A stretch of 64,000 nucleotides of DNA, taken from positions 60,320,137 to 60,384,136 of the forward strand of contig NC_057718.1 of NCBI RefSeq assembly GCF_004010195.1, written 5' to 3'. The DNA comes from Chiloscyllium plagiosum. Lineage: Eukaryota. Position numbers and translations under genes: made by a program. Below, piece by piece: positions 1 to 64,000 of the stretch. The stretch's first letter is position 1. Every line of letters starts with the position of its first letter. Below the pieces are notes generated by a model. The model was not told the DNA's origin. It did no database searches and saw only the letters and a program-made list of their open reading frames with translations.

Positions 1-1342
1 CATTCAAGGCTAATTCACCGTTTGTAAGCAAATGTCTATTAAATGAAACTAATTATGAAGAGTCTACATTTTCATAGCCAGGCAATGTTGTATTTTTTTT
101 TTTGTCTTCTTATTTCTTTTTCTCTTCAAAGTTAGCCACATATCCCTACTATTAAACTGTTCAAATACTTTCATATAGTTTAGTCAATTGTTTAATTGCA
201 CAATATTAACCACTTTAGAGAATCGGTTTCCAATAAAATCTCTAGTATGAAGTTTTCACTTTCTGCATTCAGGCAAGGAAAGAACAAGGCAACACATTAT
301 GACGCATTTCAGGGCACATTTAACTCATTTTAACAGGTTATTAATTCGTGGTTTTTTATCCCCATAAGAAGTGAGTTCTGAAGATCTTGTTTTCCATTGT
401 TTATCCCATTGTTAAAAACTCAGTGACCTCTGAATGTTGTTTATAGTGCAGAACTAATTCATTCATTCAAACCATTTCTTTCTGCTAAACAACCTCTCTG
501 GCCCTGCAAATTTAATTTGACAGATGTGGTGTTTCATTGTCTCAGAAGAAAATGAGTAATATTTTCTCTTGGTTTTCTTTCTGTTTCTTTTATCTCTCTC
601 CTATAATCCCCATCCATCCTTCTCATTCTTTGCTTTCAGTATATTCTATATAATTCTGCCTTATGACTCCTCATTTAGGATCTGCAGTTTGATATCACTT
701 TGAACTAGATGCAAGGATTGAGATTCATGTTAATTGACAATAATATAGGTAGCTCACTAAATTCATGGTATTGAATTTTTTTTTTGGTTGTATCATTTTC
801 GCCAGGTTTTATGGGGGATTCCTTACCGTATCTTGCCAAACTTGCCTCATTAACTACTTACCTCAGCAACACAGCATACCTGTCACCGGATTCCTATTCC
901 ATATTACTATGCATCATCACTGGAAAAACTCACCACTGCCGGAACATCTTAGAATTGACTGGCATCCTTTGTGCCAACACCATCTTTAACAGGTCATTGT
1001 GCTCCTGGAAAAACACTGAAACTACCCTGGACAGTCCATTGGTGTCAACAATACCCTGTTTTCTGGGGACCTGGATATCCTGCTGGATTCGGTGGTACAG
1101 GGATGAGATAACCTCTTTCACCAGGATAAGCAAAGGATGCTGTGACGCTAGACCATGCCAGCTTTGTCTATGCAGGTCTAAGCAGTCTCAGCCATCTAGA
1201 GATGTTCAGCAAGAAAGGAATAACGTCAATCACTTTCTCCAATCTGCCTGTATAGTGTCATCATCTGCTATGTGAACCCTGACACTTACTCTATGTCTAC
1301 GACTATACCATTCCCCACCAACAGTACTGTCACCAAAGCCTA

Positions 1343-2779
1343 TGTTATGGACCCTACCCAAACCCCTCAAAATAGAGTCATAGAGTTATAGAGTTGTACA
1401 GCATGGAAACAGACCCTTCGGTCCAACCTGTCCATCGGCCCATACCCTTACAAACCCTTCCTATTCATATACCCATCCAAATGCCTCTTAAATGTGGCAA
1501 TTGTACCAGCCTCCATCACTTCCTCTGGCAGCTCATTCCATACACGTACCACCCTCTGCGTGAAAAAGTTGCCCCTTAGGTCTCTTTTATATCTTTCCCC
1601 TCTCACCCTAAACCTATGCCCTCTAGTTCTGGACTCCCCCATCTCAGGGAAAAAACTTTGTCTATTTATCCTATCCATGCTCCTCATAATTTTGTAAACC
1701 TCTATAAGGTCACCCCTCAGCCTCCGACGCTCCAGGGAAAACAGCCCCAGCTTGTTCAGCCTCTCCCTATAGCTCAAATCCTCCAACCCTGGCAACATCC
1801 TTATAAATCTTTTCTAAACCCTTTCAAGTTTTACAACATCTTTCCAATAGTAAGGAGACCAGAATTGCACGCAATATTCCAACAGTGGCCTAACCAATGT
1901 CCTGTACAACTGCAACATGACCTCCCAACTCCTGTACTCAATACTCTGACCAATAAAGGAAAGCATACCAAACACCTTCTTCACTATCCTATCTACCTGT
2001 GAATCCACTTTCAAGGAGCTATGAACCTGCACTCTAAGGTCTCTTTGTTCAGCAACACTCCCTAGGACATCACCATTAAGTGTATAAGACCTGCTAAGAT
2101 TTGCTTTCCCAAAATGCAGCACCTCGCATTTATCTAAATTAAACTCCATCTGCCACTTCTCAGCCCATTGGCCCATCTGGTCCGGTAACCCTCTTCGCTG
2201 TCCACTGCACCTCTAATTTTGGTGTCATCTGCAAACTTACTAACTGTACCTCTTATGTTCGCATCCAAATCATTTATGTAAACTGAGATGTTGCATTCCA
2301 AATATCAGATTTAAAACAAAACATACTTTGTTCATCTACTATAGTTAAAATTCCACAACAAAAAAGAAACATTTGGAATAATGTAACTCTACTGGAAAAC
2401 CTAACATTATAGCATATATTGTGAAAGCCCATAAACACAGACTTGGCAAAATGGAAATGTAGAACACAGGTTGTCTGAGGTACTAGTCCCATAACAGTTA
2501 GAAAACTCTCAGCTTTTGGCTGTAACTGAGAGAGGGACAAAGATTAGCTTCTACCTCTTTAAGACCCAAGCCACAACTGCAACTGAAAACTAAAACTCCT
2601 GGTTCTGGAGCTTTACTGCACCCATTCAGGCTGCTTCTAATGTTCCAACTTTTAAAAAGAAAACACCCAAGGCTTCACAAGATGTTTTATCTTCTCATGG
2701 TCTGCTTAACACCTGTTCCCCAATCTCTTTCTTAAAAAAAAGAACAAACCACACCTCTTAAAGCCACAGAATCATCACA
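1343..2779. mobile_element. Solo LTR (Gypsy-like), interrupted by a CR1
   Basis: Starts TGTTATG, ends CATCACA, flanked by identical 4-bp CCTA at 1339-1342 and 2780-2783; no coding motifs outside the nested CR1. Confidence 0.7.
1372..2282 (-). mobile_element. 5'-truncated CR1/HER1-type LINE
   Basis: [84 protein letters not shown]-like tail repeat. Confidence 0.95.
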
Positions 2780-3194
2780 CCTACAACATCTTCCCTCACC
2801 TGCTATCACCCCAACCCCTGCCATCACTACGCTCTCGGCACAATCTACTCACTCACTCAAGACAGCACTTCACTGTCATCCACAGTAATCGCTGTGTCAA
2901 CCAATTTCACCTCCTCTAATACCTGCATCTCTCTTAGTCCAGAAGAAAAACAGCCTCCAAAAGGGCAGAAAGAGTCAAGATGGGTGTTGGGCTGCCTGGG
3001 ATTCCGTTCCTCGCTCCTTCTGAGGAAAGGATCCTGACTCTGACCACCCCGAGTGGCTGATTGACTGTATCCAAGCCCCTGGATTGATATTGGAGGCTGC
3101 CCTAGACTTATTGTACCTTGACCCCCTGAGCGAAAGCTAACCCCCTTAACGTAACTCAGGACTTCTGAAAACCATGACAAACTTGCTAAACTAA

Positions 3195-3955
3195 TGTAGA
3201 AAGTGCTGGAGAAACACAGTAGGTCCTACAGCAGCTGTAGAGAGAAAAGCAAATTAGAACTGAAAGCAGTTGGGAAATGGAATTTATGCCGATGATGAGG
3301 GGGACATCTCCTCCTATCTCCTTCTGGACCGTTGCCCCATCTCGAACATCAGACCACTATGTCCACTATGTCCATCTTATTTGGGGACCTCCCTCCCACA
3401 GCCTACCAGATCATAGACCCACAATCCCATTCAGCCTGCTTCAATATTTTTTCCAAATCCACAAACAGGACTCACCAGGCAAGCCTATTGTTTCAGCCTG
3501 TTCCTGCCCCATGGAATTCATGTCTTCCTACCTTGCCTAGATTTTGTTTTTTCTCCCCTTGTCCAGTCTTTCCCCATTTACATCCACCATTCCTATAATG
3601 CTTCATGTTTAGTTTGTTGGCACCAAGCATCTCCTTTTCACCATGGAGATAGACCAGACTTGCCACATCCATCCCCATTGAGAAAGGTGGTCTTACACTT
3701 CTTCATTGAGAATAGGCCTACATCATCCGCTTACACAACCATCCACCTGGCTGAGTGCATCCTCATCTTGAACAACTTCTCCTCTAACTTCTTTCACTTT
3801 CTTCAAGTCAGAGGGGTGGCCATGGGTACCTGCATGGGTCCCAGTTATGCCTGTCTCTTCATGGGATATGGGGAACATTCCTTGTTCCAGTCCTACTTTG
3901 GACCCTGTCCATAACTCTTCATCTGGTACATCAATAACATCATTGATGCTTTCCA
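3195..3955 (+). mobile_element. Decayed Penelope-like element (RT fragment)
   Basis: QIHKQDSPGKPIVSACSCP and GVAMGTCMGPSYACLFMG, matching Penelope RT motifs PKIHK..GRPIVS and GVAMG..MGPSYA; pLTR-like piece at ~3195-3260. Confidence 0.85.
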
Positions 3956-3959
3956 TCAC

Positions 3960-5043
3960 AGTAGATGCAAAGAAACAAAGGATAGGAATAAATTGTTTTC
4001 AGAATGGCAGCTAGTGAGTACCACAGAGGTCAGTATTTGGACCATAGCTATTTACATTATTCATTAATGATTTTAGATGACGGAACTAAATATAATATCT
4101 TCACATTTGCAGGCAACACAAAGTTGGGTGGGAGGGTGAATTGTGAGGAGGATGCAGATATGCTTCAGTGCAATGTGAACAAGGTAAGTGAATTAATGCA
4201 TGGCATGAAGTATAATGTGGATAAATGTGAGGTTATCCAGTTTGGGAGCAAAAATTGGTAGTCAGACTATTATCTGAATGACCATAGATTGGGAAAGGGG
4301 GAGGGACAACAAGACATTGAAGTTTTTGAACACCAATTGCTGAAAATAAGCATGCAGTGCAGTTGATGCTGAAGGCAAATGGTAAGTAAGCCTTCACTGT
4401 GAGAAGATTCAAGTACAGGAGAAGAGATGTCTTGCAACAGTTGTACCTCAGGTTGCAAGGCCCTGTTGATACCTCAGCTGGATTATTGTCTGCTGTTTTG
4501 GTCTCCTTATCTGAAGGAGGATGTTCTGACAGTGGAGGATGTACAATGATAGTTTACCTGACCGGTTCCTGCGATGGCAGGACTGATGTATGAAGAGAGA
4601 TCAGTTTGGATTATATTCATTGGAAATAGGACAATGACTAGGTTGGGGTGGGGTGGGTTGGTGGGGGGATGAGGGGTGTTGGAAATCTCGCAGAAACTTA
4701 TAACATTCTAACAGGACTCCACATGATGGACATTCCTGATGGCTGGGGTGCCCAGAACTAGGAGTCATCAGGCTAAGGATATGGGGTAAGCCATTTAGTT
4801 TGAAGCTGAGGACAAATTCTTCTCCCAGTGAGTGGTGAGCCTACGGAATGCTCGTCACAGAAAGTCATTGAGGCCAAAATACTGTTTACAAGAAGAAGAT
4901 AGATGCAACTCTTGAGGCTAAAGGGATCAAAGGATATGGGACAAAAATGGGAACAGAGTAGTGAGTAGGATGATCACAGTGAATAGAGGCGACGGCTTGA
5001 AGAGCCAAATGGCTTGTTCCTGTTTCTTTTTTAACATTTCTAC
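3960..5043 (+). mobile_element. Decayed CR1 LINE 3' part
   Basis: FAGNTKLGG (FADDTKLGG), YNVDKCEVIQFG, CR1-like 3' UTR. Confidence 0.85.
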
Positions 5044-8000
5044 AGCATCAAGGCAATTCACCTCATAATTTTACTGAGAAACATTCACCTTAATTTGGCA
5101 CAGCCAATTCTGCTTCATTTCAGTTACAGTTGCATGTGATGTTGATTGATGTTGGGCCAAACATACATTAAAATCTGTAAATAAAGATTAGACCTGCTCC
5201 TTGTCATTGTTACAAATGCAATAATAAGTGCTTACTTTTTTTTTAAACAGTTGGATGCACCTGCACTTTTGGACTACTTGATTTATCAACCATCACAGTT
5301 CAAACATTTGCCACTTTCCCAGACTGATATACTACCCTCAGCTCTGTGAAGCTTTTTCAAGGAAGAACTAGACACAAGAAATGTTCTGGTAAAATTATAT
5401 TGGAAACATATGTTTCTGAATTAAAATAATGGCTTCATTCCTGCAAATTGCTCCACTGACCCCCACTTCCCCCTCCCCCTCCCCCTCCCCCTTCATTTAT
5501 CCTCCCATCCAACCAGGTGTTTTGTCTTCTATCTTTTTTTAAAAAAAAAGTCTGCTAAACTATTATTTTAATTGTAGTGCTGTTAAGAGTTTTGTGGTAT
5601 ATAAACCAATCCTTGAAAAAGCCATTAATTTGTATTGTTCAAAATAAACTTCAGTTGAGACACAAATGTTGTGCAATAAATTCTCAGAAGGTGATAAGTA
5701 ATGGATGAGTTAAAAACCCTGACAAATTGTTTCTTGTTTTAAGAAGCATATATCTTTGGAAGATTTAACAAGTGTGTATTACTATATTTGAACTTGAATT
5801 GAACTCAACTCCCTTGTAGTGTAAAGCTATTGCACTTTGTAAATGAATACACTTGGCGTTCCTTTACAGCAAATCAAATTATAGGCCATCTTTTTTCAAT
5901 AGTCTGCATAATGAAATCACAATATGCTTAGTTTTGCAGAAAGAAAAAAAACATTGTACCATTAAGTTGGTGTTTGACAAGGAGTTGTTGAATTCTACAG
6001 CAGATGTTGTGTGTTATCAAACTGTAAAGAACAGCAAAGAAATGAAAGGTTCTGGTAATAGAGAAAATTTGGAAAATGTCAGTAAGAAGGGGATCTAAGT
6101 GGTTCTGAAACTGCTTCTGCCACTGTATTACCAACATCCCAAGATATTCATGTGAGGAAATTTGAACAACGGTATTCAGACTCACTACTTTTAATAGGAA
6201 GAATTATGAATTGGCATAACATCATAAATGATCACTCAAGGGTATTTAAACAAGTCAGTTTATGTGTTAAATCTTTAACCTCCTTGTTACTCATACCACT
6301 TATAAATTAATTAGATATTTTTATCAGCAGTAAAGATGTGTAAGAATAGAGAATTATTGCACCCAAATGAAAAGTTGCATGTTAACAAAACTACATGTTA
6401 TCCTCAATTCAAAAGAAGTGGTCTTTTCAGAATAATGAGGACAATTTAATATACTGGATTCAAATAAACTATTCAAGCCACTATTTTTCTGTAAGACAGT
6501 CAACATTCTAGCTCACTGTAAATATCCCCTTCTGGTTCCACTGATTTTGCTGACCTATACAAATGGAGGTAATAAATTAAGCTCCCTATTCATTAGAATT
6601 AAATCCTAGTTAAAGTACTGGGATGGAAGTTCTGTCTTAAAGTTGTAAAGAGCATAGATGGATTTAGTTAGGGCTGTTGTAATCGATGTTGTTAGGTGTA
6701 TTGTAAAGTTCACAGCACCTCCTTGTTTTCCAGCCCAATTTCGGGATTCTTGCCAAAACAATTAAACTTAATTCAACATGTTGACATTCTTATAGCTGGG
6801 GAATTGGGAGAGGGTGAGAATGCATATTTTGTAATATGTGTAATACTCCTTCATATTTTAATAGGTGAAAAGCAGAGACAAAGTTTGCCAGAGTGCACCA
6901 GCAGAAGACCATGAGGCAGCAGTTACTCACAGACTGCAACTTGCCACAAAACAGGACGTTGATATGTTAGAAATCTGTCTGCAACAGCACAGATATAATT
7001 GGTAGTAAACACTTCTTGTGCTCTTTTTGATAATGAAGAGTTGGAGTTATGTCTAAAGAGGATACACCGACAAGGTGTGATTGAATTATAGATTTCATTA
7101 TTGAATCAACAGTAAAAACAAATGCAGGTTGTGAAGTGAAGAGCTAATTTTACTTTTAGTCTGAGAATAGATGCTGAGCCTGAGCATAAGGAACTATGTC
7201 ATGATGATGTTAGATCACATAGAACTGGAATCTGTGTCTGTAAATTTTTAGGAAGAGGCTCTCATTTACCGTACTTTGTACCTGATTATACTCAATCAAG
7301 CCTGCTAATGTTCACTCTCAAGGATGTAGATCTCATCTTACTCATGCAAGGCTACAACAATGTGGAGTTACATGCACCACATGTACATACACAGCCATAT
7401 TTCTGATCAACGACTACCATTTGTGAAAAGGTTTCGGCACTTTCCATATGGAATTTGACATCTTCGCTTTCGAAGATTACCTTCATTCTCAGATTGCACC
7501 TTTAAATGATATCCATCAATGGTAAAAGAGAAAATGTACCTTAATATAAATTTTAGAAATATCTCTCATATAGTGTCACATAAAATCATTGACAGAATAG
7601 AATGTTGTTATTTGCATGTTTTTAATAGTTTGATTTGCACTAAGTGATTGAATAATGCTTGAAAGATAGTTGAACTAACAAAAGTAAATGTCACTCACCA
7701 CATTCAGAGGTCTACTCTAGGGCTGTCTGGGGATGTGGATATTTGAGAGTAACCAGATAGATTCTTGAAGAAATTAGGATAAAGGGAACATTGGATCCAG
7801 GTAGCTAATTACTCAAGTGCTCTTTTTTTGAGCATTTTGAGGATGAAGAGTTAGAGGATAAACACCAACGGAACCAAAAAACAACCAAGATGTTGGCCTG
7901 AATTATTCATTAATTTCCCTTGGAATTAAATTTAGGTAAGGCTGGGTAAAGCCAAATAATTTAGGAATACCAAGATAGGTAAACCTTGAAGATATTCCAA

Positions 8001-8699
8001 ATATACAATCCTTAAACATTGCCTGAGTGTAAGTGGTGTTTGTATTCGGTAGGGACTGACTACCTTCTAAAACTCTTTGACATAATTCTAGTACCTGGAA
8101 GAACTGTATTTTGTTTTAATCTTGAATCATTTATCTTGCATTATATAATACATTATCATGCATAATAACAGGACACATAAATAAAGGATAGTCAATGACT
8201 ACCTGTGCGCTACAAGGCAGTAATTCAACTGAGCATTTTGAATAGCACCATAAACCACTAGTGAAAACATCAAGCAGTTTATGAATGTCAGCACAACAGC
8301 AAACTAAGATTAGTGCTTCAACTTCACTGCAGTGATTTGTTATTCTTTGTAATATGTCATTGAACATTTATGCAAAATAATATGTTTCAGCCTTTGCTTC
8401 TTGTGAAAAAAAATCTAAGGAATGACTAATAATGTGGAGGAGCATGTGGGTTTGGGAACTGGTAGTAGGATTAGAACCAGGGAAGTTGACAGGACATTGA
8501 GAAACCAATTCCATCCTTCTGATTCGAGCATTTAACTGCAACACAAAGAGGATTGTCAATTTTAATACATTAATCAATTACAGCAACAATAACATGGCTT
8601 GTGCAACTTAAATTTGGATCTGTGGGTTTCTTGCATTTCCCAAAAGTCAGGAGGACAAGAATATAACAGCAATTGAGCGATCTATAGATATGAAAGGAA

Positions 8700-8880
8700 A
8701 ATATGCATTAAAATCTGACAAGTGTTTGTCTGCTTAATTTAACCACTTCAGTTCCCTCCTTTGAGCTCTTGGCCTAACCCAAGTTAGCCAATACATTGGT
8801 ATTGTCCTTACCTTTATGATGTACCATCCATCGATACTGGCCAGGTATCCTGCCTATTGTGTGAAAGGCTTCAAGACTAC
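8700..8880 (-). mobile_element. Second ERV/LTR-element 3' junction (3' UTR + PPT + LTR start)
   Basis: Minus strand reads AAAGGAGGGAAC (8762-8751) then TGAAGTGGTTAAA from 8750; upstream ~110 bp aligns with 9548-9668. LTR extent not determined. Confidence 0.55.
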
Positions 8881-9169
8881 ACTTACCATACCCGTTCTGA
8901 CTTATACAGTTGACAACTTGTTTAAACAACACATCTGCTCTTTAGAATTGCAATTTGTGTTCTTTTGAAATTGGACAATTGGAAGTTTATATGCAGGCTT
9001 TGCACAATTTGGCCCCTTTAATTTATCACGCGCATACACTCACACTAAAACACACATTAAAATCAGTTAAAGGACCTGCATGCTTGCATGTTCTAGCTAC
9101 GGAATGAAAAAAGAACTTAGACGGTATGTTGGTTGTGATCTATCAGGTAGGGATGGTGCCTTTGTGCTT

Positions 9170-9547
9170 TGTGACTATCCTAGGGGTATTTGACAAATTG
9201 ATAGAGGTCTACAGAAGATCAGATAACTATCAGTTATTTCATGCATGCATGGACAGAAGCTTTAACACAGAGGTCAAAGCTGGCTGTGCTGAGTTACAGA
9301 CTGCCTCCAAGTTTTATACAGACAATAACACACACATTATAATTACAAATCTCCCCACGCTCAATATCCATGTGTCCCATATTATCTTTGTTTCCCACAG
9401 CCTTTGTCAGCATTGTCTTTTGCTCACCCAAGGCCTTTGATAACAACTAATAGTTATTTACATTCTACATGTTTTTTGTCAGAACAAGCTTCACTTCTTG
9501 CTGACTATGTAGATAAAGCTTTAAACCTCACTATTTTAACTCCCTCA
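9170..9547 (-). mobile_element. 3' LTR of the env-bearing element
   Basis: PPT AAGAGGGGAAGC (9559-9548) directly followed by TGAGGGAGTTAAAA; TATAAAA at 9318-9312. Downstream end approximate. Confidence 0.5.
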
Positions 9548-9699
9548 GCTTCCCCTCTTAGCCCATGGACTAGCCCAAGATAACCAATACAGCGGCCTTG
9601 TCTTTTCCTTTACACTGTGCTACCCATCGATCCTGGCCAGTAACTAGGTTAGGATTGTAAAGGCAACAGGTGAAATGATCTGTACTCTTTGACCTTTTA

Positions 9700-10600
9700 A
9701 TCAAGGCCCTAGACTTTTTGCCCTGTTTCCCGATTTCAGAATTTCCACTGCCATCTTCAGTGTGATTTCCTATAACTCAGGCATGTTAGATATAATGTTA
9801 TTAACAGTTGTGTAATAACTGGGGCTTGTGAGGTGATTCAAAACCATGGGTAACTCCACAGTTCCTCCTACCAGGTAATAGAGTTCAAACATTCTGCATC
9901 ATCCACAAAGGATGTTGCTGGAGTGTGTAATATGTATCATGCACCTGCTCTGCCTTGTCCCAGATTAGGGTGAGGTTCTTGCTTATTGGTGGGGTAACAT
10001 TGGAGAACTACTTTAAGCATTATGTCAACTTGTCTTTCACGCTTTCCACAGCTTGCTGTTTTACATATTTCAACTAGTTCTACCTTTCCCATTTTTGCTG
10101 GCATCTTTGGATGCGAACACAATGGGGCAGAATTGACTATTCCCGAATTTAAACTCCTGCTGCTAATTTGGTAATACACTATCTTCCATCACTAATGCAT
10201 GCAATACCTGGTGGCTATTTTTCTGCCCCTATAGTGTCCACTAAGTCTACTTCCTGGCTATTCTGTTACATATATTAGAGAGGCGATTACAACAAGAGAG
10301 ACGAATACAACTATACAGGCTTCAGCACACCATCTAGCTAAACTAGGACTTAGCATATTTCCTCCTAGCTCTATTGCAAATAGTGGTATTTTATGATACC
10401 TTTGATCACAATACTCCTGAATTACCCCAATATTCTCTATGCTATATATCTTAATGGCTGTTGACTCTTAGCATAGTTGGAATTGCCAGGACAATGTTGA
10501 TAAACATTACCATATATTATATGTTCTGGCATGGTCTCATACATACATGTTAAAACTTTGAGCTGCAGCCTGCACTGTCATATCTCACCCTTATCTGCTT
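9700..10600 (-). pseudogene. env: Decayed retroviral-type envelope glycoprotein, C-terminal half
   Basis: Across frameshifts: IVLAIP..YSIENIGVIQE..KIPLFAIELGGNMLSPSLARWC..PPGIACISDGR*CIT..YYTLQQ..LNSITW*EELWSYPWF*ITSQAPVITQLLITLYLTCLSYRKSH*RWQWK, i.e. Trp-rich membrane-proximal region, TM helix and basic tail just upstream of a PPT and LTR. Confidence 0.6.
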
Positions 10601-10692
10601 AAGATCCATGATCTGTTGAGAAATGGTTCTCTATCTCTTCCTCTTTATCTATGTGTTCTTTCCTGCACAGAAAAGAAGAGTTAAGAGTGATG

Positions 10693-11015
10693 GAAACAAA
10701 GGAACAGGAATACGCCAATTAGTCTCTCAAACTTGCTTTAATGGGATCATGGCTGATCTGTAGCCTAGCTCCATATACCTGCCTTTGGCCCATATCCCTA
10801 ATACCTTTGATTAACATAAATCTATCTATCTTAGATCAGTTCTTAGTTTTAAATCTATCATCAGCCACCATTGGTGGAAGAGATTTGCAGACCTTTACCA
10901 CCCTTTGTTTGTAGAAGTGCTTCCTAACATCTCTCCTGAACAGCCAGCCTTAATTATCAGATTATACCACCTTGTTCTTGAATCCCCAACCAGTGGAAAT
11001 AGATCTTTATGTCCC
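10693..11015 (-). mobile_element. CR1 LINE 3' fragment
   Basis: LFPLVGDSRTR motif and CR1-type 3' UTR. Confidence 0.75.
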
Positions 11016-11039
11016 CTGTCTTTTCTTGTTTTGGAATAA

Positions 11040-11400
11040 GCTATGGCATATATTGAACAAATGTATACACTGCAATTATGAGAGTGATTATGAGATGGAA
11101 GATGTATGCCACTGTTATAGAATGGGGGCAAGTGTAGATGCTGGGCAGTTGGAAATATGAGGTGGTGTGTAGACAGAGAGAGTTGGGTGTACTTGCAAAA
11201 TAAAATGGTGTGAGTGGTGATGTACAGTGGTCAGCTTGAGAAGGCAAAGTAAGGAGTTTGAAATGGTGCATAAAGCAAGATATCAGTGAATGTGCAACTG
11301 TAATATCTTTCCTGGTCTGCTTAGTTGACTAAATTGTTGACATTGAATTTAAGAATGTGGCACTTCACTTCTGCTGCTGCCCTGAAAGCATTTTATTCAT
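11040..11400 (-). mobile_element. Harbinger Myb/SANT gene remnant
   Basis: Minus-strand IQCQQFSQLSRPGK resembles the QCRKRFNDL..K end of Harbinger Myb/SANT exon 1. Confidence 0.35.
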
Positions 11401-11680
11401 ACCTTCAGTACTCATTTGTTTGTACAGTTCTATGGAACGGTCACTTAACCTAATTAACTCTGATTTCTGCTGCCAGACCTACTAAACTTTTCCAGCAATT
11501 TGTTTTTGCTTTTGTATCCTTCATTGGCTTCATCTGCCCATCTACCTGTGGGCAGTCACAACTCCTAACTTCATATAGAAGAGATCACTAAAATGTTGGA
11601 GTATTTGGAATCAATTTTGCCAATTCTTTCCTTTGTGATCCCAACTCCTAAATCTGCCAAATTAGACATTGATTTTATGG

Positions 11681-12850
11681 TGTGATTGAGGCTAGAAGAA
11701 TATATTTTGCTGTAGTTCCACTACTCCACAGGTCAAAACATTTTTTAAAAAGTTCCAGTTACCAAGATGCATAATGATACCTTATCAATATCAGATTTTA
11801 ACAGAACGATCTACCAACCAGGTTTCTTACTAAATCCTATCATGGATTTATTAACAAAACAATATGTATTCAATAAAAATATAATAATTGATTTAAAATA
11901 TTCAGTCAGTAACATAGAAATATAATTGCTTATCCCTCTAAATTACTCTCAACACAGGCACACACACTCAGAGAGGAAAAACAAAGTGTTGTCCTTTTGC
12001 TTTCAAGAATAACTCATTGCTCAAAGTGTAGCAAAAACAGAAATTGCTGGAGAAACTGAGCAAGTGTGGCAGCATTTGTGGAGAAAAAGTAGAGTTAACC
12101 TTTTGAGTCCAGAACTGTATTCTGGAGAAGGGTGACTGGATTTGAAATGTTAACTCTGCTTTCTTACCACAGATGCTACAAGATCTGTTGAGTTTCTCCA
12201 GTAATTTTTCTTTTTGTTCCAGATTTCCAGTCTCTGCAGATCTTTGTTTTAGGATAAAGCGTTAAAATGTTCCAAAGTTAGTTGCTGCGATGTTCTGGCA
12301 TTTGTGGTCAAGTCATTGATCATGTGTGGTTGTCCCTGCAGTCTTGAAGCTACAGCTTGCTCATGAAATACAATCTTGAGATGTTTCCTCAATCAGGCTT
12401 TCTAAAGAGCAAATAAGTCCCATCTTAAACTCAAGAAATGAGAGGGATTAGGAGGTTTCCTTCAGCTGAACCAGAAGCAATAAATGAAAATCTTCTTTAA
12501 TCCAGTCATTGTTCTAACTAATCTCAGAAGTAGTGCACAGCAAAGCAGGCAGGTATCTCAAATCATGTGATTTAAAACAAAACTACGATGTCCTCCGTAA
12601 AAGGTCAATGACCCCTTTTAGATAAATCACTCCAGGACTTCCACGAAATCTGAAATTAATACATTTTCTATAATTATGCAAGTCCTCTGAGCCACACCAA
12701 ATTTACCTTTGTATGAAGTATCTCTTTAGCTAATAGAATTTAATTCACAGGGCTTTTCGACACACCTGTTTATACATAACTTATATAATAGTCCAGTGAC
12801 TGGGAAAATAAACCACTAACAAGGCAAACTTCACTTCTGAGATTCCTGAA
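11681..12850. mobile_element. Probable solo LTR, interrupted at 12030-12250
   Basis: Begins TGTGATTGAGG, non-coding, LTR-like composition; 3' terminus and TSD degenerate. Confidence 0.3.
12030..12250. mobile_element. Older Penelope-pLTR-derived palindromic element
   Basis: ~12035-12110 is the inverted copy of ~12136-12218 (AAATTGCTGGAGAAACT...AGTTTCTCCAGTAATTT); related pieces at ~11425-11510, 20215-20375 and 63195-63270. Confidence 0.7.
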
Positions 12851-13705
12851 TGTTATTGGACACTCTCCCCACTACTCTCATGCAGATCTGTATCTCTACT
12901 GTCCATACTACAAAATGTTTCAAATCAAGTCCCATGTGACCAAACGTAGAGACTAGTAGACAGATAACAGACAGAAATAATGATAGTTATGAATGAAAAC
13001 CAAGTGACACAAATACAGAGTGACAGAGATACCATTAATTCATGATTTAGGACTGTAAGAAATTTCATGTGCAGCTCATTTACCAGAAATTTATTTTAAT
13101 CACTTAATTTGAAAGATCATTTGCTCTGCCTTTTCGGTATCATCATAATGCAGTCTAACGACAAATTGAAGCCGTTGATTTCAATGTGCCTTGAGTTTTG
13201 GTAAACTGGGTGAACCTTTAAGGATCTCTAGCTACATAGGGTGTCAAAGTTTTAAAATGAAGCTGCAAATGATCCCACACGTTGTGTTCATATGCCAGCA
13301 AAGAACCAATATGGTACAGTCAAAGTCCCATTATCCTTTGCTCCGATATCTGGAATTCCTGTATAACCAGCAATCAATGGGAGTAGGTTCACTTGCTCTT
13401 GGAACTGGTCATTTGGTCACCTCCCTGTCTCCTTTTAACCAAACCTTGCTGATGGTCCTGAACTATGAGTGGTCCTGATAACAACTGGCACATTCATGTA
13501 ACCGGTACCCCCCAATTCCTGTATGTGTCGAATTCCAGGCAGTTGTCTATATTTGGATTCTTAGTAAATTTAAAAACAGTGATGTTGTGACCATAATGCA
13601 ATTGGATGCAGTAGCAGAAGTAGGCCATTCAACCAATCGCGTCTGCTGTGCCATTAAATTGGATCATGGCACATCTGATAATCCTCAACTTCACTCTTTG
13701 TCTTA

Positions 13706-14760
13706 TTTATTGACATGGAAGACACGAAGCAGAGAATTGGAATAAATGGGTCCTTTTCAGAGTGGCGAGCAGTAATAAGTGGGGTACCACAGGGTTCAGT
13801 GCCGGACTCCAGCTGTTCACAATATATATTAATGATTTGGATGAAGGAATTGAATGCAATATTTCCAAATTTGCAGATGACACTGGCTGGCAGTGTGTGC
13901 TGTGAGTAGAATGCAAAGATGCTGCAGGGTGACTTAGACAGGCTGGCTGAGTATGTAAATACCTGGCAAATGCATGATCATGTGGATAAATGTGAGGTTA
14001 TCTACTTTGGTTGCAAAAACAAGAAAGCAGATTATTATGTGAATGGTGGCAGATTAGAAAAAGGTGAAGTGCAATGCGACTTGGATGTCATGATGGAACA
14101 GTCACTGAAGGTTGGCATACAGGTGCAGCAGGCAGTGAGGAAAGCTAATGGTATGCTGATCTTCATAGCGAGAGGATTTGAGTATAGGCATAGGAATACA
14201 GGGCCTTGGTGAAGCCACACCTTGAATATTGTGTGCAATTTTGGTCTCCTAGTCTGAGGAAGGACATCCTTGCTGTTGAGGGAATCCAGTGAAGATTCAC
14301 CAGACTGATTTCTGGGAATGCTGGACTGACATTTGGAGAAAGACTGAATTGACTGGGCTTGGAATTTAGAAGAATGTGGGGTGATCTCCTAGGAACAGAC
14401 AAAATCATGATGGGACTGGACAGGCTAGATGCGGGAAGAATGTTCCCAATTTTGGCAAAGTCAAGAACTAGGCATCACAGTTGAAGCATAAGAAGTAAGC
14501 CATTCAAAACTGAGATGAGGAAGAATTTCTTCACACACACAGTTGTGAACCTCTGGAATTCTCTCCCACAGGAAGGCCAGTTCATTAGGCATATACAAAA
14601 GGGAGCTGGACTTGGCCTTTGCGGCTAAAGGGATTAAGGGATATGAAGAGAAACCGGAAACGGGATACTGAAATGGCATGATTAACCATGATCATATTGA
14701 ATGGTGCTGCTGCTTGAAGGGCTGAATGGCCCAGTCCTGCACCTATTTTCTATGTTTCTA
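13706..14760 (+). mobile_element. 5'-truncated CR1 LINE
   Basis: SGVPQGSV, KFADDT, VDKCEVIYFG, VQQAVRKANGML; tail TTCTATGTTTCTA. Confidence 0.92.
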
Positions 14761-15094
14761 ACCGTTGATTGTCTTACTGGTTAAAATTCTCTGCCTTGAG
14801 TATAGTTAATGACTCAACTTCAACATCGCTTTGCAGCAAAGAGTTCCAGTTTCACCACTCTCTGAGGGAAAAAAAACTCCCTAGCTCTGTCTTAAAAGAT
14901 AGAGTCCTTATCTTCTGATTAAGCCCTAAGGTCCCAAATTCTCCCAAAAGGGGAACAACCATCTGCATCTACCCGGTCAAGCCTCTGAGAATCTTATGTT
15001 TTAATAAGGTCTCCTCTCATTCGTCGGAACTCCAAAATACATAGGCCCAACTGCCTCCACTTCTCCTCACAAGACAGCCCTTCCAAACCTGGTA

Positions 15095-15238
15095 CAGAGG
15101 AATCTCGATTATCTGAACAAGATCACAGGTCCCGATGCTTGGTTAAACTGTGTTTTCTGGCATTCGATTATCCAAACATTCAATTATCCGTACAAATTTC
15201 TCCCCACCCGTGTCGTTCGGATAATCGAAGATCCTCTG
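15095..15238. mobile_element. pogo/Tigger-like MITE (Tc1/mariner superfamily)
   Basis: Terminal inverted repeats CAGAGGAATCTCGATTATCTGAAC / GTTCGGATAATCGAAGATCCTCTG; TA on the left, CA on the right; internal repeats of (G/A)ATTATCC. Confidence 0.85.
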
Positions 15239-16217
15239 CAACAGCCGAGTGACCCTTCTCTGGATTGCCTCCACTGCCAATTTTTCCTTCCTTAGATAAG
15301 GAGGCTCTAAAACTGTTCAAAGTATTCTAGCTGTGGTATAATTAGCGCCTTGTTTTAGCAAAATTTCTCTGTCTTTTATACTCCATTCACATCAATATAA
15401 AGACCATCATTCTATTTGCACTCCCTATCAGCACACTCTATCACCTGCTAAGCACGGATGCTGGCTTTTTATGATTCATGCACAAGGGCCATCAAATCCC
15501 TCTGCGCTGCAGCTTTCTGCAATGTCGTCTTATTTAAATAATGTTTATCTCTTTCATTATTCTTGCTAAGGTGCAACACCTCACATTTTTCCACATTATA
15601 TTCCTTCTTCAAAGTTTGTGCCTGTTCACTTAGCATGTTTATACCCTTTGTAAACTCCTCATGTCATCCTCACTACTTGCTTCTGACCTACTTTCATGTC
15701 GATTACAAACTTGGCAATAGTGCATTCACTTCTGCCATCCAAGTCATTCGTTAATGGATATTGTAAAGAATTATAGTATCGACACTCTATGTCACAATGG
15801 CACTCCACTGTTTACCTCTTGTCATCTTGGAAATACCTGTTATTCCAGCTCTCTGTCTTCTATTAGTTGGTCAATCCATTATGCATGCAAATATACTGCC
15901 TCCAACACCATGAGCTCCTATCTTATTAAGTTGCCTTATGTGCAGTACTTTATAAAATGCCTTTTGAATAAAACAAATGTATTGCATATACCTGAACACA
16001 TCTATCTACAATGCTTGCTACCTCCTCAAAAAACTGCAATAAATTTGTCAAACATAATGCCAATCATGCTCTTGAAGTGTTTGGTTGTGAAGACTGAAGC
16101 AAAGTATTTATTTAACTCCACTGACACTTTCATTACTTTTACTCCAGCCATTTTTTTTTTCAGAGGCCTAAGTTCACATTGGTCTCTCTACTTCAGCTGT
16201 TAAATCATTGTTTTGAG

Positions 16218-16685
16218 TAAATGATTTGGATGTGACATAGGAGGTATAGTTCGTAAGTTGGCAGATGACACCAAAATTGGAGGTGTACTGGACAGCGAAG
16301 AGGATTACTTTAGAGTACAATGGGATCTTGTTCAAATGGGCCAATGGGCTGAAGAGCCGCAGGTGGGGCTTAATTTAGATAAATGCAAGGTGCTGCATTT
16401 TGGGAAAGCAAATTTTAGCAGGATTTATACGCTTAATGGTAAGGTCCTAGGGAGTGTTGCTGAACAGAGAGATCTTGGAGTGTAGGTTCATAGTTCCTTG
16501 AAAGTAGAGTTGCAGGGAGATAGGATAGTGAAGGAGGCGTTTGGTATGCTTTCCTTTCTTGTTCAGAATATTGAGTATTGGAGTTGAGAGATAATGTTGC
16601 AGCTGTACAGGACATTGGTCAGGCCACTTTTGGGATACTGCATGCAATTCTGGTCTCCTTCCTGTCGGAAGGATGTTGTGAAACT
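16218..16685 (+). mobile_element. CR1/HER1-type LINE fragment
   Basis: ADDTKIGG, LDKCKVLHFGK, LYRTLVRPLLGYCMQFWSP; truncated where the Penelope begins. Confidence 0.92.
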
Positions 16686-17660
16686 CTCCCCACCGCTCTC
16701 CCAAAGCCCCGTACCTCCCTCTGCAACCGGAAAAGATGCAAAACCTACTGGTACACCACTCCCCCTCCCCCCCCACCCCTCCCCCACCCATCTCCATCCA
16801 GGGCCCGAAACAGTCCTTCCAGGTGAGACAGAGGTTCACCTGCCTCGCTTCCAATCCAGTTTACTGCATCAGGTGCTCCCGAAATGGTCTTCTCTACATA
16901 GGGGAGACCAGACATAAACTTAGGGAACGGTTCGCTGAGAATCTCAGCCAGGCCCGCATGGGCCAATTAGATCTGCTACTCAGTGCACATTTTAATTCCC
17001 TTCTCAACATGACCAACCTTGGTGTCCTCCTTTGCCACAACAAACCAAACCACAAATTGGAGGAACAACACTTCATCTTCCGCCTGGGCAGCCTACAGCC
17101 CAGAGGACTCAACATTGAGCTCTTGAATTTCGAATAACTTCCCTTCCCATCCGCCAACTCCCTTCCCAGCCCTTCCCCCTCCCTTCCAACTAGATTAATT
17201 CCTCCCATTGACCAACCAGGTCGTCCCCTCTGCCTGTCCTCACCTATCTCCATTTCAACATACTGCCCCCCCCACCCACTTTATCTGCAGCTCTCCTTAC
17301 ACCCACGCCCCCATCCTGAAGAAGGTTTACACCCAAAACGTTGACTTCTCCACCTCCTCATGCTGCCTGACTTGCTGTGTTCTTCCAGCGTCCTGCCTGT
17401 CTATTTCGGCTTCCAACATCTGCAGTTTTTTTTTGGTCTCTAACCAATCGGATTCTTTCCTCCCATTGACCAACCAGGTCATACCCTCTACCTGTCTTCA
17501 CCTATCCCCATTTCACCACCCTGACCCTGCCACCCCCTTTATCTGCTGGTCCCTTTACACTCACTCCCAGTCCTGAAGAAGGGTTACATCCAAAACGTTG
17601 ACTTCTCCACCTCCTCATGCTGCCTGGCTTGATGTGATTTTCCAGTCTCCTGCCTGTCTA
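16686..17660 (+). mobile_element. Penelope-like element 3' end: GIY-YIG endonuclease plus tandem pLTRs
   Basis: VYCIRCSRNGLLYIGET..RERFAE..KLEEQHFIFRLGSLQPRGLNIE; ~258-bp direct repeat (17199 vs 17457). Confidence 0.92.
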
Positions 17661-17859
17661 GCTTTAAACCTGCAGGCTGCTTGTCAATGAAAGAGGATGA
17701 CTCCTTTTTTTGCTTCCTTTGAGCTCCACACCCTAGATTTTATTTCTCCATGTCCACCCTCTCACATTGCTCTGTCCAACACACACTCAATCCTCAAAGT
17801 GATTAATGAAACATTGCTTGAACATGTAAGGCCAGATAAGTCAGCTAAATGGAGGTGTG

Positions 17860-18460
17860 CTGACCCCTAACAGTTATACTGCTGTGTGAGAGTCCATGTC
17901 AGGATAAGATCCAGACTGCAGCTGCCTGGAAAAGATAGCCTTCACTGCAGACGAGATGTGGACATCCATTGACAGTGGTGGTCAAGGTGACTGTCACCGG
18001 AGGACCACTTTGTCAATTCTCTGACTCTTCTTGAAGTTGTGCTCTCTTCTCCTGCAAAGAGGGCAAACAAAGAGCTCAAAGCATGAGAAATGGATTGTGA
18101 ACAGAAGATGAAAGACTGAATTTGTAGAGGCTGACTGTGAGACTGGGAGCAATCGGGTAAGGGTGAGTATGAGTGTTGGCTGCTTGGAAGAACATGTGAG
18201 CTAGCTGGAAAGAGAGGAATAAATGCACCTGTGAGATGTGCTGGTTTATGAAGTGCTGTGCAGGGAAATTCTGAGTAGGTCAGAGAGTGAGATTTGATGC
18301 CTGGAAATGGAATGCTTTTCCATCCTCCTAGGATCATTGAACTTGTCATGCACTGAATCTAGGTTTGAGGAACCACCATCCTGCTGCTCAAAATCACTCA
18401 GCAAATTCCATCCCTATCTATTTTGCTGCAGAGGCGAGTCTCTGCCTCCCAGTTGTGTAA
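17860..18460. mobile_element. Internally deleted PIF/Harbinger transposon (transposase +, Myb/SANT -)
   Basis: + strand 17945-17998 LQTRCGHPLTVVVKVTVT (HARBI1-like); - strand SSRMVVPQT*IQC..KFND (exon 1, ~18315-18450) and ttgcag|EKRAQ.. (exon 2 from 18051). Confidence 0.6.
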
Positions 18461-21400
18461 ATTTACACAGCACTTCAGTCCCATCAGGGCCTCAAAAACA
18501 GAGTTATATGAGAATGCAATCTTCACACATCTCACTTCCCATTCTTTTGTTTGATATAGCTCATGAAGTATACATAGAATTCCTCCGATTATAATCCTTC
18601 CATTGACAGAGTGTGGTTTGTACACATCAACACCCACTGTTTGGTTGAAACATTCAGCCAGAAGCTGAACTCTAATGATGTGTCTGAATTAAAGAGCCAC
18701 AGTGAAGTATGCTGACACAATGACTGGACCCCTGACCTGCTAAAGGCCTCCAGATGCGTTTGGATCTGTTTCGCTGAAATCCTACCCATTGCTATCAATA
18801 AATTGGGTCACCAAACTGTGACTCAGCAAAGCTATCTGATTTGTATCACTTCTGCCAGTCTCTGAACACAATGAGACAACTGATTCATCTTCTGTCTAAA
18901 AGGATAATTAGTTCAATGTAAGAGGAGAAGTGAAACTTTCCTGTAATGTCATCTCTAAGTACATTGGGTTCAAACAACGTTGAAAGCTGAAAAAAGAAAA
19001 TCATAATGACAGTAACAACTCGGTCAGTTACAACTTAATTGTCATTACATTCTGTTCCTAACTTAACTATTCACTGCGGCTCAGTTAAGCAGAAAGCAAT
19101 ATCTCAACATGTACAGTGCAGCCTACTGCAGACTTGTCATTGTCCCCTACCTCTTAGGCTGCCTTTGAGTACATAACTAACAGCAATGTCAAGCCTTCGT
19201 GCTTTAATAAGCTAAACCAGCTGAAGCCTCACACTGATTGTTTCCTCCTTATAGAGAACGCTTCACTGATCAGTAAATTTACCTTAGACACCATGGATAC
19301 TAAAATTAGATTATTTGCCTTTAGCTTATAGCACTTATGCTATGAAGAACTCTTGCCTCTTAATGTTGTTTAATGGATTATAATTGAAAAGTAGAGCTTG
19401 TTTTACAGAACTGGAAGTATATTTTCTTGAATTGGACTGGTCTAGTATCTACTTTAACCCCAGGAAGTAGGGGGAAGTTTAAAGAGAGTTGTAAAAATCA
19501 GTATCAAATGGGTTTCCTACTTATGTTTACAGTGAAGGTAATGACCCGAAAAATCCTTGCTGTATTCAGCATTTCTAGAGCCTGAAACATGGCCATCTCT
19601 GTATCCAGACATTCAAAATAATGGCCAAAGCTATTTTCAACCAAAACCAAAGTGGCTGACTTACCAGTCACCCTGTTAGCATTCCCAGAATCAGCCTCCC
19701 CATACATCTCTTTCATACTTAATTAAAAGAAAACTAGTGCTTTTGGAAGCTGAACATCAGTTACAGTCATACCAATGTTAACTCAGGAGCAACTTTAGAA
19801 GGCACACGTCTCCAGGGTTAGCTGAGCATGATAGAAGAGATAGGGGTTTTGACACTGTCATACACAGCTTAACGATGCTGGGCAACAGTTTCCATATTTT
19901 TATTTTCGCTTTTGCATTCTGTTATACCAACAACTTTGTTCTAAACCATTTAAAATGGACTTTCCTTCTGAAGTAGCTCTAGGTATTGTTATTTACCCCA
20001 TTTTTCCACTGTTGACATCTTGTGGTATTGGCCGATGTAAGACACCAATTCTTTTTTGTCTATACTGTACTGAGCACCTGTCTAATCATCAGCGGCAGAG
20101 GATAGACTATTATTACGAATAAACAGAAAAGACATGTGTCTGAGTTGACAAGATGGTTTTGTGCACGTTAGCAATAAAGTACATTATTAGTCAAGCATAG
20201 TTACGAAGGCCAAGCTAAAACAGAAATTGCTGAAGAAACTCAGCTGGTCTGGCAGCATCTGTAGGGTGAAATCAGAGTTAACATTTTGAGTTCAGTGACC
20301 CTTCAGCAATTTCTCCAGCAATTTTTTGTTTTTGTTTGTTTGTTTCAGATCTCCAGCATCCACATTTCTTTGTTTTATATTTACTAGGGATTCTGAGGAG
20401 CTGTACAGGTACATTTCTTCCCAGCTAAGGCTAGTGTTGAGATTGTGGCTTCCAACCAAAATCTGTGTGTGAAACAGCATTTGATTGAGGGGAGCTAATG
20501 AAACTTCAGCATGAACTCTTTTAGAATTATGACACTATACAATTGCTACTTTGGAAATTGACCAACTGTGAGCAGAGTATCAAGGTGACTGACATTCATC
20601 ACATATGAATGCTGCGAGGGGAGTTAGTTTTAGTAATGCTGTTTACCACTTACCTACCACATCAACAATTTTTTAACTTTTCTTGATTTTAAGTGCTTCT
20701 CTGTTAACATCCATGATCCCCAATTACAATACTCCTGCAAAACCAAGGAATGGAACAAGGACAGGCAACAGAGATGGATTTGCAAATTTCAGTAGCCTCA
20801 ATGCTCACTTACATATTGACCACTTAAGTGGCATAGAGAACCATCATAGCAGCTTCCCACACCTTGCATTCCTGGAAGGTGAGAAAACCATCAGGTAAAA
20901 AAAAATGAAGCTACATTTTTATCTCTAGGGTAATTTTCTATTCACAATAAAACGTGATTTTTATTTTAGTTTGACAAATTGTTATTAAAAATCTGAGTGG
21001 GAAGTTCTCACCAATATTTCAAAATGAATTGCTGGTGTCATGAAGATATGCTACATCAAATATTCATTTTTAATACAAAGACTGGAGACAGACATTGGAC
21101 CTTTTATTTAAAAAAAAGGGAGCTTTGCTGAAACCAAGGTTCTGATTTATGTTCAGATAGCTGAACCAAATTACAACAGTAACAATGAGTCGGAGAAGCA
21201 TGGAAATGCAGATGCCCTGTCAATTCAACCACTCTGATGCCTGCCAGGATCTTTTAAATAGAACTTCTTCCTTTTGCAAATACAGACCTTTACTTACTCT
21301 GTGATTGATCAGTGAACCCAGAAGTGTGTTGCTTTATAAATACACCATGGCCAAGCTGTGAACTAACATAACCAAACTTACTAAATGGACTCCTCAAGAG

Positions 21401-21985
21401 GTGAACTTAACAAAATGAATCCACTTGATATAAGTTTCAATTTAACATGAATCCAGAATTAACCATGAATTAATTGGTGCATGATGCTTCGAATCAAGAC
21501 GTCAATACATTTTAAATTGCTAATACAGTAACAATTATACCTTGCAAACCACAAACATTCATATAATCCGATACAGATATGTAATATTACATAGCTACAT
21601 GCCATTCCACAATATGTTGTTCTTCATTTGCTCCAGGATAGGTAGGCCGGGAATCCGATCTGATAAGTTCTTTCACCTGCAAATTTCATGGGTAAACTTT
21701 ATTATCAGCAAGGCATAATTCTATAAACACTCTCTCCAACTGGTCATAGCAATCCTAATTGTGTAGTTTTTCAGACCAACTAACTATTAACATTCCAGTT
21801 GATGATCTGGCCAACTCTGGGAATTATATCCAGCTCTTTTCTTTCTCAGAGTTACCAAAATAGTTTTTTTTTTTATTTTGATATCATAGTCAGCTTGCAT
21901 AGTGCCTCTAAAAGCACTTACGTCCATTGCAGATAAACAGAAATACTGATCTTTTCCAGAAAGTGATTTGCTTCTTTTCTTGATA

Positions 21986-22712
21986 CAGAGCAACCTCAGT
22001 TATCCGCACATCAATTATCTGAACAAGATCTCAAGGTCCTGTAAAAACATTATGTCAGAGAGGCGGTGGTTCTGTCTTTCTATCATCACACTGAGTTCAG
22101 CAGAAACTGATAAATGCTCTTAGGATTTTAAATGCCGTTTGGGCCATTGTTTAATGCTGGGATTTTCATATTGATGTGATGGTGAGGATTTAGTCCTTCT
22201 CAGTTTAACGGAACTTGTGCAACTTCCTCCTACTGGAATGTTGCCCCAGTATTATTTCCTGCGGTGGAGCACAAACAACGCCTCTGGACCCTACTTGGCT
22301 TTCTGCACACTGTCATCATCCTCTGTCAGCCTCACCCACACCCTGAACCAGATCAGAGACACTATGAGCCTGGGCATTGTGCTGCCTGCCTCCCGGAGAG
22401 CCTTCCTGCAACAAGCCCTCCTCAAAGGAGTGGAGGTGGCCTTAAGTGGCAACCTTCTGCCCTACAACCTCAGCCTAGAGATGGTCAGCAGCCAGGGCTG
22501 GCAGCCCGACCCACAGTTCCTCCTGCAATCTGTCTGCCAGTCCGTTATGGTCCAGGGAGTCACAGCTGTTCTGGTGTTCCCACAATCTGCTGACCAACTG
22601 GTCCAGATGGATTTTTTAGCATCTTTCCTGGAGATCCTTTCATCAGTACCATGAAGTGAGGAGTATCATGGCTTATCATACTCATCTCATTTGGATAATC
22701 GAGGTTGTCCTG
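21986..22712. mobile_element. Non-autonomous pogo/Tigger-like transposon carrying a captured gene fragment (Pack-TIR)
   Basis: Left TA+CAGAGCAACCTCAGTTATCC; right end reverse-complements to CAGGACAACCTCGATTATCC; left subterminal ATTATCTGAACAAGATC is shared with the MITE at 15095. Confidence 0.8.
22264..22659 (+). pseudogene. GRIN3B: Captured, decayed first coding exon fragment of NMDA receptor subunit GluN3 (GRIN3B-like)
   Basis: Signal-peptide-like EHKQRLWTLLGFLHTVIILCQPHPHP, then after a frameshift LNQIRDTMSLGIVLP..LLPYNLSLEMV..DPQFLLQSVCQSVMVQGVTAVLVFPQS..MDFLASFLEI; matches GluN3 motifs HPQPC, LLPYNLSLE and QSVC..V.VQGV.A.L.FPQS. It lacks the long GluN3A-type inserts, hence 3B-like. GTG at the start position, frameshifts at ~22343 and ~22637. 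Confidence 0.85.
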
Positions 22713-23124
22713 GATAAAAGTTTTGTAGTTATCTTTCTGTCTTTATTTCCTTTCTCTTGCTGTTTGCCTTGAATCATAGCATCTTGTCATATGACTTCGT
22801 CATTTCAACATCCTTTGTGGTGACACTGCTTCCATGTTAAGTGTCACCGAGTCACATTGACCATTTTTTTTACAATCTAAATCTCAATTAAACTCTTTAC
22901 AATTGATGCAAATTCTAGAAGTCATGATCTTTAATATTCTTAAAAACATTACACGTTCCACAGCCTTTTAAAGCAGTTACAGATTTTCCTTTAGTGTACT
23001 ACTTGTGGATCGTGGTTTGTCACATCTGATGCAGTGGAAGAGCCACAGGAACGCAAACTTCTCTGACAAATAGAATTGTGACCTATTACAAGCTTCCCTG
23101 TTCTGGTGAGACCTGACCAGAATA

Positions 23125-25012
23125 TAGATCTTCAGACAGGACGGGGAGGGAAGCAAAAGGAGGGGGGGCCGCAGTTGGTTAGGGAGGATATCACGGCTGT
23201 GCTAAAGGAGGACACTATGGAGGGCATGGGTAGTGAGGCATTATGGATGAAGCTGAGAAATAAGAAGGGTTCAGTTACATTGCTGGGATTGTATTACGGG
23301 CTTCCCAACAGTGAGCTTGAGGTAGAACAACAAATAGGTAAACAGATTATGGAAAGATGTAGAGGCAATAGGGTAGTGGTGTTGGGAGATTTTAATTTTC
23401 CCAACATTGACTGGGATACACTTAGCGTTAGAGGTCTGGATGGGGTAGAATTTATAAGAATCATCCAGGAGAGTTTTCTAGAGCAGTATCTCAATAGTCT
23501 GATGAGGGAAGGGGCCATATTGGACCTGATATTGGGGAATGAGCCAGACCAGGTGGTAGAAGTTGCGGTGAGGGATTTCTTTGGGAACAGTGATCACAAT
23601 TCTGTAAGTTTTAGAATACTCCTAGACAAAGATGAGAGTGGTCTGAAGGGACGAGTACTAAACTGGGCCAAGGCCAATTATATCAAAATTAGGCAGGAGC
23701 TGGGAAATGTGGATTGGACATAGCTATTTGACGGGAAGTCCACATTTGATATGTGGGAGGCTTTCAAAGATAGTGCAGGATAGGCATGTCCCATTGAAGG
23801 CAAAGGATAGGAAAGGCAAGGTTCGTGAACTGTGGATGACAGGAGAAATCGTACAACTAGCCAAGAGGAAAAGGGAAGTGTACATAAGGACTAGGCAGCT
23901 AAGAACAGAATGGGCCCTGGAGGAATATCGGAAGAGTAGGATCAGTGTTAAACGAGGAATCAAGCCGGCTAAAAGGGGTCATGAAATAGCTTTAGCGAGC
24001 AGAAGTAAGGAGAATCCCAAAGCATTTTATTCTTACATAAGAAGCAAGTGGGTAACTACAGAACGGATTGGTCCACTAAAGGATAATGAAGGAAGGCTGT
24101 GTGTCAGATCTGAGAGAATGGGTGAGATTCTGAATGATTATTTTGCATCAGTGTTCACTGAGGAGAGGAACATAATGAATGTTGAAAGTAGAGATAAAAG
24201 TTTGATTAGTCTGGATCACGTTGACATAAGTAGAGAAGATGTGTTGGGTAGGCTCGAGGTTATTAAGGTGGACAAATCCCCAGGGCTGGAAGGGATCTGT
24301 CCCAGGTTGCTGAGGGAGGAGAGAGAGGAAATAGCTGGGGCCCTGACAAATATATTTGTGGCATCCTTAAATACAGGTGAGGTGTCGGAGGACTGGAACG
24401 TTGCTCATGCTGTCCCCCTGGACAAGAAGAGTAGTAGGGACATTCCGGGTAACTACAGACCAATGAGACTGACATCAGTGGTGGGAAAGTTTCTGGAGAA
24501 GGTACTGAGGGATCGGATCTATTTATATTTAGAAAAGAATGGGCTTATCAGTGATAGGCAACATGGTCTTGTGCGGGGGAGATCATGCCTTACCAACTTA
24601 ATAGAGTTCTTTTGAGGAAGTGACCAAGTTGATAGATGAAGGAGGGACTGTTGATGTCATATACATGGACTTTAGTAAGGTGTTTAATAAGCTTCCCCAA
24701 GGTAAACTAATAGAGAAAGTGGAATCACATGGTCTGCAGGGTGTTCTAGCTAAGTGGATAAAGAACTGGTTGAGCAACAGTAGACAGAGTAGTTGTTGAA
24801 GGGAGTTTCTCGAAATGGAGAAAGGTGACCAGTGGTGTTCCACAGGGATCGGTGCCGGGGCTAACGTTGTTTGTGAAACACATAAATAATCTGGAAGAGA
24901 GCACTGTTGGTATGATCAGCAAGTTTGCAGATGACACAAAGATTGGTGGAGTAGCAGAAAGCATAAGGGACTGTCAAAGAATACAGGAGAATGCAGTTGG
25001 ACTGGAGAGTTC
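23125..25012 (+). mobile_element. CR1 LINE ORF2 (APE endonuclease + RT), disrupted
   Basis: VVVLGDFNFPNIDW, ILDLIL, GNSDHNSV, PGNYRP, QHGLVRGRSCLTNLIEFF, SGVPQGSV, KFADDTKIGG. Confidence 0.95.
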
Positions 25013-25829
25013 TTTATATTTTTGTTGGGCAAACCGACCTGAGGCAGCATCACCTGCTGTTGGCTGTCATACCAATGTGCAAAATCTGACACAAGAAAAG
25101 ACTTACTACTCCATGCAATCTGACTCATACAGTTATGATTTTGTTTGTGTTTTATCAAATATAATCATTTCATTGGCCTTCTCCATCCACCACTTTTTCT
25201 TGTTGACACATACTCTTTGATCTTTGGATTTGAGTAGTGAGTATGCTCACAACAGATATATTTTGACAATAGTTTGCAACTTGCACTCATTGAGTCAATT
25301 TTCAGGTATACCAAATCAAAGGGAAGCCCAACACTGATACTGCATTACAGAAGAGTGCTGTTTGAATGACAATTGGACTTTAATTTGTCGAGACTTTACC
25401 ATGGAAAATGCATTTGTTGACAGTTAACTGCCAGGCTTTGTTAACATTTTAAACAAGTCAAATTGGCTCAAATTGATCAGGGTATTGCACAGAGAAACAT
25501 ACTTGTGAATGGCTGATGCCTATTTTGTTGACTTGAAACAGGGACTGTGCATGTACCATGCTTTCTCTGCTTGAGCATCAGAGCTCTGTGAGTTATTATA
25601 TGTAACTTCCAATAAAAATGTGCACCACACTGCAAGCAAAACTTGATAATCCTAAACTGGATGGATTGTCAGTTGGAATCATCATGTGGTGCATTTGCAT
25701 GGAATGGAAACTATGTATATTAATATTCAAAGGCCCGTTCTTTGCAGATAGAGCACGCACATCCACTGTTCCCAATTTAACTGAACAAAATAGGCTTATG
25801 GAAAATACTGGAGATTAGCAGGACCTTAT

Positions 25830-26450
25830 CAATAGGTATCTATAGATTCCTGAAAGTAGCAGGTCAGGCAGATTAGATAGTTTGGAAGGCATTTGACGTA
25901 AATGCCTTTATTAGATGGGAATAAACTACAAGTGCAGGGAACTGTATAAAATGCTGGTTAAGCCACCATTGGAATACTGCATTCAGTCTGGTCTCCAAAT
26001 TATTGGAAGGATTTGTTTGGACTGGAGAGAGTGCAGAAGAAATGGGCTGGAGAATGTGAGCCATGAGGAAAGATTTAACAGCCTGGGGTTACTTTCATGG
26101 AAAAAAAATCGTTCAGAGGAGCCAAGGTGTATAAAATTAAGAGGGGGATAAATAGGAAGGCATATTATCCATTCAGAGAGGGGTCAATAATCAGGAGGCA
26201 TTGAAGGCTAGGTGTAGAGTTGTTTCACCCAGAGGGTTGTTGGAGACTAGGACTCGCTGTCTTTAGGAGTGGTTGAGCTAGGTACTTTCACAATAGTATT
26301 TCAATTCATTTTAATTGCTAGTATTTTAATTCACTTTCTTTACCATTGCCTCCAGGACTATGTGCCAAGAGCTGGAAAATAGAATTAGTGTCGGGTAGAC
26401 CTGTTTTTACTGGTGAAAACCAGATCGGCTGAATGGTCTCTTTCTGTGAT
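25830..26450 (+). mobile_element. Decayed CR1 3' fragment
   Basis: LYKMLVKPPLEYCIQ, EERFNSLGL, CR1-type 3' UTR. Confidence 0.75.
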
Positions 26451-26499
26451 GCAAGATTTGAATCCAATAATCGAGAATGTCTTCGATCATAAATTTGGT

Positions 26500-27170
26500 A
26501 TTGTGCTGGTAGCTCTTCCATGCTGGCCTCAGTGGAGACTATGACTAAAAGTCTAGAACAAAGGTACAGTTGGAATTATTCTGTTGCCTTGGTATCCTGC
26601 AGAATGGAGATGTTTTTCCTCTCCTAGGTTTGCTTGAGGACCTTGAGCATTTAGGTGCTAGACGTAAGTGTATGATTCAGCATAAAATCCTGTATACTAT
26701 CTGGTAGTCATGAACATTCTACATGGCTTGGGTGGCTTGCACATTCTTCCTATCCTGTGTCTAGATAATCATATAGTGCAGGAGATGCCAATGTTTAGAT
26801 CAGGGATATTTTCTGGTCTTGTATTTTTCTTTCTGCCAAAGAGATATATTTGTGATGGTCAAACCATGTTCATTGCATTTGGTGAGGAGGAATAAAAGGC
26901 CATTGGCAATTGATTTCCCCACTCTTCCGTTCTTAATGGTGCCCTTCCAGAAGGTGGGGTTGCTTTCAACTTTGACATTAAAATCTCCCAGTAGGATCAA
27001 TTTGTCTTATTTTGGGATGGTTGCATGTTCAGAATCAAAATTTGCATAAAGACCTCTTTGGCATTGCCTGTACTATCAGATATTGGAGCATAGTGCTAAT
27101 GATAATGGCCTATAGGTTTGCCACAAAGCCAAAGATGTAGGGTCATGAGCTGTTTGTTAATTCCAATACT
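26500..27170 (-). mobile_element. RTE-clade LINE endonuclease fragment
   Basis: ILLGDFNVKV..WKGTI..GRVGK..NGLLFLLTKCNEHGLTITN..QKEKYKT..SKHWHLL. Confidence 0.8.
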
Positions 27171-27999
27171 AACCTATGCAACATGTGCTACCTCTTTCAG
27201 GCCACCAAGACCACCTAAGTCACAAACAAATGTTTCCTCCCTCTCCATATTGAATATAGCAAATCTCTTCTCAAAGCCAATGTAGTGAACTGTGACCACT
27301 GGAAGGAGCAGAACTTTCTCACGCAGAAGTCTCAAGCAAAACCATCAATACAATTCTTTGAGATCTTGAGAGATCAAAACATCATTTAGGAATACTTCCA
27401 ATATTTGTTGAAATACAAAAGGCTAATCCAACAGATAGCTAAATGACAAGACTGGTGGTCTAGAAAATAGCCTCACCTTATTCCTCATTTTTACTGAACA
27501 ATTTACCAGCCACTGTAGACTCTGTAGGCTGTTAAAATATCTGGTCACTTGGACTAATGGGATGTTACATTTATGAGACAATTGTGACTACACACTGCCA
27601 TGATTCTACGTTTAGCAGAATCAATTTTCCCTTCACTCTGTTGAAAACCATTTCAAATGCTTCTCATTTTTGTTTTATGTTATTGTTTGCCAATATAGTT
27701 GCTCATTGTATTTTTCCAATTTTCTTTGCAGTCCCTCAGAAACAAACTTTTCTCGAATCTATTAACCAGTGCTTTGTGCTTCTTTATCATCATCTTTGAG
27801 CATATTATTTTATGGTCATTGTTGCAAAACCATTCCCTTCCCTTTACGACTGTTGGTGACCAGTGGCCTCAACCATGGCTATCCAATGATAGTGAATTCT
27901 GTCTCTAATGTGGATATAAGCATAAGTGAGGGTTTTTGTCCTTTGCTTGTTAACTCCATCTTGTTTGATTATTCACAACACTATTGTACAATGAGGGTT

Positions 28000-28420
28000 G
28001 TTCACCAGTAACTGTGCTGTATTCGGTTTAGATAATGTGGCTAACTGTGGTTAAGGAATTGGGATTGTTTGAAGTTGTGAGATGAGAATGTGAGGTTTCC
28101 AGCAGTGTTCCATGCGTGAGGGTCAAGTAAATTTAAGAATGTTAGGTTTGAGTTGAGATAGTTGTTCAACAAGTGGTGGGAATGTAGCATACTGAGCAAT
28201 GTGTGAGACTGGTGGAACAGTTTGTGGAATATGGCATCTGCAGAAGCATTTACTGACCTTAACTGCTTGTGTGATGACCTTGATCTTCCTCCTGCACTGT
28301 ATCCAAGCCCTTGAGGCTCCATTTCTGGTTTGATCTCCACAACTAACTGTTGCCATTAATTCTCAAATACTTATCTGTGGGCTTTCTAGCACTGCAGATA
28401 AATAACATTTCTTAATCAGC
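28000..28420 (-). mobile_element. Harbinger Myb/SANT gene remnant
   Basis: RAWIQCRRKIKVITQAVK followed by donor GTCAGT (28257-28252). Confidence 0.55.
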
Positions 28421-29614
28421 ATTTCCTTGACTGAAGTCTTTAGCATAGTCAGTAAGTCTGAGAGATCGCTCTCTGCTATGTTGTGCCATTACTTGCTTCA
28501 AGTAATGCCGAGTAATTTTATATCGTTCTAGCATTTTAACTCCTACTGAAGTAGGCAGCTTTCAACTCAGCATTGTTGCATGCAGAACTTATTGAGATAT
28601 GCAAGCAGTAAGTTTATATGTTGTAATGGGTGTGGGTTAATCACACATCATGAATCCTATCCCAGTTTTTAGCCTTATTGAATTTCACAGCCAGTATTTC
28701 AGTACTATTGAATCCTGAAACAGATATGCCAAAAAAAAGTTCCACTTTTGTTGAGTTGTTGTTTAAAAAGGAGTTTTTATTTCCAATAATGAGAATGCCT
28801 GGAGCAGAGGACTGGAAGATATATGCCTTGTTGTTATGCTTAGAACAGGCATTTTATTTACACAGGACTGTGTCAAAAATGATACAATCCAGGATCTTTA
28901 GAATGGCAGCGTTTCTCTTCAAGCCAGCTAAAGAAACACATTGATACTGACCCTTTTTTTCACAGAGATGGGATTATCTTCCATTATTCAATATTAGGTT
29001 CTGCTTCAGAGAGTTCTACTAGTGCCAAAAGCAGCAGTGGACAGGACCAAAGATACAGTCACCAGAGTCTGAATCTCGCAACTCCAGGTTGTGTCTGAGA
29101 GTGAGTTTCAGGATTAGGTGGGAAGATATGGTTTGAGGAGGATGTTCATGAAGAGACCAGCAGGGTATAGGGTTGGGTGGAATAGATGAAGGCACGGATT
29201 TATTAGATGTTGAGGTATTGAGCGACCCTCAATGTTGGCAGAAGCTTGTTGGTGAAGGCAGCCCTACCCCTTCCCATCCGAGCCTTAAGGGCATTTTCCA
29301 AGCTTGCCTCTGCCCTGGATTCCTCCTGTCAGCCTGAAAATTGACGTTGAGTGGGAAATATCCATTAAGTGATCATTAATTATTCACCTAAAGATATCAG
29401 GATCGGCAGTCTGGACTGGGATTCACTTGTCTCATGGTAAAATTGCAGAGAGGTCAGAACAGGTAGCAGGCCAGTAGAAATGTCTTCCAAGGAATTACTT
29501 AGACCCGTCTTCCCTCTGGCAAGCCCACCAGTGAGGGAACATAACATTTTGTACATTACACATGTGATTTGGACGTTCAAGTTGTACTTATTGTGAGCTT
29601 CTAACACCAATAAT

Positions 29615-29800
29615 GAATTCAGTTAGCCTGGATGGCTGGTCTGCAATACAGAATGATATCTAGCAGAGTAGTTCAATTCACACACTGGCTGAGGTCACAA
29701 TGATGGTCCTGTCTTCTTGACCTTGCACCTCATCTGAGGTGTGATAACTCTCAGTTATCTCTCTAATAAGGGAACAGTCCTCTGGGACTGTGCACCCATA
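29615..29800 (+). mobile_element. Old tRNA-derived SINE remnant
   Basis: Degenerate A box and GTTCAATTC B-box-like motif; short body. Confidence 0.4.
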
Positions 29801-31359
29801 ACAGAGTATATGCAGAAGTGAATGCGTCACTGTCCATGCTTGAAAGAAAGGGCCATTAATGTTTCAAATATCGATTTTACAGTCTAATCATTCAACTGCT
29901 ATTTTAATAATTAATTGAATCCTGTACTGAGATTACTTTTTCTCTACATTTGTACAGATTCTGCATCAATTCTATCATTGTCCTCAACCAAATTGCATTC
30001 TGCCTTCCTATTGTTGAGGCAATGTTAACCTCCTTGCCAAAGTGCAGTTTTTATTCATTAAAAGCATTTCTTTATAGTGAAGGTAAAGTATTACTTAAAC
30101 AGTCTTGCATATGTTTTAATTAATTTATTTTTCTCTTCACTTTTTTTTTTCTTTTAGCTGAAGCATTATACTGAAATAAAATGACCATTTCCTTTACTTG
30201 ATATTGGAGGCACTTAAATAATGTGGAATAATTATTATTGACTAACTTTCCCGAGTCATGATGTTTCATCAATTCTGCAAATGTTGTGCAGAGGCAAACC
30301 TCACTTCAACTTTTATGACAATGTAATTGGTAGTTAGTGTGATATTTGTAAGACAGATAGTCTTAGATGGTGTAACCCCTATAATCCCCTTTTTTACTGC
30401 CACCAAAGGGGCTCATTAAGGAGTAGTCAGTGCCTTAGCAAAGTGATGCAATGGTTCGTGTGCCAATGCAATGGGAAGTTTACATTTTACAGATCTGTCA
30501 CTTCGACTTGATGTACTGCCCCTGCTGTTTGAATCAGGGTTTGAAAATGCTGTGAATATTCCTTTACAATTGCCCTTCAAACAACTAATGAAGTCAGTTT
30601 TTCCATTTTAGAAAAAAGAGAAGCAAGAGGAAAATGCATAGTACATTACAATTTAACAGCAAGACACAATTTTCACTGTTGATTATATAAACTGCTGGTA
30701 AATCATATTTTCATCTTATTAATCAGATTTAATAAGTCCCTAGTTGTCTGATGTATTTGTTTTTTGGTGGAACATTTCATTTTCTTTCTCATTTCCTACA
30801 GTGTGTATGCTGGCCTTCTCTCAAGGTAGAAAGTAATAGACCCTAATTTAACATAATGACACTTTAAACATAAATAGTGATTGCATGTTCCACCAGGTTT
30901 ATAAGAACTGTCTGCTTCACTGGAGTCAAATAAAATGCTTTCTACTGCATGATGATTTTAATAATTATTTCTCATATACAAGATGCAATTATAATGTGAC
31001 AAAATATTAAAGTTGAACTGTACAGAATAAGATTGCCTCTTCCTTGAAAATTGTATATTTAGAAATTTAAATTACAAGGAGACTACACAGACCGGCACAA
31101 CAGGGGTTAAACTCCATGTTTTCTATGGTCGACAAATGTGTTACTCCATGAAATGGTACAATAGGTATTTATCTGGTATCTCCTCCAATGTGCTCAGCTG
31201 ATAAACTAAAGGACTTTTAGGACTGAATTCCACACTCCAACTTGCCTCACAGCACTTCCCTGTTGAGAAAGAATTTTTATCGAAATGAATGACTTCCAAA
31301 TCTAGGACTCAAAATTCAGTTCCTTCGCAGCTATTTATTGTGTGCTATAAATGCCATTT

Positions 31360-31800
31360 TAGGTTCAAAGCTTGGCGTGTGGCACAGATATCAGTTTATC
31401 ACCTCCTGGAGTTGCTTTGGCGATCTCCTGGCTGACAGAAGTGGCCTCCCCAGCATTGGCATGGCAACCTCCTGACCTGGTGCAGCGGCCTCCCTGCACA
31501 GTATGTGACCTTCCGGGCGTCCACAGCAGCCATCTGGTATTGTATGCTGCCAGTTCGGTGTAGAGCCAGGGCCCAGTGCAGACTGGAAGCTAGGTGCCAG
31601 TGTGTCCTGTAGTATTGAACTTTTATTTCTGTAATGCTGAACATCTTATTTCTGTATTGTCTAAATCTTTAACTAAAGAAGCTCTGCTTCTGGACTTTTG
31701 TATCTAAGTTGGTGCTGTAATTGGTGATGCATAAACTTTTCACTATAATCATTAAGTATATGTAACAATAAAGGCTATTCTATTCTATTTTATTCTATTC
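31360..31800 (+). mobile_element. Non-autonomous retroposon with a Rex1-like 3' tail
   Basis: GC-rich head; 3' TTCACT..GTATATGTAACAATAAA plus (ATTCT)n tail, similar to the Rex1 tail at ~38137-38168. Confidence 0.5.
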
Positions 31801-31951
31801 TGGTGCAAGCCCTATCAATGACATTTTAGTGGGAATGTTAGCAACTATGCAAGTGCCATCTGCTAAAAGAGTGCAGAGTAGGCATGCCACAGGGGCAATC
31901 AGCATATCACAGTGAAGGAGGAGGGTTAGCCGTGGATGGAAGTCTTAACTA

Positions 31952-33070
31952 TGTGTGAACTCTAATATTTGAATAACTCTGTGTTGTGATGATGTCAGAA
32001 CAAGATGGAACTGGGACTTGAATGTGTGAGTCTAAGACATCCCCTGCCTCGCCTTCTCTTGTAAGCACTGTTGTACTTAATAAAGTTATTTCACTTACCT
32101 GAGAGTTGACCTGATCTTTCAGTATGGTGCTCTTCATGGATCAAGGACACTCAAGCAGAAGTCACAATAGACTTGAAGAGAAAAGATCCAGATTGAGAAG
32201 AAAGAAAATGTTCACAATTGACTCAGCAAGGGAAGCTCTAAAGCCTACAGTGAGTCCACAAGGACAATCCTCAATGCAGCAGGACATTAGGGTCAGTCAG
32301 CCATTCAGGCAAAGGGTAGTATGGAAAAGGCCACAGGAGGCTGATGAGCTCCACAGATGGTCCACAGAATACTTGCGGCACAGAAGAAAATACAACGGAA
32401 AGGAAGCTGGCAAGCAGTAGAGAACTTAGTCAAAAAAGAAAGTGCCAGCTGACTGCAAATTACAGATATTTATCCAGGTGGGAAATAAAAGAAAGTCCTC
32501 CAGTAGAAAGAATGGGAAGAAATAAGGCACAGTCCATGCCATTAAAGGACCCTGTGAGCAGAAGCTTTGTCCAGTTGGCAATACAGAGTGCAATAAGGGT
32601 CAGGAAAAAGGCCATTATAGAACAGGAGTGGAACATAAAATGTTAAGAACAGACCACATTACTTGAAGAATTTGAGGATGCTAATGAGGATGAAAGCTTC
32701 CTCGGGGATATAATAGGCCCAACAGATAATTTTTGGCACCCAGAGATAACAGACCAGCAAAAGGTTTTCAACTTCCCAATTACATCATCCCAGAAGTTGA
32801 ATTCTGGTTTGCTAACATTAGGTTAACAATGAAACTGAGTACATTTTAGATACAGAAGCTGAGGTGCCTGTTCTCTCAGATTACACACTCAGGCTAAAGC
32901 ATAAGCTACATCAACCATTTGGCTTCAGATTCTAGGATCTATTCCAATAACTATCAGGACAGATAATGAAAACAATCAGTATAATGGCATAGAGATCACT
33001 GATATTCTGTATTTCTCATCATTATTATTTCCTGTGAACCAGGGAAACTTGTAGAGCTTTGAATTTTCTT
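31952..33070 (+). mobile_element. Gypsy LTR retrotransposon remnant (LTR, gag, protease)
   Basis: LTR-like segment with AATAAA then TGGTG; degenerate zinc knuckle CPVGNTECNKGQEKGHY; FLGDI..W; protease ILDTEAEVPVLSD (LDTGA motif). Confidence 0.65.
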
Positions 33071-33903
33071 TCCTCATCATCAGAGGGCATTGACATTGCT
33101 CCATTATGTCACACTGAGCCAGCTAATATTGATGGAACCCTTTTCTCTCTCTTGTCCTTTTCTTCATAAAAACTCAGGAAAGGAAGAGAAGACCTCCAAA
33201 TCTCTCATGCCAACATGAGTGAGCAGAGGTTTGGCTGAACAGTAAATTAACAGAATGTAAATAATCACAACTGCTTCAAGAACAAGAAGAATTACTACCG
33301 GTTCACAATAAAGTGATTAGAGAGACTCACAACTGAAAAGGAAATTAACAGAAAATTTCCACAAGTCCTGCACAGAGGTAACCATTGCTTTTGAAAAGCT
33401 GACTAAAAACATGGTTTGATATTGGAAAAAAGGCTGTTTCATTGACATATTCAAAGTTTGAAGCTCAGTGAAAACTATTAGCTGAGGAATACATCTGCTA
33501 CAATAAGCAAAACTTTCAATGGCAAAGGAAACCCTTGAGGAAGAAAAGAGAACCTCGTGATTTAAATTTGCAGAAGACTGCCTTCGAAAAGCAAGCCTTA
33601 ATTAATTAAAAATATTGACATTTTTATGATTATGGTAAGTATAAGTAATAAACGTTCAACTTCCATAATCTAATTTTAATACATAAAATGGACCAAAGTG
33701 TAAAAGGGACCTCTAAAATGGATACTTACCTAAAATGGTTGCTTTGAACACTTGGCACAATTGAAGTAACCTCATGAAACCACTGGTGTATGAGGATCAG
33801 TGTGAACAAAATAAGCATTATTATGAAACAGCATTGAAACTGCATTGAGATCTGTATCTCCCAGTTGATTCATACCTTTCTAGAAATTAGATATTGGGAT
33901 GAC

Positions 33904-34692
33904 AAGGTGCTGCATTTTGGGAAAGCAAATCTTAGCAGAACTTATACACTTCATGGACATGTTTAATTTATTTAGCCTCCTGAGGAAGAAGAGGCATTGA
34001 ACAAAGAGACCTTGGAGTGCAGGTTCAAAGTTCCTTGAAAGTGGAGTCGCAGGAAGATACGATAGTGAAGAAGGCGTTTGGTATGCTTTCTTTTATTGGT
34101 CAGAGTACTGAGTACAGGAGTTGGGAGGTCATGTTGTGGTTGTACAGGACATTGGTTAGGCCACTGTTGGAATATTGTGTGCAATTCTGGTCTCCTTCCT
34201 ATCGGAAAGATGTTGTGAAACTTGAAAGGGTTCAGAAAGAATTTACAACGATGTTGCCAGGGTTGGAGGATTTGAGCTATACGGAGAGGCTGAACAGACT
34301 GGGGCTGTTTTCTCTGGAGCGTCAGAGGCTGAGGGGTGACCTTATAGAGGCTTACAAAATTATGAAGGGCATGGATAGGGTAAATAGGCAAAGTCTTTTC
34401 CCTGGGGTCAGGGCATATAAAACTAGAGGGCATAGTTTAGGGTGAGAGGGGAAAGCTATAAAAGAGACCTACGGGGCAACTTTTTCACACAGAGGGTAGT
34501 ACGTGTATGGAATGAGCTGCCAGAGGATGTGGTGGAGGCTGGTACAATTGCAACATTTAAGAGGCATTTGGATAGGAAGGGCTTGGAGGGATATGGGCAG
34601 GTGGGAATAGATTGGTTTGGGATATCTGGTCGGCATGGATGGGTTGGACTGAAGGATCTGTTTTCCATGCTGTACATCTCTATGTCTATGAC
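33904..34692 (+). mobile_element. 5'-truncated CR1/HER1-type LINE
   Basis: [46 protein letters not shown] tail. Confidence 0.95.
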
Positions 34693-35142
34693 AGTCATTT
34701 GTAGATAATATAATTTGAAAAAATACAAGGATCAGAATCCACAAAAGAACTATATTTCAGTAATTGGTTTTTGAGCAACAAGTTGAGAATGAAAAATAAA
34801 TATAATGTGATAACATCTAGAAGTCTCCTTTAAACTCAAAGTCAGTACCTGGTGAAAAGACAACTTGTGACAACAGACATTCACCAAAAACTCAAGGGTA
34901 TCTGCAAATATCACCACACTTGAAGCAACAAGATATCAGCTAAGTAATTGGGACTCTGGGCATTCTCATAACTCAAAGACTCTAAGAACTTCAAACTGCA
35001 ATTATCTGATATATCAAACAAACACCCACCATCCGCCTCCCTTCAATTTAACCCATCTTTGTGTGTGTGTTTGATGTCTTTTTTTGGTGTATTAGGAATA
35101 TGATACCTGATTACTGAAAAAAAAAATAAATCTTTGTTACAA

Positions 35143-38100
35143 ATAACAATCTGTCCTGGATCACTCACGTTGATGCGATTGTCAAGATGGGACAATAATG
35201 CCTCTTCTTCCTCAGGAGACTAAATAAATTAAACATGTCCATAAGGACCCTCACCAATTTTTATAGGTGCACGATAGAAAGCATTCTATCTGGATGTATC
35301 ACAGCTTAGTGTCAAAGAGTGTGGTGCTGGTAAAGCACAGCTCACCAAGCAGCATCTGAGGAGCAGGAGAGTCGACATTTTGAGCATGAGCTCTTCATCA
35401 AGAATGAGAGGGGCCCGGGGGGGCTGAGAGATAAATGGGAGGGTTGTGGGGCTGGGGGAAGATGGCTGAGAATGCGATAGGTAGATGAAGGTGGGGGATG
35501 ATGGTGATAGGTGGGAGAGGAGGATGGAGCAGATAAGTGGGAAGGGAGATGGGCAGGTAGGACAGGTCGTGAGGGCAGTGTTGAATTAGAAGGTTGGATC
35601 TGGGATAAGGTGGGGGGAGGGGAAATGAGGAACCTGGTAAAATCAACATTGATTACATGTGATTTGAGGGTCCCAAGGCAGAAGATGAGGCGTTCTTCCT
35701 CCAAGCATCAGGTGGCCCAGGACTTGCATGTCCTTGGTGTAGTGGGGGTGGGTGGGAGATAAAGTATTCGGCTACAGGGAAGTGGGGTTGTTTAGCATGG
35801 GTGTGCCAAGGATGTTCTCTGAAGCATTCCGCAAGTTGGCGTCCTGTCTCCCTAATGTAGAGGAGACCACATCAAGAGCAGCAGACACAGTAGATGACCT
35901 ATGTGGAAGTACAGGTAAATCTCTGTCAGATGTGGAAGAATCTTTTGGGGTCTTGGACGGATGTGAGAGGGGAGATATGGGCGCAGGTTTTGGACTTCTT
36001 ACAGTGGTAGGGAAAGCTGACAAGAGTGGAAGGTGGGTTGTTGGGGGTGGGGGTGTGTGATCCTAACAAGGGAGTCACGGAGGGAATGTTCTCTGTGGAA
36101 TGCAGATAGGAGTAGGGTGGGAAATATATCCCTGGCTGTAGGGTCTGTTTGTAGGTAGTGGAAATGAAAGAGGATGATGCGTTGTATCTGGAGATTGGGG
36201 GGGTAAAATCTGAAGATCAGGGGGGTTCTGTTCTTTTTGTAATTGGAGAGATGGGATTCAAGGGTGGAGGTGTGGGATGTGGCAGAGAGGTGCTGGAGGG
36301 CATCGTCAACCATGTGGGAGGGGAAATTGCAGTCCTTGAAGAATGAGGCCACCTGGGATGTTCTATGGTGGAATTGGTCCTCCTGGGAGCAAATGCAGCA
36401 GAGGCGGAGGAGTTGGGAATAAGCAATAGCATTTTTACAAGACGTAAGGTGGGAGGAGATGTAGTGCAGGTAGCTGTGAGAGTTGGTGGGTTTGAAGTAG
36501 ATGTCCGTGTTGAGTTGGTCACTGGAAATGGTTTTGGCGAGGTCCAGGAAGGGGAGGGAGGTGTTTGAGATGGTCCAGGTGAACTTGAGGTCAGGGTAGA
36601 AGGTGTTAGTGAAGTTGATGAACTGTTCAACCTCCTCATGGGAGCATGAAGTGGCGCTGATACAATCATCAATGTAGCAGAGGAAAAGGTGTGGAATGGC
36701 GCAGGCGTAGTTGCGGAAGATGGACTATTCTATGCATCCGACGAAGAGGCAGGAATAGCTGGGCCCAATGCTGACTCCTTTGGTCTGGAGGAAACGGGAG
36801 GATTCAAAGAAGAAATTGTTAAGGGTGAGAACCAGTCCTGCCAATTGAATAAGTGTGTCAGTGGAGGGGGACTAGTTGGGTTGTTGGGAGAGGAAGAAAT
36901 GGAGGGCTTGGAGTCCTTCGTCATGGCAGATGGATGTGGACAGGGACTGGAGGACCATTGTGAAAATGAGGTATTGCTGGTTGTGGAAATGAAAGTCTTG
37001 GAAGAGGTAGAAGGACTAGATGGTGTCCCAAACGTATGTGGGGAGATTCTGGACTGGGGGACAGGACGGTGTAAAAGTATGCAGAGGTAAATTCGATGGG
37101 GCAGGGGCAGAGGTAGTCTGAGATGATGGGTCAACTGGGGCAGTCAGGTTTGTGAACTTTGGGTAGGATGTAGAACTGGGCGGTGTGGGGTTCTGGGACT
37201 ATGAGGTTGGAGGCTGTTGGTGAGAGATTCCCTGAGGTGCTGAGGTTGTGGGTGGCCTATTGATGATGGTTTGGTGATGAGAGATGAGGTTGTGGTTGAG
37301 GGGCAGTAGGAGGAGGTGTCCGTGAGTTGGTGCCTGGTTTCAGCAGTGTAGAGGTCAGTGCGCCAAACTACCATAGCACCCCCATTCTCTGCTGGTTTGA
37401 TGGTGACGTTGGGATTGGATTGGAGGGAGTATAGAGCCATGCGTTGCAAGGGCAGAAGGTTGGAATGGGTTAGAGGAGTGGACAGTTTGAGGCTGTCAAT
37501 ATCACACTGACAGAGATGAAGAGATCGAGTGCGGGTAACAGCATGGGGTGTCCAGGTGGCTGGGGTGTGTTGGAGGCAAGAGAACGGGTCCTTGGAGGGT
37601 GGGTGGGAGTCCTGATGGAAAAAGTAAGCACGAAGGCAGAGCCAGCGGAAGAAAGGTTCGATGTCACAATGTGTGTGGAATTCATTGATCCCGGAGCATA
37701 GTGGGATGAAGGTGAGGCCTTTACTGAGGACTGATTGTTCATCCTCAGTGAGGGAGAGGTCTGGCGGGATGGTGAAAACACAAAGGCTAGGGCCTGATGT
37801 GGAGCTGAAGTTGGGAGTGGAGACAGAGATAGTCTCTGGAGTGGGTGTATTTATGGGATCGTGGGTGACATCATCAACCCTGATTATAATTTCTTCCAAC
37901 CTCTTCCATCAGACAGAAGAAACAAAAGCTTAAAGAATCTTACCAACAGGTCCAAGAACAGCTTCTTCCCTTCTGTTATTAGATGTCTGAATGGTCCTCT
38001 CAAATTTCAAATCTACAGTTGATCATGGTTTTGTGCACCTTCTTTGCAGCCATAGCTTTGTACTCCCTGCTCTGTTCAGTCACCCTGTAATCTTTGTATG

Positions 38101-38170
38101 GTATGATCTTCCATGTTTGCATGCAGAACAAAATGCTTCACTGTATCTAGGTACATGGGACAATAACCAT
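35143..38170 (+). mobile_element. Rex1/Babar LINE 3' fragment, split by a Penelope element
   Basis: 35143-35312 NNLSW..FFLRRL..TLTNFYRCTIESILSGCITA; 37875-37992 FFQPLPSDRR..SL..TNRSKNSFFPSVIRCLN. Confidence 0.85.
35313..37872 (-). mobile_element. Near full-length decayed Penelope-like element
   Basis: SVLSKGLTFIP, VTIKPAENGGAMVVW, RT region, C-terminal EEERLIFCLGTL..INVDF, pLTR at 35313-35600. Confidence 0.92.
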
Positions 38171-38789
38171 CTTCAAAATCAACTGAAACGAAGTTAAAAA
38201 GAGGGGAATCAATTTTCCCATCTCCCCTGGCTTTTACAACCTCTAGAATCATTATGATCTCTTGCACTTTTAATCAATGCTTTTTTAAAAACCTTTTACA
38301 ATCAAGACATCTAGATTTATTGTTGGGCAAAATTCAGACTAGGTTTCATGATCTCTCTCATTCCTCCATTATTCCTCAAATTAAAGAGCAATCCCAAACC
38401 ATAACAGCCTTATAAACTTTGTATTTATAATAACATATAAAAAGTGCTATGTTGTTTCGTTCAAACAGCCAACTTGTCCTAAAAGCATTCAGTTCTCAAC
38501 GAAGGAAGTTCTGCTGATGGCATGGTACTGCTGTAACAAGTATTCCCTGGGAAATAGTTATTCCATTTATCCTTCATGGAACAAATCAGACATCCCACTG
38601 TGACACAAAGAACAGACGACTCAAAGGTTTCCATGTTTTGAACTATTCCATGTGCCAGATTTAATGTAAAGAATAAAACCAGACATAATGGTAATGAAAG
38701 TATGTATTTCAAAGCTGGTTATGTCAACAGAGGATGAAATTAAAACAGTAATAATGAATGAGTGAGTTGCAGAAATGCCCAAGGAAAAG

Positions 38790-39728
38790 TTAACAGATGT
38801 TTCAGGTATAACTCTATTCTCAGTATAATGAGTGAAGATTCAGGATCATTGAAATAATGCATGAGAAAAATAGTTCCGAGGAAAAGAATGAAAGTATTAA
38901 TGAATCTGAACAGATCATATTGATCACAAAGGATTTTAATCCTGTGATGAATGCATTAGTCACAGATTCCTTTAATTATGTAGTATCTTATTGTTAATGT
39001 TCTTCAATAGTGTGTGGAATGGGTACATTAAAATTTTACCTTGATTAGCGAGGTAGTGAGGATCGACACAAGGCAAAGGAATATAGTAGTATTGCTCGCT
39101 TTGATAGCACCTTGAAGTCATTCAACGGTGGTAAATCCATGTAAAACAGCTAAAAAAAAATTCTATTTTATATGGACAAATATACTGTGCTGTGAGATTT
39201 TATGCTATTGTGTAATCTTATATTGAAAAAGGCACAGATAAAGCTTAACATCGAACACATTTCGGCAGTTATTGTTCGGAAATCATAGGATTCATCATTT
39301 ACCCAGTCAGGACATTATTGTACCCATTTAACAAAACTTAATGTTCCTCATCAAAGTGCCTTATATTAATGGTATCAGATGATAAGGCAATGAGAGAAAA
39401 GAATATCCTAAATTTACAGAAACAATTTGCTTATTAGTAACAATATGTGCTGCTGAAAGATGCAGGAGGGTTGATGAAATGTACACAAAACAAATAGTAA
39501 GAACAGTTTCTGAGAACTGTGAAATCTGAAGTAAAAAGTGTAAAAGGATGCTCTCAAAACCTATCATAAGTCTGGCATTAGCATGAGACTTTATTCTAGC
39601 TCCCTGGAATCTATCTATTAATGAGGCAAAGACAGAAATATTTTCAAATTACTTTTCTTGACTTGGCTACAAGATGAGGTGTTTCAGCACTAATAGTAAG
39701 TCAAGTAAATATACTGTAGATCAAAATT
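38790..39728 (+). mobile_element. Copia-superfamily (GalEa-like) LTR retrotransposon remnant: protease and integrase start
   Basis: DSFNYVV..CSSIVCG; KKAQIKLNIE; FTQSGHYC; LQKQFA; SENCEI..KPIISLALA*DF; DLATR. Integrase directly after protease is Copia gene order. Appears to resume briefly at ~44677-44715. Confidence 0.6.
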
Positions 39729-40625
39729 GAGGAGGTGATGGCTTAGTGACATTGTCAATAGACTATTCACCCAGAAACTCAGCTAATCTTCTGTGGACCC
39801 AGGTTTCGAACTCACCAAGACAGATAGTGAAATTTTAATCCAATAATTATCTCAAATAAAAAGTCTAATGATAACCGTGAAACCACTATCGATTGTTGGG
39901 GAAAAAAAACATCTGACTCACTGATATGGTTTACGGAAGGATATCTGCCATCCTTCTCTGACCTACATGTGACTCCAGATCCAGAGCAATGCATTGCCCT
40001 CTGAAAATGCATGGTAAACCACTTAGTCATACCAATCACAATGAAATCTCAACAAAAAGAAATGAAACAGGAAGGATCACCTGGCATCAACCTCGGCAAC
40101 AGAAATGACAATAGCAAGAACTGTTAGAGTCATAGAAACATAGAGATGTACAGCACGGAAACAGACCCTTCAGTCCAACTCATCCATGCCGACCAGATAT
40201 CCTAACCTAATCTAGTCCCATTTGCCAGCTCTTCGCCTATATCCCTTCAAACCTTTCCTATTCAGGAACCCATCCAGATGTCTTTTTAAATAATGCAATT
40301 TTACCAGTCTGCACCACTTCCTCTGGCAGCTCATTCCATACACGCACCACCCTCTGCGTGAAAAGATTGCCCCTTAGGTCCCTTTTGTATCTTATCCCTC
40401 TCAATCCGAACCTATGCCCTCTAGTTCTGGACTCCCCCACCCCAGGGATAAAGACCTTGTCTATTTAGCCTATCCATGTCCCTCATGATTTTATGAACAT
40501 CTATAAAGTCACCCCCCAGCCTCCGATGCTTCAGGGAAAACAGCCCCAGCCTCTTCAGCCTCTCCCTATAGCTCAAATCCTCCCATCCTGGGCAACATCC
40601 TTGTAAATCTTTTCTGAACCCTTTC

Positions 40626-40766
40626 TCTTTTTTATATAAATATTTTTATTGAAAAGCATTTTTAAATATTTTATAAAACATTTATATATAAAGAAAAAAA
40701 AACCCCATCAGAACAGGAAAAAACAGTACAAAGAACAAGGCCATAACATAGTACCAATGGTACTGA
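40626..40766 (-). other. Short polyadenylated retro-insert (L1/Tx1-like or mRNA 3' end)
   Basis: Interrupts the CR1 between CCCTTTC and ACAACATC; minus strand is T-rich and ends AATAAA..A-rich. Confidence 0.5.
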
Positions 40767-41137
40767 ACAACATCTTTCCGATAGGAAGGAGACCAGAATT
40801 GCCTGCAATATTCCATCAGTGGCCTAACCAATGTCCTGTACAGCCGCAACATGACCTCCCAACTCCTGTACTCAATACTCTAACCAATAAAGGAAAGCAC
40901 ACCAAATGTCTTCTTCACTATCCTATCTACCTGCGACTCCACTTTCAAGGAACTATGAACCTGCATTCCAAGTTCTTTTTGTTCAGCAATACTCCCTAGG
41001 ATCTTATTATTAAGTGTATAAGTCCTGCTTTGACTTGCTTTTTCATTAATGCAGCACCTCGCATTTATCTAAATTAAACTCCATCTGTCACTCCTCAGCC
41101 AATTGGCCCATCTGATCAAGATCCCGTTGTACTCTGA

Positions 41138-41430
41138 GGGCGGCACGGTGGCACAGTGGTTAGCACTGCTGCCTCACAGCGCCAGAGACCCGGGTTCAAT
41201 TCCCACCTCAGGCGACTAACTGTGTGGAGTTTGCACGTTCTCCCTGTGTCTCCGTGGGTTTCCTCCAGGTGCTCTGGTTTCCTCCCACAGTCCAAAGATG
41301 TGCAGGTCAGGTGAATTGGCCATGCTAAATTGCCCGTAGTGTTAGGTTAGGAGTATGGGTGGCTGTGTGGACTTGTTGGGCTGAAGGGCCTGTTTCCACA
41401 CTGTAAGTAATCTAATCTAATCTAATCTAA
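41138..41430 (+). mobile_element. HE1-type tRNA-derived V-SINE
   Basis: TGGCACAGTGG A box, GGTTCAATTCC B box, V-domain GTGTGGAGTTTGCACGTTCTCCC, CR1-like tail and (TAATC)n. Confidence 0.93.
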
Positions 41431-42664
41431 CCTTCTTTATTGTCCACTGCACCTCCAACTTTGCTGTCATCTGCAAACTTACTAACTATGCCTCCTATGT
41501 TCACTTTCAAATCATTTATATAAATGATGAAAAGTAGTGGATTCAGCACCAAGTCTTGTGGCACACCACTGGTCACAAGCCTCCAGTCTAAAAAGCAACC
41601 ATCCACCGTCACCATCTGTCACTGCAAATTTCCCCTCACTAACATCTCTGTGCTAGTGCCAAAATTGGGGGAGCTGTCTCAGATTATTCAATCAACAGCC
41701 TGACATCATCATACTCATGGAAACATACTTTGCAGACAATGTCCTAGACACCACCCTCACCATCCCTAAATATGTCCTCTCCCATCGGCAGGACAGACCC
41801 AGCAGTGCTGGCAATGCAGTGCTATACAGTCAGGAGGGAGTTTGTCCTGGCAGTCCTCAACATTCGCTTTGCACCCCATGAAGTCTCATAGTACCAGGTT
41901 ATGTATGGACAGGAAACCTCCTGCTAATTATTATGCACCGTCCTCTCTCAAGCTGATTAATCAGTACTCCTCCATGTTGAACGACACTTGCAAGAAGCAG
42001 TAAGGTGGGGGAAATGTGCTCTGGGTAGGAGATTTCAATGTCCACCACCAACAATAGCTGAGCACAGCACTACTGACCAAGCTGATTAGGTCCGAAAGGA
42101 CTTTGCTCCTCGACTGGGTTTGTGACTGGTGGTGAGGGAACCACGAAAAGGTTAAAACATATTTGACCTCATCCTTACCAATCTGCCTGCAACAAATAAA
42201 TCTGTCCATACCAACATCAGAAAGATCAACCACTGCATAGTTCTTGTAGAAATGAAGTCCCAACTTCATACTGAGAATACTCTCCAACCTGTGGTGTGGC
42301 ACAATCACTGTACTAAATTTTGAACAAATCTAGCAACTCAAGATTGGGCATTCGAGATACTGTGGGCCTTCAACAGCAACAGAATTGTATTCTGACACAT
42401 TCTGCAACCCCCTGACCCAACATATCCCTCACTCAACCATTACTATCAAGCCAGGGGATCAACCCTGATTCAATTAAGCTTGCAGGATGGCATGCCAGGA
42501 GAAGCACCAGGCATACCTAAAAATGAGGGTTCAATCAAGTGAGGCGACCAATCAGGGCTATTTGCAATGCAACATCAGAAGCAGCAAATGATAGACAGAG
42601 TTAAGAGTTCCCACACCAATAAATCAGATTTAAACTCTGTAATCCTGCCACATCTAGTCATGAA

Positions 42665-42887
42665 GGAGAAAGTGAGGACTGCAGATGCTGGAGATCAGAG
42701 CTGAAAAATGTGTTGCTGGAAAAGTGCAGCAGGTCAGGCAGCATCCAAGGAGCAGGAGAATCGACGTTTCGGGCATAAGTCCTTCTTCAGGAATCCTGAA
42801 GAAGGGCTTATGCCCGAAACGTCGATTCTCCTGCTCCTTGGATGCTGCCTGACCTGCTGCGCTTTTCCAGCAACACATTTTTCAGTT
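42665..42887. mobile_element. Penelope-derived palindromic element with 16-bp TSD
   Basis: ~95-bp inverted arms centred on CAGGAATCCTG; TSD CACATCTAGTCATGAA at 42649-42664 and 42888-42903. Confidence 0.92.
42790..42829 (+). ncRNA. Minimal type I hammerhead ribozyme motif
   Basis: Stem I GAATC/GATTC, core CTGAAGA, one extra A, stem II GGGC-TTAT-GCCC, GAAAC, GTC cleavage triplet (42821-42823); stem III reduced to palindromic ACGT. Confidence 0.75.
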
Positions 42888-45800
42888 CACATCTAGTCAT
42901 GAATGATGGCGGACAACTAAACAACTCACTAGAGGAGAAGGCTCCACCAATATCTCCATCCTCAATGATAGAAGAGACCAACACATTTGTGCAAAAGATA
43001 AGGCTGAAGCGTTTGCAGCAACCTTCAACCAGAAGTACCACCTCAGCCTCCTCCAGTGGACCCATATTACAGATACCAATCTTCAGCTAATTTGATTCTC
43101 TCCACATGATATCAAGAAACAATTGGAGGCAGTAGATACTGCAAAGTATATGATTCCTGACAACATTCTGCCAATAGTACTGAAGGCTTATGCTCAAGAA
43201 ATTGCTGCACCCATAGCCAACATCTTCCAGTACATTTACAACACTGGCATCGACTTGACAATGCACAGGTATGTCCTGTGCATAAAAAAGCAGGAAAATC
43301 CAACCTAGCCAATTACTACCCCATCAGTTTACTCTCGAAAATACATAAAATGATGGAAGGAGTGATCAACAGTGCTATCAAGCAGTACTTGCTCAGCAAT
43401 AACCTGTTCAGTGATGTGCAGTTTGGGTTCCACCAGGGTCACTCAGCTCCTGAGTTCTTTCCAGCCTTGGTCCAAACATGGACAAAATAACTGAATTCCA
43501 GAGGTGAGGTGCAAGTGATAGCCCTTCACATCAAGGCTATATCCGACTGAACGTAGCATCAAGGAACCTGAGCAAAATTTAGAGTCAATGGGAATTAGGG
43601 AAAAGCTCTCCAGTGTTTGGAGTCATACCTGACATATAGGAAGATGGTTGTGATTATTGAAGGTCAGTCTTCTCAGCTCCAGGATATATGTGCAGGAGTT
43701 CCTCAGGGACATGTCCTATTCCTAACTATCTTCAGCTTCTTCATCAATCACCTTCCCTCCATCATAAGGTCAGAAGTGGGGGTTTGGCAATGATTGCACA
43801 ATGTTCAGAAAAATTTGCAACTCTTCAGATACTGAAGCAGCCTGTGTTTAAATGCCAAACGTCCTGGAAAATATCCAGGCTTGAGTTGAAAAATGGCAAG
43901 TAACATTCACATACACAAATACCAGACAATGACCATTTCCAAAAAGAAATAATTTAATCACTGCTCCTTGACATTCAATAGCATTACTATAGCTGAATAC
44001 AACATGATTAAAATTCTGGAGGTGATGACTGACCAGCAACTCAACTGGACTCACTGTATAAATACTGTGGTTACAAGAGCAGGTCAAAGGTGAGGAATAT
44101 GCAACAAGTAACTTACCTCCTGACTCCCCAAAGCCTGTCCACCAACCACAATGCACAACGCAGTAGTGTGATGGAATGCACACCCCTTATCTCGATGGTT
44201 ACATCTCCAACAACACTCAAGAAGCTTGACATCATCCAGGACAAAATAACCTGCAAGATTGACACCTCTTCCACAAACTTGTACTCTCTCCACCACCAAT
44301 TCCTGGTTGCAGCAGTGTGAACAGCCTAAAAGGTGCACTGAAGAAATTCACCAAAGATCCTTAGGCAGCACCTTCAAAACGTCTTGACCACTTCCATCTA
44401 GAAGAACAAGAGCAGCAGATAGGTCAGGGTGCTACCCGCGGACAGTTCCCCTTCAAGCCAATCATTACCCTGACTTGGAGCTATATTGTGGTTCTTTCAG
44501 TTAGGCTGAGTTAAAACCCTGGTATTCCTTCTCTAATGGCATTGTGGGTCTACCAACAACTTATGAACTGCAGCATTCAAGAAGGCAGCTCATCACCATT
44601 TTTTCAAGAGCAACTAGGGACAGGCAATAAATGCTGGCCAGCCAGTAACAGCGATATCCCACGAGGGAATAAAATAATGGAAAAATGAACAAGGAAGACC
44701 AGTAAAAGTCCTGTAACTAAAAGCATGAAAGATAGAGCAAGATGCTCTCAACATTGAGTTAGGCCTCACTGGACATTACATCTGATTCTGCCACAAACTC
44801 ACCAGTGTTGCTCAGATCCACATAAGATTGTGTCCGTGGAGTCTATCTTCTTGACAACCTCCATGACTAACACCATATTTACAGGTTGTGTGGCCCTTTG
44901 TTTGCCCTGGTGTTCCACGTGTTTAACCTTCAATTATATTACCAAGAGTCAACAAAAATGCAATTTCTTTTTAGTTGGACAGGTTGTCTTTCGCAGTGAA
45001 GACTGGCTGCAGTACATACTACCCTTGCATTTAGTTCAGCTGCCAGTCAAGAGCATGGATTTTCAGCAGCACTCGGCATGCAAACAGAAATAATGGAAAC
45101 AAGGAGGCAGCATGATGTTGCATGCTGCTTATCCTAACAGGAACCAGTGTGGGTGGATTTTGAATTGTATCTCCACTTCTGAAAACAGGAACCATTCATA
45201 TTTTAGTGGCAAAATTGATCGGCAGGACTTCTAATCCAGACTGCTTTTATTTAATATTTGACTAGGCAAATTCCAATAGATAGATCAATCTCAGTCTCCA
45301 GTAATCAATTAGGCAGCCAGTAGTTCTCATGGTTACCACAAAACAGCAAGAAAGTTTCGCTGATCCAGTACAAGAACTTGCACTGAGATTCAGAGCTGAA
45401 TGTAACTGAATGATTAGCTTTAATATGCATTGATTTTTTTAAAAAAATCATATATTTATAACTGCACTACTGCAGTTCTACATGAAACAACAGGCAATCA
45501 ATTTTATTGGTTTGTCTTTTCCACAAAGTTTTTCTGCAAGTTATTCAAATTTGTCATTTTTTTGTAAATTTTTGACAAGTTGAAGAGTGCTCTCTAGGTT
45601 AAAATGAACTATCCAAGCGGTGTTTGATCAACTAACCAAGTAGAGGGGCCCGAAATTCCCTTCGGGGTTCTAGCTGTCTCCTGCTGTAACTCCAGCAGAC
45701 CAGCAAAACCTCAATTGTACGAGTCTCTACCATTTATGAAGACTTTTCTTGACATCATTGTAAGGGCAGAAATTCTGCGAAATACTCCAAGGTGACAGAT

Positions 45801-48800
45801 GGCTATGTTCCAGATAAAACCATTTGTTCACTGGGCCTAAAGGACCAATGGTCAGATGGGGGATGGGACCTCAGTCAGCCCAGTTCCAAACCAGGAAGCC
45901 AGAGTTTATAACAGCTATGGTGGAGAAGGACTGAACATGTGACCAGAGAGATGCTCAAACCTCCTTGAACCATCGTTTGAAGCTCCAGCAGTTCTGTGCC
46001 ATAGGGAACTAGCAAGCATGATTATAGTAGTTTACAAATCAAGAATTACACCTTTGCTGCCTGAAGATTGATCTTCCACCAATAACATTCTGAACTGCTC
46101 ATGAGAGATCAAGAAACGAAGCACATGCAAATGGAAAATCAGATTCCAAGTGTTCTTTTGGTTTCAATTTCTTTCCCAGTTTCCATTACAGAGCTGGTCG
46201 GCATATCATTTTTCTTGGCTGAGACAGTCCAGGGACTCTACATCCAGCTGTCTGTAGAAAGGCTTTAAACTCTTTTCAGTTCTGTACCAAAAATTGTGGA
46301 ATGCTTTTCCTATCCACAAAGATTTATTTTCCTATTTCAGACCCTGGGGATCCCTTCTGCACATCTGATGTGTGTTGCACTTGGCAGAGGAGAGCTCTAT
46401 GCTATTTTGATGTGAACACATTTCTTAACATGTACCTTGGTGCCCACACTGAGTAAAAGAAGTAACAAAATAAAGTAAGTAAATAAATGAATAGGAAAAA
46501 AAGTTATCCAAAAAACCCTCAAAAGGCAAAATTAGGTTAGGCTGGACGTTCTGAGAAATGTGAGACATCTAATTGAAGCAGGGAAGCTTTATTGTGGGAT
46601 GTCTAACATAATTTTCAGTGCAGTCAAGTGTTCTATGACCTGGATGAATCCATGTCAATTATTGCTTGCCTGCAGTGAAATTAACAAAAGAGTGAAAGCC
46701 TTCAAAAAATAAAAGTTTACAAATAATCTTCTGTCTCTTCTCCAACTTTGAGCTATTGTACTACACTGATTAATATGGTGTTCAGTAGAGGTTTTACACA
46801 CAGTAACATTTCTTCATGGATTCTCTGTTGAAAATCAACACAGAAGTTTGTTAGATTCTTGGTGTTGAATCAACACTGTTTTACTCACTCAGCTCACTGG
46901 ACAGGCTCTGTGAAATTTCAACTCAGGCACATCACAACAGTCTGTTTGTTCATTTGACTCCAGCTCCCCTTGTACATGAATTCAGTTTCCTGACATATTT
47001 CTGATAAGAAGCAGATTGTGATGTTTATGAGACAAGAGAAGAAATATAGAAACAAATCTAATGAGAAACAAAGAAAAGCAGTCAAATATATAAGAAACAG
47101 AAGCATGACACAGAGGTGAAAAGGAGTTATAGAAATGAACAAAACGGATGAGACAGGATTAACAGATTAACTCAAAGGTCCTGTGATGTGGTGTTAATGT
47201 AGCAGTAAGGACTAATTACAGGGATATTCACATAACATCTGGGGTCTACAAAGGGTTTTGGCATGCTCACATATTGAATTCTCAGTGGATTACTTTTGTA
47301 TTCAGTAGCTTTATCTTTCTGTGTGATGTGAAATAAGCTTGATTGTATCATGCAACTCAATGAAATAATAAAGCAAAGTAAAACATGAAAGACATGATGG
47401 ACTTGTCTCTCCAGGAATTACATTTACTCAGACTATCATTTTCCATATCTTTCAATCAATTACTCAAACTTTACCTGCCCTTACTCAGTTTTGTGACAGA
47501 TGTTTCCATTACGTCTTTCTCTACACTTCAGTTACCCAGTTTGCCTATTCCATCCTTTGTATTGTTTTTCCTTTCTTTTCTATTTAAGTTTCCCTGTATA
47601 TGTCTCCTTACCTTGTAGCTTTCCTTATTTTTGTTTGCCATATTACCCTATTAATTTCTTCCTTTTGTACTTCTGTTTTGTTTTCTTCGTATCTCCTGCA
47701 ATGTCCATCTGGTTTATTTCATCTCATTGTTTGTTTTCAAAACTTTCAACAGCTCCTGAAATTTTTTGTTTGTTTCTCTTTCTACTTCCTATTATTTGAT
47801 TCCAATCAATTAATAGGGTTTTATTTACTCTTACAGTCAAAAGATGGAAAATTCGATTCTCTAATCAATAGATGCATAAACAAATTTTCTCCATACGCAC
47901 TTCTATATTTTTGGTATATATCTCTAAGATCCTACAAAGCATGAAACCAATATGAGACTCTCCTTCTTAAATAGATGGTAAAGAGTTTAAAGAAATGGTT
48001 CAAAACCCAAAAGTAATGTTATTCATCCAATGCCTGACATAATAGTGAACACAAAACAAATGATAAAGGCTTGTCATTAGTATCCACAGCTTATAAAAAA
48101 ATTCTCAACTATGCAGAGAAACTATTTGCACTAAAGGGGAAAAAAAAGCACAGCCTTCTTCTTATCAACGAGCTACTAGTCAAATATTGAGCTGCCTGCA
48201 ATATCTTCTGTTGCTCCCTCACTCCCCACCCTTCACTGTGCAGTGCTGCTTTTTTTTTTTCCTTCTTTCAGTTAATGCCAGCAAGTCATTGAGAGCTTTC
48301 ATACTTCTTTTTCAGGAACATAACCAGCAGCTTGGGGAATGAGGAGTATGAATTACACCCAAAGGACACTAGTAGGAAATTAAAAAAGATTTCTTTTTGC
48401 TTTTGCATGCACTGACTCTCTGCATAAACAGTTTCTCTTGGCTTGTATTTATGTTCCATGGACAAATTTGTTGAGTTTGCATGTGGTTGATCAGCCTCAG
48501 TTTTTCAAACGCATTTTCGTAGTAATGAAATGTAACAGAGCTGGCTATGTTACTCATACTGACATAAAAAAAACCTTGACTTCATTATTTTATACACATT
48601 GCTCCATAGTTTATTTCCAGATATATAAATTATGTTGCAGTGTTCTCTGGCAAATGGGCGATATAATTGTAAAGAACCTTACTTTTTTATGCAACAGTGG
48701 ATATGCGGAATTGATCATATCGGTACAAAACAGTGCATTAGCAATCAATTTATATTACCAGCTAATAACTTAAACCACAAGCACAGTTTATCTTTTGTCT

Positions 48801-49949
48801 AAAGAACTGGTTAAAATATGTCCTGTATACCACAAGAAAAAAAAAGAATTTTATGAAATCATAAAGAGTACTTTGCTGACAAAGATTATCACTTATAAGC
48901 AAAGGCTTGTCTGTCTAGAAATGAATAGAATATACCAAGTATAAATGCTGACAGCTACTCTTTGCTGTAGCAATGAGCTGTTGCTCACCAGGATTCCTGA
49001 GGTGTTCTTGGCTGAAAGCATACTTTCAAGCATTGATCGAACCCAGGAGAGAAGGGTTTACTGCAATAGCCTCCAAGCTAATAATCCATGCCAAACTATT
49101 GGATTCCAACCACTTTTAGAAGTGGAGGATGCTGTTAAAATTCAATTTTGACAATTATGTAAAATGGGTATGAGCAGATTGCTTTCCTGCAACACATACC
49201 ATTCAATTTTCCTTTATGTTAGCACTTCTGGAAAATAAAGTGAGTCAGGTGGCATGATAGATAACCACGTGACAACTGCTTATTTTGCACATTCACCAAA
49301 GTTGATGTTCATGGAAATCTGTTCTATTGCATCTGCTTACAATATTGGCCATCCATCACTGATGCTGATTAGGGAGTGAAAGTGAAACCTATTTGTATCA
49401 ACTGACAAATCATCTCACTCCCTAAAATCAAAATCTTCTTTGATTTTTACAAGTACCATGGTGAAATTCTCACTGGGCAGTGCCCAGTTTAAGGTCATTA
49501 TTGCTAGCTAAATGTCTTGTCAATGCTACAACTCACCTCATTGATATTCAGTCTCCCATTTTACCAAACTTTCCAACAAGCTGAATGTCAGGAAAACACA
49601 AAAAGGAAACCAGAACATTTCTGGTGGGTTCGGTTCTGGTCTGAAACGTCTCCATGTTGGACGTCTGGCAATAACATTTCAGGGATGCTGTAAAAAAAAT
49701 TGCTGCCAAGAGTGTAGTGCTGGATGTAAGAGTAAGGAGCCCTCCAGCCTCAGGTTGGGCAGTGTCTGACCACATCAGACATGAGCACCTCATATGGCCA
49801 GGACCTTGCAGGGAAAGGTTAATCGACGTGGATACATGTGGATGCACTGGATGGGAACGTAAGGAAATGTGAAACTTGTGGGGTTAATGGGATGGGCAAC
49901 TGGAAAAGGGATATGGATATCTGGGGGCTCTCTAACATGGTCAAGCTGA

Positions 49950-50497
49950 ATCTGATACACACTGACTGAGGTGAACTTTATGTTGTGTTCCATCATGAAA
50001 CAAATCAAAAGAGTGCAATGGGAAGAAAACCATTTGGATGACAATGGGTGATTGGTTGTGAGTACTAGTACATGTGGGAAAAGGTGGTGAGATGTACCAA
50101 AGGACTAAGGCTACAGCACAGAAGACCAATAGGGTTTGTGGTGTGGAAGGCTAAGGGTGGAGGACCGGTGAAGAAAGGTGTGACAGCAACAATGAGAGTG
50201 GTGGTGAACGAGGAGGTGTGGGAGGTATGTGCAGTGGCACTGATATATTGAGTGTAAGGTGGAAAAGAGAAGGGTGTGACCCTCTCACAGAGTGAAGAAG
50301 ATCATTGACCTTCTCTCCTCATTGCTGGCTGTTCTTCCGCACTGATCTATGTGGACATGTCAGACCAGGCTGGCAAGGTTCTTTGGCGCTGTCTCCTCTG
50401 GGGGGGTCTTACGGGAAATGGACACCTCTTTGTTGCACCACCCCACCCACCAGCCTCTCCAAACCCTGTCAGAGAAACCATCTTCTACTTCTCTGAC
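49950..50497 (-). mobile_element. Harbinger Myb/SANT gene remnant
   Basis: FSDR.LERLVGGVVQQRGVHFP..RQRTLPAWSDM..RKNSQQ*GEKVNDLLHSVR (50480-50281). Confidence 0.65.
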
Positions 50498-50511
50498 AAC
50501 TTTTATTCATG

Positions 50512-50706
50512 GGCGAAAATGAGGACTACAGATGCTGGAGATCAGAGTCAAGGTTAAAGTGGTGCTGGAAAAGCACAACAGGTCAGGCAGCATCTGAGGA
50601 GCAGGAAAATCGATGTTTCGGGCAAAAGCCCTTCATCAGGTATGAGGCTATTCCTGATGAAAGGCTTTTGCCCGAAACGTCGATTTTCCAGCACCACTCT
50701 AATCTT
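50512..50706. mobile_element. Penelope-derived palindromic element with 14-bp TSD
   Basis: TSD AACTTTTATTCATG at 50498-50511 and 50707-50720; hammerhead core CTGATGA..GAAACGTC at 50654-50681. Confidence 0.88.
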
Positions 50707-51285
50707 AACTTTTATTCATGCCCTTGCAGGGCAGTCTTGGAATGCCAGTGCTTGTCCAGGTACACAGCAGCATTTTAAAGATGGCCCCATATTACATTCC
50801 AGAAGTAAGATGGAGCATAAGACAACCTACCATTCAATGTCATTAATTTTGCACCACCATCCAAGATGGACATCACTCCAATATGTCCAGTTTTGTTCCC
50901 ATTGTGTAGTGGGTCATTTGCAACCTCAGCAAGGAGCTTCCAAAATAATCACCAACCCAACCCTAACACTGGACCTGACCCTGGTCTTACTCACTTGGTT
51001 CATGCAATGAATGCCATTTCTGCAAACATTCAAACAAGAGAGGTTTCTGATGGGTTTAGATATTATCTGAAAATTACTTTGAATGTCAGATGGTATGCAC
51101 AGGGTCAATTTGACTTACTGACACCATTTGGCTTTCTGCAGGGTCAGAGAAGAAACTTTCAAACGTTTTCCTATAATTGAACTTTTAAAAAACAATTTTA
51201 CCTCTCCTAAAAGATTACATGGCTGTCAGTGAATAATAATGTCCAACCATACTTGTCAGATCTTATAGTAGTGTGAGGCAAGCTA

Positions 51286-51559
51286 GGGGCGGCACAGTGG
51301 CTCAGTGGCTAGCACCAGGGTCCCAGGTTCTATTCCAGCCTCGGGTGACTGTCTGTGTGGAGTTTGCACATTCTCCCTGTGACTGTGTGGGTTTCCTCTG
51401 GGTGCTCCAGTTTCCTCCCACAGTCTAAAGATGTGCAGGTCAGGTGAATTGGCCATGCTAAGTTGCCTATAGTGCTGGGTGCATTAGTCAGAGGGAAATG
51501 GGTCTGGATGGGTTCTCTTCAGAGAGCCTAATTCCACACTGTAGGGAATCTAATCTAAT
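51286..51559 (+). mobile_element. HE1-type V-SINE
   Basis: A/B boxes, V domain, (TAATC)n tail. Confidence 0.9.
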
Positions 51560-52059
51560 GGATAAGGTTTTCACAGTTGTTTATTTAAATGCAAGTCTAA
51601 TCCAAATAGCTTTCACATTCACATACTGAAACATAATCCCTAAATTAATATTAGGTTCAGGAAAAAATTATTACCTCTGATGGAAAACTGAGCACTAATA
51701 ATGCAGTAATGAAGCTATTGAAACATTATAAAGTATTATTGATTCAAAAGTGATCATGAGCTACCAAATAAAACAAGCAATCCATAAATTTAAATAAAAA
51801 GTAACACATTGGCATGAATTTTAACACTGACAGTGGGGCTGGCAGCAGTTCATTGGAGACCTGAATCTTTGAACAGTAAGTCTATCAGGGACCTTTTAAA
51901 TGATCCGTAGCTTTGGCATCCCAGTTCCAGGTTCCCAACCAATTAGAGAATTATGTGCTGACCGCCCTCAACTAATTTTTAATGCTTCTTTGTTTGAATT
52001 GATCTAGCAAAGGTCAGAATGGGACCATTCTGCAATTGCATGAAGAGAAAAAGCCTCTT

Positions 52060-52283
52060 GAGTGCTAGAGAGAAGGCTGCTCCATGATCCACAGATGCAT
52101 TTGAGATATCACGCTGAGGGCTATAAGGGCCAGTGGAGAGATTGTGCTCCCAGTAGACAGAAAGTTAACCAAGTGGGCATAGTTGGAAGTAGCAGAGGAT
52201 TAGGCAGCAGAAATGTAGTCTCTTCCTTCTGGAAACAGAGCATCTGAAGATTCAATGGCATCATCTGGGCAAGAAAGGTGAGT
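52060..52283 (+). mobile_element. Harbinger Myb/SANT exon 1 remnant
   Basis: AAP*STDA..LRAIRASGEIVLP..TKWA*LEVAED..SRNVV..WKQSI*RFNGIIWARK followed by donor GTGAGT (52278). Confidence 0.65.
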
Positions 52284-53894
52284 GATATGCCATGATGACG
52301 TACCAATCTCCTCATTCTATTTTCTCCAGATTTTGCCTGCATCAAATTCTCAGAACAATGCACTTTGTTTGTGCACCCTTCCCTCTTATTCAGATGGCCT
52401 TCAGCCTGCCTACTGATCCATCACCATTGCACATGCAGTCGTTCTGATGATTATTCTGGTATGACAGAGTTTATCATATTCTTGGTGGGAAAAAAATAAT
52501 AACTTTTGTCTGTTGACTTCAGAAGCCAAGAAAACAACAAGGTTAATTAAAGTTCCTTAGCTTCTGAAATATTTATAATAATAGAAGTTATAGATACAGA
52601 AATGTATGGTCCATTATTTGAAAATAAATCTGATATGAGAGGCAATCTGAGAAGTGTTTGCCATCTTAAAATTTAACATAACATTTGCAATAGTTGGAAG
52701 CATTTATTTTTATTTGATCTAGATATTACTTAAGGAATGCAATGTAATTACTAACCAATATTTTAACTCTGTCAACCTGGGGACTTTATCAGCACTGACA
52801 ATCAAGCTCTTTGATTAGGGAAACAGTTCCTCTATTTATCAGGTTCAAGAGTTGAGACATACAACAATAGGTTAAAACCTAGAATGCAAGATAACTACAA
52901 ATTAGGAAGGCCAACTTACCCATCCTAATCCACCCAGAGAAACCTTGCTGAAAGTTCCAATTTTAAATAATTCAATTGCTTCTGTAATGATTTCAAAGAT
53001 ACTGTCTCCACTAGAAAATCTGTACATTTGCACTGTATATTGATCACTCATTGTGAGACTGAAAAATTGCTAAGATAATTCTTAAGTTTACCTTCTGTTA
53101 TTTTCTATATCTCTGTACTACTTTCAGAGTTTAATTTTAGCTAATATTAAAGATTTTCAGTCCTGTTCTCTATTGCTGAGAAACTGCATGTTATTTCAAA
53201 GCCATTCATCATACACACATCAGGACACAAGCTACAAGATGGAAAGCTTTGACAAAATGTCTTTTTTTCAGCAATACATAAGTTCTGCACGACAAAACAA
53301 CTGTTGATTTAACATTTTTCTATTTCAGTATTCATTTGCCTCGATGTCATACAATTAGGGCAGAATTGTATCAGTCCTTTAGAGAAGGTTGGGAACTGTG
53401 CAGAATGATAAAAACAGGAAGGAAAATATTGAGAGGGAATCCCAATGAATACTGCCTGTCATAAAATATTAGTAAGGGCTTGATTTTCAATTCAATGTCA
53501 GGAACACGATTCCCACATAGATTCCAAGTCCCAGTCCTCCACTGCATCTTTGTCACCAATATGATGAAATCTTCAAACAAGTGTAAATGGACCGGAAATG
53601 AATATAGCACCCAATCTGTAGCGTTGAGCATCAACAGGAGGTAGAGATTTGCTGCAATGCAAAAGCGGCAAAGACTGTTAATTAACAGCCATGATGGAGC
53701 CTGCTGCTGCCTGGCAGAGGAAGGAGACAGCACTGAGGAGATGGGGAGGGATGGCAGCAGCTACACCAGAAGTGGCCAGATGATCAAACTGAATGTGAAC
53801 ATTCAAGATCTAATGGAAGATCCCCAGGTCCGAGCATCTTTCACCATTTGAAAGAAAAATGTAATTTCTTCCTCTGTTAAGCCCAATGGTTACA

Positions 53895-53995
53895 GATATT
53901 TTCTAATCAACCTATTAGGACACACAGCTGAAGTAGGTAAGACTTGAATGCAGGCCTCCTAGCTGAGAGGTAGGGACACTACCACTGCACCACTG
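53895..53995 (-). mobile_element. tRNA-derived SINE head remnant
   Basis: Minus strand GTGGTGCAGTGGTAG..TTCAAGTC, A/B-box-like. Confidence 0.55.
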
Positions 53996-54580
53996 GTGCC
54001 CTTCCCAATGGCTGTACATTAAGGTGCACTAAAGTATTCAAGTTCAGTAAGCTACAAATTGAAAATTGCCTTCTTATCTTCTCTCACCTGTTCACATCCT
54101 TCTCAAGGATTTGCATAGACTGTTAATTGAAGTCGAGCAAGTTCCAATTCCACCTTAAAAATTCCATTGTATCCTGGATGTAGTGAAATTGTGATTATGA
54201 AATTGGCCCCAGAACTGTACCCTCCACAAATAGTCATTAAAATTCAGCCTCATAATCAAGAATTGCAGGACCTTGGGAGTTGTCAGTAGGGGCTGCTGCC
54301 AATTAAGGTAAATAATTGGTCTGTTGATATCCTTTTTACAATTCAGTAAATAACAGCATTGGAATTAACCTGTCTACCCTTCTGTGGACAATCCCATCAG
54401 ATTCATTGTAGTGGCTTCCTTCCATCTTAATTGTTTACCAGTGGTGAAAATGCCACTGCACTCCTACTGTTAATCCAGGTGGGATCATGATCTGCATTTG
54501 GTCTGAGCTATAGGAATCACAGCATCCCAACAAAATTCCAGCACAAGATTCTCTGGTCTATCCTTCAAATCTAGACTTTT

Positions 54581-54886
54581 TTAGATTAGATTACATTACA
54601 GTGTGGATACAGGCCCTTCGGCCCAACAAGTCCACACCGACCCTCCGAAGTGCAACCCACCCATTCTCCTACATTTACCCCTTACCTAACACTACGGGCA
54701 ATTTAGCATGGCCAATTCACCTTACCTGCACATCTTTGGACTGTAGGAGGAAACCGGAGCACCCGGAGGAAACCCACGCAGACACGGGGAGAACATACAA
54801 ACTCCACACAGTCAGTCGCCTGAGGCGGGAATTGAACCCGGGTCTCTGGCGCTGTGAAGCAGCAGTGCTAACCACTGTGCCACCGT
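54581..54886 (-). mobile_element. HE1-type V-SINE (young)
   Basis: Reverse complement of the 41138 SINE type with CpGs retained; (TAATC)n tail. Confidence 0.93.
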
Positions 54887-55440
54887 GACTTACGATACAA
54901 GCATTTAATTTCATGGCTTGCTTTTTTCAAACCTTAATTATTTTCATTTTATCTTGACAACCAACCACCTGTTACATCATGGGGACAAGCAGCTGAACTG
55001 AACAGCTTTTCTAACTCTCTATTCTCAACACTTTAAAATTAAAACCTTCAGTGACCCTCAAACTAAACCCCAATTGTTCCTCACCAGACTTTTTGAATAA
55101 CCAATTCTAGACTCTACAAATAATCAATTCCAGACATTGATTTGTATTTTAAACAAAATACTTAGCAATCTATTAACCATATAATAACCTTAGCAGAGCA
55201 AAAATTAAACAACAAAGTAATCTAATTGGTCTATGCTTTAAACAAAAAACCTTGGTTTTCAGCCTATTCATACAAAAACAGTTAAAATATAAATAAAATA
55301 ACGATACTGAGCAGATTACTTCAGTGGTTTTCAGGTTGCATTTTTCCACAAGCATAAACGATGGCTTCTTTGTTGATTTTCTGAATATATCAATCAGGAC
55401 CACCTTTACAGCTTACTCAGACAAAGGTAACAATACTTAT

Positions 55441-55664
55441 TAGGAGAAAGTGAGGTCTGCAGATGCTGGAGATCAGAGCTGAAAATGTGTTGCTGGAACA
55501 GCGCAGCAGGTCAGGCAGCATCCAGGGAACAGGAGAATCGACGTTTCGGGCATAAGCCCTTCTTCATGAATTTCCTGAAGAAGGGCTTATGCCCGAAACG
55601 TCGATTCTCCTGTTCCCTGGATGCTGCCTGACCTGCTGCGCTGTTCCAGCAACACATTTTCAGC
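55441..55664. mobile_element. Penelope-derived palindromic element with 13-bp TSD
   Basis: Near-perfect inverted arms; TSD TAACAATACTTAT at 55428-55440 and 55665-55677; hammerhead core at 55575-55602. Confidence 0.92.
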
Positions 55665-57859
55665 TAACAATACTTATAACATTGTTTCTATTCTCTGAGC
55701 TCTCAAGTGCCAATAACGGAGATTATGCAGGAAGCTTTCAAATCTTCAGGCTGTAGCATCGACAGCTATATTCTTTTTCACAGAAATCATAGTCTAAAAC
55801 TCAGTTCAAATTCTAGTCTCATCCGGAAAAACTGATCATCTCCCCACAAGTTCCCAAGTTACCATTTAATATCAGCCATTTGCTTGAGCATACAATCTTT
55901 TCCAGACTTGCTGGAACCAATTCTACGTTCTGACCTTGTTAATAGCCAACTTCTGCTATCCGTTTAAACATTATGTTCTTTTCCTATGATGAAGCATCTA
56001 TAGGACCTTTTTTATCAGGAACCAACCTGCAATTAAATTTCAGGCCTGGCTTCACACATAATCAGAAGCTTGTTTTCCTTTTAACATAAGCTGTTATCCA
56101 CAGTATCCAAAACAATTTTTTTTAAAAATTGGACTCTAACCCACTGAGTTTCTAGGCAACCAGAACACTGTTCAGTTTGACCACAGCTTCCTGTAACTTG
56201 CATTGCATTGCTTTGCTACATGGCAGAAGATCTTGGTGTAACACGTTGTTTGTTGTTCTGTGTTAGTTGGATGACCACACAAGAATATTCTTTGGCCTTC
56301 ATTGTTACTGATTTCAACATGATTCAAGGAGCATTGTCAAGGGGATTTCTCATATCTTTCAGATACATAATCTCGCAACAGGAACCATATAAGATTAGTT
56401 GCCATCTAGTCTTCTGAAGTTAAAGTGAGATCCAAGATATCAGTAACAACTATTTTAGGTAATAGCACATTGGAACTAGTAATACTGAATGTGTGTGGGC
56501 AACGTTTGAACATTTATAAATGTATAGTTAATATGTAGTTGCTGGTGCGATTTGTGATTTTAAAGCTTTCTGTTGAAATGCCATCAATCTAAGTTTCTCC
56601 AATGATGCTGAAGATAATGTATGATCCCCATGGAGACTGATACATTTCAAAAGAGATTACTGTCCCAAATGTCCAGTTGTAATAAACGGATGGGCAAGCT
56701 TTCACTGTTATGACTGAAATGTAAAAATCTAAAATCAACATACATCAAACATTAATTTAACAGGTAATAAATACATTAATCTAAAGAAATTGTAAATTTC
56801 ACATTCATTTACTAATGGAATCAAAATAAAACTTACAAAACACATCTACACAATGCTATGCTTCGCGCTGATGTGCAGCATTGCAGCAACAACCCTGCAG
56901 TCACTCCCAGTTTGCCAGCAATATTGAATTCTCCCTGCTGCAACAGGTCAGAACTTTCAACAATTGTTCTATGCAGCTCAAGTTTTCCCTGGTATGATAC
57001 CGCCAACAAGCCATTATGACTCTCCATTCCTTGTACAAAATACTGATTTCCCTGTTTTCTTTCCACAGCAGTAAGTTATTTGTCTCTCAGCAGCAGTCCT
57101 TTATTTCTGTGAAATATTGTGAGAAGGTGTTAAAATTTCCAGCCACTTCATTGGGTTTCTATTTGTGTTTCTTGCCACATGTCAACTAGATCCTGCGGCC
57201 ATGTTTTTGAACAAAGGTGTTTATCTAGAATTCTTTGGTTTACTTTGAATTAAAGCTGTGTTTCAAAATATAATTGCCTCATAAAGTTCAGCATTGATGT
57301 AAAAAAAAATCCTTTAAAACTGTAAAACCTTGTATGCTTTTTCTAGTAACTTATATGGATATTAAAGACAGTATGGCACTATCCAAAGAACAACAAGGGA
57401 ATATTTGAAATCTTGACTTCCTTCAACAAGTACAACCCAGAAACAGATTAAATTGTTGCTCATGTCATTGCATGTGTAGTCTTGTAGTGTGCAAAATAGC
57501 TACTTATGTCACAAAATCCATTGCTCTTCCTATTCTTTCACTGTGAGAAATTCTTTGTGATATTACTCCGAGAAGTAATGGGGCTAAAAACAACCTCTTT
57601 AATTCATTGTATATTTATTATACAATGGATGGCTGTTGTAAAGTTTGCCCCAAGGTGGAAGTTTTAACATAAATGATTATAGGAGCTCAAATGGTCATAA
57701 GATTAACTTTATGAACAATAAGAACCAATGTGCAAGTCCCTGAATTTACATATAGTTCATGGTATCCTATGTTAAGTCAGTATGTTGTTGGGAAGTTACA
57801 AGAATCAGCAGCTTAGCATGGATTAATTCAATAGTTTGAACATTTTCAGCTGTTCAAAA

Positions 57860-58170
57860 AACCATCATCGATTTGTAAAAGGTAAGTAATGCTTGATAAA
57901 GATGTTGGTACATTTTGATAAGGTGACTAAGGTAGTAGGAGGGATATGGATGTTATGTATGTAAATGTCCAGAAAGCATTGAATAAAGTCCTTCATAAAA
58001 GACCATTAATTAAAGTTGTAGCTTATGAAATTGGAAGAAAATTATTGAATTAGTTAAGAAGTTAGCTGTGTAAAAGGAGATGAAGTAACATTAATGAGTA
58101 GGTACTTCAGTTGGTAGGATGTAAGGAATGGTGTCTTTACCAAGGATCTGTACTATGCTTTCAACTATGT
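57860..58170 (+). mobile_element. Very old CR1 RT fragment
   Basis: H.FVKGK*CL..FDKVT; DVMYVNVQKALNKVLH. Confidence 0.65.
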
Positions 58171-59597
58171 AATGTACCTGCTATCACTTTCAAGGTGATC
58201 TAGGTCTTCAGTCATTTTAGCACAATTTCTCTTTGTACTTTGCTTCAATGACCTAAGGTTGTCTAATTGTTCTGCTCATCGCAATCTTTTCCTTGCATGT
58301 TCAGATATTCCATTGTTGGAAATTTCAATGGTTTTATTGCACTTGAACATTTTAGCACTGATACTTCCCATTTCTAGGCTGGTCTGAGTAACCCAGTCCT
58401 TTAATCTGACCCTGGTATTGTGAGTTTCCCTTCGGCCTTTCTAAGCAACCATGACAGGTCTACCTGGCTGAATGCTATTCTCTCAGCTCCAGCTTTGTCC
58501 CAGGTCAGTAACAAATTCCTTTCAGCCCTGGGCTTCTTCAAGGCTCACCAAGAAATTTTTGAAAGTCTATTTCTGATGCTCACTGTCTTGGACCTGTCTT
58601 AGCTTCAATGTTAAAAATCCTGTCCCTCACCTCAGTATCAGCCACATTTCTCAACTTTGTTCAAAATTTATTTTTCCCTGTACTGCACAGATTTCTGCGC
58701 TTGAGCCCCATTCCAATCCATGTTGCATTTTTTTTCACAGAAATAAAACTTGATTCCCAGTTCTACAATATTGGTTCCAGAAAAGAAAGACATATAATGC
58801 AATGGAATTCTTTAGGATTTAGTGGGTGTGGTGGTGGTCTAGGCCATTGGTCGGAGATGAGTAATATAGGACAGCATGCCAGGAGCAGTAACAGCCATAT
58901 CTCAAAATGAAGTGCAAACCAGATGAAGGTGTAATGTAGGAAACAGCATGCGATAGAGCTAAGAAATCCCAGAACCAAATGAAAAATGCATGCTTGGATG
59001 AGGTTCTGGAGAATGACAAGCCTTCATTGAACTCCTGGGGGGAGTGAAATGAAGAGCAATTGAGAAAATGGAATTGCTTGACTGCAGTTATCACCTCCTG
59101 GGGAATTTTTGAGTAGTGTCACAAACAGATTGCAACTTTTAAAACCAATCTCTTGCGTATTCTCACCACCTGTCTATAAGCAGATTGTCACTTCATTTTC
59201 CCCTTTTCTTAAACAAAACTTTGTTGATGATCACCATCCCTCTGACTCTAGGCTCTGAGTTTCGAAGAGCCATTGCAACACTGTGGTAAAGTTCAACCAG
59301 AAGTCAGGTCAATTTCACACATTCTCAGATGTAAAGGATATCTCACAATACAAGCATAAGTACAAACAAATGAGAAGATAAAGGACATGAATGGATTATT
59401 AGAATTCACTTAAAAACAAAACAACCAAAGAATGCCAGTTAATTAATGTCCTTGCTTTGAATGGCAAAGTCCAAAAGTCCAAAGTTGGACTTAATTATGT
59501 TGGAGTTCATTGGAGGGGGTGGATTTATTGAAAAGCCAGCAGTTGATTGGAGCAGTGGGGTTTTCTTTGGGTAAAAACATTTTTGAAAGCCTTCTTG

Positions 59598-59775
59598 AAT
59601 CATAGAGTCATGCAACACATAAACATGAACTTCAGCCTAACTTGTCAAGGTGCAACCAGGTTTACTAAATGAAGCTAGTCCCATTTACCTGCATTTGGCC
59701 CATATTCCTCTAAACCTTTCCAGTCCATGTACTTGTGCAAATGTCTTTTAAATGTTGTAATTGTACCTGCCTCTA
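59598..59775 (-). mobile_element. CR1 3' fragment
   Basis: EAGTITTFKRHL..GYGP-like end and tail repeat. Confidence 0.8.
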
Positions 59776-59907
59776 TTGAAGATGTTATTCTGAAATGTAA
59801 CTTCTGATTCACTGTCTTGATCAAAGGAGTGCATGGATACAGATTGGTGGCTACTTTTGACAAACCAGACACTTTTCCCTTTTGTAGTCCTGAGTTAGAA
59901 CTGCACT

Positions 59908-60440
59908 ATTGTGGCTGTGCAGGACATTGGTTAGGCCACTTTTGGAATACTGTGCGCAATTCTAATCTCCCTGCTATAGGAAGGATTTTGTGAAACTTGA
60001 AAGAGTTCAGAAAAGATTTACAAGGATGTTGCTATGGTTTCAGCTACAAGTCGGGGCTGACTAGTTGGGGCTATTTTCCCTGGAATGCCTGAGGCAGAAG
60101 GGTGACTTTATCAAGGTTTATGAAATCATGAGGGGCATGGTTAGGGTAAATAGACAAGTTTTTTTCTCCAAGGCAGGAGAGTCCAAAAGTATAAGGCATA
60201 GTTTTAAGGGATCTAAGAGGCAAATTTTCCACACAGAGCATGATGGGTCTATAGAATTATCTGCCACAGGAAGTGGTGGAGGCTTATACAATTACAACAT
60301 TTTAAATGAGTTATGAATAGGAAGGGTTTAGATGGATATGGGCTGAATGCTGGCAAATTTATTTAGGCTATCTGGTCAGCATGGATGAATTGGACCGAAG
60401 AGTCTGTTTCCATGCTGTATATCTCTATGACTCTATGACC
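59908..60440 (+). mobile_element. CR1 3' fragment
   Basis: RTLVRPLLEYC, GLFSLE..GDFIKVY, CTCTATGA tail. Confidence 0.88.
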
Positions 60441-61869
60441 TTAAGATTGTTGATTATTGTCAGTGGATACAGATTTAAGCAATGTTGGCCCCGTAACTAT
60501 CTGCTCTTTCCAACTTGTATTGCTAAAAGGACAGTTCATTCAGTTCTGTGGGTGTCATGTGATCAAGCCTACCTGGGGGTAGGAGAACAATTTGCCATTG
60601 AGACAAAGACTTGCATTGCAGATAAACAACTGTCTGTTTCTCATAAGTGGAATTTAATTAATATATGTCTTGTTATAAGGTAGGTACAACTTGCAGTTCG
60701 ACGGTGTAGGAGATTTTCTCGGAGACAATCATTTCTGCAGCAGCTTCTAATGCAACAGTGAATTAAACAGAAGGTACATGAGGCATTGGTTATCTGACTG
60801 ATGTTGACTTTTGAGAAACTTCCAGAAAATTACTGCTAAGTCCTCCCTATTGGCATTGTGGATATGCTTACCATCATCTGATGATGGTCCAGCCAGCAAT
60901 GCCAACATCCAATGAATTAATTCAAAAAAACGCATAATTATATCAAACAGCTTTTAGGATTGTTCAATACATCTTTAAAACATATCTATTTTTATATATA
61001 TAGACTTTTATTTCATTCATGACAGTAGATTCATTTCCTGGAACAGCCTGATTTAAAAATTTGACTGCTAAATAACCATACTTACCTACTTTTACCTTCT
61101 CAACTTCAGGTGATCCGTTCCCTGTCTTAGCAACTCCTGCTGAAACACTCACCCATGTTTTTGTTGCTTCCCAAATCAGCTCTTTCAATGCTTACCTAGC
61201 TGGCATCTTAACTTCTTTCTTCATAGTCTTGAGCTCATTCAAAACATGGTTGTCTGAATTCTGGTCTGTATCAAGTCCTATTCATTTGTCACTCACTTGC
61301 TGTCTTGAGTACATGTCATTGGTTGCAGTCTAGTAATCTTGAAATTAATTCTTACCTTGAGCTGGTTGTCAAGAAATATTCACACCTTTCTAATCATCAA
61401 AGGAAAATCTGGATATATTAATTCCATGAAGAAATTGCTTACTGACGGCAAGTAAGACTTCCAGAAGTCTCTATTTCAGGATCATCGATCTCTTAATCCA
61501 TAAAATAGATCTGCACATTTTGTTTGAAGAGCTATAACTCAGTAAATGTATCAATGGATGTCCAGTTCATAATTTATTATTTGCCTCCCATTTCTTTTCA
61601 GACATCTATGCTTGATTTAGCAAAACTTAAAGGCAATGCGATGCTTTCTTATTTCTTTTATTGATTCCTTCTTTTTACACCCTTTTATTGGTTCTGTCTC
61701 TTTTCATTTTTCTTGTTGATACTCCTTTACTCACCATGGTGCCTTTAAGAATGTTGTTTTTAGAACTACATGCTTGTAATATTAAAATTGCAGCCTTGTA
61801 GTTGCAGACTTCTGCCACTCCCCACAAGGTGATGTTTATATCAAATAAGGAATAATGATGTCATATAGG

Positions 61870-62113
61870 CTTTCTTTTATGTTGACGCAGAGGGTGGTAT
61901 GTGTATGGAATGAGCTGCCAGAGGATATGGAGGAGGCTGGTACAATTGCAACATTTAAGAGGCATTTGGATGGGTGTATGAATAGGAAGGGTTTGGAGGG
62001 ATATGGGTCGGGTGCTGGCAGTTGGGACTAGATTGGGTTGGGATATCTGGTCGGCCTGGACGGGTTGGACCGAAGGGTTTGTTTCCATGCTGTACATCTC
62101 TATGACTCTATGA
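61870..62113 (+). mobile_element. CR1 3' fragment
   Basis: QRVVCVWNELP..FKRHLD, CTCTATGA tail. Confidence 0.9.
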
Positions 62114-62574
62114 TTAATTTGAAGAACAAAAATGGCAAACAAAGGTTTGGACAGAGGGAAGCCTTCTTAGTACAGACATTGATAATAATTGCAAATCATT
62201 ATTTACTTTAGTGAGGGATACTTTTAGGACTGCCATTTTTGTTTGCAGACTCTCAGGTTTGTTAAAAGTGAGTGAGAGAGAAGAGTATAATATTTACTGC
62301 CTCAGTATAGGTGTGTAATTAATTAGCATTTCTTGGATTTGCAACTTTAGCTCTTTTCTTTTAAATTTTAGAGCACTGTTAGAAATTTCTCTTAACTTGA
62401 AATAAATAAAACTTTAAGCAGGAAAAAAAAAAGCTCTTTCTACTGGCTGGTCAATGACTATCTCCAGATGTCTACACTTATAGAAGCTGACAATTCTTTT
62501 TGTCCTAATATACAGATGTCAAATTGATCTTCAACTAGTTTTCCAAGTATCTACCACCAAGACCTTGGAACCTT

Positions 62575-62628
62575 TTAGTCATAGAATTATCGAGCATGGA
62601 AACAGACCCTTCAGTCCAACCCATCCAT
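62575..62628 (-). mobile_element. CR1 extreme 3' tail
   Basis: GCATGGAAACAGACCCTTCAGTCCAAC as at 1401 and 40152. Confidence 0.75.
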
Positions 62629-63049
62629 TTTCTTTGTAGATTGCTGGTGCTGCAACTATGATGTGGATTTGCCTCCAGCTTATGTATCTTTATCTATTGT
62701 GGCAATGCTTATGTTATTCCTCGTAATATCAGAAATTGGGCATGGATAAAATGGTATTGAAAAATCCAACAGACAGTTGTTATAGTTCATTATATATACA
62801 AATATTACATTCTTAAGAATATCAGAGACTAGGCTATTCAGTTAAAAGAACAGCTTGCTTTCAATACTGCCTCATGCTTGAAACAATCCAAGTAAGATGG
62901 GATCTGAGGCATATATACCCTCAGGTCACATACTGTGATATAATGATCATATCATTAGATCTCTGAAGCTGTACCAGTACACTGTGTCTTTCAAAGCTAT
63001 AATGGCATATTGACTATGAGACAGACCCAATTAACCTACAGTAATGGAT

Positions 63050-63515
63050 AAATTTTATCATTTTCATCCTTCTCTCCATGGCTTTACCCTTCCCTATTTC
63101 TATAAACCCTTCTAGTCCTATATTTCTGCACTTCTGTCCTCTTGAGCATCCCTTGCTTCCTTTACTCCTAATTTCTGATGGTGCATCATTAATCTAAAGT
63201 ATTAACTCTGTTTCACCCTTCAGATACTGCTGACTTTTTCCAAAAGATTTCCTTTCAATTTCTTCACTCCTGCATTGACAGCGGTGCTTTCCAATGTGTA
63301 GATTTTAAATTCTGGAATGATGTTCTTTAACCTCCCTGTCTGTTTACCTATCTCTATTCCTCAAGAGGTTGCAATAAGACTAAGATTATCTTGATTAAGA
63401 TTGGTCACCCATCCCAAAACTTTATTACATAGCTCGGTGTTAAAATGTATCTTAAGATCCACTTTACACTATTTCATTCTGTTAACCCTTCCCTATAAAT
63501 GCACGTTGCTGCTGT
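63050..63515 (+). mobile_element. Old L2-type LINE 3' fragment
   Basis: LHGFTLPYF..; GAF..FWNDVL..; tail ATAAATGCACGTTGCTGCTG. Confidence 0.45.
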
Positions 63516-63661
63516 TTTCTGTGTGGTAAAATGCTACTACAGTTGACATTTTTGCTTATAACTCATGCAAGACTTCAAAAGTAATCTTAAAATAAAATTT
63601 TCTGTCTTCCAGCTGTACAATTAGGAGTGTGGTGGCATGTATGTGGATACACCAACAGCAG

Positions 63662-64000
63662 TGTGACTTCTAATTTACTGGTTTAATCAAAAGAGTGCAC
63701 GGGTACAGCTGGTGGCTACTTTTGACAAACCAGACACTTTTTCCTTTTGTAGTTCTGAGTTAGAACTGCACTTTTGTGGCTGTGCGAAACATTGGTTAGG
63801 CCACTTTTGGAATACTGTGCAATTCTAGTCTCCCTGCTATAGGGAGGATTTTGTGAAACTTGAAAGAGTTCAGAAAAGATTTACAAGGATGTTGCAATGG
63901 TTGGAGAGTTTCAGCTATAAGGAGGGGCTGACTAGTCTGGGGTTATTTTCCCTGAAATGTCTGAGGCTGAAGGGTGACTTTATTGAGATTTATGAAATCA
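63662..64000 (+). repeat. Diverged direct duplicate of 59796-~60125 (unique flank + CR1 fragment), running off the window
   Basis: Shared TGGTGGCTACTTTTGACAAACCAGACACTTTT..CTGAGTTAGAACTGCACT and the same CR1 5' junction. Confidence 0.9.

Follow-up and report, generated by a model that had tools for sequence, protein, structure and literature searches.

The window that was analysed is a 64-kb stretch of shark DNA (C9:60320137-60384136, from an assembly of 3.56 Gb that was searched as a whole), and its positions 21986-22712 hold a Pack-TIR, a small cut-and-paste TIR transposon with a piece of a host gene inside, in the form of a dead copy that has lost internal sequence. All parts of the copy are given in the plus orientation. 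It starts with a left TIR (CAGAGCAACCTCAGTTATCCGCAC, 21986-22009), which pairs with 22693-22712 and forms the outer end of a transposon-derived 5' arm (21986-22262) that is 79-95% identical to generic copies of the same transposon (L005-L020). The arm is followed by the captured, pseudogenic exon 1 of a GRIN3 gene, reasonably taken to be of the GluN3B type (22263-22663; codons 1 to approximately 138 of 143; 83% nucleotide identity to exon 1 of the gene on C31), by a short stretch at a deletion scar (22664-22681), filler or remnant, that aligns poorly to exon, intron and generic element, and by a transposon-derived 3' end (22682-22712) in which 30 of the 31 nucleotides are as in the generic copies (96.7% for L011, 93.8% for L009). 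The right TIR occupies 22689-22712 and has one mismatch to the 20-nt terminus of the family. The dinucleotides directly outside these ends are TA (21984-21985), which is the left member of the target-site duplication, and GA (22713-22714), its degenerate right member.

The element starts with CAGAGCAACCTCAGTTATCC (21986-22005) and ends with GGATAATCGAGGTTGTCCTG. Its first 20 nucleotides are identical at 16 positions to the reverse complement of 22693-22712, and a repeat search extended the inverted arms to 26 nt (77%). Compared to the family terminus the left TIR has three mismatches in 20 positions and four in 24. When the 20-nt family terminus, which was built from unrelated genomic copies, was searched in the window, it matched only at 21986 (+) and 22712 (-), in inverted orientation, and 100 shuffles gave an expected number of chance matches of 0.00. 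A hAT-type duplication of 8 bp, or one of 4 bp (GATA), was also considered for the window copy and dropped because the flanks are TA throughout the family.

A preliminary description of this stretch had proposed that a GluN3 N-terminal fragment sits between inverted termini that are flanked by a left TA and a right GA, and all of the sequence features that it described are present. Its borders for the captured part needed revision. The approximately 200 bp upstream of the coding part had been read as GRIN3 5'UTR, and they are instead the transposon's own 5' arm (277 bp), which has at least 1072 candidate counterparts across the genome and does not align to the GRIN3 locus of the parent; parental homology begins only 1-3 bp before the ATG. 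Relative to full generic copies, this arm lacks approximately 16 bp and approximately 250 bp of internal sequence. The end of the coding part, at 22659, had been taken for that of the exon. Homology to the parent in fact reaches approximately 22663 (around codon 138 of 143), beyond which an internal deletion follows, and the apparent GTGAGG donor at 22659 corresponds to the parental ...GAG CGA GGA..., in which CGA was changed to TGA; the exon boundary lies elsewhere.

The nature of the captured part is clear from a comparison with P0001, a shark GluN3 protein of Hemiscyllium ocellatum that carries the NCBI name 'NMDA 3A'. In a tblastn search residues 1-27 matched 22264-22344 in frame 1 (74% identity) and residues 29-128 matched 22337-22636 in frame 2 (77%), with a joint E of 2e-48, and the fragment also matched solved GluN3A (phmmer against PDB, E 1e-10), by which the suggested relation to GluN3 is confirmed. 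Alignment to the parental exon likewise bore out the lesions that had been noticed before (a GTG start, a lesion at the HPxPCQIL motif and a 1-bp frameshift at EI[P]FIS) and allowed them to be placed: GTG stands where the parent has ATG, 11 bp are deleted at codon 25, inside the HPQPCHIL stretch, 1 bp is deleted at codon 128 (EI-PFIS), and codon 136 is a TGA. An open frame of 95 codons that starts from an internal ATG persists at 22364-22651.

No other match of P0001 in the 64-kb window was better than E 1.2 (tblastn), in agreement with the earlier observation that a second GRIN3 exon is absent from the stretch. Three open frames downstream (23082-23720, 23662-24612 and 24774-25217) were considered as GRIN3 exons 2/3 and rejected, for they encode pieces of a LINE endonuclease and reverse transcriptase. 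The corresponding degraded LINE (23082-25220, +) lies 370 bp downstream of the element, contains Exo_endo_phos_2, Exo_endo_phos and weak RVT_1 domains, and resembles LINE-1 ORF2p structures. The Pfam scan covered 88 of the 89 stop-to-stop frames of at least 90 aa in the window (14 + 74; 22186-22593 was left out), and the 74 further frames had no Pfam match at E <= 1e-4. Considering that there is no other GRIN3 exon, that the downstream frames are those of a LINE and that the remaining frames lack Pfam matches, the fragment therefore lies outside any gene at the C9 locus.

A genome search with the whole element yielded at least 1072 first-look candidates, nearly all of which match positions 72-277 of the query only (22057-22262 in the window), with the sequence of positions 1-78 located some 250-300 bp further out. 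The generic full copies (L009, L011 and L015) are approximately 950-1000 bp long and share three parts with the window copy: its left end, the sequence at 22057-22262, and some 31 bp at the right end (22682-22712); where the window has GRIN3, they carry unrelated sequence. Flanking TA dinucleotides were found at 22 of the 30 family termini (18 loci plus the window), a strong enrichment (binomial p 1.6e-20) with respect to the TA frequency of 0.063, and at 17 of 23 termini in the generic copies alone; six of the eight non-TA flanks are one base away from TA.

We then compared these termini with those at 30 loci that encode a pogo transposase (DDE_1), and found that four of them (L055, L056, L057 and L060) carry a closely similar terminus, which reads TA followed by CAG(G/T)GGAACCTC(A/G)ATTATCCGAA. 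The L060 element measures 2.38 kb, has TA on both sides (G000:C20:3258684-3262235, approximately 822-3204 within the locus, minus strand) and contains CENP-B_N (E 9e-11), HTH_Tnp_Tc5 (2e-8) and DDE_1 (8e-24) domains that stops disrupt; copies similar to this nearly full-length pogo/Tigger-like element are L056 and L057. The generic element resembles L060 at both ends, over the first ~70-110 bp (69-79%) and over the last ~220-260 bp (74%). Termini homologous to those of an element with CENP-B_N, HTH_Tnp_Tc5 and DDE_1 domains, together with the TA flanks, support the view that the carrier is a non-autonomous, internally deleted element of the pogo/Tigger type (Tc1/mariner superfamily), and the original assignment to a pogo/Tigger TIR transposon with TA duplications holds. 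The L060 type is no exact match for an autonomous partner of the family, since its TIR differs from that of the family at positions 4-7 (CAGTGGAACC vs CAGAACAACC) and since it is itself disrupted by stops; among the 30 DDE_1 loci we found no transposase-bearing element with a TIR identical to that of the family. The window contains one further sequence with related termini, a 144-bp MITE at 15095-15238 (TA, then CAGAGGAATCTCGATTATCTGAAC ... CGGATAATCGAAGATCCTCTG, then CA), which belongs to the same or to a sister pogo-type family.

The intact counterpart of the fragment is located elsewhere, as expected for the proposed capture of a first coding exon from GRIN3. A six-frame search of the genome with P0001 recovered a full series of GRIN3 exons on C31 (C31:14947113-15025087, minus strand), with 99% identity to the protein in exon 3 and 98% in exon 1 (C31:15024656-15025087). 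A second, more distant GRIN3 paralog extends over more than 130 kb on C2 (C2:110505020-110637594; 74% aa identity to P0001 in exon 3), and three more places, on C6, C9 (the window) and C10, match exon 1 only and contain internal stops. When two teleost proteins that bear the name NMDA 3B are the reference, the C31 gene reaches 511 and 509 bits with its exon 3 and the C2 paralog 480 and 478 bits with the corresponding exon, while against solved GluN3A the order is reversed (661 bits for the C2 exon and 591 for that of C31). In view of this reciprocal pattern it is reasonable to regard the C31 parent as the GluN3B-type paralog, and the 'GRIN3B-like' label that had been attached to the fragment is reasonable on the same scores. 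The NCBI name 'NMDA 3A' of P0001 would seem to fit the C2 gene better, as the latter is closer to solved GluN3A. Within approximately 1.5 kb on either side of the C31 exon 1 we found no sequence of the transposon family, and the presence of a parental copy without transposon flanks excludes a segmental duplication or a bypass of the element's end as the origin of the chimera.

To what extent the chimera was multiplied follows from a search with the parental exon 1 and the start of intron 1 as query (four candidates, all four scored). Exactly four places were recovered by this search, which scores the best candidates and may miss very degraded extra copies: C31 itself, C6 (83%, query 1-558), C10 (85%, query 31-554) and the window copy on C9 (83%, query 5-415). 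In a four-way alignment the left junction is common to C9, C6 and C10: the transposon sequence continues up to ...CCTGC (...TTTCCTGC) and GRIN3 sequence takes over 1-3 bp before the ATG, with an overlap of 2-3 bp, GC(C), between the generic transposon (CCTGC(T/C)GC) and the parent (CGGCCATGG). The C6 and C10 copies include all 143 codons, proceed past the GT(A/G)GG donor and contain approximately 125 bp of intron 1. They also have a common right junction, at which the generic transposon resumes at ...TACA followed by CAAAAAGT (...ACAAAAAGT); here the overlap is 4 bp, TACA, and the parent reads GATGTACAGAGG. Alignment to the true GRIN3 locus has thus mapped the breakpoints and resolved both capture junctions. 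The deletion of ~250 bp in the 5' arm with respect to the generic copies is found in all three copies, and the window copy differs from those on C6 and C10 in that it lacks ~16 bp near the left end and the part from approximately codon 139 to approximately 30 bp before the right end, of which place 18 bp (22664-22681) are left.

The outer ends read TA-TAGAAC...GTTCTG-TA on C6, TA-CAGAAC...GTTCAG-TA on C10 and TA-CAGAGC...GTCCTG-GA on C9, so that five of the six outer flanks are TA and the right flank of C9 is GA; in the alignment no homology was found among the three beyond the TIR ends. Besides the window copy there are, then, two copies with both TIRs, TA duplications and different flanks. 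Identical junctions at three unlinked sites, each with its own TA site and with unrelated surroundings, imply a single capture at the DNA level and, after it, at least two transpositions. Of the earlier picture of a mobile family that spreads the exon around the genome, the mobility after capture stands, given three copies with common junctions; 'spreading' is not what happens now, since there are exactly three old and broken copies. The mobility is supported by these three copies and not by a presence/absence polymorphism.

We therefore consider it very probable that the element is a Pack-TIR in which approximately 555 bp of GRIN3 replaced an internal segment, that it was transposed later on, and that the window copy was further deleted. 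The carrier would have been a non-autonomous pogo/Tigger-like element of approximately 0.95-1.0 kb with a TIR starting with CAG and a TA duplication. Into it would have been copied the ~555 bp of GRIN3 that comprise 1-3 bp before the ATG, exon 1 (143 codons) and ~125 bp of intron 1, likely by template switching during the repair of a double-strand break or gap in an excised or broken element, where repair synthesis would have jumped to GRIN3 exon 1 and back at short microhomologies, GC(C) at the left junction and TACA at the right one. The capture donor site was not found and the mechanism, be it gap repair or switching at a replication fork, is for that reason deduced from the junctions, whose microhomologies of 2-4 bp are short. 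Because neither its TIRs nor its subterminal CAGTTATCCGAAC-type repeats were lost, the chimera could still have served as a transposase substrate; the common termini suggest that it was mobilised in trans by a pogo-type transposase, to land at no fewer than three TA sites on different chromosomes (C9, C6 and C10). Presumably at a later stage, the C9 copy would have lost the last few codons of the exon, the piece of intron and most of the 3' arm.

Other origins of the arrangement can be weighed against the same data. The fragment might be native to its place, as the decayed first exon of a GRIN3 gene or pseudogene, and the inverted repeat around it a coincidence; it does represent a real GluN3 N-terminus, and the LINE just downstream could reside in a large first intron. 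This is hardly compatible with the lack of a further GRIN3 exon in 64 kb, with loci on C9, C6 and C10 that match exon 1 only, with the complete gene on C31 and the second paralog on C2, or with the Pfam scan of 88 of the 89 stop-to-stop frames (>=90 aa), which gave LINE domains only. As the termini moreover match a family of at least 1072 candidates where 0.00 chance matches are expected, and the same transposon-exon junctions recur at two other loci, we hold a native exon to be extremely improbable. The likelihood that a partial GRIN3 mRNA was retroposed into pre-existing copies of the transposon is negligible too. The captured part starts almost exactly at the start codon and comprises nearly all of the exon, and a LINE with endonuclease and reverse-transcriptase domains is found 370 bp downstream, all of which would fit retroposition; yet on C6 and C10 the ~125 bp of intron 1 are contiguous with exon 1, which therefore indicates capture at the DNA level and contradicts retroposition, poly(A) is absent, and identical transposon-exon junctions at three loci are unlike what independent insertions would leave.

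It is very improbable that the three copies were produced by segmental or ectopic duplication of a single-copy chimera that had formed by gap filling independent of transposition. According to Tan et al. 2021 (PMC8277862), most animal Pack-TIRs are single-copy and have arisen without transposition, which speaks for such an origin. The homology between the shark copies nevertheless stops exactly at the TIR ends, with unrelated sequence outside, five of the six flanks are TA, and each copy is on a chromosome of its own: the unrelated flanks contradict segmental duplication and the common junctions contradict independent gap filling. There is, lastly, a small chance that the origin was as we propose and that at least one copy is still used, for instance within a host transcript or as RNA, antisense or small, that is directed against GRIN3. 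An appreciable share of the animal Pack-TIRs is transcribed, often as chimeras, according to the same survey (PMC8277862), the insertion was kept in three species and the 95-codon frame (22364-22651) is still open. On the other hand, the divergence looks neutral, every copy has disabling lesions, the donor GT was changed on C6 (GG) and C10 (GC) and deleted on C9, and retention at a divergence of 4-5% is to be expected of neutral DNA anyway.

The Pack-TIR copies themselves are old. The K2P distances between them amount to 0.17-0.23 in the transposon arm and 0.16-0.19 in the captured part, and those to the parent to 0.145-0.169. In addition to the window copy, with its GTG start, losses of 11 and 1 bp and TGA at codon 136, the C6 copy has a TAG at codon 26 and length changes of +1, -4 and -6, the C10 copy has length changes of -15, -2, +2, -1 and +1, and the donor GT reads GG on C6, GC on C10 and is deleted on C9. 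Differences between copies are spread evenly over the three codon positions (26/24/30, 22/25/32 and 21/18/21; p 0.37-0.86). Between the C10 copy and the parent there is an excess at third positions (10/19/28; p 0.014), the pattern that a constraint on the parent alone would give. All three copies are thus broken and decay as neutral DNA, and a present function is not indicated.

Contigs of two related species cover the captured part together with the junction on either side, at the depth of a single-copy sequence, with approximately 4-5% differences and without large gaps (e.g. X9 records 17 and 20; X18 records 9 and 15), from which it follows that the insertion and its deletions are older than the split of the three species. 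The divergence between the copies is several times larger than that of this split. An empty TA site in a related species, the search for which had been suggested, was not convincingly seen in the contigs of these two species, where the insertion is present at the same site. Two kinds of joints were considered as empty sites and set aside: a joint of 21976 to 22896, with sides of 21-22 letters in single contigs, was taken as repeat noise, and joints of the 22047-to-22685 type stem from short MITE members elsewhere in the related genomes. Many of the latter link the first ~60 bp of the element to its last ~30 bp. In the contigs of the related species the summed depth is hundreds to thousands at the termini (21960-22079 and 22680-22739) and around ten in the flanks, and in each of the three species very short MITE derivatives appear to outnumber the ~1-kb form by far.

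In one RNA run (single-cell poly(A), of which ~6% was sampled) 0 reads fell on the stretch. Before its decay, the captured part would have amounted to a cassette in which an intact start codon, with the surroundings that it has in the parent (GCCATGG), was combined with the signal peptide of GluN3, some 120 residues from the beginning of the amino-terminal domain, and a splice donor. We see a slender chance that it was formerly a mobile 'signal-peptide exon cassette', brought to new loci, of which at least one copy may still be transcribed, as a chimeric or antisense RNA, and act on the GRIN3B-type parent in the nervous system of the shark; antisense, small-RNA and exon-shuffling roles are a matter of speculation.

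Pack-MULEs, a comparison from plants, are Mutator elements with 9-bp TSDs. Like the plant Pack-type elements, the shark element is a non-autonomous TIR element with a gene fragment that was amplified by transposition and, as is usual for them, is non-coding or pseudogenic; unlike Pack-MULEs, it is of the pogo/Tigger type with a TA TSD, has three copies and a single captured fragment, and resides in a vertebrate. Mammalian Tigger and MER elements are examples of pogo/Tigger transposons and of their MITE and internal-deletion derivatives. With these the family has in common the TA duplication, TIRs that start with CAG and abundant short MITE forms, and the window copy differs from them in that host coding sequence takes the place of internal transposon sequence.

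The animal counterparts were surveyed by Tan et al. (Nat Commun 2021; PMC8277862), who reported 370 Pack-TIRs in 100 animal genomes, all of them 90% or more identical to their parents because of the filter used, and described gap-filling and fork-switching routes for their formation. TcMariner elements, including Tigger, are the second commonest carrier in that survey (115 of 370), and the multicopy Pack-TIRs amount to four families (1.4%), from frog and alligator (PMC8277862). Supplementary Data 2 of the same source lists 0 Pack-TIRs for the elephant shark, the sole cartilaginous fish surveyed. The shark element fits the definition of a Pack-TIR as given by Tan et al. 2021 and is of the rare multicopy kind. 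As in the animal cases reported there, two termini of one TIR family surround a host fragment, the parent is found elsewhere without transposon flanks, both junctions show microhomology and the carrier is a TcMariner element; as in hAT-N8_XT/CAPSL of the frog, three chromosomes have one copy each, at a TA target site and with separate flanking DNA. It differs from most of the Pack-TIRs reported there by being multicopy and by its elasmobranch host, and it is older than their cut-off allows (83-85% identity to the parent vs >=90%). What was captured includes a whole first coding exon, with its signal peptide, and the start of the following intron. In the literature outside subscription journals we found no printed description of the shark GRIN3 element.

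The process as such is known, and the element is an ordinary but clean example of it that involves no new mechanism: a well-resolved vertebrate case of gene-fragment capture and transposition by an element of the pogo/Tigger type, with mapped junctions, a known parent and three daughter copies. It suggests that elasmobranchs had active pogo-type elements in their lineage and that template switching took part in the repair of these elements. The three daughter copies (C9, C6 and C10) can give rise to false 'GRIN3-like' gene models when shark genomes are annotated, and as no physiological role is indicated the value of the case is that of an example and of a caveat for annotation.

Further along the window, the region 34001-38000 is rich in G+C (GC up to 0.505) and has a very strong GC skew of +0.31 to +0.47. 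Several long minus-strand frames in it (up to 254 aa) had no Pfam match, and the region may be a satellite or a low-complexity repeat.
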